Below are positions 1 through 64,000 of a DNA stretch of 64,000 nt, one piece after another. Made by a program: the position numbers and the translations under genes. The number at the start of each line of letters is the position of its first letter. Within the stretch, counting starts at the first letter, position 1. The stretch is from Harriotta raleighana (lineage: Eukaryota). The notes under the pieces were generated by a model. That model saw nothing but the letters and a program-made list of their open reading frames with translations. It was not told where the DNA came from and ran no database searches. Where the stretch lies: assembly GCA_050575255.1 (NCBI GenBank), contig JBNZDD010013574.1, forward strand, positions 378,244 to 442,243, read 5' to 3'.

Positions 1-445
1 ATGAGCTTTTCCAACAATCCTTCTCCAGAAGGCGGAAATTATAGCACTGTCTCTTGTGGACTTTGTTCTTCCTTTGATCATCATCGGTCGTCAGTCTGAA
101 CTCCTCACCAACGACAATTGTAAGCAGTTGTATATTTTTGTTGAAGAAAAACTTTCTGTGGCCCTGATTTGCCTCTTTGTTGAGGCTGTCCAGCTGTCCT
201 TTTGATGTGTTCACAAATCTATTCTGAAAATCCATCTGGATTGTTGAGGCATGCTCCAAATCAGTGACATGGCTTAGAGATGTGAAGGAGGCAACCTATG
301 TACTAACCTAACCAACTTAGGTACTTAGGCTTAGGTTCTATCCATTAGTTCTTGACAACTAACTGAGTAAAAGAACTTTATTAGGTTAGAATGCATTCAG
401 GAAGACTGCAGTTATTTTTATAACTCTTGTCACAATGTTTCTCAG

Positions 446-542
446 CTTGACTCAGTCAGTAGCACGCTTGCCTTTGAGTCAGAAGGTTGTAGGTTCAAGA
501 CTGACCCCGGGACTTTAAACTTATAGTGTAAGGCAGGCTGAG
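446..542 (+). mobile_element. Old tRNA-derived SINE head (SacSINE1/AmnSINE-like)
   Basis: A-box-like TGACTCAGTCAGTAG and B-box GGTTCAAGACT, with gagtcagaaggttgtaggttcaag typical of shark Deu-SINE heads. Confidence 0.55.
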
Positions 543-1424
543 TAAACAATTACAGATAATATTACTATACCTTGCATTTAAACAGTGACAGATGACTTTG
601 AATCATTTGGTCTCAATGGGATTTGGTAAGAACTCTAGGAATTAAATTCTGACCATCATTATACATATCACTTTGATATTAATAGTACTAATAAAATAAA
701 TAGATTATTATTGCTTTGATATTGGCCACTAATGGGATTTCCCCTCCATTTTAATCCCACATCGGCAAAACTACTACATATAATTTAGATGGAAATTTTA
801 ATCCGAACAATTTCAATTTACTGAAGTGGTTTAGGTACTAGCCATTAGTTCTAGTCAAATAACTAAGTAAAAGAACTTGATCAGGTTAGAATGCATTCAG
901 GACTGACTGCAGTTATTTTTACAACTCTTGTCACAATGTTTTCCGCATTATTAACAAAGCCACAGGTTTGGTGGACACCAGTTGAGAATGAAATGCTTTG
1001 CAGCAGCTGAATTAAGCGATTAAACTCATTACTTGTGTGTGATTTGCGACAAACTTGAATGGCGCTGCATCAAAGGTAAGGAATATTCTTATTACTCCAA
1101 ATGTGCAGCAGGTTTTTTTTATTAAACCAGTTGGCACGTTTCTCCCACGAAATACACAGTCAAACCACTTTATAATATATCCCGTGAAGCACTTTGAGAT
1201 GTTCCAATGGCATGATAAAGCTTTATGTTATATGCAAGGATGGTTAATATTTTCTTATCCTTTGTTTTTCAGGGATGCAGACGTCTTACCTGGAGAANAT
1301 ATTTTCTTATCCTTTGTTTTTCAGGGATGCAGACGGCTTTCCATGGACCCAACGGACACTCCATCCCCCATACTCCACACCCCCACCCCCACCCCACCCA
1401 CCCTGTCCTAGGCTCGGGTCTGAA

Positions 1425-1504
1425 GCAGTATCTGTCCCGCGCCTTGGGACGTCCTCCTGGCGTGAAAGGTGCTATACAAATGTAATTTTGTTGTTGTTGT
1501 TGTT
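1425..1504 (+). mobile_element. L2-clade LINE 3' end
   Basis: gcgccttgggacgtcctcctggcgtgaaaggtgctatacaaatg followed by (TTG)n, the same tail as the L2 fragment at 54591-55407. Confidence 0.7.
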
Positions 1505-4419
1505 TCCCTCCCACAGTCCCTTTTGGATTTCTCCGCCTTTCTCTTTCCTCAGAAAACGACCTCCGCTGGCAATGTGGGAGCCTGACTTTACACGTCTGAG
1601 CCAGGGATGGAAGGTTTCATTCCGTCTACTCCACACGCCACCTTCTGCCAGTTGTTTAGTTTAGCGATTTCTGTTACGTGTGCTCTATCTCCCAACACCG
1701 TCAGTTAAACAAAGATGCAAAGTAATTTGCTTTCCTCTTCCATTGAAACAGCTTTGGCAATGTTCAGCATATTTACCTGTAAAAACAAATGAAATGTAAT
1801 TCTATGCCAGACAAATTTTGGACGGACGGATTCTGCTGTTCAGCTCACTGTTGCGTAAACCGGTTAATTTAACAATGACTAAATAGCGAATGGCGTCCTT
1901 CGGTCTCCCACCGACCACCCATGGATTCAGTCACCAGTGACTCTTCCCATCTTACAGCTCCTCTAGCTAATTTTCTTCTGACTGACAGACAGGCAGTAAT
2001 ACACCTTATTACCTGTGACGCCCAACTTGTAATTTAACAATGAGCAAGCCAGTAACTATCTGAGGAATGCCTTTGAATTATGTCTCGGGATCTTTAACGT
2101 CACCCAAACAGTCAGACAAGACCTGGGTTTAGTGGCTCACTGGAAGGATGGCTATTCAAACAATACAACACAAATACAATTTAAAAAAATTAAATTTATA
2201 AAGCACTTTTCAAGTCAGACGGACACCCACCAAATCCCTAATTATAATTTCAAACCGCTGATGTGAGGACAGAACCAATAACAGTCTGAGTTAGAGCTGA
2301 AAGTGGTACTAACTGACCAGCAAGTTCTTGGGGGGCAAATAAAGACACCACTGATAATCTAACAGTGCTCCAGAAGGGATTAATAGATTGTTTGAGAGGT
2401 AGATGTCCAAGGAGATGGTACACTGAACCGAACACTACTGAAATATGGTGAACTCACTTCAATCAGAACCAGCACAAATGGGCCTGTGACTTTCTTTAAA
2501 CCACGTCAGTCTGTGGGTTTGAGTTTCCGATTAGCTCCGTGCCTTTTGTGGCATTCATTCTTGTGACTTCTCCCAGCGGTACGAGCAAGAGTTCAGCTGA
2601 CAGTGAGAGGCTGCCGTTACGTTCAATTAGCTACAGCGAGCGGAAACCTCACGACAAAATGCAGTGCGGGGGCTGAGGTGGACGCTGCCGAGAATGAACC
2701 AGAAGAAGCTTCGACATCGATCTGGTGGTAGTAACCTGGGAAAGACTTGTTGTTTGAAGCAAAATTGAGCCATAGCTGGTAAGTATTCCAAATGAGCTAG
2801 CAAATTACCGTGGAGGCTCAGGGAAACAGGCGACACAATTTGGCACGTTAGGGCAATTGGTTTCATTTCTCGAACGAAAAAAGAGCGATTGGGAGGCATG
2901 TCGAGAAGTTGGTGAGCGGTTATCAAAAAGGGATGGGCCTATTGCATTTAATGGCTTTTTCCTGTTCTACGCATTCCTGCGCATCAAGATTAAGGCGGTC
3001 ACGAAATGTATTTGTACCGTCTTACACCCCTAGAATTTTGTCCCGTTGACGCTGATAAAGGATCGGCAATGTTAGCCTCCTCAACATGTCCTCTGGCTCT
3101 GTTTCAACAAGTTCATTTTCTCATGGTTTTTTTTCTCTCTTGTCAACTGAGCTTAGCGTCATTCGTTAAGTCAGGGTCTGGTTTGTCTAAGCCGGAGTAA
3201 CCCAATTGGTGTTTAAAGGGCCCCATTTTTGATCAGGAAGAGCCAGAGGAACTTCTACATTTCCTGGACTAGGGTTTCAGACATACTTGTAGATGTCCAG
3301 AGATAAACAGATAAAACGGCCTGCACTTCTCGGTGAGTTTATTTCAACGTTTTGCTGTGTTTTCTCAACTGGGAAATTTTATGTGTTCTGCTGATACATG
3401 TCGGCTTGCTAGCTTAGCTCCTCTCAACTGAAAGCATTCTCAATGTCCCAGCATCGGGAGAACTATGTAGGTGCATCCAAACCACATAGTTTATCAAAGC
3501 ATTGTAACTTTAAGTAGAAGTGAGCTGGGTGAGGGGGGAGGAGGGGGAGAGAAAGAGAGAGAGAGAGAGAGATCGAGAGAAAATGACACCAATAAGTTGT
3601 TTAGTTTAAGAAATTCCTGAAATTCTCTGATGTTTCCACGTTAGAGCAGCAAACATTAACATTTTAAAAGCGATGTTTAGATAACTGAAAAAGGGAGTTC
3701 AAAGCAAAGTCCCAAAGCTTCGCTGGGAAACGAGTGAATAGTGGGGGGGGGAAAAAAAGTTTGGGTTTTGATTTTAAAAAGTTTAAACCAAAATTGCAAA
3801 TGCCACGACGTCTTTTCCTTAGACTGGATTTTTAAAAAAAAAACTTTTATTAGAGATTTAGAGACACCGGAATTTTTTCTTCAGGAGTCCAAGTTGTTGA
3901 TTTCCAGTAATTATGGAAGAGCTGTTTTGACGTTAATTGCACTCTGCCTTTGGGGGAAACAGTAATTAGACTGATCGTTCTTTCCATCGCATGTGAAAGC
4001 TTTGGCCGAGAGCCTGTGTGTGTGTGTGTGTCTCTGTGTGTGTGCAGTTTTAGTCCTGTGCATGAAGTGAGGTGGAAAGCAAAGGGATTAGAATGTGCGC
4101 TTGGCTGGAGGTTACATAGTATGGAGCAATGGAATCATTACCAAATTGACATCCAATACAGCCAGCCCCTCGCAAGTCTTGGCTCTTCCAAAAGCACTAA
4201 ACAAGGCCAGAGGAGCAGGAGGGATACGGATTGAAGAGGCTAAACACACAACAACGGACTCAGGAATCCGCTTGCAGACTGAGCTGAGGAGAAAGTGTGG
4301 TTGGGCAGGAGGTAGCTTAATGCAATACGCATCAGTTACCCCCCCAACACATAGCCAGGAGATTTTAGCAAAGCAACAGCAAGAATATTAGCAAGAACAT
4401 TAACGTTGAGCTCAAAAGT

Positions 4420-4432
4420 CACTCAGGTAAGT
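4420..4432 (+). other. Candidate splice donor of a non-coding first exon of the long isoform
   Basis: Perfect CAG|GTAAGT at 4427 in unique sequence upstream of the 11777 acceptor. A weaker candidate, CG|GTGAGT, lies at 3333. Confidence 0.25.
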
Positions 4433-5321
4433 CAACCCCTGGTTTCCTAGCAGTTTGAGGTCTCTTATTAACTTCTGCTCAACTTGAGATGGCAATAGTG
4501 TGTGTGTGTGTGGGGGGGGTGGGGGAACTGTGGGTGGGGAAGAGAGGGAATGACACCCTTCAAAAAAACATTGTTCCTCTGATATGTTATTTGTAAAAAG
4601 TTCGCCTTTCTTTGGAAAGCGCAGTGAATACTAAGTAATCTTTGTTACTCGGTTAACAGATGTCTTCCGGGGTGGGGGGAAGGTAAAAACATTTGGTTTC
4701 TCAACTTTCCGTGCGACTGCCGCGTTTCGCCCACAAAATATACAGTCAATCCATTTTGCGATATAGTCCGTGAAGCACTTTGAGACGTCTCAATGAGGCG
4801 ATAAGATGCCATATCAAATGCAAGCATGATTTATCCTGATTATAATGTGAAAATGTGTCATTGTATGCTCTGTGCATTTTGAAAAAGGGGTGCAGATTTC
4901 ATTTCCCACTCTGCCTGTAGGTTTGTAGTAGTGAGCTACTGAACACTTTTACATTGTTTATTCCCTCTAATTTCACTTTATCTTGTTTTAAAGTGAAGCG
5001 AACTTTCACTGATTTCCAGTCTTTGCTTAGCTGGAATTTTAAAAAAANACATTGTTTATTCCCTCTAATTTCACTTTATCTTGTTTTAAAGTGAAGCGAA
5101 CTTTCACTGATTTCCAGTCTTTGCTTAGCTGGAATTTAAAAAAAAAACATAACGAATAAGGGTTTCAATTTCTACACATAATATTTAACAAAATGGACTG
5201 AATGTCAAACCTGTATGAAGGATCGTGGCCTGTGTTACAATTAATTAGATTTTTCTGACTACATCTGGATTGGTACGTATTGTATTTAAAACCCTCTTGT
5301 TTTTTTGGTCGGCTCTTTTGA

Positions 5322-5660
5322 AATAATAATAATAATACTAATCCTTGCGCTTGATATAGTGTTTTTCATGTCTTCTAGACGTCTCAAAGTGCTTCACAGT
5401 AAAGTGAATTGACTAGATTTTGCTTGCAAAAATGTGGCAGCCAATTGCGCACAGCAGCGANTCTGGATTGGTACGTATTGTATTTAAAACCCTCTTGTTT
5501 TTTTGGTCGGCTCTTTTGAAATAATAATAATAATCCTTGCGCTTGATATAGTGTTTTTCATGTCTTCTAGACGTCTCAAAGTGCTTCACAGTAAAGTGAG
5601 TTGACTAGATTTTGCTTGCAAAAATGCGGCAGCCAATTGCGCACAGCAGCGTCCCACAAA
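5322..5660 (-). mobile_element. SINE 3' half, duplicated across the gap base at 5461
   Basis: Reverse of the SINE tail and core (ggcagccaattgcgcacagcagcg). Confidence 0.8.
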
Positions 5661-6380
5661 CTGGAAATGTACATATTTCCAGTTACAATATGCGTTTTGT
5701 TTTCAAAACTTTTCCCTGTTGTGCTTTTGGATTTCGTACGTGACATTACACTGTCATGTGGGGCAGCCATAACAGACTGCAGGCTAAATACCAGCTGGAA
5801 GTATAAAGGAACATAGGTGAGCTCGGAAATACACAATGAAATTTGGAAAGTTTTCATACAGCTGTATGTCCACTGAAAACACAACAGACCATAGCAGCGG
5901 TGAATCAGTCTGCATCGCTAAATGTATCCCACACCCAAGCTCACACCACTTCAATTAAGTAACTTTCAAAGACTGGAATAAAAAAAGATGAAAGATGTTG
6001 GAAACTGACATTTCTCATCTGTCTCTCTCTCTCTCTCTCTCTCATCGATGGGCAAACAATCTGAATAACACTTCTCTGCTCCTGTGCCCTATAAATAGTG
6101 TTAACTGCTGGGTTTTTGCTGTGTAAATAGTAAAGCACCAGTTGCTTGTGTGTGATTCAGTCAGGTCAGCGACCATGAACAAAACCCATAATACTGGCAA
6201 TACCCGTCATCTATTTACCTTGTGATCCATTGTAGCTTTGTCAATGTCTGCCTGTCTGTGTTGCATTGCTGGCTCATAATAATAATAATACTAGCATTTG
6301 ATATTATGCCTTATCCTGTCGTTGAGACATCTCAAAGCATTTCACAGAATATACTGGGAAGTTTATTGACTGACTACTTT

Positions 6381-6717
6381 AATAATAATATAATAATAAT
6401 AATCCTTGCATTTCATAAAGCGCTTTTCACATCTTATCGACGTCTCAAAGCGCTTCACAGAATATACTGTAAAGTGAATTGACTGTCTCTTTGAGGGCGA
6501 AACATGGCAGCTAATTGCGCACAGCAGCGTCCCCCACAAATAGTCGTGGATTGAAATGACCGATTTTATTATTGTGTGTTTTTTTGAGGGATTATTATTA
6601 GGCTTGTGTGTGGAGTAAGGAAACTTGCCCAAGGTTTCCCCCTGACTGCCTGGATTTGAACACAGGTCCCTCGCTTGTAAGGCAAGTGCTCTAACCACTG
6701 AGCCACAGGAGCTCCAC
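6381..6717 (-). mobile_element. Full-length tRNA-derived Deu-core SINE (SINE2-1_CM-like)
   Basis: tRNA-like head (GTGGCTCAGTGGTTAGAGCACTTGCCTTACAAG...GTTCAAATCC), Deu-like core GCTGTGCGCAATTAGCTGCC, L2-like tail ending in (ATT)n. Confidence 0.9.
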
Positions 6718-8257
6718 CTTATAGGCATAATCATAATAATAATAAATCTGCTGCAGACATTGGGACACATTCACAGACAGGTTTCCCTGTGCCTGCCTGG
6801 ATGTAGGATTAACTTTTCCTCCCTCCACCCCCCCCCCCCAACACCCACCTACCCCCTTCAATGATTGTGTTGGTGTGTGGCTGAGCCTACGTGCGCTCAC
6901 AGCACAGTGATTACTAACATGTGACAAAATCGGAAGTTTATATTGCAATGACAACATCGCAAAAGGAAGACATCTGATGGGAGGACAGATTTGCCGGCTG
7001 GTACCCCTCCCTTGCAGTTCACATCAGCCAAAAACATCCAATTATTCATCAGGCTGGGATTTAGTTCCGAGCTACCCTAAACCTAGCATCCATTTTACAC
7101 CTTTTTCGCAGAGCTACAATTATACAACCCTTCCTTTGTCGTTGTATAATAATAATAATAATAATATTAATCATTACATTTCATTGAGATGTCTCAAAGC
7201 ACTCCACAAAAGCATTTCAGTCAATTGACTGAATTGAATATACTGTAAAGCGAATATATTTTGTGGGGGCAATATGCAGTAATTTTGCTGCGTACATCTC
7301 ACAGGAACTTACTCCCAAATAGAACGAGTGTGTGCTTTGTGAGTGTGTACGCCGACACTCCACAGTAGAATATCCCGCAAAGCACCTTTAAGATGTCCCT
7401 TGAAAGACACTGAAAATGTCCCTTGAAAATGTGAGGAATATTTATTTATTCATTCATGATAAGTCTCTCTTTGCAAGTCTCAAAAGAGCTGCAAATGCTC
7501 AGAGTAGAGCATATCTCAGCCACCCGATTGTCTATGTGCCTGCAGGGCTTTCAGGCACATCATTAAATCAGACTGACCTTTGCTGGAGACAAAATTCATA
7601 TGAATAATATTCCACAAACTGCAGCAAAGAGCCATATTGCTACTCTGTGAACCCGCTCTCAGCAGCAGTTAATACACCGTCTATCACGTGGCAGATCTCC
7701 GCGTCTTGTAAATAATCAGATTTTCTGCCGAGTCAGCAAAACTCGCCCAAACCTGTGACTTAATCTCATTCGACATTGCTTTCTTAAAAAATATCATTCT
7801 GTACCGAATAGGCCTTGGCTCCTCACCAGTGCTTTGTGAAGCTGGGATGAGCCACAATGTATGAAGAATATGAACTGACAGGCTCTTTAAAACCATCCCG
7901 ATCCAAACAGGACATTGTCTGCTCAGCGCATTGCGTTAAATAAATGTCCGCTTCTCTGCAGCTGTAGGGGCAATGCTTCATTCCCAGTAATTTCACCCTG
8001 TTTAGCCGCGACATAAGGCCTTTGCCAACTCTATTTCCAGCTATTGCATGTTACCAGCTATTGCATGTGAAAGCAGTGGACTTTAGCTTCAATCTACTGT
8101 GAGATGACAATCTACCACAACCCTGTCTTAAATAGGAATCTCACTGAATGGTGTATGTGGAGCTGGGGGTGTGCGGGGGGGTAAGGGGGAAGAGATGATC
8201 TGCAGTGTCTACCTGCTCAAGTGGCACTGTTCGAAAAGTGAAGGAACATTCTGTAAA

Positions 8258-8498
8258 ATTATTTTACTGTATACAGTATATTGTGGGTGAACGCGGCAGC
8301 CAATTGCGCACAGCAGTGTCCCACAAACAGTCATGGATTGAGAATGGCCAATTTTTTATTATTCGTGTTTTTTTTTGGGGACGGATTATTATTAGGCATG
8401 TGGAGCAAGGAAACTTGCCCAAGGTTTTGCCCTGATCTTCCTGGATTCGAACACAGGTCTCGCGCTTGTAACTCTAACCACTGAGCTACAGGAACTTC
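8258..8498 (-). mobile_element. SINE copy, same family
   Basis: Core and head match the 6381-6717 copy. Confidence 0.85.
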
Positions 8499-8984
8499 GC
8501 ATGTAACGCCTTATCAAGTATTTGAGATGTCTCAAAGCGCTTCACAGAATATACTGTGAAGTATATTGAAGCGCGACTGTATAGTATAGTGTGCGGGCAA
8601 AAATGCGAAGAAAAAAATTAATTGGGGGATTCTTGATAAGGAATCGCACAAGATAAATCCCAACAATTGAAAAACTACTTGAAGCACAGATCCGGTTACG
8701 TAAGAGGTTGTCTTCTGGAAGTTTTGAGCTGCCTTGGCCTGCGTCTTTCTCCCTCCTCCCTTTTGGAATCCGTAAGCTTTGAACAACTCCCAGTTTGGAG
8801 TTGTCGAGTCGTTCATCAGGTGTGTCAAAACATAATTAGAATTTAACCAGCGTGTTAATTGCCTTTGCCGTCGATTTCACGGTTGTGGAATGACTCACAA
8901 AGCAAGCAGAGTTGCATGAATAGAATACACGATCCAGTGAGGCTTGCTGTCTCTCTCTGCTCTTCACAGAGTAAAAACCCAGTT

Positions 8985-9015
<31 letters not shown>

Positions 9016-9037
9016 ATAATGCAGATAATTAATCTGC

Positions 9038-9352
9038 AATAATAATAATCCTTGCATTTGATATCGCGTTTTTCACGTCTTCTAAACGTCTCAGAGCACT
9101 TCACAGAATATACTGTAAGGTGAATTGACTGCCTATATGCGGGTGAAACGCGGCAGCCAATTGCGCACAGCAGCGTCCCCACAAACAGACATGAATTGAA
9201 ATGACCAATTTTCTTATTGTGTTTATTTTTGGAGGGATTATTATTAGGTGTGTGTGTGTGTGTGTGGAATAAGGAAACTTGCCCAAGGTTTCGCCCTGAC
9301 CTGCCTGGATTCGCACAAAGATCTCACACTTGTAAGGCAAGTGTTCTAACCA
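9038..9352 (-). mobile_element. SINE copy, same family, with internal (CA)n expansion
   Basis: Tail, core and most of the head are present. Confidence 0.9.
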
Positions 9353-10186
9353 TTGATTGTTTTAATGGATCAGCGGCTCGATTAAAAAAAAAAATCACAA
9401 CATTAGAGGTTGGAATAAACTTACTGGAAGTTGCAACGAACTGATTTTGCATGTCGAGACAAGTCAGAATAAACTAGTGAAAAGGAGTTAGTTTGTTGGA
9501 CGGAAAGTGATTGAAGTTATGCTGTAAATAGAGTTGCCACAGACTCAACAGTGGAGAAGATTTGATGTGTTTGCTCCTGTCCCCATTGTATAAACCTAGA
9601 TAGACTTCACCAGGTAGCACTACAGTGGAATTTAAACGTGCTTGTCAAACTCGCTGAGATAATTTGTCAGAAAATGTATATACAGCATATGTCAAGCTGT
9701 TTTGACAGCAACGTTTGACTGTTTGCTGCAATAAAATGCACAATCACCGCACTTTGCAGTAAATCCCACCAGTCGTTTTTGGAGATGCCCTCCCTCCCGA
9801 TGTGAATATGGCGTTACATCGATTATTATTATTATTAATTATTATTTATCACGTTAACTTTGAAAAAAGAGGGAATGGATAATCTTGAGTTGCAGCCATG
9901 CAAGAGATCATAAGGAACTGTTAAATTAGATTTATTTGGTGTGACAGGTCTCGGGATTACTCGCTCAACGCATTTTAGCAACCCCCATGTGCGCCATTCT
10001 CAAGTGCTTGGAGTCTGGCAATACATAAGAGCTGCTTTTCGTATCTGATCACAGGCTTGGTCAGGTTCTGCTCCACCTTTGTGGAAACAAAAGGCCTTTG
10101 GTGTTTGAAACTTAATGGCTTAGAAATGCTGAAAGCGCTTCAACACATTAGGAGAATACTCTCTGCAGTGGAAGCCCTTGGAACGT

Positions 10187-10482
10187 GATAATAATAATCC
10201 TTGCATTTGATATCAGCGCGTATTACGTCTTCTAGACGTCTCAAAAGCGCTTCACAGACTATACTGTAAAGTGAATTGACTGTGTATTTGTGGGCGAAAC
10301 GTGGCAGCCAATTGCGCACAAGCAGCGTCCCCACAAACAGTCATGGATTCAAATGACCAATTTTCTTATTGTTTTTGTTGAGGGATTATTATGAGGCGTG
10401 TGGAGAAAGGAAACTTGCCCAAGGTTTCGCCCTGCCATGCCTGGATTCGAACACAGGTCTCACTGAGCTACAGGAGCTCCAC
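10187..10482 (-). mobile_element. SINE copy, same family, with a deletion in the tRNA head
   Basis: Tail and core are present; the head lacks the anticodon-arm segment. Confidence 0.9.
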
Positions 10483-11415
10483 GTGGACAATATCTAACAA
10501 TTAATATGGGTGGGGGGTCTCAGAGGAACGTTTTTACACATTGTTGTTCGCACAGCTTGTGATGACGGTACGTAAATGTACGCCTGCTTAGGTGTACGTG
10601 TGTGTGTGTGTGTGTGTGCATAGCGTAAGTGAATCATTGCACCAACCACCAGTCTTGTTGTGTAACAAGACTGATTGTAGCACTGTTGGTTTCCAGAGCT
10701 CAATTGCTTCAACTTGAGAGAAACGATTTTCAAGGCCACACTTCATCATAGATTTTGTTGGGTGGGTGGGGATGTTGTCAGCCGGCTGTCTGACGCACTC
10801 GGAAACCCATAACCATGTTTAAGATTCACCGAACCAGACGAGCCACATTTGCCACCTTCATATGGCAACTTGTATGTCTGGAATGGAATACAGTTTGGCA
10901 AGAGCCAGGATCAAATGTTTGCAACAGATTCAGGCCAAAGGTGCTGTATGGAGAAGCCATATGAGCTGTAATGCTGACAGTACATACAATACATTTGTAA
11001 CATCCAAATTGCAATGTACGTTTCTCCTCCAATGAAGAACACAAGATTATTTTTGATTCTCTCTCTCTCTCTCTCTCGCAGACACACACTGTTCATCTCC
11101 TCCGGCTATCTGAGTTTCGAATGTTAATTATATTTTAGGAACACCCAGTTGCATTGTGCAATCAATACGCAGTTGCATATTTGCCCACAGGCTTTGTCTG
11201 GATGTGGATTTCCATTTCCATACCAATCTTTTCCTATCAGCGAAGGACTTGAGGTATGGCAGTGATTAATAACGGGGCAACAATGAACCTGATGTCTGGG
11301 TTATTCTAAAGATTAAAAACACCCATTCATTTAGCATTGATCAGCAGTCTTCAGCGAGTCGAATGATGAAATGGTGTAAATTAAGTTGAGTGGATTTTTA
11401 TATTAGCTCAACACG

Positions 11416-11720
11416 AGTCCTGTAGCTCAGTGGTTAGAGCACTCGCCTTACAAGTGTGAAACCTGTGTTCGAATCCAGGCAGGTCAGAGTGAAACCTTGG
11501 GCAAGTTTCTTTACTCCACACGCCTAATAATAATCCCTCCAAAAAAAAACCCCCAATAAAATTGGTCATTTCAATCCTCGACTAGGAAATTGCTGTGCAC
11601 AATTGGCTGCAGAGTTTCGCCCACAAGTATACAGTCAATTCACTTTACAGTATATTCTGTGAAGCGCTTCGAGACGTCTAGAAGACGTGAAAAGCACTAT
11701 ATCAAATGCAAGAATTAATA
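11416..11720 (+). mobile_element. Full-length SINE ending ~55 nt before the 11777 acceptor
   Basis: tcctgtagctcagtggttagagcactcgccttacaag...gtgaaaagcactatatcaaatgcaag. Confidence 0.9.
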
Positions 11721-11776
11721 TTCCTCTTAATATTCTGCACCATTTTCAAATGAAGTGCGTTTTCTTGTTTCTGCAG

Positions 11777-13455
11777 AGACCTACCCGGGCGGAGGCTGCT
11801 GTTTCCAGGTCACGACGCTTGCTAAACGTTCTGATCAATGGCAGGAGAATGAAACTATGGAAAGCCCTCTCCGCGACCCGAGGAGCCGAGATTGCCTTTC
11901 CAACGGATGTGTGAGGAAGGCTCCGGGCATCGCGGACAACGCCGACGCAATGAGGTTCCAGGTATTGAACCCGTACCAGTCCAGGTTCAACACCGAGGAC
12001 CCCGTCATTGACTCCGACGACAAATCCAGGACCTCGAAATTCCTCAGGTTCTTCTTCAAAACAAGCGGGGCCGCGGGCTACGAGAAAAGGCCCCATTCGA
12101 TGATGGTTTTCGGGGAGGCTCCCAAACAGAAGTCAAAATTGTCCTTCCTGGACAGGCTGAGGTCTCTGAAACGACTGAAGTCCGCAGCCTTCTTCAGATT
12201 ACGATCGGCCAAAACCCCCAAGTGCAAGACCCACTCAGATTTTTGGAGCAGCGATCAGGAAGAGATGCCAAACGGGATCTTTACATCCAAGTCCGTGCTG
12301 GATAAACGGACGTTTAGACACACATATTCCGGGGAATTAAAGGACTTTGATTCAGTCGGAGGCGTGAATCTAATGGGCAACGCTCCAGAGGCGATCAGCA
12401 GTGAGGACTCTGAGGTCGAGGAGTTTAACAAAAGGTGGAAAAATGGCCAGTTATGCCTCAAGGATTCAAACGGAGGAATGATGGACTCCAACATTCCCTT
12501 CTGTGCCTCCCTCTCAGTGTTCCAGGAGGGCGCTCGCAACAAGTACACAAAGTTTCCGCAAGAGTGTCGGAAGAGCAGGAAAAGTGATCTTTTAAATTAC
12601 CTGAAAAGGATTTCACTCAAAAAGCCACTCAGTGCAGATGTTGCCGATGAGAAGTCGGACAATGGTGACGACCGGGGCTCGGACGGGACGGTGGCCGATT
12701 CTTCCATCGGACAACCCGAGGCCAAATTCAACGCCACGAGGGATGGGAAGAACTTGTCGAAGGTTATCGATTTCAGCAACGTCTTTAAACTCATTAGCAG
12801 AGCCAGCAAGCAGAGGAACTATTCTGATGTCTTATCACGGTTCGAGGAGACACCTGCACCGAAACCGAGGAAAGAGCACGGTCTTCAGGGAATACCCATC
12901 CATTCCCAAGCTGGGACTGGGAATTGTATCTTGCTGTCTCGGTCATCTCTCAACCCAGATTCTGGGACGTTCGACCGCTTTACTCCGTCCATTCCTACAG
13001 AAAGCAAAAGCTCCAAGGAAATCACCAGGGCTGAAATCTCAGTGTGGAGACAGAACCCTGAGCTGTCTGACTCGCTCAGGCCCAGCGCCTTCTCTTCTGA
13101 CAAGCCTAGCGCTCCCGATGTAATTCCAACGATGTCCTCTTTGGATTGCCCCGGCAGCGAGAGTAGGGTCGATCCCCAAGTTGCGAACACGAGAGCGAGA
13201 TACGAGGCTACTACGCCGACGTATTTTCGTGCCGCCGCAAAGACAAGTGAGGTGCCAATTCGCATCGAATCGACCTTCAAGTCGGCAGGCGATACACAGC
13301 GTTCCTGTGCTGTAGCCAAGCAAGGGTTCGCCAGTCCAACAATGGAACAGATAGAGACTGAGCCCCAAAAGACTCTGAAAGTCAGTCCGATTAGCAGCCA
13401 AACCCAGACCAGCCTTTGCCCAGCCTTACTCCAGAGTGAAGAAAAGAGAGACCAG
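11777..13455 (+). CDS. ARHGEF9: Large internal exon of the long ARHGEF9 isoform, encoding an ASEF/SPATA13-like N-terminal region (likely ATG at 11857; 533 codons to the donor)
   Basis: 580-codon open frame. Acceptor tttcttgtttctgcag|11777, Kozak-like ACTATGG at 11857, phase-0 donor CAG|GTAAGA at 13456. Motifs RPHSMMVFG, SLKRLKS, RKSRKSDLLNYLKRISLKK and DFSNVFKLIS resemble SPATA13 long-isoform motifs as recalled (RPHSMVLVG, SFKKLKS, RRSKSTDNLAFLKKSSFKR, DFDRVFKLVS). Confidence 0.85.
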
Positions 13456-13586
13456 GTAAGAAACAGACCTGCAGGGGCAAGCACATGTGAGAGATAAAAG
13501 AATGTATATCAATTCGTAAAATGCCATAGGTTGTTCTCCCCCCAAATTTATAGGGCATTCTGCTTTCTTGCTCATCTATGTATAGT

Positions 13587-13905
13587 GATCCTGTAGCTCA
13601 GTGGTTAGAGCAATCGCCTTTCGAGAGTGAGACCTGTGTTCGAATCCAGGCAGAGCAGGGCGAAACCTTGGGCAAGTTTCCTTACACCACACACGCGCCT
13701 AATAGTAATCCGTCCAAAAAATCCCACAATAATAAAAAAATTGGTCATTTCAATCCACGACTGTTTGTGGGGACACTGTTGTGTGCAATTGCCTGCTGTG
13801 TTTCGCCCACAAATATACAATCAATTCACTTTACAGTATATTCTGTGAAGCGCTTTGAGATGTCGATAAGATGTGAAAAGCACTATACCAAATGCAAGAA
13901 TTATT
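13587..13905 (+). mobile_element. Full-length SINE
   Basis: Head, core and tail match the family. Confidence 0.9.
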
Positions 13906-14169
13906 CTAGTGATCGAACGCTTCAAAATAAACCCAGTCACTTTTTTCGATCGTTTGCCTTTTCCCTTGCTGCTATGAGCAGTGCAACATTTAGTACAAGT
14001 GGGGTTTAATCATTTTGAACAGATACATGTCTATAAATTGCCTTTTATTTGCTCATTACATTAAACCTTCAACCCATATCCTCTTGTTCGAAGCTCTTTG
14101 AGAAGCCGTTCGGCATGGAGGGTGCTCTATAAATCCAAGTTGTTGTTGTTCCTGAAAATATTGTTATGG

Positions 14170-14270
14170 CTTTACTTTCTCGATCCCTTTAAGTATCTTG
14201 TATAAGGTGTCTTCAGCCTCTTTTCAAGGCTGACAAGCCCCAGCTTATCTAACTGTTCCCATTAGCACAT
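14170..14270 (-). mobile_element. CR1-type LINE reverse-transcriptase C-terminal fragment
   Basis: Reverse strand reads ...EQLDKLGLVSLEKR...LYKILKGIEKV, like the CR1 motif ERLxxLGLFSLEKRRLRGDLIxxYKILKG. Confidence 0.6.
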
Positions 14271-14987
14271 GCCTTTAACACTGAGGTTCAGCCTTGTGAC
14301 TGACCTGGGTGAGCATCAGCATATATTGACCAACGCTCTGGCGGAAAGGAACAGTCAATAGTTCCTGATTGCCCTTGTGCCACTGAGACTTCACAAGGCA
14401 AGGTCATCTCCTCCCAATTTAATACCAAATCACCGTAACTCACATCAGCGTGCGTCATTAGTCAACATTGCGAGATGAAACAGAGGTCCAAAGTGCGTTT
14501 GCCTGACAACGCTCTAATATTCCTTTTGTGCCATCTACTGGCTATTGGTGGCAACACTGAAATCACAATTTCACAACCACCCACAGAATGGCTCCTTCAA
14601 CTCTGCCTTTAATGTAAAAAACACACACACACACACACACGCTGTTTTATTATATGTAGCCTTGATACATTACTGACTCTGAATAATTCACATCCTGAAG
14701 AGTAATTGATCCATTGCCAAGGACTCCTCGCCCTGTATAGCGGTAAACGTGATTTGCGATAAGCTCCTTCATTCAGTATGTACGCTGGAACTAATACTAT
14801 ACAGCAGTAAATCAAAGCAGTCTGGTGGTGGTATGGGGGGTGGGGGGGTGGTGAGGGGGAATACTGGTCACTGGAAACTCCTCTTGGATCATGTCAACCT
14901 TAACAGATAGGATTGTGCGAGCCAGATCAGCAGTGCGAAAGTTTACCAGGCAATGTGGTTTTAATGAGCTAAATTTCAGCAGTAATC

Positions 14988-15170
14988 TAATAATAATAAT
15001 AACCATAATCCTTGCGTTTGATGCGGCGTCTTATCACGTCTTCACGACATCTCAAAGCGCTTCACACTGTGAAGTGAATTGGCTGTTTAATTTTGCGGGC
15101 AAAAACGCGGCAGCCAATTGCGCACAGCAGCGACCCACAAACAGTTGTGGATTGAAGTGACCGATTTTTA
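14988..15170 (-). mobile_element. SINE 3' half
   Basis: Tail and core are present. Confidence 0.8.
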
Positions 15171-16172
15171 TTTAATGTACTGCGCCTCATCCTCTCTGGA
15201 ATTAGGTGAATCGGGTGTGTCTCTCTCTGCGGGGAGAGAGTGCGCATTCCATCTCGAACGCAGAAATTCCCATGTGTCGTTGGCAAACATCTATAACTCT
15301 CAGCCTGGTTTGAATAAGCTTTTGCACACGATGATATACCAAACACCCGACTGACAAAAGGAAGAAATCATGTTGCCCACTGTATTTCATCAAGGCCTTT
15401 TCAGTCGTTTCGTGGAAGTGTGTTGCAGCAAAACAATTTTATATTCATAATGAACAATACATTTTAAAATTCTAGGTGTCTCAAATGACTGATGGTAATT
15501 ACAGTGTATTTTTGATAATTGCTCAGCAATAACTGAGAGTGTGAAACTATTGACAATTTAATGTCTTTGCCAGTCTTTTGTTTTTCTTCCAGTGTCACAT
15601 TTGTGTTCGAAACACACTTTCCACGCGATCATAAATAATAATTTGGTACAGCGCCTTCGGTGTCAGGGGGACATACCCACAAAGTGCTTCGCAGGATATA
15701 CTGTGAAGTGGAGTGACTGTGTGTTTTTTTGTAGGGGAACATACCTGCTAGCCTGCGATGGAAGGTGTTACAGTTTATTCATGATGCGTAGGGTGCCAAC
15801 TTCACACAGATTTCATTTATAGAGCGGGGTACAAAATCGGAACTGACTGCCAGCACAAGGAATGAGAGAATTTAAGAGCAGGGAATGAGAAAAGTCATCA
15901 GCCAAAAGTCTGCTCTATCCTACTCACACTATTTCTAGACTAGCTTTATGGAGAGTCAGGGTAGAAGAGAGATGAGGAGGAGCGATTCCAGTATCCGGTA
16001 TAAAGAAATCGGTGACTGTGAGCAGCCGAGACATAGGGGAAAACTAAAGTAATTATATAACAGTTCTGAAGGGACAACATCTTCTGCTTCATAAACACCA
16101 GGACTATTTTGTTGGTAAGAATAGGATATGCAGTTAATGCTAAATCACTGGAATGCGTTTGAATTCGATCTT

Positions 16173-16481
16173 GATAATAATAATAATAATCCTTGCATTT
16201 CATAAGCGCTTTTTACGTCTTCGAGACAGACGTCTTAAAGCTTTTCACAGAATATACTGTAAAGTGAATTGACTGTACATTTGTGGGCAGCCAGTTGCCC
16301 ACAGCAGAGTTCCACAACAGGCATGGATTGAAATGACCAATTTTATTATATTTTTTGGGGAGGGATTATTATTATTAGGCGTGTGGAGTAAGGAATCTTG
16401 CCCAAGGTTTCGCTCTGACCTGCCTGGATTCGAACACAGGTCTCACTCTTGTAAGGCGAGTGCTCTAACCAAGGACTCCAC
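16173..16481 (-). mobile_element. Near full-length SINE
   Basis: Tail, core and head match the family. Confidence 0.9.
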
Positions 16482-17285
16482 AATGTACGTGTGCCTGATT
16501 GCCAATTAGGCCTTTTAGTGAAATCTGAGATGTAATCATGCACTTTAGACGTAGTAACAACTGGAAGGGACCCGCTTAACCTTTGCTAACAAGTGTGGCT
16601 CGAGTTGGCACTGGCAGCAAACGAAGGAAAAATGCCATTTCGAACCGCGCCTGGCAGCTTCACCTCATCGGGGAAGCAATCCACCGGAAGGAAAGGAAGA
16701 GGTTCTAGGAAGAGGTTCACCAACAACTGGACCTGTCTCCGTGTGTTGGTGGCCGTGACTCATGTTTCATTTGTACCTCATGCTTGGTGGCTACTCAGTG
16801 CCAAATGTTCAGGGTAAAAGTAGGGCTGCCCCACATGTGATTCATACGCTGGAGAACTCTGCTCTTGACACCAACTAGGGGGGGGGGGTTGGCTTCAGGA
16901 GAGGTTGGTGCATGCCCACTGCACAGTCAACGCAGTGTATGTGAATCACATTGGGAGCACTGCCCTGTGGGCCGATGACTGCTCTTGGATAGTTCATCGA
17001 ACCACCTTAAGGCTAATGTTAGCATGTGACTCACCACCACCACCACCACCACCAGACTCTTATTTTAACGTGTTACATCGCCTGACTCGTGGTCAACGAT
17101 GCTCGAAGCCAACTTGAGGGTCGCTGGTCGGCTTTGATGTGCCATTCCTCTCCCAGTTGAACTTCAAGCAGTTTTGAGAGTTTCGCCTTGGTTTTAATCG
17201 GGACTGAAGTTAACCAATATTGTTCACGAGGATTATGTTGGGGGAAAAGAAAACACTTACTTTCCCCCCCCCCCCCCTTTTTTTA

Positions 17286-17610
17286 AGTCCTATAGCTCAG
17301 TGGTTAGAGCACTCGCCTCACAAACGTGAGACCTATGTTTCAAATCCAGGCAGTTCAGGGTGAAACCTTGGGCGAGTTTCCCGACTCCACATGCCTAATA
17401 ATAATCCCCCCCCATAAAAAACTATAATAAAAATTGGTCATTTCAATCCACGACTGTTTGTGGTACGCTGCTGTGCGCAATTGGCTGCTGCGTTTTGCCC
17501 ACAAATATACAGTCAATTCACTTTACAGCATATTCTGTGAAGTGCTTTGGGACGTCTAGAAGTCGTGAAAAGCGCTATATCAAAATACAGTACAAGGATT
17601 ATTATTATTA
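17286..17610 (+). mobile_element. Full-length SINE
   Basis: Head, core and tail match the family. Confidence 0.9.
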
Positions 17611-18439
17611 AGGCATCGATTTTACATCCCAGGAATGTTTCCTTTTAATACTCAAAATTAATTCCGACTTACCATATTATTTTACTTTACTTTTTGAAAA
17701 GATTTGAAGAGTTTTGAGGAGAATTGAGGCAACCCAGTGTTTGAAATTCCCCCCCGCTTCTTTCTGTAACACTCTGAGCCATGTTCAAAAGCCCTCACTG
17801 TATATCATTCACATCCTCATCCCTTACTGGGTACACACAGGGGTAAAAATGTCACGTGGCGTTCCTTTCGTGGGATTTCCCAATGTAGTTACACATCACC
17901 AAAGACACCACAATGGAATGCCAGCCCGAATCTTCACCCAACAGTGAATGAGCCTTGCTTTAAGTCAATCTAATGGATTGAGCCCTCTTTCATGTGTATA
18001 ACTTGCGATTATTTTCCTCCTAGGTAAACATCACCAGCAATCATGCCAGACAGACAGCGCAAAATAAGAGATTGCTTGTAAATGTTAAAAGCACTCTAAG
18101 TGTGATAATGAATTCTGACAGCCTGTAAATCACCACACTTTTAGGGATATAATGTGATCCAGGATTTTGCCAATAGAGTGGTCTTATTCACATGAATCTA
18201 ATGACAAAAGTGTTTAGTTTGGAGTATGCCAGAGTGAGCTAACTCTGTGTGTTCCATCATTTAGTGACTTCATTGGATTTTGGTCACAGCAAGGGTAATA
18301 GCAATCCTTGCATTTGATCTCACTCTTTCTCGTTGGGCGTACAAAATGCGTCAGAGGATTTATTATCCAGTGTAGTGACTGTATTTTCCAGGTGAATGCG
18401 ACAGCAAGTTTGCCCATGGCAATGTTCGACAAACAGCCA

Positions 18440-18801
18440 ATAATAATAATCAGAATCATAATAATCATCCTTGCGTTTGATATTGCGCTTTTCACGTCTT
18501 CTAGACATCTCAAAAATCTTCACAGAATATACTGTAAAGTGAATTGACTGTATATTCATGGACGAAATGCTGCAGCCAATTGTGCACAGCATTGTCCCAC
18601 AAACAATCTGGGATTCAAATGACCAATTTATTCTAGTATTTTTGGGAACGGATTATTATTAGACGTGTGTGGAGTAAGGAAACTTGCCCAATATTTGTGG
18701 GCGAAATGTGGCAGCCAATTGCGCACAGCGGCGTCCCACAAACAGTCGCGGATTGAAAATGACCACTTTTATTATTTTTTTGGAGGGATTATTATTAGGC
18801 G
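18440..18801 (-). mobile_element. SINE with an internal duplication or a second nested core
   Basis: The core segment occurs twice (~18550-18660 and ~18690-18800). Confidence 0.8.
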
Positions 18802-18900
18802 TTAAAGTATCCTTCGAGCAGGACAGTTGAAGTGAAAGTTGTTGCTCAGAGTGCAAAAGCAATGTGAGTGAGTAAAAGGATCGAACTTTAAACCCACAAG

Positions 18901-19275
18901 GTACCTTCGAAGGAGAGGATGGACGCACAATCTCCCGGTGAAGGAAGCAGAAACGCTGAAGAGCTAAAGGGGGACCAAACCAAACTAAACTGCAAGAGGC
19001 CACCGCGACCCTCGTCGGATTGCGGCCAATTTTCCGGTTGGGAATACACGATCCCGGAAGACTCTGCCCCGGCTGAAACGGAGCCCGAAACGGTGCGTCT
19101 CCGGCAACCGGCGGACTCGGCAAGATCTCCCTCGCCGGGAGCTGGGAACAACAGCGACGCTTCACCGGTCACCAAGATACAGCACAGGGAAAGGCGCGTT
19201 CGACAGAGGCCGTTCTCTGTGATAGACGGAACAACTCTCATTGGATGTTGTGACACGGCGAACAATCTGCATCAG
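18901..19275 (+). CDS. ARHGEF9: Coding exon (375 nt, phase 0/0), ASEF-like region VPSKERMDAQ...ANNLHQ
   Basis: Open frame with donor CAG|GTAAGA at 19276; the acceptor aaacccacaag|18901 is weak. PPRPSSDCGQFSGWEYTIPEDS and RVRQRPFSVIDGTTLIG match SPATA13 RPRPFSDYGQLASRSLSIPEDS and RRRRPISVIGGVSLYG (recalled). Confidence 0.82.
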
Positions 19276-19462
19276 GTAAGAAACGGATGGCTCCCCATTG
19301 ATTTTCCCCCTGCTCTCCTGTGCTGGCTTTCGGCTGCTAATCTGAGGCCCTTTCGCAAACCTTCTCGGGCTCCCGCACAATTTATTTTGGGCCAGAGCGA
19401 CTTAACTCCGAATCTGTCACTTGGTGAAGTGGACCGCATAATGAGCGCACTTTAGAGAATCA

Positions 19463-19672
19463 AAATAATAATCCTTGCATTTGACGTAGCGCTTTTCACG
19501 TCTCATCGACGTCTCAAAGCGCTTCGCAGAGCATACTGTAAAGTGAATTGACTGTATATTTGTGGGCGAAACATGGCAGCCAATTGTGCATGGTGGCGTC
19601 CCCACAAACAGTTGTGGATTGAAAACGACCAATTTTATTATTGTGGTTTTTTTTGGAGGGATTACTATTAGA
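19463..19672 (-). mobile_element. SINE 3' two-thirds
   Basis: Tail and core are present. Confidence 0.85.
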
Positions 19673-21609
19673 ATCTCTGCAATGAGCTACAAATTTCCTC
19701 TCCAGTAATCCAAACGGCATCACTCGTTTACTTTCCATCTCGCGCAATTTCTCTAACATTGACTCTGCCACTTGTTTTCCCCATTTCCTCAATTTAGAAT
19801 AAGTCACAAATCTTTCTATTGAACGTTTCTTCCCGGGCAACTTCTTTAAATGTTTTGACAGTGAAAATTAAATGTGTGATGTTATTTCAGATGCCTTACT
19901 GTTGCAGAAATGCACGTTGTGATGAATAAGCGTTCAGTAAAAGTATTCTCGACATCGCTCCTGATGAAATTAAAATCACATACAAATTATTTAAGATTCA
20001 ATGATTATGTCAATCCAACATTAAAATAAATCAAGGTAGCTATCGTTCTAATTGGATATAAAGTTAGTCATTTTACATATATTTCCTTTGTGAAGAGATG
20101 CAAATTCTTTGAGCGAATCCAAATGAATCCAAATCCATTGAAACAAATAGAAGATTTAATCTTTCTGTGCAAGGGAGTGTGCGCAGAAACGCACCTCTAG
20201 ATAAAGGGCAAGAGAGGGATGACTCCAGGTAGAAGCTATTGCCACCCGAAAGAGATTATAACAAGGAATGTCAGTCTCACAATATCTATTTGCATTCACA
20301 AAGACATCCCATTCTAATTTGTAGTGCTCACTGCTGACACAATGCTGCCTTGTACCTAAGGCATAAAAGCTTTGCGGGTTTCAAATAAAAAAAACTTATT
20401 GTGCATCAGAGGAACACGAGATTCATGCCTAATTTCAAGAACACAATGGCACAATAGGACACTAAGTGCTGGGAATGATTGCCACAATCTTCACATTTTA
20501 CTCGAGTGACACAACTGGGTTGCATATTTGCATAAATTTATTTTCCTACCATAAATTTTAATTTTCTCCTGCATCATTTGCATATATTGAGTTATAAATA
20601 AACTCAATAAACCAAGAGAAACTGGGACCGATAGCTTTTTTTTTTCGGTAGAGAAGTGGGGGGAACGTAGAAATTGCTCAGATTTGCATGCACAGTGTGG
20701 AGTNATTTCACTCCACACTGAAGTCTCTCTCTCTCTCTCACTACAGTCTGAATTTTAATGGCCTTTTCTAGTAGCAATAAGAGTCCGTCTGCCTCCAGGT
20801 GTCCTTAGCTTTTTTGTAGTACTGAAACGCCTCTGCTTACACCATTTGAATTCTGCTAACATCAGACTGTGGGTGACTGAAAGAAAGAAAGGAGTTTGAT
20901 TTCAAGCCGTCTCCACTTGATTACCAAGAGCAAACTGTGGGGTTTTTACAGTAACCATTCTAACGGGATTCTTCAACAAGAGAAAACAGAAATATTATCC
21001 TGGCCTTACATAACTCATGGGAATTCTACTCTGACCTAATCTATTTACAGAGTGTGTGACGTACATTCAATTTACCAGGTGTCCCATTCCCTCCCTCCCT
21101 CCCTCCCTGCCTCCCACCTATCTTACAAAGGAATCCTGTTATAAATTGACGCATATTAGACCCCTCGATAGATGTTCCTTTTTCACTTCAAGGTCATATT
21201 TTTCAGACTATATTTTCAGACTGGAGTTGGAGGGGTGGGGAGAGGGGGAGGATGGGAGAGATGGAGGAAAGATGCAATTGGGGGACAATGGCGGGGGCGT
21301 GGGGAGTTATGTCAACCCTGAGGCCAGTGATAACTATTGGGCTGATTTTCAGCTCATATTTTGTTGGATGTGATTATCGTCAGTTATAATATCACATCCC
21401 TGCATCTTCTTCCCTGATAATTCATGCTGTAATAACTTTTATCAGTCGAGAATGGAGTGAAGGCTATGAACCGCAGCTTTAGGAAGGATGGTTGGTGGCG
21501 GAAGGCACCCTAGTGTATTAATCACCGATGACGAGAACGCGCTTTGAATGGTCCGTTTCGCACCTTGGTTTCCCAGCTTCCGAAATTCTGTGTTCTTTCG
21601 TCCCCTCAG

Positions 21610-21754
21610 CCGCCCACCTGCCGCCCGCCACCCCCACACAACGCCCCACCTTTCCGAGCGGTGCCCGACAGGATTCAGCCGCTGGTTCTGTCCCAGAGCA
21701 CACCAACAGGGCTCGATCAGATCGGGCGCAAAAGTCAGATATCGTCAGGGGCAG
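21610..21754 (+). CDS. ARHGEF9: Coding exon (145 nt, phase 0/1) PPTCRPPP...SQSTPTGLDQIGRKSQISSGA
   Basis: Acceptor ttctttcgtcccctcag|21610 and donor CAG|GTGAGT at 21755. SQSTPTGLDQIGRK matches the ASEF-family motif SQSTPIGLDRVGRR (recalled). Confidence 0.85.
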
Positions 21755-21905
21755 GTGAGTAGCCAACCTCCTGTTATATTCACCTCCTTTTGCCTCGGGA
21801 TGCATTGCAATGCTAACTCAGTGCATCGGGCAGTGTAGACGGGATAGTTCAACGATGAGTCTCGGTCCGATTGAGTTGGGTAACTCTCTCACCTGTGGGT
21901 CAGGG

Positions 21906-22075
21906 ACTGTTTTGTGGGGGACGCTGCTGTGCGCAATTGGCTGCCGCAGTTTCGCCCACGAATATACAGTCGATTCACTTCACAGTCCATTCTGTGAAGC
22001 GTTTTGAGACGTCAATAAGATATGAAAAGAAGCGCTCTATCAAATGCAAAGATTCTTCTTCTTATTATTATTATT
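21906..22075 (+). mobile_element. SINE 3' half
   Basis: Core and tail ending in (ATT)n. Confidence 0.85.
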
Positions 22076-22579
22076 GGTGCTCCAATTACTGTATCCATTA
22101 GAGGTGCCAGGACTTCAGATGAGACGTTAAATTGAATTGCTGTTGTTGAGCGCGCACACACAGCCGCTTCACACATCTGCCAGAAAACACTGCGATGTGT
22201 CACGAGCCACTTTGACGCGAAAGCAAAGGCAAGGATTATTATGTGTTAAATGCAGCCGATGAAACACAATCGCGCTGATCAGTCGAAGTGCCAGCCTAAA
22301 ACTCGAATGCATCAACTCCCTTTCTTCATTGAAAGCCGTGCGTCGTTGTGATCTCAGTTAGCGTAAATTAATCAATCAATCAAAATTACATTTATATAGC
22401 GCCTTTCACGTCAGGAGGACGTCCCAAGGCGCTGTACAGTCAAGTAGGGATCAGAGCGGGGTGAGTGGGGGTGTAGGGGTCGGAGGAAGGAAAGCAGGAA
22501 ACAAATTGACTGGATATTTGTGGGTGAAACGTGGCAGCCAAATTGCACACAGCATTGTCCCACAAACAGTAGCGCAAGT

Positions 22580-22880
22580 GGGGCCGGGGGAGAAAGGGGG
22601 AAAAGAGGGTAAGGGGGGAGATGGAGGGAAAGGCGGGGTGGGGTAGAATCAGGGAGGAAAAGGCGGGGAGAAAGGGGACGCAAGGGGGAAATCAGGGAGG
22701 AAAAGGGGGGAGGAAGGAGGGACAAGGGGGAAAAGGGAGGGAAAGGTGGGGGGCAAAATCAGGTAGAAATGGGAAGAAAGGGGTGTAAGAGGGAAGAGGG
22801 GGGTAAGAGGGAAGAGGGAGGGAAGGGGGGAGAGAAGAAGAAAAGGAGGGGGAAAGGTCAGGGTTGGGGTGTGGGGGGAT
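22580..22880. repeat. ~300-nt polypurine (G/A-rich) low-complexity tract next to a reverse L2 3' end (22383-22440)
   Basis: Almost pure G/A on the + strand with many G3-G7 runs. Confidence 0.8.
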
Positions 22881-23654
22881 CACAACTGGTTGAAGACAAG
22901 GCGTTTTTTTTAAATCAAATAAAACACACACACACAAAAAATCTGATTATGCACAAAACAGCTTTTGTTTAAGTTGACACTGCTGAATGATTAAATAGCG
23001 ATGTCAATTTAAACAAAAAAAAATGATCAGCAACAATTTTTTTATCCTGAATTCAAGACAAAAGAAATCTTGCTTGAAGCACATTTCTTAAGTTGCACAG
23101 CTAAGGGATCACGCTTGGTTTGCTGCAGGGCAATTTTACTCACGTTCACTGCATTTCATTCCTATAACTGCACTAAACCACTCCCATTGCTTTGCATTTT
23201 CACATTTCAGCAACTTAAGAGTTTGGGATTTCCCCGCAGGAAAACTCATCACAGCAGGTGTTAGGTCTTTTATAAAAGGGCAGGCAACACATTGCATTTT
23301 TGTGGGCAATCAAACCCATAATCTAATGCTTCTACGAGCGCCGAGGGAGGGAGAGAGAAGAGGTGAGGAGTAGGTGACCATAGGCGCATCGAAGAGGTAG
23401 GTTTTCAAGAGAGATTTGGAGACTGATAGAAAGGGAGATAGAGAGTGAGGTGGGAGGACTGAGGCAAGGATTTGAGGGGTGTAGTGGCTGAAGGGATGGT
23501 CACCGGTGATTTTCATTTTCTTTTAAGTGTTGTTTTGCCCGGAGATGGAATGCCTTCGACATAGCTGGAATCAGTGAAATGATCTCGTGTTCTCAGACTC
23601 CTATCAAGTGGAATAAGAAAGAGGACACACGTTTAATAATACTGTAATAAGGAG

Positions 23655-23862
23655 AATAATCCTTGCATTTGAGACAGCGCTTTCCACATCTTATCGACGT
23701 CTCAAAGCGCTTCACAGAATGTACCGTCAAGTGAATTGACTGTATATTTGTGGGCGAAACGCGACAGCCAATTGCGCACAGCAGCGTCCCCCACAAACAG
23801 TCGTGGGTTTGAAAATGACCAATTTTATTATTGAGGTTTTTTTTTGGGACGGATTACTATTA
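23655..23862 (-). mobile_element. SINE 3' two-thirds
   Basis: Tail and core are present. Confidence 0.85.
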
Positions 23863-26800
23863 TCCAGAGCGGTAGAGCAGTTCAGCAAAGACCCTGACAT
23901 TGTGTGAGGAAGGCGGGTAGTTTGGAAGGATGAGCTGAAACGGTTCTTGATCTGAAACCGATCTTGCGTAAATTGACGTCTCGCCCCTTGTTCTAGGGCA
24001 AAAACGTGTCAGGAACGGTGCTGAGTGTTTTTTTTTCTGCCAAAAGGATTGTGCGTGTGGCACGGCCGTATCCAATGGATACCAGAAATGCTCAAGGAAC
24101 AAGAATACTGCTTGCTGTGCGTGTTTGCTCAAATGCCAGGTCCCTGTGAATTCTTCGCTGGGTTACTGTTGGCCAGTGTTGGCAATCTGGCCTTTTTGTT
24201 TGTCAAACAGTTGCCAATGACAGTAGACAACTATATGTTGCGGTATCTGAATCTGTAAGTGAAAAAGAAATAGTCATCAGCACTCAGTCAGAATTACTCG
24301 CTCTAATTCCATCAATTTTCTTTCCTAAAGCGAATTTGGATCGAGTATTTTTCTGGAGAAACTAAGTTATATCCTTCGGCGTTAAAAAAAACAACTCAAG
24401 TGTTGCAACTGATTGCAGGCTTTCTCTCTGCCGACTCTCAAAACGTTGCTTGCCAATATTCCCCCCCCAACCCCACGCCCCCCCCCCCCCACTCCGCCCC
24501 CCCAAAATAAACTCGCAAGGCCGTTCAATAGAGCTTATGGATGCGATTGAGTGTGAGGAAGTTGGCTGGCACATAAAATGCTTCGAGGGTCATTGGTAGG
24601 TCATGCATCAGTTGCTGACAGCAGTCTGAAGAGCATAATGATCTTGAAGGTAATTTCAGTGATGCCACATTGCTCTGCTGCATTTTCCTCATCGTGCTGT
24701 AATAGCATGACATTATACAAATAAAACATGTTCTGTGTCACAGCCCAGTATACTTAGCATCCCGTCTGTGTGCCAGTACAGCACAAGATGCCAGTACATG
24801 TTAATAAGCAGCAAAGGCTTTCCTAGCACAATCAAGACATTCATTAACAGTTTAAAGGAACGGAATTCTATCCCCACGACGTTGTGCACGACGGAAGCTG
24901 CACAGGACTGATACACAAATAATAATAATAATATAGCACCTCATCACCTTGTTGAGACGTCTCAAAGCGCTTTACAGGATTTACTGTATTGAAGATTGAT
25001 TGTATTTGATGGGTTCCTGCCAGATACACGCAGTAACGTCCCACAAACAGCTGGGGAATGATCGAGTAAGCCATGTTTATTACATGTTGAGCGTCGTGGG
25101 TGGGTGGGTGAGTGGGTGGGTGGGTGAAGACAGGGTAAACAGATCCACACATATTATTTCAGGTTAGGTTAGACTGGAGGTGGTTGTGTGGGTTCAACAC
25201 GCTAAGTTTCCCCCATTTGAAGATGCGTCTCAATTGTGGATTAAAACTGTTGCCTTTACCGGCACACTCAAGGGGCACATGAGGTAGCTTGAAGTGAGTC
25301 TATTTAAGAAGACGGAATTAGGAGACGGAAATAAATCGCTGAGGAGAAGAAAGGATTGGATATGCCATTGATGGGATATGCACGGGTTTCATAGATACTC
25401 TAGATTTTGATGGTGATGCAATCTACTGTAAGTCGGCTGGTAAGTAGGATCAGATAGGTGAAGATGTATTTTATACAGCAGTGTTTCCAAAACGCGCTTA
25501 CAATTAAAAGGAAGGGGCCACACACCCCCCCCCCTCCACCCCCAACCCTCACCCCTTCTCCCAACTCTCCGGCAGCTATGTTTACGCACACGATTGTGGT
25601 TGTGAAGGTTAATTCTGTTCTGAGTCACTTGCTCTGTAGTCGCAGGCAAGTCCTTTGGCTGGGGAAGAGTTTGTGCTCGGAGGTTTTGCCCAGTCTTGCA
25701 AACCGTTTGCGAACCAAACTGCGGGTCTGATGCTGTGTTCAGAAGTAATGGGGCTGAAATTGCAGTCATTTCTGAACCCGTGGAGTTCTTTATTTAGGAC
25801 AAAATAATGGTCTCAAAATGTCTTGTGTTCTGAACTACTACACCCCACAAGCTTATCTGTTAAATGGCTTGACCCAAACCCGGCTGAAAAGCCCACAGAA
25901 CATCCCTCTTAAATAATATGTTATTATTAATAATAATAATAATAATAATCATCCCCGCATTTGATNCACAGAACATCCCTCTTAAATAATATGTTATTAT
26001 TAATAATAATAATAATGATCATCCCCGCATTTGACACAGCGCCTTATCACGCCTCAAAACACACCGCAGCATTTCACTGTCAAATATAGGGACTGTATTT
26101 TCTGGATGAAAAGGCAGTCAATTTGCGTACAGCAATTGTCCCTCCCGCAAACAGTCATGAAATGAATGATGGATTTTACCTGGGGGAACTGCTGGATTAT
26201 TTTTGAATTGGCCTTTCTGATCCTATTCAAGGGATAGTACTGGCTACATTCACACGATGAGGATGTCTCGAATGGCTTCACACAGCTGAGACCAAGGGGG
26301 TGGTTTGGTGGGGGTGGTAGGGGGTGAGTGGGGAGGGGTGGGGGGGGTGAATATTGCTGAAAGTACAGCTGAAGAGATAGGTTTTAAGGTGTGATTTGAA
26401 AATTGGGAAGAAGGTGGGATGGGGGAAGTGGTGGTGGTGGTGGGTTGAAGCAGACATTTTGATTGGGATCAAGCTCAGGTTTTATTTGCACGATCTTCAA
26501 TCGGATGAATCACTTTGGATTCGGGTTGGCGCTGGATCCCCTTTGGTCCCATCTGTGTTCACATTCTCGCACCCGGTTTCTGGCTCCCCTCCCACCAATC
26601 CAAGAAGGTAATGCCATCTGCGCTGGAAGAAATGAAGGTGTCATTTGTGTGGTTTTTTTATATAAAAAAAGTGAAGCAAACACAAAAATAAGGTGGGCGA
26701 GGAAGGGTGTGCGTATGTTTCTCTCTTCCCACTGGGGCAGGAATGATAACATCCACACAAATCTCTCTCTCTCTCTCTCTCTCTTGCTCTCTCTCTCGCC

Positions 26801-27147
26801 AGGCGTGAAAGATTGGGGCTTGAACAACAAAGCTGACACCGTCGTTGGGAGTTATTCTTTTTCGTGTACATGTTTATGCAGCAGATCGCTAATCTGTTCA
26901 TTTACACTGTAAAGTCTCTACAGATGAACTTTGCCTAGATTGTCAATTGGTATCGGGTTAGGATGCACCCGAACCAGCAGGTAGGCGAGGCAAAGACGAT
27001 CGCTGATAGAGCTCAGCAGTGAAGTCCCCAGGTATTAATTACCAGTGTGTCAGAAAGCCCCCCCCACCCCCCCAAACACACACACCTATTTGGGACTGAC
27101 TGGTAATACATGGCCAGTACACTGGGATTCCTAACGTACACAGATCA

Positions 27148-27665
27148 CAGGTCAGGTCGAAACCTTGGGCAAGTTTCCTTACTCCACACGCCTAATAATA
27201 ATCCCTCTGAAAAAAAAACACAATAATAAAATTGGTCATTTTGATCCACGACTGTTTTTTTNAGTTTCCTTACTCCACACGCCTAATAATAATCCCTCCG
27301 AAAAAAAACCACAATAATAAAATTGGTCATTTTGATCCACGACTGTTTTTTTGGGGGACACTGCTGTGCGCAATTGGCTGCCGGGTTTCGCCCACGAATA
27401 TACAGCCAATTCACTTTACTGTGCATTCTGTGAAGCGCTTTGAGACGTCTAGAAGACATGAAAAGCGCGATATCGAATGCAAGGATTATTCTTACTAGAT
27501 ACTCAGGGGATTGTCTAGGCTGACGTGGTTGACTCGAATNGTGCGCAATTGGCTGCCGGGTTTCGCCCACGAATATACAGCCAATTCACTTTACTGTGCA
27601 TTCTGTGAAGCGCTTTGAGACGTCTAGAAGACATGAAAAGCGCTATATCGAATGCAAGGATTATT
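27148..27665 (+). mobile_element. SINE, with segments duplicated across gap bases 27262 and 27540
   Basis: Family match, with repeated segments on both sides of single Ns. Confidence 0.85.
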
Positions 27666-28254
27666 CTTATTAGATACTCAGGGGATTGTCTAGGCTGACG
27701 TGGTTGACTCGAATGGCAATCCATTGCTTTAATGGGGTGAGCTGCATCAGCGGAGATATCTGTTGAGGCGGACGTTAAAGATCCCGTTACACTACACTTG
27801 AAAAGGCAAGGGAGTGTCTCCCGGTCTCCAGGTCAGCCCTCCTGGTTGCTGTAAATGTTTGCTTACAAACATACAGTTGCTAAGCTTGACAACAATTAAA
27901 TGAAGCGCCTCAGTGTTATAGGTGTAGGGCCCAAATGGAAGGCTTCAAAGGTTCCTCCTAAACTTTCTATTTTGGATGTGCAACTGTCTATTTTACTTTT
28001 ACGCCTCCTCGTTTTGGACTCACCGACAAGCGGACACAGACGTTTGTAAAAGGTCCATCGGATCCAATCGTCTTGCAATCTTGAACACGTTTGTTTTGTT
28101 TGAAGATGAACGTGATTGTGTGGCTCCGGGTTTGGAAATAGGCAGCTGGATCAGATAAGAAGTTAAAGAAAGTTAAAGCCATCGGGAGACTAAATAAGGA
28201 AGCAAGCAAAGCCTAAGCACGTCAATTTGGAGATAGAGCTACTTAGACGTTGGG

Positions 28255-28365
28255 TCTGATCAGAGCTATTTTGAGACCTTATCCCAGAGTATAATCAATG
28301 ACTGGAATAGGTTGTCTGGAAAGGTAGTGGTGTCTGGGGACTCGCTTGCAAATCAGCTTGAGGCT
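28255..28365 (+). mobile_element. Degenerate CR1-like LINE 3' coding remnant
   Basis: cccagagtataatcaatgactggaataggttgtctggaaaggtagtgg reads like the CR1 motif QRVVNxWNxLPxxVV. Confidence 0.4.
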
Positions 28366-29251
28366 GTGATGGAGGAGGGGAGAAGAACAGGAAGGTGTGT
28401 TGTTCTGTTACTAGATAGGCTTTGACCAAACCAATTTGGGGAACTTGTGATTTTGCGAATCGAGTGATCACAGAAGTGTGAGGGCCACCACCCAACGCCT
28501 GCGCCCCCCCCCCCCACCCACCCATCCACCCACTCCCGTCGAAGGCAACAAGAGGAAACATGAAGTGGAACTTTTTAGACCAGAGGATTGAATTCACGAC
28601 CTGAACGTTTACAAGCGCTGAGCACTTGGGATCGCGAACTACTCATTTCTTTTCACAAATCATTCCCTTGGTTTCTATCTGTCCATTTTACCCTGAGTCC
28701 TAAAGATAGCTTTCTGCACTCCGCATCCTCCGTGATGGATTGGGGGAAATCTCATTATAAAGAAGTATTGAAGAGATTGCTATTTTTAACGATGGGAATA
28801 AAATCCGACCTCGACTGAATGGGGGTGAGGAGTACTCTAAAGCGCTGTGGTAGGTTATTTAGCTTTTGGAAGGAAATTCTTCCGAACGTATTAAATCAGT
28901 GTAAACGCAGGGGAAAACAAAATGCAGGGACGAGTGCTATTTCATCCTAATCCATACATACATATGAACATGTTGAAACATGCACTTTTTGTAAGCAATT
29001 CGAATGACAATTACCCAGTGGAGTCTGTTATGAAAACCCAATGCAGTTTTCTCTCTCTCTCTCTTTATTTCTCTTTGAACTCCTTGTAATAGAGAGACGC
29101 TATCATAAACGCATAAAGTTGGGGCTGAAAGCAGCCCTTCAACTTTGTGGCAACAATCCGAGCTCAGCATTCCCCTGCTGCTGGTTTGTTCATACACACG
29201 TCAAACCCACGGCCTGGGTGAGCCCTCTCGCCGTGAAGGGTTTTGAAGGAT

Positions 29252-29553
29252 CAAATCCCGAGAGAACCATTCAAGAATTTGTTTTTGTCCTTTGCGGTGT
29301 CATAAAAATGGGATGGAGTTTATTTTTATGGCCCCCCCACCCACCCACCCACCACCACCTTCCCCACATCCCACCTCCCTCCACACCCCACCCTCATCCC
29401 AACAAATCCCGAGAGAACCATTCAAGAATTTGTTTTTGTCCTTTGCGGTGTCATAAAAATGGGATGGAGTTTATTTTTATGGCCCCCCCACCCACCCACC
29501 CACCACCACCTTCCCCACATCCCACCTCCCTCCACACCCCACCCTCATCCCAA
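29252..29553. repeat. Perfect 151-bp tandem duplication
   Basis: 29252-29402 is repeated at 29403-29553. Confidence 0.9.
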
Positions 29554-30310
29554 TTTTCTTCCCAACACTCATTCCACCCTCGACTCTCATATTCCACTCG
29601 TCGTCTGTTTTTCCGTTGAAGGTACTGATCAGACTGACAGCATAGTGTGCCTGCCCCCCCCCGCCCCACCATTGCCAATGTTAATTTGCTAATCGCCCGC
29701 TCACCTCTCTGGGTCTAACAAATGTAAGTGTCGTTATAATTTGAGGCTGTTTTATGTGGCTTAGACCACAGATGATGATGATGACCAGCCACTGAAACGT
29801 AAAGCCATATTTTTTCCTGGCAACGCTATCAAAGGCATTGACAATGGAACTATTTTCACACATGATGCTGGCAGCGTCTATTTTTAGAAGCAACATGACA
29901 TCAGTTGGACTCCTGCTGCAAGCTATTACAGCTGCTGTAAGAGTTTAACTGATTCAGGGCAGGAAATCCTTTCTGTTTGTTATTTCAATCTATCTCTCTC
30001 TCTCTCTCTCTCTCGCAAGTGGCGGGCACTTGCCTACAAAGCGCACAGTCACTACACAACTTTGCGGTAAATCCTGGAAAGCTCCTTAAAGAGAAAGGCC
30101 CCGGTTTAATTCGAAATGTAAAGGGGGTATTATTATCGTTGGTGTTTATTATCGTTTTAAGACCATGGAAAGAAGAACGAATTAGCATTCTTATGGCCGG
30201 GGCATTGTATGGAAATGTCTCAGAGTTGAGTAGGTAATTATTGTCAAATGTAGTGACCATTTTCCCAGCTAAACGTGTTGCAGCGAGGGTCCCACAAACA
30301 GCCTTTTACT

Positions 30311-30642
30311 ATTATAATAATAATAATAATCCTTGCATTTGATATAGCGCTTTTTACATCTTATCGACGGCTCAAAAGCGCTTCACAGAATATACTGTAA
30401 AGTGATTTGACTGTTTATTTGTGGGCAGAACGCGGCAGCCAATTGCGCACAGCAGCGTCCCCCACAAACAGTCATAGATTGAAATGACCAATTTTTTATT
30501 ATTGTGGTTTTTTTGGAGGGATTATTATTAGGCATGTGGAGTAAGGAAACTTGCCTAAGGTTTCGCCCTGAACTGCCTGGATTCGAACACAGGTCTCACG
30601 CTTGCAAGGCGAGTGCTCTAACCATTAAGCCACAGGAGCTCC
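30311..30642 (-). mobile_element. Full-length SINE
   Basis: Tail, core and head match the family. Confidence 0.9.
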
Positions 30643-31447
30643 GAATGGACGTATTATACGAATGGACAACTCGTCCGGAGGTGGTTGGCCGAGGGAGCAA
30701 TGGGAGAAACTCCCAAATTTCCTTCCTCCGCGCGTCTCTGTTTACCCAGCAGTCAGCAGGAACCCGCTTGCTGGTTGGACTGACGGATCGCTTTCCGGGG
30801 ATGATACCGCCTCAGAATAAAATTGGGTCACTCAATCCCAGGACCGTTTGTGGGACTCGGCTGTGTGCAAACGGCAGCCGAGATTTGTTCACAAAATACA
30901 CAGCTAATCCACTTCACAATATATTCCGTGAAGCAAGCCATCGCAACGACACTATATGAAATGCAATGATTATTAGTATGAGCTTAAGGCCTGTCCTGTC
31001 CCTGTCCTGAGATTTGAAGCCTTAACTCTTTGACCCAGTAGTGACTTTGTAGTGCAATACTGAGAGGAAGGAGAATGGCGTTCCCCGTTAACATTGTTTT
31101 CAGCAGAGCTCGTGTTTTCCCTCTGCTTTTTCGCTTTCTCTGCCATCTGTTCTGACAGTTCCGTTGGTCCCTGAAATGTCGCTTCAATCATGGTAACAGA
31201 GGGATGTGGGGAATACCGGTGATAATAGATTGTCTTCGTTTGCTCAGTGCAGCAAGGCATCTTTTGCTCAATCAATCACATCAAGTCAATCCTTCTTGCC
31301 GCAATCCCAGTGTGCGGATTCAAATTGCTAATGAATGCATTGCCAGGAGGCGATCCGAATTTGCGTGTAAAAACAATTGTGTTCTGTACCGTATAATCAC
31401 TAGCCGCCCTCACAATCTGAGAAGTCCATCATTGATTTGACCAATAA

Positions 31448-31650
31448 AAATCCCTCCAAAATAACCACAATAATAAAATTGGTCATTTCAATCCACGACT
31501 GTTTGTGGGGGACGCTGCTGTGCGCAATTGGCTGCCGCGTTCCGCCCACAAATATACAGTCAATTCGCTTTACAGTATATTCTGTGAAGTGCTTTGGGAC
31601 GTCAGTAAGATGTGAAAAGCGCTATATCAAATGCAAGGATTATTATTAAT
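31448..31650 (+). mobile_element. SINE 3' two-thirds
   Basis: Core and tail are present. Confidence 0.85.
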
Positions 31651-32706
31651 ACCCCAGGGCAAAAGGATGCATGGATGCTTTCTCTGATCCTCAAGATAAT
31701 CTGACAAGAACTGTAAAATATCCAGCCAATCCCTACGTATCCCAAACCTCAGCCTCCACAAGGTTACAACGCTCTTGAAATGCAACTAAAAAATATAATT
31801 TGCTTTCAGTGAACGATCAATGATCACAACCAAATTATCTTTCTCCTCAACTTCTGCCAACGCCCACTCCTTCATTTTTATTGACGCACTTCACCAGCAC
31901 ACAGTCACTACACTTGATAGGAGTCACTGGCAAAATGCTTTGCGATGTTTCGATGCTTATTGGGGCTGAGTGAAATTAAAGGGTGATTGTCATTGTCTTT
32001 ACTACCTTTTTGTCCCTAAATGCAGTGGAGTATAGTTTTATTGCTGTGTTAACTTCCATTCAAGTTTATTATTGTAATTGAATGCAAGGAGTGAACGTGC
32101 TCTCATTCAGAGGCGCACGTGATAAAGGGAACAGATGTTTTAGGGTTGGTATCGCAAGTTAGCAGCACAGTTCACATGATATCTTGAAAGAAGCTTCAGC
32201 CGAGCTCATCGATTTTATTTCTTTATTCATCTGTGTCTGTGTGTGGTGTGGGTCGGTTGCAACACCTACCTGTCTGAGATTTTCTCCGACCCACACTCTA
32301 CCCACTTGCCCTCTCCACTCGGCTAATTCAGGCCCACGACACGGCCCAAACCTGTTTTCTACTTTGACTTGTCTTTTACCGAAGGACATGCTGCTGGTCT
32401 GTGTTTTCTTCTGTCGACGTAATTTACACATTATACAATAGGAAAGCACTTGTGGGTTCCTTTCTCCACAGTGAGGGAAAGTGTTACAAGGGCATGCACG
32501 GCAGGGGTTGATATCCTGCCTGTGGAGCCGGGAAAGAAAGAACAGTATCTGTTTCCTTCCAGCGTTGAAACAAAATGTGTAATTTAACACAATTTTCTAT
32601 TTGAAACGAAACGGTCTTGGGTTAAACGAGAATAGAAACGCATGGCGACGATTTAAATATTTCAAAGCGAATCAAAGTAGCAGGGACACAGTCCCATTTT
32701 AATATG

Positions 32707-33022
32707 AATAATCCTTGCATTTGATAGCACTTTTCATAGCTTATCGACCTCTCAAAGTGCTCCACAGAAAATACTGTCAAGTGAATTGACTGTATATTTG
32801 TGGGCGATTTTTCTATTGTGCACAGCGGCGTCCCATAAACAGTCATGGTTTGAAAATGATCCATTTTTATTATTGTGTTTTTTTTGACGGATTATTATTA
32901 GGTGTGTGTGTGTGTGTGTGTGTGTGGAGCAAGGAAATTTGCCCAAGGTTTCACCATGATCTGCCTGGATTCGAACACAGGTCTCATCCTTGTAAGGCGA
33001 GTGTTCTAACCAGGAGCTCCAC
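32707..33022 (-). mobile_element. Near full-length SINE with (CA)n expansion
   Basis: Family match. Confidence 0.88.
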
Positions 33023-33566
33023 TGATGGATAAAAGCAATTCCTTTATACTTGTAGTCAAATGTGGTTGAATTATTAAATTGAAATGAGATTTTGCATCCC
33101 TTAAAGGGTCCATATTTACCCCCTCCCCCATCAAAAATTCCTCATCCCTACACCCAAACCAAATAAAATTGACAATAATTCTCGCAATTCTAACGGCTGT
33201 TGGAGAAGCACAAGTCTCGGAGATAGGTGCTAGGAGCCTGATGTGAGGCAACATGTCTTAAGACTGATTGTGTCAGAATCAGCAGTCTGAGACTGGGGTG
33301 AAGAGCATGGGCAACAGAAATGTCATGTGCGTGCTGCAGAAAAGCACACCTTTCAGATTGAAGTTGAGTCTGTGCAACTGCGTATAAATGTCGCGCGATT
33401 AAGTCTTTACAAAATGTCAGGTTGTTGTTTACTGATTGAGTGCGTGTGGCTTGTGTAGCTCACAGAAATAAGCAGATATTGTTCACCAGTTAATCATCAG
33501 ACAAGTCATTATTAGACCATTTTAAAATTTACAGTACATTCACAGCGCGTGATATATTATGTACAC

Positions 33567-33848
33567 GTTAAACTGAAGTCCCGCCTGCCTGTTCAGGTGG
33601 ACGTTAAAGATCCCATGGAGCTATTTGAAAAGAGAAAGGAGTTTTTCCCAGTACCCTGGCCAACAATCCCCCAAATAAAATTGGTCACTCACTCCATGGC
33701 TGTTTGTGGGACATTGCTGTGCGCAAAACTGGCCGCCATGTTTCGCCCACCAAACAACACAGTCGATCCGCTTTACGTATACCCTGTGAAGCTATTTGAG
33801 ACGCCTCGACGGATCGACAAAGTGCAATACACAATGCAGGGATTATAA
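33567..33848 (+). mobile_element. Older Deu-domain SINE (AmnSINE1/SacSINE1-like) body
   Basis: caggtggacgttaaagatcccatggagctatttgaaaagagaaaggagtttttcccag...gctgtgcgcaaaactggccgcc. Related remnants lie at ~2085-2150 (-), ~27760-27840 (+) and ~45930-46002 (+). Confidence 0.7.
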
Positions 33849-33963
33849 TACCTGTTTACGCTCCCAATGAACATTTACTATGAGTCGCGCTAACGTCCGG
33901 AGATTGTGTTGATGATTGTGGTCGCTGGATGGCATTACAGTGTTGGCGTTTTTACCTTCCCAG

Positions 33964-34085
33964 ATGATGTCACTGTGGGGTCGGAGACGTTAAGAATCCA
34001 TAAAAGCACCAGCAGGGACAAAGGCCTGAGTGTCGGCTCCAGCAGATGCCTGAATCCTGGTGCAGAGCAACGCCTCGTCAATAAG
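33964..34085 (+). CDS. ARHGEF9: Coding exon (122 nt, phase 1/0), APC-binding-region-like: DDVTVGSE...SRCLNPGAEQRLVNK
   Basis: Acceptor tttttaccttcccag|33964 and donor AAG|GTAAGT at 34086. The phases bridge the 21754 exon (phase 1) and the SH3 exon (phase 0). RCLNPGAEQRLVNK resembles ASEF RYLQPGGEQLAINE (recalled). Confidence 0.8.
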
Positions 34086-37000
34086 GTAAGTAAAACTCTT
34101 CGTTCCAGAACCATTGATTTATTCCAACAAAAAAAAGGAGAAATCAGCCTCGTTGGCTTCTTCTGCTAAAACGTGGGGATTAACTGCGCTTAAAATCTCA
34201 AACAGGCTTGAAGTACATTTCATGATTGTGCACTTATTTTAGCACAGAGACTTGGGGCCTTTGATCCCGTCCCTAACACCGTTCAATTTATTGTATCCGA
34301 GTATTTTATTCCTCAGCACAAAGTTAAAGCGACCATGAAGCTTCCCACTCCGCAGCTTCCTCGCGCTATTTGTTTTTGGAACGCTTTGGGACATCCGCCA
34401 GATGGGAAAGGCGGGAATCGAATGTAAATTGTGCAAACACTGTTCTGTTCCATCTATTTTCTCTCCCTCCCTCTCCATTTACTCATCTTCATTTTGCATG
34501 AGAAGTGATTAGAGAGGTGGGGTGGGTGGTGGGGGTGGGGGGAAAGATCTTGTCAACAGATTCTAGCTGAACTCTTTGGTTGACCTAGGAGGTAGGACAG
34601 ATGATGAGGAAGTACATCAACAAAACAGTTTTTATTTCTAACCAAAGATAAAGTGTTCAGTACAGTAATTACATAATTCAACTGCAGGTAATACCCCAGT
34701 ATGAAACTATATTTGATCTGTACTTAAAAACCCAAATCCTAACAGTGCTGGCCAATATAAATGCACCAATAGGAGATTGAAGATGTACATACTGTACTAA
34801 GCAATGCAAACAGTCGTGTCTTTCTGCCTCTCAGCAAACTTTTATTTCCCGCTTTGGTGTTTGGAAATAGTACAAGTCTTGACATTGATCTGATTACTCA
34901 GAGTGGCTTGCGTGACACTAAGCCTGATTTGTGGCTTGGTTGTGGAAAAGATTTGTTTCTTTACAGCAAACATTTTTGTTTGGGATTATGAGAATTCCGT
35001 TATCGAGACAGATTAAAAAAATGGCATCAATCCCGCTCAAAAGAGTGTAATGTGCCTGGGAAGGCTTTTGAAAATCATAGGAACTTTTAGGCGAGTTTAG
35101 GCCCAACAGGCCATTTTGTTGGTTCTCTACCATACCTTCCCCTTACTCTCAGCATCCGCCATATTTAACGTATGACCTTTGGTCTGAAACCTTCCCCTTT
35201 GTCGGCCGCTGAGTTTGCCGACAAACACGCAGTCACCACACACGTCAGTATAATTCTGTGAAGGGCTTTGGGACGTCTTGAACCATTGGTTCCTCTCTCA
35301 CACAATTAATGTGACCCTGATCAACATCAAACCGCATGCATCTGCGGTATGCAATAATCCGTGTAACCTTTTTTCTCTCCACAATGACAAGATCTCTTAC
35401 TCACATCCTTGAGCATATCATTCCAGATCAGCAAGGTGAGGGGGGGAGGGTTGGGTGGGGGGAGGGGGCGGGTGTGGAGTGGGTGGGGGGGGGGTGTGGG
35501 CGTTGTTTTTTTTAATATACTCTGTACTCATCTGGAATTGCTTGGAATAGAAGGTCTTAAATTATTTTTGCACGCTTATATAAAGTGTACCTCAAATTCC
35601 ACTTCACCTGAACCTGAATCTCAACTCTCGATGTTTTGCCATTAACACACTTGTTAGCTTTTATCATAGCATACTAAAAGCCTGATTGAGTGGCTCGAAT
35701 ACTTGCGGTGAAGGTAGTAATTGTTCAACCATCCCTGAGTGTTGCTTAATGTCATCTGCCGCCTATGATTATCCTACATCCATAAAAGCTCCCCTAAATG
35801 AGGCTCTTTTCTATTGTGTTGTGTGTATACAGTTTGTTTCACTGGAGCAATGAAAATCTCTCTGATCTGCAGCTTTCTTTCATTTGACCACAGAATCCTG
35901 CTCGTAGCTCTGGCTTATTATGTGACAGCGAGAAAAAAGCGTAAGGGTTAAATAGCTGCCAAGCAATGCAGGATCGGATGTGTGGTGCGGAAACTCGCAT
36001 TTGGCATCTTGAGTCACTTGTTTAGCTGCACCTGATACAGTGGAGCTCTGTGTTAACCCGGGAGCTAGGGGCAAATGGGCTCATTACATCCCCCAACTGT
36101 GGCTCTGTACTGTAGAAGGAGAAGGTGATTGGCGTTCAGGGCTTCCACATTTCATCGCGCAAACATGCAGATAGCAGGCTCGCGATAAACCCACGAGGAT
36201 GGGTTTCAGCCCGCTCACAAAATGGCCAATTGCCTCCGTGCGCTTCGACTGGGGTTGATGGGTTTCGCTGCGAGGTGATTGTAAAGCGATCATCTTCATC
36301 CCGCACAAACACTGGGCCTATTATTTTCGTAACAAGAGATGTACCATTACCATATTGTCCGGTCAGCCCTGACATTGCTGAGCCTCTGTGCGTGCGAAAC
36401 TGGCAGGTCAGCGGACAATGCTTTTCGTGAGTTTTATCAGGGTTTGCTCATGGGGAGAGGGGGAGGGAGAGGTGCGGGGTGGGGGGTGGGGGCGTCTTCA
36501 GTGTCCGCAAGTCTTGCAATGGAAGCGATCAGCGATCAAAACCACAAGCGAACCTCCTACCTGGAATCCTGCGGATTCACAGTCCACCCGTGGCTTATAG
36601 CTGGACCTGGTCTGTGTGTAGTGGAGGAGTCTGACAGTCCATGGCTTCCCCTATCATCATCGCTCAAAAGCTTTGTTTTATTTCTCTCTGCGCACTTCTG
36701 TGGATCCAAACCCAAAATAATTGAAAGAAGTGCAAGCCTACAAGCCCTTGTCAATTTTGTGGCTAAAAATAGTAACCATTGAATCTAAAATAATCTTCAG
36801 TCAGCAGCGAAACTGATCCAAGTGATGAAATGCCATCAGCTGTCCTCCAGACACTGATGAGCTGCTGCACTGTGAATATCTTAGGAATGTTACAATCCTC
36901 GGATACCTGGGACTGGTGAGTGAAGATTACTTTAGATTCGATTATATGTCCATCTCAATAAGTACAAGCCTACAGAGAATGTTGTACAGGTAATTAGTAT

Positions 37001-40000
37001 ATTAAAAAAAGATTGCAAATACTGTATGTACCTAATTCTTGATTAGGAAACGTCAACACACTTACAGATGGACAGAATCCTAACGTAGATCTGGGTTAGA
37101 TAGAACCAAATCATCCGTTCATCTTTGTAAATGTTTCAGGTAATGTGACATTTTCCGCAGCTGCAGTACATTATGCTAACATCTAAGAAGCAGATGAAAT
37201 GTGTTGATTATATAACCAGTAACACTGTGCTAAGATTAACCCATTAGCGCACCCCACAAATGTGCCTCTAAATCCACAGTGGGTGGGTAACCTTTCCTTC
37301 CAGTTTACACAGTCCAGGAATCTTTTGGCGACCCAAAAATGTAAAGTAAAGCAATGTGTTAAATCCTCTGACTTTATTTTTGTGCCACATCAATCAACTT
37401 GGTGCCTCGGTGTTTGATGTACCACAGCATGAAGCCACTTTGTAACTGTTTACTCAACTGTAGACCACACAGACTGAGATGTCTATTTCAGAAGGGGTAA
37501 ATTACCCACCTCCCCACCAGCCCTCCTAGGAGACAATTTGGATGCCATAATAATTCACGCATCTTCGGAATCAAAGCTGTTGACTCCTTTGGAGTTTCGT
37601 AAATGTGTGTGTGTGTGTGTGTTTGTGTGTGTGTACACTTGGGTGTTCGTATGTGGTGTGCGTACACTGGTGGGTTGGGAGGGGTGGTGATAAGTGGTGG
37701 TGTCAAAGTTGTGTAGCAAACGCTGCGCGTCTCCATAAAGAGTGGGCCATCCAGCTCCCCGGAGAGCCTCTTACTCGGGATCCCCTGTGCCCTTGTTAAC
37801 TTAAAGCAGCGTCTCCATTGGCTGGCAGAGATCGCACCACCGAAAAAGTGGCAGGAAATCAGGAAATGGGCTATGCAAAGCAAAATGATTTAATGAGGAG
37901 GACTGCAGTAACTGGAGGAGCTCTCCAGAGAAGAGGGAAAAACAAGAGCGCTTTGCCCTGGGATGCGACCAAAGCAGTTCTTGCTCATTGCAACCCACCC
38001 CATAGCCTCTCAACGACGGATGTTTATTTAATCAGAAGTTTAGGAAATCTCATCCCAATTTTCAGGACTGTTCTGAGGGCTCCAAGGGGCCATTTCACGG
38101 AGTTCTATTTTTGCGGACTGTAATTGCAAAGCATTTGAGCCTCGGGCAGAGAATTTCAGCGCGGGTTTCCATGATCTCCATGATGCTATGCTCTTAAGAA
38201 AGATTTTGAAAACGAGCGTTATTTAAAATAAATAGCAGTCAAAATATATCATTTTTTAAAAAAAATTATGCCAATTATCCCCTCTCCTATGGTGTAAAAT
38301 GCTGATAGATTTTGAAGTTACTTTTAGCTCAATTAATGTATGATTTTGTTTTTATCCTCGCTGGATAAAATACTACGGGTGGTATGTGGGCATGGTGTTG
38401 CAAATTGTAAATCAGCCCTCACAGATTTATTGCAAAAGACTGCATTTTTTTTTGCAGATCCAGATTCCGGCAGCCAATTTGCACACAGTCACGTCCCACA
38501 AAAACAGCCATGAAATGAACGCACAGTTCCTCTTTGTTTTCTGGCGAATTGTTGACCACCTCCGTTCAAAGGCCCGAGCTTGGGGGCTTGAACNTCTCTG
38601 GGGGAGCTGGGGTCGGGGGGGGGGGGGGGGGGGGGGGGGGCAAACGTTCTCCAAACTGAGCCACAAATTGTTGGGAGCTAAACTAGGCAGCTTCTGCCAC
38701 CCGGCCCCTCTGCAGTCGTGCTTTAGATTCTTGTCCTACTTAGTTTTATTGGATGAAAGATTCAAACGCGCCTTTATCCTGTGCCAATTCCTGTGACCTT
38801 GATTTTTGCCCAAGAAGGGATTTCCTGCAGATTTCTCGAAAGAAAAGGTTTCCTCATTAGTATCCCTGTTTAAAAGAAACATATCAAAGGCGGCCTGATT
38901 CATTTATTAACCTCCTGATATTTTTTTTTGGGTGGGGTGGTGGTGGGTGGGTGGTTGGTGGGGGGGGGTGGCGATTCATGTCGCTTTTTTGTGCAGCCTT
39001 TTTGCACAAACAGTTAGAACTCACGATGAGCGTTGTAGACTGCAGCAGGGAAGCCAAATTAGCATACACACTTCAAATGACGAGATTAGTGGAGGACCGA
39101 CAGCTAATGACTCTCTTTGCTGAATCTAATTCAGTTCTGTGGCAGTGCGAGGGCACATACCAACAGCCATTTCCCCTAAATAATGGGAACGCTAGCCATT
39201 TTCCCGTCATTTTCTTCGAGAAAACAGTTGTTGAACAATACGTGATTGGAGTGCAAATGGTCATGTCACAGAGCGCCAAATAGACACATCAGTGAGGTTG
39301 AATTAAAGCGCTTGGGTCATGTGTAGGGATGGATGCTATGTACACAGGTGTATAAAAATAGATATTGCTGTATTTTATTATTCCATGACCCCCACTCCCT
39401 AGCCAACCCAAGTGCTCCATTGCGCAATGGATGATGATTTCCTGTTGAATGTGAAAATATTTGTTTTCATTTTGGCAAATGGACTCTCTCACCCTTTGGG
39501 ACAGGAATCCATTTAACTATAGAGGTTCCCTCAATCCCCCCTCCTCCCAGCTTTCAAAGCTCATCCAGAAACATACAGGCAGAAGGCAAGGACTTTTCAC
39601 CATTTTGTGCAGTGTGTCTGCGTGTGTCTAAGCATGTGTGTGGGTGTGAATATATGAATCTGTATTTGTAAGCTCCCCTCTTACGTATGTCTGTGTGTAC
39701 GTGCACGTTGCTTGCGTAAGTGAGACGCCGTCCGGCGTGGAGGGCACTGTATAAATCAAAGTTGTTGTTGTTGTGGTAAGTGTTTGTGCATGCATATATA
39801 TGTGTGTTTTTGTCTCTGTGTGTGTTTGCATTTGATACAGTGCCTTATCACGTTTTCGAGATGTCTCAAAGCCCTTCAGAGAATATAGTGTAAAGTGAAT
39901 TGACTGTATATGTTGCGGGCAAAGTAACTGTTTGTTTGAGTGTGTCTATACACTGGGTATATATGTATGCGTGTGTGTCTAGATACAGTGTACATACGTG

Positions 40001-40392
40001 TGTGTGTGTGTGTGTGTGTGTGTTTCTTGACTTTGTCCTGATCTATTGCTCTGTAAGCTACTGAATACTTCAATAATATTTTGCTGAGCCTTCTCTTCAC
40101 CAGTGTGACCAATTTACAGATTTTCGCCTCACGACCCAGGTCCTTTGATTAGATAGAAGGTTACCTGGTATTCTGCCCTCTTCAATGGTCGAGTTGTCCT
40201 CACAATAATAATTTAGTACTACAGATGCTTATTAAGAGCTGAGCATCAATTTGTATGCCTTGTACTCTACTCCATTAGCTCGGCAATGCACATCGAAACA
40301 GAAATGTGTCTGTTTTGCGCATTGAATGCTGTATCGTGGATTTTATTTGAACCACGGAAACAAAATGTGGAGTGATTAGTGCACTCGCCTCA

Positions 40393-40625
40393 CAACAACA
40401 ACAACAACAACAACAACATCACATTTGTTGAGCGCCTTTCACGTCGGAGGACGTCCCAAGGTGCTGAACGTTCAGGTTGGGACCTGAGCAAGGGAGAGGG
40501 GCAGGGTAGGGGGAAGGGGCGGGAAAGAGTTAGGAGGGAAGGGAGGGAGTTGGGAGGGTAGCAGAAGGCACGGTCGAAGAGAAGGGTCTTGAGACCGGCC
40601 TTGAAGAAAGGACAGAAAGGCTGAG
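40393..40625 (-). mobile_element. L2 3' fragment inserted in reverse inside a + strand SINE (head remnant ~40370-40392, body ~40665-40868)
   Basis: (CAA)n, then cgcctttcacgtcggaggacgtcccaagg and gaagagaagggtcttgagaccggccttgaag (reverse of FKAGLKTLLF). Confidence 0.75.
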
Positions 40626-41590
40626 GACCCAGTTGTCAGTCGATTGGTGGATCGCTTTTCTGTGGGTAATAACCCCTTCAAACAAAATAAGTAATAAGAA
40701 TTTGGTCATTTAAGTCACGACTGTTGTGGGATACTGCCATGTGCAATTGGCTGCCACGTTTCACCCACACAACACACAGTCACTCCACTTTACAGTACAA
40801 CCTGTGAATCCATGCGAGATGTCTCAACAACGTGACAGCGCTCAAATGCAAGAATTATTATTATTATTGAAATAGGGTAGCTAACATGAATAGCCCAGGT
40901 TGCATTTTGTCACACTGTAGTGTCATTTACAACTGTTATTGCAATTGGGAACAAATTTCATCGCCCTTGAATAGATGTTTATTCCCCGCCACTCCCTGTT
41001 TCCCCCCGCCCAGCAGACAGAACGATAGAAAGTTGGCTTCCAATAATTGCCGGAGAGTCTAGTTTGGTTGCATCGTGTTACCTGAAGTATGTTTTCTCAG
41101 TGTGGTGTCACATATATGACATTGTCTTGCGCTGGCAGTGAAAGCTGTAGGAGTTTCCACTTGTGTTGTAGAGAATGTCTGGAACGATGACTCAATCATA
41201 CAGATAATGCATAAAAAGCCTGATCTCACCAGCGATGAACAATTTATTCAACCCACTCCTTTCAATTTTCCTTGTGTTTCTTTTGGCAAAGTTTTCTGCC
41301 CCTGGTTTTGTTCAATTACCATCCCACCCACCCACCCGCACCCCAACCCCCACCTTCCCCGCACCCCCCACCCAACACAATGCCACCTAAACAGATTTTG
41401 AGGAGGTGAAGAGGAATTGGGGGTTGACTGATCTTTCTGTGCATGATTGGGCTTGGGTCATGTTTCGATTGCGGAACTGTTGCTCGATTCTCTCATATCC
41501 TCCCACACGTGCCTTTTTCTTTTTTTTAAAAAAAAAATCGAGCTTATTTTCTCTCGTTTCTTCTCCTCGTGTTCAGCACTCCCACCATCG

Positions 41591-41920
41591 TGAGGCTCCT
41601 GTAGCTCAGTGGTTAGAGCACTCGCCTTACAAGCATGAGAAGCTGTGTTCGAATCCAGGCAGATCAGGGCGAAAGCTGGGGCAAGTTTCCTTACTCCACA
41701 CACACGCTTAATAATAATCCGTCAAAAAAAAACACAGAATAATAAAAATTGGTCATTTCAATCCACGACTGTTTATGGGGAAGTTGCTGTGCGCAATTGG
41801 CTGCCGCGTTTCGCCCACAAATATACAGTCTATTCACTTTACAGTATATTCTGTGAAGCGCTTTGAGACATTGAAAAGATATAAAAAGCGCTATTTCAAA
41901 TGCAAGGATTATTATTATTA
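41591..41920 (+). mobile_element. Full-length SINE
   Basis: Head, core and tail match the family. Confidence 0.9.
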
Positions 41921-41952
41921 TATATTATATTTAATTCTAATTAATAATATAC

Positions 41953-42160
41953 AATAATAATCCTTGCATTTGATGTAGCGCTTTTCACGTCTTATCAACG
42001 TCTCAAAGGGCTTCACAGAATATTACTGTAAAGTGAATTGACTATATATTTTGTCGGCGAAACGCGGAAGCCAATTGCACACAGCAGTGGAGGGATTATT
42101 ATTATTAGGCGAGTGGAGTAAGGAAACTCGCCCAATCCTGACCTGCCTGGATTCGAACAC
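41953..42160 (-). mobile_element. Internally deleted SINE, tail-to-tail with the 41591 copy
   Basis: Reverse tail, core and part of the head. Confidence 0.85.
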
Positions 42161-42637
42161 TTTATCAAATGCATGGATTACTATTAAGGTTACTATTTAT
42201 ACTTGGGAAGCTTGCTAGACAACAACAACCACCACAACAACAATACATTTGTATAGTGCCGAGTTGTGCTTTGGCCTGTTTGATCTCATCCCTCCCAGAA
42301 TACCTCCCCTACAATCTTCTCATCACTGCCTCCTCAACAAGCTGCTTCCCGGGTTATAACCCTTCAGTTCGGGCTCCGGACAAAAATTACAAACCTCATC
42401 CATCCTTGACTTGGGAGGAAAAGTACTGAAAGGGGTTAATGGAGCTGTTTAATTCTACCGAGATCTCTGTCGTACATTATTTCCATAGTGATTTCACTTA
42501 AGAGATGTGTAGTGGGTTGGAGCAAAACATACTTCTGCTGTGTGTGGAGCTGTATTCTAGAGGAGGTGCTGACATTCTCAGTGCAAGCCCCTGCTTTTTA
42601 AAAAAAAACTATTTGCACATATTCTTGGCTCAGTTGA

Positions 42638-43140
42638 TAATAATAATCATAATCCTTGCATTTGATACAACGCCTTTCACATCTTTTAGACAGACGTCTC
42701 AAAGAGCTTCACAGAATAATACAGTACTGTAAAGTGAATTGACTGCGTATTTGTGGGCGAAACGGGGCAGCCAATTGGGCACAAGCAGTGTCACACAAAC
42801 AGCCGTGGATAGAAAATAACTCCTTTTTATTGCTGTGTTTTTTTGGGGAGGGATTACTGTTAGACGTGTGGTGTAAGGAAACTTGCCCAAAGTTTAGCCC
42901 TGACCTGCCCGGATTCGAACACAGGTCTCACGCTTGTAAGACAAATGCTCTAACCACTGAGCTACAGGAGCTCCACATACTGTATGTATGTACATTTGTG
43001 GGCGAAATGCGGCGACTAATTGTGCACACCAGTGTCCCACAAACAGTCGTGGATTGAGTGACCAAATTATTATTGTGTGGTTTTTTTCTTGAGGGATTAT
43101 TATCAGGCGTGTGGAGTCTCTTGCTTGCGAGGCGAGTGAA
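42638..43140 (-). mobile_element. Full-length SINE (42638-42975) followed by a partial copy
   Basis: Family match. Confidence 0.88.
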
Positions 43141-43702
43141 CCCAATTAAATAATATTAATCCTTAATATAGCATTTAAAATAGCGCCTTATCGTGTTGTA
43201 TCAGAGTGTGCTGTAAATCGGTGTGACTGTTTATTTTGTGGGTGAAATGGGCTTTACAAGGGCCTACTGATCCCGCACACATGGAAAGACCCACTGAAGC
43301 CTTTACGAAATTGTCCTCTGTGTAGAATCTGTAACTGGGGCTGTTTTGTCTGCTTTCCCCGTCTTTTATTCAGAGGGTGGGATGGCGGGCGAAAGATTCA
43401 TGTGAGAATCCTTTGTCTACATTTGTACATTTGTCTACACACTGTTCTACGCAGAACTTTGCCAAAGATTTGTCCGTTAAGATCCTGCAACCTCTCCCAC
43501 CTCACCCTCCCAATTTACACACAATTCCTGTGCATCAAATGCAAGGATTATTATTACTATTAGCATTATTATTCAATGCAGCAAAAAAAAAACAAGCTTG
43601 AAAATTATAGTCCATCCACACAAACTGTAAAGGTTAGCATGAGCCAAATCAACAAATGAATTTCAAATCATAGCCAATTCGCATTGTTCAGTGGCGTAGG
43701 GT

Positions 43703-43734
<32 letters not shown>

Positions 43735-44089
43735 NNGGTGGAGGGAGGAGTGGAGGGAAGGAAGATAGAAAACAAAGCATTTATGATGTACAGTTTAGTG
43801 GTGGAAGCTAATTTGAATCAAAGTGAAATGCTGAAAGGCTCGGGAAGAGGTACGTTCTTTGTGGATCTGAAATATGCAGCCGCGGAAACTCTGCAGGGGT
43901 TCTCCTTGTGCAGCCTGCACTGTCATGCTCATGTTTTTTGATGTGCAGATTTGTGACGCAGTACATACTGCTCTTAATCCAAAACATGCAGGCAGTTTTT
44001 GTGTTGTTGTGAAGGGCGGCGTTTTTCACGATAACACACTGTGTTATAATGAGCTGTATGGTATATAATATTGGCTTGATTCTGAGAGA

Positions 44090-44283
44090 TAATAATAATA
44101 ATCCCTCAGACAAAATACAATAATAAATATTTCATTTTAATCCAAGACTGTGTCTGGGACACTGCTTTGAGCAATTGGCTGCTGTGTTTATTTCCAATTC
44201 ACTTTACAGTATGTTCTGTGAAGCACTTTTGAGACGTCTAGAAGATGTGAAAAGCACTATATAAAATGCAAGGATTACTATTA
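44090..44283 (+). mobile_element. SINE 3' part
   Basis: Core remnant and tail. Confidence 0.75.
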
Positions 44284-44467
44284 CATATATTTTATATATG
44301 TGCATATAAATATAAATGCAATATGTACATTCGTTCTATACATTGAGATGTCTCAATGACATGATATAGCACTATATCAAATGAATAAATTATTATTATT
44401 ATCATATGCAGTTTGTTTATTTTGCTCCGAAATCCCCCTATCGCAAACTTCTTTCATCGTTTTACAT

Positions 44468-44715
44468 GACAACAACAACCAAATTACACTTATAGAGTGC
44501 CTTTCACATCGGGAGGACATCATTTGATAAAAGCGCTGAACTGTCAGAAAGGGACTCGAGCACGGGAGACGGGCAGGGTGGGGGGGGAGATCTACACGCC
44601 TCAAAGTGCTTCACAGAATATACTGTAGATACTGAATAAACTGTAAAGTGAATTGACTGCATATTTGTAGGCGAAACGCGGCAGCCAATTGCACACAGCA
44701 GAGTCCCGAACACAG
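44468..44715 (-). mobile_element. L2 3' end joined to a SINE tail and core
   Basis: (CAA)n L2 tail at 44468-44590, then SINE reverse sequence from ~44597. Confidence 0.7.
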
Positions 44716-45667
44716 CGGTTAAACTTCACCTGTAAACGCTATAGGCCAAACGTGGATTGATTTAAAGTCCCATTGGTTTTCGCTCACGCTTGCTGGAGTG
44801 ACTCTGATGCCACCGTTTCAAAGTCTCCATGGCTATTCCATCTCCTCTCTGATGTCACGGTAATTGAGATGCTAATAACTGTCTTAGAGATGACGGCGGT
44901 CGGATCCTTTTACTTCTGCTGATTACGTTTGGGCGGCGGAAAATGTCGACGTTCTCTTTGACGATGAGAATCTCTGCAGACCGCTTAAGCTTTCGGCTTG
45001 AAATACAAGCTCACTAACAACACCCGATGGAAAGAATGGGAAAGAGTTCCATTCCTCGGCTTCACATTACAACACCATCACCTGCATTCAGCATTGGGAG
45101 TGCATCAACCCTTCTCAACAAAACCTGTACACACAAGAGAGTTGCAGTAATTAACAGAGGCAGTCGTGCAGCCAAAGGTTTCAAATAATGGGTCGATACT
45201 TCTGTTTTACAGCATATATATATATATCTATCTCTGTATTGAAGCTGATCCAAAGCATTTTTGCAGTGTAGCGAAGTGATGAAACTTAATTTTATTTGGT
45301 CTCGCATGATACTGTAACACTGCCAAATGCGAACATTGATATGAATACGATAACGGGAGTTAAAGCAATTATTTTTAAACTTGGTACTGTATTTGCAGCA
45401 AAACTTGCCCAACGCTGGGTAAAGTTTTTTTTAAAAATAAAGAAACTTTCAAAGAAACATTTTAAATTGGCCGCACAGTACTATAGCTAAGATCCCATTA
45501 CAATTCAACGTTAACTGAACCTCATGTAGTCTCAGTATCTTTTCATTCTAATGGACATGGACTTTGCTCTTTCAACATGGGTGGAAAATCTAGCTTCAAC
45601 TTTAACTGTAACAGAGTTCTGCCCCCCACCCCACCCCCCCATTTTGTTTACGATGCCTTTCTCTTGC

Positions 45668-45880
45668 AAGTCAATTGATTGTATATTTGTGGGCGAAGTG
45701 TGGCAGCCAATTGCGCACAGCGGTATCCCACAAACAGCCGTGGATTGAAATGACCAATTTTATTGTTGTGTTTTCTTTTGAGGGATTATTATCGGGCGTG
45801 TGGAGTAAGAAACCTTACCCAAGGTTTCGCCCTGACCTGGCTGGTTTCAAACACAGATCTCACGCTTGCTCTAACCCTAA
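45668..45880 (-). mobile_element. SINE core and partial head
   Basis: Family match. Confidence 0.85.
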
Positions 45881-46009
45881 CGCAATGCTTGGAGAGATGC
45901 CGTCATTCATTAGATGAAATGTTATAACCTGTTCTGGTGGATGCCAAAGATCCCATGAAACTACTCAAAGTGAAAGGAGTTTCTCCCAGTGTCCTGGCCA
46001 GCAATCCCG

Positions 46010-46345
46010 GTGGAGGCCTGTAGCTCAAAGGTTAGTGCAGTCGCCTTACGAATGAGAGACCTGGGTTCGATTCCAGGTCAGGGCGAAACCTTGGGCAAGT
46101 TTCCTTACTCCACACGGCTGATAATAATCCCCCCCCAAAAAACAATAATAAATTTGTCATTTCAATCCACGACTGTTTGTGGGACACTGCTGTGCGCAAT
46201 TGGCTGCCACGTTTCACCCACAAATATGCAGTCAACTTACTTTACAGAACATTCTGTGAAGCGCTTTGAGACTTCTGGGCGATGTGAAAAGCGTTCCATC
46301 AAATCCAAGGATTATTATGATGATGATGATGATTATTATTATTAT
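46010..46345 (+). mobile_element. Full-length SINE with a (GAT/ATT)n tail
   Basis: Family match. Confidence 0.9.
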
Positions 46346-46500
46346 AAAATTGGTCATTCACTTCATGGCTTCACGGCTGTGTGTGGGACAATGTTGCGTG
46401 CGAATTGGTTGTGTCCTAATCAGGACGTGAGGATTTCATCAATCTCTCTATCGCTGAGATTTACTGGATTTCCCTTAGTTTGCAGTGATTACATTTCTCT

Positions 46501-46546
<46 letters not shown>

Positions 46547-46559
46547 TATGAAACATAAT

Positions 46560-47700
46560 GATATTTTGTTTGGACTGAGTATTTCTTTTCATTTGCGGCC
46601 TTAAGGCTGAACATTGTGTGGCGGCTCTGACCTCTTTGCAGACGGATTTTTTTTGAGGCTTTGCAAAGAGGGGACAACTTACCCAGCAATCAATCGATCA
46701 ATCCTTTGGTGCATTCGGATCATTTTGAATGTCGGCCTCGCGCCTTCTGAGGGCAAAAGAAAGGATGGGTGACATTCTCCAGTACCCGGGAATGTTAAAG
46801 CCCCCGACATTGGATTGTCGCTCCGGGAGATCGGCCCTTCCCAAAAAGGGTTAACATTCTGGCAATGGAAAACAGGGAGGGAGGGGAAGGGGATGTGTTT
46901 TACATAATGTAAGGGAAGCAAAAAAAAACACACAGCGACAGTGAAATATTCCATCTGTCATTCTGCAAAGAGATTCTCCATTCCCCTCCTCCTCTCTACC
47001 CCCCCCTCCCCCTCCCCCCCTATTCCTCTCCCCAACGCCCACCACTCACAATATTAAATATTTCCATTTCCCCAGCTGGTGGTTTTTTTTTTTGGGGGGG
47101 GGGAATAGTCTTTGTGATGACTGAATATTCATTGCATTTAGCTTTTTTTGGGGTGGGGAGGGGTGGGGGGGGGATATATGATTGGCAGCTACAGCTTTCC
47201 CTTGCCTGCCTTTACCTTGGCTTGGTCACTGAGTGATTAGCATGCGACGTTTGCTTACTTGCTCGTCTGTCTCTCTCCCTCTCTCTCTCTGCCTGCCTCT
47301 GCCTCTGCCTTGCCCCTCTCAACAAGCTCATTTGCCTGGTCACTGTGTGATGAGATGACATGAGATGCTGTTTCTGCTTGCTGCCTGCTGCACAGAAAAG
47401 CCATGCATTGCATCAGGCTCCTTCAACCAGTCACTTTTCATATCTGCAATGGATTGATCTGAGCCGAATGACTTGACTGACTGAACTGACTGACAGTAAC
47501 TGAGACTGACTGACTTAACCAACCAACGAACGAACGAATGAACGAATGAATGAATGAAAGAGAAAAAAAAGTGTTGTGGTTGAATGTTTTCCCCCCTCAA
47601 GAAGGAGAATCCTGATGGGCAATAAATAAATGCCTTGGAACCCACCTCTCATCCCCTCTTACCTCCCTCCCATCCACTCCCATCCCACCCACCCAAGAGA
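46560..47700 (+). promoter_or_regulatory. Probable internal promoter / 5' leader of the short (MTL) ARHGEF9 isoform
   Basis: SINE-free unique sequence upstream of the uORF and MTL exon, with G/C tracts, a reverse CCAAT (ATTGG at ~47181) and a CT-rich tract at ~47270-47320. The TSS cannot be located from sequence. Confidence 0.4.
47469..47558. repeat. Compound tetranucleotide microsatellite (TGAC)n-(AACC)-(AACG)n-(AATG)n
   Basis: Read directly from the sequence. Confidence 0.8.
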
Positions 47701-47768
47701 CTTTGGATCAGCTGCGATGGACTGAGAGGAAGAGAGAGAGAGAGAGGTGGAAGGGAATCTCATCTGGC

Positions 47769-47963
47769 ATGGTGGATCTATTGGATAATTTCAGTTCAGA
47801 GCCCAGGTTGTCATCACAGAGACTCCCAGATCCTCATCTCGAGTACTACAGTCTCCTGCATTGCACCATGACTTTGGATATACAGACTATTGTTGTGTTT
47901 GCTATCATTGTAGTCTTGGTCCTGGTCAATGTGATTTTGATGTTCTTACTTGGCACACGTTGA
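47769..47963 (+). CDS. 64-aa upstream-ORF transmembrane microprotein (SMIM39-like) in the first exon of the short ARHGEF9 isoform
   Basis: Strong Kozak context GGCATGG at 47769 and TGA at 47961-47963. Translation MVDLLDNFSSEPRLSSQRLPDPHLEYYSLLHCTMTLDIQTIVVFAIIVVLVLVNVILMFLLGTR has a ~21-residue hydrophobic C-terminal helix. The ORF ends ~210 nt before the MTL ATG. Confidence 0.75.
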   Translation: MVDLLDNFSSEPRLSSQRLPDPHLEYYSLLHCTMTLDIQTIVVFAIIVVLVLVNVILMFLLGTR

Positions 47964-48174
47964 CGGATGACCCCCCCCCACCCCCTCCCCTCCCTTCTCC
48001 AACCCTCACCCACCCTCACCCACCCACCACCTCCACCCACCCCCACCTCGATTGGAGCCGGTGGTGGCTTGACACAAACGATTTTCTAAGAGAGAGAGAG
48101 AGAAAGAGGGAGAGAGAAAAAGAGGAGGAGGAGAAAAAAACACCACACAGCAACATTATGGTTCTGCAATATGA

Positions 48175-48183
48175 ATGACGTTG
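48175..48183 (+). CDS. ARHGEF9: Coding end (ATG ACG TTG = MTL) of the alternative first exon of canonical collybistin
   Basis: ATGACGTTG|GTATAT phase-0 donor at 48184. Joined to 57043 it gives [19 protein letters not shown], matching the human collybistin N-terminus [19 protein letters not shown] (recalled). A second copy at 48288-48296 lies in a gap-associated duplication. Confidence 0.8.
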
Positions 48184-48626
48184 GTATATTATCTACCTCA
48201 TTTTTATATATATATATACTTCTATCTATCTGTNGAGGAGGAGGAGAAAAAAACCCCACACAGCAACATTATGGTTCTGCAATATGAATGACGTTGGTAT
48301 ATTATCTACCTCATTTTTATATATATATACTTCTATCTATCTGTGTGGACTGGATGTATGTTTTTGTCTGTCGTGGTCTTTTTCAAAAAAAGATATATTA
48401 TTCGAAGCATTAATGATAATCATAATGCCTGTAAGTCGAGTTATTTTTGTTGGCTGGAATATTGAAATATGCTATAATCATTCGAGAGATCCCCTCACAT
48501 CCTCTTATGTGGCGTTTGCTAGCTTTATTAGGGGTTAAGGGGAGGGGGTGGGGGGGGGAGGTGGGATGAGCAATTATTATTGATGCTTAGTGTGTGGATG
48601 GGATGTGTGTGTCTGTGTGAATCTAT

Positions 48627-49024
48627 ATGTGTGTGTGTGTGTGTGTGTCTTCTCTCTCTTTCTCTCTCTATCTCCCTGCTCTTTCCCCCACTGTCTGTAA
48701 CAGCTTCTAGTGGATTATTAATCGTAGCATTGGCGCATGATAGCAAATCAGTTAGAACATTAAATCGAAGGTGATTATTTCCTAGGGAGATAGATGCTCT
48801 CTGTCTGTCTGTCTCTGTGTGTCTGATGTGTGTGTGTGTGTGTGTGTCTTCTCTCTCTTTCTCTCTCTATCTCCCTGCTCTTTCCCCCACTGTCTGTAAC
48901 AGCTTCTAGTGGATTATTAATCGTAGCATTGGCGCATGATAGCAAATCAGTTAGAACATTAAATCGAAGGTGATTATTTCCTAGGGAGATAGATGCTCTC
49001 TGTCTGTCTGTCTCTGTGTGTCTG
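48627..49024. repeat. Perfect 199-bp tandem duplication bounded by (TG)n
   Basis: 48627-48825 is repeated at 48826-49024. Confidence 0.9.
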
Positions 49025-50579
49025 TGTGTGTGTGTGTGTGTAAAAAAATAAGAAGAATGAATTGATTTTTAAGAGAGAAGAAAATACATTTTGGAGAATG
49101 TTACTCACTTGCATCCAGTGTTAAAAGAGAGAGAGAGAGAGAAAAAGAACTGTTATTTGGTGTTGTGTGGCTGGTTCCCTCTATAACAGTACCATGGAAA
49201 TGGATGAATACGCTTTCTCGTCTGCCAGGAAAGATTTGTGTGCATGTTATTCCCCCTTTTCCTTCTTTCTTTCTCTTATTATTAGTGTTATTTTGATTTT
49301 CTTTTAAAACACCTGAAACCCCCCCCCCCCCACCCCCAAAAAAAACATGTAAGGCAAAATCTCATGTGGTGAAGGAACCCATCTTTATTCTGACAAAAAG
49401 GAGGAAGGAAGACTATTTCAGGACATGTATGTAATTAACAAGTGGTGTGTAATTCACAGGGCTTGTGTATGTGTATGTGTGTGTGTCTGTCTTGTCTGTC
49501 TGTGTGTGGGTGTGCATGTGTTATTTTGTGTGTGGTGTGGTGTGTGGGGGGGGGGAAAGGAAGGAATTTTTTTTAATGCACCCAGAAAGAATGGAATAAG
49601 TTTTTTTTTTAAAAAAACTGACCTTGTTCTGGTATAATGTGAGTGTAAGAGAGAGAGAGTATTAAAGGATTACAGTACTTCAGGCCTCAGATAGTTAATA
49701 AAACCATCACAGATTAACTCTACCTCCAAGTCAAATCTAGCTCTGGTTATAGTTTCAATCAAAAGTATTTCCAATTGTTGCTATTTTTGTCACACAGCAA
49801 GTATCTGGTTTATTTGTGTGTTGGTGGTATGGGAGGGAGGAGGGAGAGAGAGATTGGGGAGATGGAGGGTAAGGAGATAGGAGAGAGACAGACAGCTTGG
49901 GGGTCTCCCCTTTTGAGCTCGTTTCTTATTGTGTCTTGGATCCAAATTATTCTGGGTGGAAATTTTCTAATGATATGCATTTCACTTGCAGCCATTTTCA
50001 AATGTTTTCTAAGGCTTTAAATTTGTCTTGGCTCATCTCGTTGCCTTGGATGCTGAGAAAATTAAAACCTTCTCTTGTGTATGTGTGTGTGTGTATGTGT
50101 TAAGTATTGAAATTGAGTCAGGAGATGTCACCCTACCCATTTTGCATTGAATGTCTCTTCCCTCCCCTCCCTCTCACTCATCCATCTACATGTACATTTC
50201 ACCTGCAGGGTTTTTTGTTGCTGGATCTCTGCATCTGAGGGAACCTGACACTTGTTTTAAAAATACCATCTACTCGGGGGAGGAAGGGGGAGATTGAGTC
50301 GTGACTCAGAGAAGCTGCAATTTATTGAGAGAGAGAGAGAGAGAGAGGAAAAAAAGAGAAAGGGAGAGAGATGGAGAGAGAGAGAGAGACAGCAATACAA
50401 GATGCAAAGTGCAGCCCTATCACTCTCTAATACCCTCCCCATTTATATGCCCTCTTGTTCAGATGAGACATTAAAATCATAGGTATGTATGTGGGCAGCT
50501 TTGTGCGGCTTGTGTGGGTGTGCTTCATTTTTTACATGGAAGGAATATTTTAGCCAAGTAAAAATTCACAGGTGCACTC

Positions 50580-50615
<36 letters not shown>

Positions 50616-51202
50616 AGAGAATTAGACAAACATACAGTCTCACATTTAGCTTCCCAAAGACATCTGCCAAGCTAGGAATTTTTTACCAAACCAAATGGGA
50701 ACTTAAATGTTCTTTTTATATAAATATATATATGTATATAAATATGAGGTATTTATGTAACATTCCTATCTCCATGACACCTGGCACACACACACATGCA
50801 GACACACACACACACACATACAGACAANTTTACCAAACCAAATGGGAACTTAAATGTTCTTTTTATATAAATATATATATGTATATAAATATGAGGTATT
50901 TATGTAACATTCCTATCTCCATGACAGCTGGCACACACACACACACACACACATACAGACACAGGCTGAGGAAATCCAAGCGATTTATTTGACAGTGGGC
51001 AGTGGGGCGAAAGAAGGAAGTTTAAGATTAGCAATGTGTATTGTACTGTGTAGCAAAACTGTAGAGCATCATTGGAAGAAAGGTGCCAATCTGGTTTTTA
51101 TTGTATTTGTCTCACATTTGGTTGAAAGAAAAAATGGGGATGGGGGTTGGGGGGGGGGGGGGGGGGGGTGGGGGGGGGGTGGAGCGGGTTGGCGGGGGGC
51201 CG

Positions 51203-51226
51203 NNNNNNNNNNNNNNNNNNNNNNNN
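51203..51226. other. Assembly gap (N run) inside a poly-G tract
   Basis: Run of Ns. Single or double Ns also occur at 1298, 5048, 5461, 20704, 25966, 27262, 27540, 38594, 43735-43736, 48234, 50828 and 54590. Confidence 0.95.
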
Positions 51227-54200
51227 GTGGGGGGGGGGGGGTGGAGGAGAAATTGCAAAAGAAAACTATTCCCCCCCTTCAAAAAAAACTTGTTGATGCA
51301 TCTATTAAACAAGGTGAAGGTGGCATTCGCTTACACCAACTCCAGTACCCCCCCACTCTTGTCCCCCTTATAAGATGCTCTGGGACACTACGCCGCGAGA
51401 AAGGGTGTGATATTAATCCAAGGAGGTGTTGTTGTAAACCGTACACATCTGCCCAGAAATATACAGTATATTCTGTGAAGCGCTTTTGAGACGTCTAGAA
51501 GACGTAAAAGCGCTGTATCAAATGCAAGGATTATTATTATTATTATTATTTTTATTATCCTGCTTTGAGCAGGCAGTAGATTGGTATAGCCAGCCAATTT
51601 CCTCATCTGATGTCAATGAGGGTGGGAGTACAATACAGTCATAGCCTTATTGTTCTGTGAGCTGAGACCACCGTCCTCCCCCTTCTCCAACTCCTACGAG
51701 CCACCCAACCCCCATCCTTTAGTCTTTCCAGCGTCTTGGGACGTCCTCCTGACGTGAAAGGCTCTATACAAATGTTGTTGTTGTTGTGATCTTCCTCCCA
51801 TTGAGGCTGCTGTTGAATTAATTGATGGAATTTACCCAACCCAAGAGTGAGCAAGTTCGAGTGGTTTGACTCGAACCTTCTAAGCTGCTCGATCTGAGAT
51901 CTGAAATGTTTAACTTGACCAATTAACCCTTTGCCATATCTCTGTCATAGGTTGTGTCTCTGTGCCAACATTTGTTTTGTTCAGAAAAAAATGACGATGT
52001 TTAGAAACGGTCTGAAAATACAAGGGACGCTATTGTTTTCTCTCTTCCCCCCACTCCCCGCCCCCTCCCCCCCCCAACCCAATTACCACCTCACTCCTTT
52101 TTGAGGTAACGTCAGACATAATTGATCTTTTTTTTCACCACTCAGCGTTTGAGAAAAGGCTGACTAAATGATCCATTAGTTTTGAAATGCATGTTTCTTT
52201 TTAAAAAAAAGAGAAATTCGAAAAAAGATCCAATTGAATTATTTTTTTTTGGCGGGTTGGGAGATTCCAGTATGAACATTTTCTCAGCCTGATCTGAAGC
52301 TATTGAGAATTCCACAGCAATACTGGAGGGAAACCCTTCACGTCGAGAAGCTGCTGTTGTAAGTCTTCACTGCTTTCCCTGCAATGGTATTACAGTATTA
52401 GGCTACCTTCGCATCAGATTTAGTAATCTATCCTTAAATGCTTTGCGACTTGCTTCGCCTGATCTTGTATCGGTGGTGATGGGGGTGGGATGGGTGGGTG
52501 AATCTTTCACCTCCATATTCTAGCACAACCGCCCAACGCAAGAAGGGAGGGCCTGAGTTCAGTTCGCAGTGATTGATGAAAGCAGAGGATTTTGTGTCCA
52601 GCCACGATTGAAATGAAATTGGAACCACAGAAATGGATCCATATTGCGTTACGGTGCGTTACTCGTGGGACTCAACCACCCCCTTGCATTTCAATATTCT
52701 TTCCTTTAAAAGCACAGAGTTTTTTTTTACATAATCTTCTTAAGAAAGTAAACCCAGAGCAATCCATCCATTCAGGTTAGCGTCAGGAAGAGAGAGAGAG
52801 AGGGGGGTGGTCAGAGATTGAGGATTGCAAAAGGGCAAATTGAGAGGTAGAGCAAGGATTTCTTCCCACATTTGGTGATCAGTGGCTGGAAAAGGGATCC
52901 AGAGAGAGTAGTTCAGTCCGTCAAGCCAGGGATATTTCGAGAAATAGCTTGATTAGAAAAGGGAAAGAGGACAGAGCGGGTATTCTGTAAGGATACAATC
53001 ATAGGTCCTAATGCACCCAAACCCACTCTCGTGATCTTCTGTTCCTTCTATGACTACATAGATTTTCTAATTTCACTGCAGTTCTAGTTAGCATTAGTCA
53101 GAGGTGCCCACTTGTATGAAGTGTGCTGCAGTGCATTTAAAGACACGTTTATAACGAGACAGATCACACTACTTATAGAATGACATTTACATCTGGTAAA
53201 TGCCAAACAAGGAGGGTTTTTTGGGGGGTTGGGGGGTTGGGGCTGATTCATTCAGTTGAACAATCAGCAGATGAATATGTCTGAAGGAGGAAAAGTATAT
53301 GAATATTGGTCATTATGGGTAAGGACTGTGAGAAACAAGAGCCTTCTTGAATCACACAACCTGCTTTGTCCGCAAACCTGGGGCACGAAACTCTCCCTTA
53401 TTAGTTGCGCACAAGGGTTTGCAAATGCAGCGATTTCAAGATGGATCGCTCAATAATACGAACTCCCAAGCAGTAGCAAATGGTGTCTCCTTTGAAATGA
53501 CACACAGCCGGGAAATATGTCACCACAGAAAGCCGGTGGATTAACCGCATTGTCTGCGTGACACGTTTTCCCAGTTACCATAAGGAGTTTCCTCTTTTGC
53601 AACTTGTGTGAGTTGAGTCTTCTGTAAGCCTCTGCGAATTCTCGTTTCACACCGCTTCGATCATTGCTGTGACTCAATGTACAGTAAACAGACTGAACTT
53701 GCTCCGAATGATGCGCTTGGTACCAGAATGTCAGCTTCGAAGGCGATCATTTCCAGCAGTGTTTGGTTGTCCAAATCCCATGCCAGGCTTTAAATTGGAG
53801 AGACAGACTACTTTTTCTAGCTTGCAATTAGTAAACCAGTTTTCGTTGACTTCTGAAAGCGCTTTATGGAATGCACTGTAAAGTGAATTGACTATATATT
53901 TGTGAGTAAAGGCATTGCTTGATATCGCTGTAAACCATACAGGACAGAAGGCTTGAGGTTTGATTCCCAGTGCCAGATGCGCTCTCTGATGTAAGCTACA
54001 ATCCCAATTGGAAGCTGTATTTTTTTCCTCCCTTGCCTAAGGGTGGAAGGGTTTCTACTCATGTATTTCCTGAATTGCTGTCCAGTTCTGATCAGTGAAC
54101 AGGAATCTCTGCATGCTCAGGCTTCCATACTCAAAGCCACCTCATCTTACCTCCCAAGACTTGTCATGACATTGTAGCTCCTCAGGCTCAGGGCTAATGC

Positions 54201-54590
54201 TGTCCTTATCTCTGTTCCCGTCGGTATTGGCTTATCCTCACATCAGCCAATAATCAGGAGAAACTTTACATCGATCCCTACTCAACACAGCAAAGTGATA
54301 ACAGCTTTGGAGCGTTGCTGTTAGATTGCCAAAGCTTTCTTAGGCTGCAAACAAAATTGTCAGGTGACCTTTTAGTCTTAATACGTGAATCAACATGTTG
54401 GAACAAAAATGTTACAGAAAATAAATTTTTCTCTTAAATGAAGTTACGTAACTGGGAAATCAAGACTCACGATACGCAATTGGCTACCGTGTTTGGTCTA
54501 TCAAATACAGTTAGTCTAATTTACAGTATGTCGTGTGAGGCACTTTGAGACCGTCTCAAAGACATAATAAGACACCCTATCAAATGCAAN

Positions 54591-55407
54591 AACATCAGCA
54601 TTCAAGGCTGCTCTCTCCACCTCTCGAAACCAGTCAGGAATCTGGGCGTCTTGTTTGACCCCGAACTGTCCTTCCTCCCTCATATCCGCTCCCTGACAGG
54701 TATTGCTTTCCACCAACTCCGCAATATTGCCAGGCTCCGCCACTACCTCAATCCCCCAGGCCGCCGAAACCCTCATTCATGCCTTTATCACCTCCAGGCT
54801 TGACTACGGGAACTCTCTCCTCGTCGACCTTCTAAACTTCTCCCTTCAAAGGCTGCAAATCATTCAGAATTCTGCAGCTCGTGTACTCTCCCACATCAGG
54901 CTTTGTGACCACATCACTCCCACCCTCGCCTGTCTCCACTGGCTCCCCATCCCCCAGAGGATCGACTTCAAGATCCTCGTCCTCACTTTCAAGACCATTC
55001 ACGGCCTTGCCCCCGCCTATCTCTCTGCCCTGCTGTCTCCCTATCAGCCTGCCCGCACCCTCCATTCAGCAGACTCGGGCCTGCTCCACATCCACCGCCC
55101 TAACTGCCCAACTATCAGTGGCCGGGCTTTCAGCCTCTCTGCCCCCACACTATGGAACTCCATCCCGCAGTCCCTCGACCTTGCTTCCTCCCTTTTCTCC
55201 TTCAAGGCCGGTCTCAAGACCTTCCTCTTCGACCACACCTTCGGCTCCCCCTCTGACTCTTCCCTGTCTCCCACTTTCCTTTCCCCTCCTTCTATCCCCA
55301 ACCCTCCACCCTCTGCTCGGGTCCCGACCTGACTGTTCAGCGCTTTGGGACGTCCTCCCGACGTGAAAGGCGCGAAACAAATATAATTTTGTTGTTGTTG
55401 TTGTTGT
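54591..55407 (+). mobile_element. L2-clade LINE, 3' ~0.8 kb (ORF2 C-terminus, 3'UTR, (TTG)n tail)
   Basis: AETLIHAFITSRLDYGNSLL...LQIIQNSAARV...DHITPTL..LHWLPIPQRIDFKIL...GRAFS..APTLWNS.P...FKAGLKTFLF is the typical L2 ORF2 end; frameshifted upstream. Confidence 0.92.
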
Positions 55408-56750
55408 CATGAACAGCAGCATCAGAAATGTGGAGCCATTTGGTCTTTTGAGTCAATTGGTAGCTTCTTGAGATAATGTGAAAAATAATCCCTAATCTAT
55501 GAAATAAATTTCAAGCTCCAAGGATTTATATACCAGCAGATTTGCTATCGCTGGTGGATCTGAAAGGGTTACACAAATAAAAACCTCCCATCACTGTCAG
55601 CCATATGAGCATAAAGTGGTGCTCTGTGCTAAGTGCACTCAGAATAGGTTGTTTTCAATGGTCAAGTAATCTAGAGGAGAAAAAACCTATTCTCTCAGCG
55701 CTCTACTTCTCTGGGAGCTGTTGTCTTTAAAGCGAGGTAGTCCAGGGTTACACAGCGGAGATGAGGGAACGCAACAATTTCCTGCGTTTTATACAGAAAC
55801 TCCGCTCGATAGACAGAGAGTTGGAGTAAGATTGAATTCGACAAAAATGACAGTTTCAGGTTTTAGGCCTGTGACTCGTGGAGGGAGGATGTTTTGAGTT
55901 AAATGTACAGTGATGTGATGGGTAAATGGACTAGTGGTTCGATGAGTACATGGGGAGATCCAACGGAGCAGGAGTAGTCCAGACTAGTAATCCATGGGAG
56001 CTCCAAGATGACTTGAGGGATTATTTTTCTCAATTGAATTCCTCCGGATCCTTGATTTTTGCAATCGACCATCTATTAAATTGGATCAATTCCTGACTCG
56101 GTGATGAGAAGATAAATGTGATGCAGGTTGGGCATTGACGGAATGAAAATCTTGTTTTGTGTTTTTGGGGGTGGATCCCGCCATCTTTTCCTCCTTCGCT
56201 TTGGGTTTTCCTGCACTCACCATATTGGTCTGAAAGTTATAGCCATAACTGCTCTTTTCATTCGTTTAGCCGGGTGTCTTGACACTTGCGTTAACCCATC
56301 GCCGCGCTTAAGAGTTATCCAGACCGAGCTGAGAATTCCATTCATTTCATTCCCACCTACATGTGAAAATCCCAGAGATAAGATCGTTGGAATGGAATGC
56401 GCACTCTCTCCCTGGAGGGAGGCGTCCTTCTTATCTAATCCCACAAAGTATTAGGGGCAGGTTTGCAAGAGCCAAGGCTTGGTGGTCCCTAGAGTGTGCG
56501 CATAATTGCTCCAATTAGAATTATATTCCCGCATGGCTAGTTTTGATTCCTTAATCCTGCTTCTCTATGTAAAGGAATTCGAGACTGTGTGTTTAGCTAC
56601 ATTTCGGTTTTTTCTTGGCAGAATAATTTTTGATAATAATATGTTGTTTTCAATTCACGTTGTCGTTCGCCTTGCGTCTCTCCCACAAAAGCTAAGTTGA
56701 TGTGGTCATGCTACTGTCAGTCAAACGTCAAAGTAGAGTGTAGTCGTTGA

Positions 56751-56930
56751 GTCAGGCAGCATCTATGGAGAGAGGTTAGAGAGTTAACGATTCAGACAAC
56801 TGGTCATCGACCTGAAACGTTGACTCACTTTCCTCTCTCTCTCTCCGTAGATGCTGCCTGACCCGCTGAGTGTTCCCAGCGACTTCTGTTTTTATTTCAG
56901 ACTTCCAGCCTCTGCGGTGTGTTGCCTTTT
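56751..56930. mobile_element. Penelope-like / shark palindromic repeat remnant forming a ~112-nt hairpin
   Basis: gtcaggcagcatctatggagagag (56751-56774) pairs with ctctctccgtagatgctgcctgac (56839-56862); inner gagttaacgattcag pairs with ctgaaacgttgactc. Family assignment is from memory of shark repeats. Confidence 0.6.
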
Positions 56931-56988
56931 TGTCAATGTAGTGTGTGATGTGGTAGCTTTTTTGTTGCTGGATGATAATAACTTTTAA

Positions 56989-57282
<294 letters not shown>

Positions 57283-57424
57283 TAACTAATAAACCATGCT
57301 TTTAAGATATTTTGGGGGGAACTTTAGCGGCCAACAGACTGAAGTTGTAAGAGTGTAACCAAAACGCAATAAGGTCCAACATGCTCCTTGATGGTGGCGT
57401 AAATCTGAAGAAACATTGGGCATT

Positions 57425-57595
57425 CATAATAATAATGATAATAATAATAATAATCCTTGCACAGAATATATTGTAAAGTGCATTGACTGCATATTGTGTG
57501 GGCGAAATAAGGCAGCGAATGGTGCACAACAGTGTCCCATACAGAGTTGAGGACAAGATGATTATTATTTGAATGTTTTTTGAAGGATTATTACT
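57425..57595 (-). mobile_element. Diverged SINE remnant
   Basis: Tail and core with deletions. Confidence 0.7.
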
Positions 57596-57814
57596 CCCGG
57601 AAAGGCTTATGTTTAAAAATGATTAGATACCTATGTTTAAGCAGGCGCAGTCAAAGAGGAAGGTCTTCAGGCGGGACCTGAAGTTAGGGAAGGAGGGGGC
57701 AATCTTAAATTAATTGTTTGGGAGGACATATTTTGCAGCTTACTGCAAGATTCTTTGAGATGTTTTGATGATGTGACAAGGCACTGTATAGACTGTATCG
57801 GGTGATTATTTGGA

Positions 57815-57952
57815 AAGGACGAGTTTGTGGGGATATGGGGAGAGAGCCAGGGATGGGATTGACTTTAAGCAGCTCTTTTCAAAGAGCTGGCACAGACTCG
57901 ATGGGCCGAATGGCCTCCTTTAGCACTGAAAAAATTCTGTGATTCTATGATT
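57815..57952 (+). mobile_element. CR1-clade LINE 3' end (shark HER1/HE1-like tail)
   Basis: gagctggcacagactcgatgggccgaatggcctcctt...attctgtgattctatg. Confidence 0.7.
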
Positions 57953-59443
57953 ATCATCATTGGTAGAAATTCAGGGCCATTGAAAGAAAGATTTGTACCT
58001 TGCCTAGTCTAAAATTCGAATTCTTTTCTTCAAGTGTTACTAGTATGTGTTACTAGAAAAAAAAACTGTGGTGAATGCACTTCTGTGATGTGAGAGCCAG
58101 GGGATACCTCTTAGATTCCAGCTCAGCCCATTTCATTCAGCGTGAGCAGTTTGGATCTTAAGGTTGATTGCACACGAGGCTGACCAACAAAGTGGGAAGC
58201 TGCCCATGGTGAACGGGTGAGGACTTTGCTTCCCTCACTCTTGACGTCCGGGACCCATCAGGTTGATTGAAACGACTAACTCTCAAGTTGTGGTTTGGAC
58301 TTGTATTTGTACTTCTGCTTCTGTTAAGGTAGGAGAGTCCCTTTCAGTGGGTTCCACTGAGAGTGAAACAGTTCTGGGTTAAAAACTTGATCTGAGGTGA
58401 GGCTTGAGCAACAACAACAACAGTTTGCATTTATACAACGACTTTCATGTCGAGAGGACTCCTTGAGGCGCTTTGTAAAGCCGAAAGATGGAGGCAGCTG
58501 AGAGAGATTTGTGTGTGTGTGTGTCTGTGTGTGTGTGTGGGTGACCAAAAGTGTAGTTGGAAAGAAACAGGTTAGGGCAGGGGTTAAAAGTGGAGAGAGA
58601 TGGGGCGAGGCGGAGTTATGTGTTATGTTTCCTGTCTATCAGGTTCATCAGTTGGCTCACCTGCCAGTTAGCACTGAACTCATATATTGATGGTAAATTC
58701 AGTGAGTAATTTGAGCTGCCGCATGAAACCAAACCTTATCGCAAGTCTTAAAAAAAATCACCTTCCCTCGGACAAATTCAATCCTAAAGAAACCTAACAG
58801 GAATACCAATGACACTTAACTTATCAACTTTTTAAAAATTTGTATGCCTCATGTGTAACACATACATACACAACGCCTTAAACATTTCCATATTATTATT
58901 CCAGACTTCAGCCTCAGGAGAATAGAGATGAGTAAAGTGGTTTTGACGTTTTTTTTTCTTTCCGAAAAAAAATTCAGGAGACGTGCTATTATTTTCGCTC
59001 AAATAGCACTCCCTCTGGTTAGAAAGAAAGGAGAAAAGGAGATCAAAGAAAACAACATCAAAGGACATTGGTCCCTAAAGGGCTCAATCAGATCCAAACA
59101 ATTCACTTGTCCTCACTCGAGAAGCCCACGGTGACACTTTGGGGGGAGATGTGTCTCTCCAGCCTTGTTTACAGCGAGGGTGTTTACTTGGCTCCAATGG
59201 TAGGTTAGGGAACAGACAACTGCAGATCGAGGGCTTGGTGCAAAAAAGGGCAGGCTTGGTAAATGCTACATTGATTTCGTTTAAACCGGATGAGCTGAGA
59301 CTTAGGAATCCCCTTCAGCAGACTGACTGTGAGGTTGAATCAAGCCGAGATGAAAGCTTGATCGGAAGTGATACGGAGCTGGAAAAGTCGTGCGGACGGA
59401 CGGAGGCGATTGCGTGTCATCCGCCCTGCGTGCGTTAAGCTTT

Positions 59444-59740
59444 TACTCGCCCTACAAGCATGAGATCTGTGTTTCGAATCCAGGCAGGTCAAGGCAAAAC
59501 CTCGGGCAAGTTTCCTTACTAATATTAATCCCTCCAAAAAAAAACAACCAATAATAAAATTGGTCATTTCAATCTACGACTGTTTGTAGGGACACTGCTG
59601 TGCGCAATTAGCTGCCGCATTTCGCCTGCAAATATACAGTCAATTCACTTTGCAGTATATTCTCTCAAATGCTTTAAGACGTCTAGAAGACGTGAAAAGC
59701 ACTATATCAAATGCAAGGATTATTAATGTATTATTATTAA
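59444..59740 (+). mobile_element. SINE with a slightly 5'-truncated head
   Basis: Family match. Confidence 0.88.
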
Positions 59741-60703
59741 TACATATTATATAATCTCACAATGCCAGCTATCCTGAGGCAATGCTCGGGTGGTGAGTGA
59801 ATCAGCTACTAGATGGTTTGATTTGTCTTCAGTGCTACTGAAGAATATTATAGGAATAGTATGACTGCGGACGCCTCTCAAAGCTTTTCCCCAAGTCATT
59901 GCTGGTATTTTATAGGGGAACGCTGCTGTGATTTGCATTGACCTCCAAACAGCCATGAAATGATTGACCAATTTACCTAGAGAATTGTTGGCCAGGCCTG
60001 CTTGGGGGGAAACTTCTTCTCTTTTGTGAGATACTGTAGCGCAACCAAAAATTGCTCTCTTCGAAGAGACCTGAGAAATTGCTGCCCTGAGTAATAGTGT
60101 GACTGATTAGGGACCCAAGCACAACTGTACTTGTGAGTGTCCAAAGCCAGCTTTCAATCCATCTCACTTTATCACCTAAATTATACTTGGAGCTATGTGC
60201 TTGTCACTAGCAATATCAAGAAACCAATATAATTATGTCAGCGCTTGTGACTTCAATAGCATTTACATGCACCACAGCGTGTTCGACTGTTCATTGCATT
60301 TTTCTCGCTAAATAGACCACAAAGAGACTTTAATTCAGATTAGTTCTCAAGTGCAAGGTCACTGCGAGGCAGAGAAATGAGAGCTCAAGAATGAAACAGT
60401 GTTGGGTCTGGTAATTTAGTTTTACTGTTATGATTTGTGCAACAAATTGTTTATGAAGTACAGTACAATAGTTGCCAGTGCAAGCACAGGTACGATTTGT
60501 GACACTTTTGTTGTTGTAAGGGCTAAACTACTTGTCCATTTGCCAAGTGCAACAAGAACTATCTGAAATTCGACGCAGGCTTAGCTATGTCCAGTGGTTT
60601 AAGGGGTGCAGAATTGTGGGCAGTTCTGAAACTAAACCATTGAAAGGGAATGGATTGGATTTTTACCTTCAAAATTTACTTAATAAACATTTTGTTTCTA
60701 GGT

Positions 60704-61033
60704 CATTCATGGCCTTGTCGTCGTCGTCCCCCATCCCACCTCTCTGACCTGCTGTCGCCCTACGAACTGCCCCGTCCCCTCCGTTCAGCGGGCTCCGGCC
60801 TGCTCCATGTCCACCCTCCCGGCCCGCCCTACCATCGGTGGATGGGCTTTCAGCCTCTCTGGCCCCACACTCTGGAACTCCAACCCATAGTCACCTGGCC
60901 TTGCTCCCTCCTTCATTCAAGGCCGGTCTCAAGACCCTGCTCTTCGACCTTGCCTTCTGCTGTACTCCCAACTGTCTCCCCCCACCTCGTAACTCTCTCC
61001 CGCCACTCCCCCCCTACCCTACTTGTTGTTGTT
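60704..61033 (+). mobile_element. L2 LINE 3' fragment
   Basis: LSDLLSPYELPRPLRSAGSGLL and SFKAGLKTLLFD, homologous to 54991-55240; ends in (TTG)n. Confidence 0.85.
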
Positions 61034-61485
61034 CTTCTTCCCTATGAAAGATGGAAATCAGCATGAAAGGCAGACACCATTATTCCTTCAAAGTACCTCA
61101 GGTTCTGTTTCTCCGTGAAGCTCTGCATATATTTAAGAAGCTCACAGTGGTCAGGCGAAACCTATCTTTGAGTGACAAAATACCGTAATCATTTTGCCAC
61201 TTAAGATGCAGTGCGTTATTAGGAAAGCAAAGATTCTCCGCTGCACCGAGAGTGGGAATAAATTAAATTGCAGACACTTACTACTGTATTAGCCCTGGAG
61301 TCCAGGCTGGATGTGTGTACTGTACAAGCTCTTTTAAGTTTGGCTAATGTTAGTCTGATAGAACGAGGGGTTGCAGCAGAGAATCGAGAAGGCATGGAGA
61401 GTGTGTGCTGACTATATTGGAGCCCAAATATCTGGGTCTACATGATCCAAAATGCGTGTATGCCATCCTTACCCTACAGTGTAGC

Positions 61486-61628
61486 TATTCAATCCATGAC
61501 TGTTTGTGGGATGTTGTTGTGCGCCGAATATACAGTCAATTTACTTTACAGTACATTCTCTGAAGCGCTTTGAGACGTCTAGAAGACGTACAAAGTGTTA
61601 AATCAAATGCAAGGATTATTATTATTAT
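61486..61628 (+). mobile_element. SINE 3' part
   Basis: Tail ending in (ATT)n. Confidence 0.75.
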
Positions 61629-62694
61629 ATTCGGGTATTTTTATGATCCCCAAAAAATGCACTCGTTTGATTCACAGAGGGAGGAAAGAGCGTAAACAAA
61701 ACAAGTTACATTAGACGTGTTGGAACATTGCAGTCCATTATGACAGCCACACACCAAATGGGTCATAATGAAGGATACTTAATAGAAAAGAGCTCGATGT
61801 CTTTACAGAGTGATAACTGCTCCATTAGTAATGTCAAAATTGCAGCAAAATTACATTTGTGTAGCGCCTTTCACGTCGGGAGGACGTCCCAAGGCGATGG
61901 AGGAGAAAGAGAGAGAGAGAGATGCGAAGTGGAACTGTGTTGCGGTGAGGGTGTTTATGATTCTTTTGTCTATGACTACGAATCACAAAAAGATGTCTTG
62001 GAACCGGTGGTTCATCGGTGAATGTTACAGCTGCGTACGTGTGTGTGTGTGTGTGAGTGTGTTTGATCGCAGGCGTGTATTATGTGGCTGAGTTCCTAGT
62101 TATGTCTAACACGCAGATCAACAGCAATTGGACCTCAACTCCTCCGAATGTCACTGTGAACAAATAAAAACTAGGTAACACACTCTGCGACTTGTTTAGA
62201 CAGTTTAATTCCCAAGAGCATCAGCACTTCTTTGGGGTGAAATTGCAGAGGCGTGAACGGATCGCTAAATTTGGACACAGTACTCTATCATATATATTTT
62301 ATTTGTTACACCTAGGCATTTCCTTTGCTTCAATGAGGCACCCTTTCCTTTGTAGAACTAAATTGGTTGTTATTTTTGGAGACGTAAGATATTTAGACTT
62401 GCGGAAGATTTTCACTCCCAACTCTTCACCTGATAAATTACAAGGTAGCCATGTTGCAAGACTGACAAAGACTTTAGTATCTGCCGATGGATAAGTAAAA
62501 GCGTGCAGATAATTGAATGTTACTCACGTAAAAAAATGCTCTGAAACCAGCTCTTTCTGAATTCATTCCCCGATTAAACCAAGCAACTAATTTTATCTGT
62601 CGATGTCATTAGATGACTTGTAAGAATAGTTCCTCCTCGGGGATAATTAGCAGAGCTATCCTCCCTGGGGGGAGAGGGGGGGAGCGGTTTGGGT

Positions 62695-63046
62695 AATAAC
62701 AATAATAATAATCCTTGCACCCTTGCATCTTCTAGACAACAACAACAACAACAAAATTACACTTATAGAGCGCGTTTCACGTCAGGAGGACGTCCCAAGG
62801 CGCTTCACAGAATGTACAGCAAAGTGAATTGACTGTATACTTGTGGGCGAAACATGGCAGCCAATTGCGCACAGCAGCGTCCCAGCTGAGGATTGAAATG
62901 ATCAATTTTATTTCGTTTTTTGTTTGAGGGATTATTAATAGGCGTGTGGAATAAGGAAACTTGCACAAGGTTTCGCCCTGACCTGCCTGGATTCGAACAC
63001 AGGTCTCACACTTGTAAGGCGAGTGCTCTAACCACTGAGCTACAGG
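62695..63046 (-). mobile_element. SINE whose tail is interrupted by a short L2 3' end
   Basis: SINE head and core at 62805-63046, L2 tail with (CAA)n at 62737-62804, SINE tail remnant at 62695-62737. Confidence 0.85.
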
Positions 63047-63374
63047 TTGGGGAGGGTAAGGGGGGGGAGGGGGGGGGGGTTCTCGTTGGAGCTGAAACTA
63101 GCTGCGGGCTAAACTTGTGGTGTGTTGCCAAAGTTTATAGCCAATACAGTTGTCACTTCAAGACTCACGACACAGCCGCATGTTAGTGGCCTGCCAAATT
63201 GTCCTCCCACCTTGCATCTGCTTGCTGCCCACCCTATGTGCTCAGGTCAACAAAGTACTTAACTGGCTTGTGTGTGGGATGGTGAGTGTTGCATATTGTG
63301 TTCCATGCTGGGCTGCATGCTGGACCACAACTTTTTTTTAATGAAGAAAAACATATAAGGCCACCTGGATACTG

Positions 63375-63712
63375 TAATAATAATCTTTGCATTTGATGTA
63401 GAGCTTTTCACGTCTTCTAGACATCTCAAAGAGCTTCACAGAATATACTGTAGAGTAAATTGACTGTATATTTGTGGGCGGAAATCGGCAGCCGATTGCG
63501 CACACAGTGTCCCCACAAACTGTCGTGGATTGAAATGACCAATTTTATTATTGAGGGTTGTTTTTTTTTGGAGGGATTATTATTAGGCGTGTGTGTGGAG
63601 GAAGGTAGGAGTAAGGAAAGCCCAAGGTTTCGCCCTGACCTGCCTGGATTCGAACACAGGTCTCACTTTTATAAAGCGAGTGCTCCAACCACTGAGCCTC
63701 AGCACTCCCATG
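63375..63712 (-). mobile_element. Full-length SINE
   Basis: Family match. Confidence 0.9.
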
Positions 63713-64000
63713 TGAGGGGAGGTATATATATGTAAATGCAAGTTGCTGTTGTAATTTTGGTTTGATCCATAATTATCTCCTTAATATGTTTCGTGAAAAG
63801 TATAAACCAACCAGTTGAGGCAATAGTGAATGATCGGGAGTTTTAGATTTGATTAAATTTTTCCATTTGGATACCAAATGCGTTCCAATAATAAAAACAA
63901 TAATACATATTAATCGTGGCATTTGATACAGCGCCTTTCAAGTTGGGAATCACTCCACTGGATTTGCTAAAAAGTGCAGTCAGTGACTGTGGGTTCTTTG

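Follow-up and report, generated by a model that had tools for sequence, protein, structure and literature searches.

A 64-residue ORF precedes the collybistin start in the ARHGEF9 leader

The window analysed here is a stretch of 64,000 nucleotides of Harriotta raleighana DNA. Its central features are:

47769-47963, + strand: SPICA ortholog, with an acidic N-terminal part, Cys32, Gln39, a predicted hydrophobic helix at about residues 41-61 that includes Asn54, and a three-residue tail
47862-47963, + strand: family core common to SPICA and SMIM39, 33 codons, gap-free, with identical stop register
48171-48189, + strand: start of the short collybistin isoform, with an out-of-frame ATG at 48171, the ATG of the MTL start at 48175 and a phase-0 GT donor at 48184
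48235-48346, + strand: second copy of the MTL region, a 112-nt block after the N at 48234 with 91% identity and a second ATG at 48288
57043-57223, + strand: ARHGEF9 SH3 exon with a phase-0 acceptor

Translation of 47769-47963 gives 64 amino acids followed by a stop codon. The start codon stands in the context GGC-ATG-G, with G at both -3 and +4, and further in-frame ATGs encode Met34 (47868) and Met58 (47940). The most hydrophobic 19-residue segment comprises residues 41-59, ends five residues from the C-terminus and has a hydropathy of 3.4, which ranks first among the 223 ATG-initiated ORFs of 40-120 amino acids on both strands of the 64-kb window. Translation, start context and hydropathy confirm the original prediction of a 64-residue ORF with strong Kozak context and a C-terminal hydrophobic helix. 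The helix is the only one and lies at the extreme C-terminus of a chain without signal peptide, a sequence feature that marks the product as a candidate tail-anchored protein. A single-sequence homolog search with the ORF returned two matches only, ESM Atlas gave no usable match for it, and in Pfam no family scored above the cut-off for five proteins of the family (P0001, P0004, P0017, P0020 and P0023). Prediction of a homodimer of the peptide, made without alignment input, yielded a score of 0.06.

The host gene was identified as ARHGEF9 by comparison of the SH3 exon, as the top solved relative of the encoded SH3 domain is ARHGEF9 with 116.7 bits versus 93.9 bits for ARHGEF4. In the genomic arrangement the 64-residue ORF lies in the 5' leader exon of this gene and precedes the collybistin start without overlap. 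The MTL start was expected about 210 nt past the stop codon with no clear splice donor in between; the gap is 211 nt and contains two GT sites, both weak, and no strong donor was found inside the ORF itself. Judged from its phase, the MTL donor at 48184 is probably spliced to the SH3 exon.

Duplicated blocks flank eight of the 13 N runs in the 64-kb window (1298, 5048, 5461, 25966, 27262, 27540, 48234 and 50828), so that the doubling of the MTL region is probably an assembly artefact; such flanking duplicates could mimic tandem repeats or duplicate exons. Two further stretches on the + strand, 54549-55363 and 60644-61063, have translations resembling the C-terminus of a LINE reverse transcriptase. 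They recur in the paralogous loci and are ordinary intronic repeats.

The ORF is an ortholog of mouse SPICA

SPICA is an upstream ORF of ARHGEF9 that was described in mouse in a preprint (Kitano et al. 2018, bioRxiv 10.1101/325571), the accessible text of which also reports vertebrate-wide conservation. The mouse antigen peptide aligns without gaps, by eye, to residues 10-31 of the H. raleighana ORF with 14/22 identical positions. Identity to an axolotl protein amounts to 42 of 59 residues, and four named reptile and amphibian orthologs share 35-42 identities over 55-60 residues; the reptile proteins carry the NCBI name 'uncharacterized LOC128031833 homolog'. By sequence comparison, the 64-residue ORF is the SPICA ortholog, and the ORF itself is therefore already known, as the original prediction had thought possible for an ORF in the ARHGEF9 leader. 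The H. raleighana and mouse versions agree in host gene, in leader position, in these antigen residues and in having three in-frame ATGs (one initial, two internal). They differ in that the window ORF has five extra N-terminal residues and in that its host gene seems to retain long upstream coding exons.

According to the accessible text of the preprint (bioRxiv 10.1101/325571), SPICA and collybistin are on one mRNA and translated in brain in mouse and human, and in mouse the Ribo-seq reads on SPICA exceed those on collybistin. Antibodies detect SPICA as a separate protein, which on immunoblots was present in brain only, with onset past postnatal day 12, and its levels across brain regions and age vary independently of collybistin. 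Replacement of the three in-frame SPICA ATGs by TAG left both a reporter and brain collybistin unchanged. When the entire SPICA region was deleted, the downstream reporter went up; therefore some cis effect exists. In SPICA-null hippocampus the distribution of gephyrin, GABA-A gamma2 and collybistin is normal, and null mice show nursing and anxiety-like changes, the open-field result being a tendency only. The terms transmembrane, membrane, paralog, ARHGEF4 and SMIM do not occur in the main text of the preprint. Two roles that had been proposed for the peptide at this locus, limiting collybistin translation and acting at inhibitory synapses, are not supported, in view of the start-codon mutants, despite the effect of the region deletion, and of the normal gephyrin and GABA-A clustering in null mice, respectively.

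Coding constraint was assessed with a metagenome scan, which gave one confirmed locus (contig L038) out of ten pattern matches. L038 contains a SPICA-type frame and, 126 nt past its stop, 16 nt identical to the MTL start and donor of the window. Over 33 core codons the window ORF and L038 have a pS of 0.74 and a pN of 0.17 in this single pair, and in the same pair the mismatches fall on the three codon positions as 9/3/19 (Fisher p 2e-7). On this comparison the 64-residue ORF is a conserved coding frame under purifying selection, in agreement with what had been proposed for it.

The comparison with L038 revealed further shared details. An out-of-frame ATG located four bases 5' of the MTL start (ATGAATG, 48171-48175 in the window) is kept in L038:318-322, and this overlap could itself damp collybistin initiation. 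GGAT directly behind the stop codon is common to the window (47961-47969) and L038:193-200, and both have another ATG at or just past the stop. Met34 (47868) is invariant in SPICA-type proteins, and a subset of these (P0008-P0011, P0013, P0014, P0016, P0018, P0102 and L038:1-195) no longer has the N-terminal part that the others conserve. A 31-residue, helix-only form starting at Met34 may exist.

SPICA and SMIM39 form one microprotein family

SMIM39 is listed by Mudge et al. 2019 (PMC6886504, supplement file 4) as a protein of 56 amino acids whose coding exon serves ARHGEF4 as an alternative first exon. The available parts of this study report that it is brain-expressed and co-transcribed with ARHGEF4 in human, mouse and zebrafish; the SMIM39 C-terminus on which the predicted homology had been based is the sequence in supplement file 4, and ARHGEF9 is mentioned in none of the nine supplement files searched.

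A profile built blind to SMIM39 from three SPICA-type proteins was searched against 1,835,955,588 representative proteins with E up to 0.001. It returned 22 matches which, typed by reading their sequences, comprise 14 SPICA-type and eight SMIM39-type proteins and no unrelated one. The SMIM39-type proteins had E-values between 1.6e-6 and 9.3e-4, with 7.4e-4 for named SMIM39; one of them is named SMIM39-like, and all seven cluster members of the match P0023 are named SMIM39. Aligning the SPICA profile with a SMIM39 profile by hhalign resulted in a probability of 97% and an E-value of 1e-10 over 38 columns. A mixed, non-blind profile then collected 91 proteins from 8,000 scored candidates. From the 117 proteins, four that were atypical or partial were dropped; the other 113 had a core suitable for anchoring, 28 of them being SPICA-type and 85 SMIM39-type. 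An HMM of the 85 SMIM39-type proteins alone ranked the window ORF first in a six-frame search of 301,776 bases (E 1.3e-10). In shuffles that kept hydrophobicity, with linker and helix treated separately, 0 of 20,000 reached the real cross-family score for each of ten cores, and shuffling the helix alone likewise produced none. Blind profile, profile alignment, HMM and shuffles agree in bearing out the proposed homology to SMIM39.

The two types share fixed positions. The stop codon lies exactly ten residues past an invariant Asn in 24/28 SPICA-type and 81/85 SMIM39-type proteins (105/113 together), and an alignment of 45 proteins shows no variation at Cys32, Gln39, Val43, Asn54 and Leu57. The window ORF has the family core C-x6-Q-x3-V-x6-L-x3-N-x2-L with the stop ten residues past N; compared as single sequences, SPICA and SMIM39 are identical at 19 of 37 positions. 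The N-terminal 28 residues are unconserved between SPICA and SMIM39 and differ in charge (-4 and -3 in SPICA, +3 to +5 in SMIM39; five proteins in all). A tree of core sequences, with rough support values and midpoint root, computed from 33 of 90 distinct cores over 41 columns, split SPICA and SMIM39 groups at 100/99 without a third group and placed the window ORF on the SPICA side of this branch, apart from SMIM39.

On these sequence grounds SPICA and SMIM39 are paralogs and constitute one microprotein family with two members. They have in common the gap-free core with the invariant Cys, Gln, Val, Asn and Leu, the stop register and the intron (see below), and, according to the two papers, SPICA too is brain-expressed and co-transcribed with its RhoGEF. 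They differ in that the N-terminus of SMIM39 is basic and that of SPICA acidic, in the linker (N[LM]xP-type in SMIM39, TMTLD in SPICA) and in the end (LAF[RQH] versus GTR). The window ORF as the SMIM39 ortholog was ruled out, given its host gene ARHGEF9, its side of the tree and the location of ARHGEF4 on another contig, C13537.

The literature search, which did not extend to subscription papers and a patent, found no mention of the SPICA-SMIM39 link. NCBI has auto-named a SPICA-type snake protein (P0042) SMIM39, and annotation pipelines therefore already catch the likeness; the name is likely to be a public annotation error.

SPICA and SMIM39 share one intron position in sister RhoGEF genes

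The H. raleighana genome contains three ARHGEF4-subfamily genes, and in one of them the 64-residue ORF is found in the intron that immediately precedes the SH3 exon. Upstream of this intron we identified:

11857-21754, + strand: three exons, roughly 11857-13455, up to 19275 and up to 21754, that are likely to be coding in a long isoform of ARHGEF9, with canonical donors
33964-34085, + strand: likely equivalent of ARHGEF4's QLAINE exon, at the 5' end of the SPICA-holding intron, donor AAG|GTAAGT

The exon at 33964-34085 was the best of 32 candidate phase-1/phase-0 exons, with a score of 16.8 versus 2.0 for the next. A further search, of longer proteins, gave ten matches. In two of them, models from gar (P0119) and rohu (P0126) named ARHGEF4, the SMIM39 segment follows the QLAINE exon and precedes the SH3 exon; QLAINE also stands ahead of the SMIM39 segment in three more gene models. 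The gar and rohu models appear to be gene-prediction merges that record the exon order. As SPICA sits between exons equivalent to the QLAINE and SH3 exons, SPICA and SMIM39 are in the same intron.

Public annotation errors are likely in these gar and rohu models, into which SMIM39 has been merged, and in a CUB-domain model from char (P0122).

The three exons within 11857-21754 were recognised because their protein sequences match exons from both paralogous loci (E 6e-5 to 1e-6), and the last of them, up to 21754, contains a motif resembling the APC-binding region. Four upstream coding exons in all (11857-34085, + strand) are seemingly retained in this ARHGEF9 gene, similar to ARHGEF4 and the third paralog with their long N-termini. 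Mammalian collybistin presumably does not have long upstream coding exons, in which case it would be the product of an internal, SPICA-bearing first exon.

SMIM39 has probably decayed in the ARHGEF4 gene of H. raleighana

The ARHGEF4 gene of H. raleighana is on contig C13537, its SH3 exon being 92% identical to gar ARHGEF4 versus 82% for the third paralog. No intact family ORF is present in its pre-SH3 intron of 8,525 nt, which contains:

C13537 694904-695062 (L028 4904-5062), - strand, the gene strand: likely decayed SMIM39 in the ARHGEF4 pre-SH3 intron

SMIM39-type proteins match this stretch at E 2e-4 to 8e-4 across two stop codons, and in the HMM search of 301,776 bases it was the second match overall (E 0.015). 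It has a short in-frame insertion and polar changes in the helix, and no start was seen. We also counted the fewest base changes to the codons of eight SMIM39 references at 600,612 positions. The stretch was the best site after SPICA for six of the eight references, tied for one and outside the top five for the mammalian one. Within the intron it scored 29 versus 38 for the next site, and none of 1,000 dinucleotide shuffles reached 29, the lowest scoring 30, for a reference picked after the match had been seen. Its N-terminal block alone is weak, since an equal score is reached in 12-19 of 180 control windows. In a DNA search the stretch is single-copy, a dispersed repeat beginning at its 3' end. 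Taken as sequence, it is very probably a SMIM39 pseudogene. Genome searches for an intact SMIM39, with P0001, P0017 and P0089 as queries, yielded nothing beyond the window ORF and two junk matches; they are no proof of absence since few candidates were scored and the remnant was missed too.

The third paralog is presumably SPATA13-like, a name given by exclusion. A family copy had been sought at such a locus, yet neither the pre-SH3 intron of 1.7 kb nor 100 kb of the locus contained an ORF or remnant. The best site in this intron was dismissed as it is on the wrong strand.

Discussion

Our preferred reading, to which we assign a probability of roughly three in four, is that the ORF at 47769-47963, orthologous to SPICA and paralogous to SMIM39, is a conserved coding frame likely to share one mRNA with collybistin, and that it encodes a predicted tail-anchored microprotein that would bind another membrane protein and would not throttle collybistin. 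The window ORF adds an ortholog to a microprotein that had been described before; the new part is the family link between SPICA and SMIM39.

The unit of microprotein and RhoGEF is, judging by the shared intron and core, older than the split of ARHGEF4 and ARHGEF9, and this part of the original prediction of a bicistronic unit in at least two paralogs that predates the vertebrate genome duplications stands. The connection of the split to the genome duplications comes from host-gene synteny only: ARHGEF9 adjoins AMER1 and ARHGEF4 adjoins AMER3, which has been attributed to two genome duplications (Boutet et al. 2010, PMC2949870, in the parts available), and the timing of duplication within the ARHGEF4 subfamily cannot be fixed according to the accessible text of Fort and Blangy 2017 (PMC5499878). 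The split most likely reflects an early vertebrate genome duplication. As SPICA and SMIM39 are sisters at the matching spot of sister genes, the predicted membrane peptide has likely travelled with them since then, and SMIM39 likely decayed later in the H. raleighana lineage. No family member from jawless fish or invertebrates was recognised among the search matches, most of which have no organism label.

How the unit might operate can be outlined from its layout. An internal first exon, active in the brain of mammals, would contain the ORF followed by the short RhoGEF start, which ribosomes would reach by leaky scanning or re-initiation. Tail-anchored proteins are inserted after translation, and the same would be expected for SPICA, as the sole helix of a 64-residue chain ends three residues from the stop; a cytosolic N-terminus is favoured by the fact that SMIM39 N-termini are basic. 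The invariant Cys, a possible palmitoylation site, may serve a partner common to both paralogs, together with the invariant Gln and Asn, which are within the helix or adjoin it. Since the paralogs keep helix, Gln, Asn and Cys and not the soluble part, binding of a membrane partner within the bilayer would be the most likely function. On the helix, Q39, V43, L50, N54, L57 and L61 fall within 60 degrees; the moment for one conserved face is insignificant (permutation p 0.27).

The alternative that fares best is that the peptide acts on its own downstream product, SPICA and SMIM39 binding collybistin/Asef or synaptic partners and holding the RhoGEF at the membrane, with the shared mRNA keeping the pair together. 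Such a role would fit the finding that, over the entire jawed-vertebrate range sampled, the peptides stay linked to one and the same intron in two paralogs, as well as the reported brain expression of both peptides. We consider it unlikely, as SPICA levels vary independently of collybistin, conservation is lowest in the cytosolic parts, which would be the binding site for a soluble GEF, and the distribution of collybistin, of gephyrin and of GABA-A gamma2 in the null hippocampus is reported as normal, even if redundancy with SMIM39 might mask a defect in a single null. Unless there is compensation by SMIM39, the results from mouse argue against braking of collybistin or clustering of gephyrin as the main role.

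Less probable still is a peptide that is mainly a conserved cis regulator, the nascent hydrophobic chain or its translation tuning re-initiation or sending the mRNA to the ER. Stalling peptides have a conserved C-terminal part and a fixed stop position, and in SPICA and SMIM39 most of the conservation falls on the C-terminal 33 residues with the stop position fixed. The conserved out-of-frame ATG that overlaps the MTL start and the raised reporter upon deletion of the SPICA region point in the same direction. The start-codon nulls argue against it, as in the accessible mouse data both reporter and brain collybistin were unchanged, and the peptide accumulates to levels detectable by immunoblot.

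We give very little credence to the ORF being a spliced-in exon of a membrane-anchored RhoGEF isoform. The gar (P0119) and rohu (P0126) ARHGEF4 models do hold the SMIM39 segment in frame before SH3; these two, however, join differently and look like gene-prediction merges, the stop is at its fixed place in 105 of 113 proteins, the window ORF has no strong donor, and SPICA is reported to be detected by antibodies as its own protein. Finally, likeness of SPICA and SMIM39 merely as hydrophobic helices, which the short, mostly aliphatic core of about 37 residues, the single-sequence identity of 19/37 and the modest E-value of named SMIM39 (7.4e-4) might suggest, is largely refuted by the absence of unrelated membrane proteins from the 22 blind matches, by 0/20,000 block shuffles and by the common polar invariants, stop register and intron position.

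Returning to the preferred reading of a microprotein that binds another membrane protein, one may extend it tentatively, with more doubt than confidence: SPICA and SMIM39 could be the surviving copies of an ancestral neuronal membrane microprotein in a RhoGEF leader carried through the genome duplications, binding the same partner via Cys, Gln and Asn and being partially redundant, so that the mild null would hide a stronger synaptic role, part of ARHGEF9 disease would be due to the peptide and H. raleighana would represent a natural single knock-out.

The family link joins SPICA, which had a mouse phenotype without a known molecular role and whose helix is not addressed in the main text of the preprint, to SMIM39, an orphan annotation. 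Its core names the residues to mutate (Cys32, Gln39 and Asn54) and predicts redundancy between SPICA and SMIM39. Deletions or promoter variants of ARHGEF9 and of ARHGEF4 would remove two products each.

Phospholamban, sarcolipin and FXYD proteins are short single-pass peptides that have polar helix residues as well as a juxtamembrane Cys and act as regulators of a larger membrane protein. SPICA and SMIM39 have no sequence link to them, no Pfam family scoring above the cut-off, and the likeness offers a model of how SPICA and SMIM39 may work. The closest parallel for the arrangement itself is in plants: conserved-peptide uORFs of Arabidopsis are kept in whole-genome duplicates (Hayden and Jorgensen 2007, PMC2075485, in its accessible text), the uORF peptide and the main ORF being retained together in ohnologs as proposed here for SPICA and SMIM39. 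The ARHGEF9/ARHGEF4 pair is a vertebrate case in which both have been kept in two paralogs across the whole span of jawed vertebrates, with one lineage showing apparent later loss of a uORF peptide, SMIM39. Unlike the Arabidopsis uORFs, which are proposed cis regulators, SPICA accumulates as a protein, and its loss in mouse reportedly leaves the main ORF unchanged.
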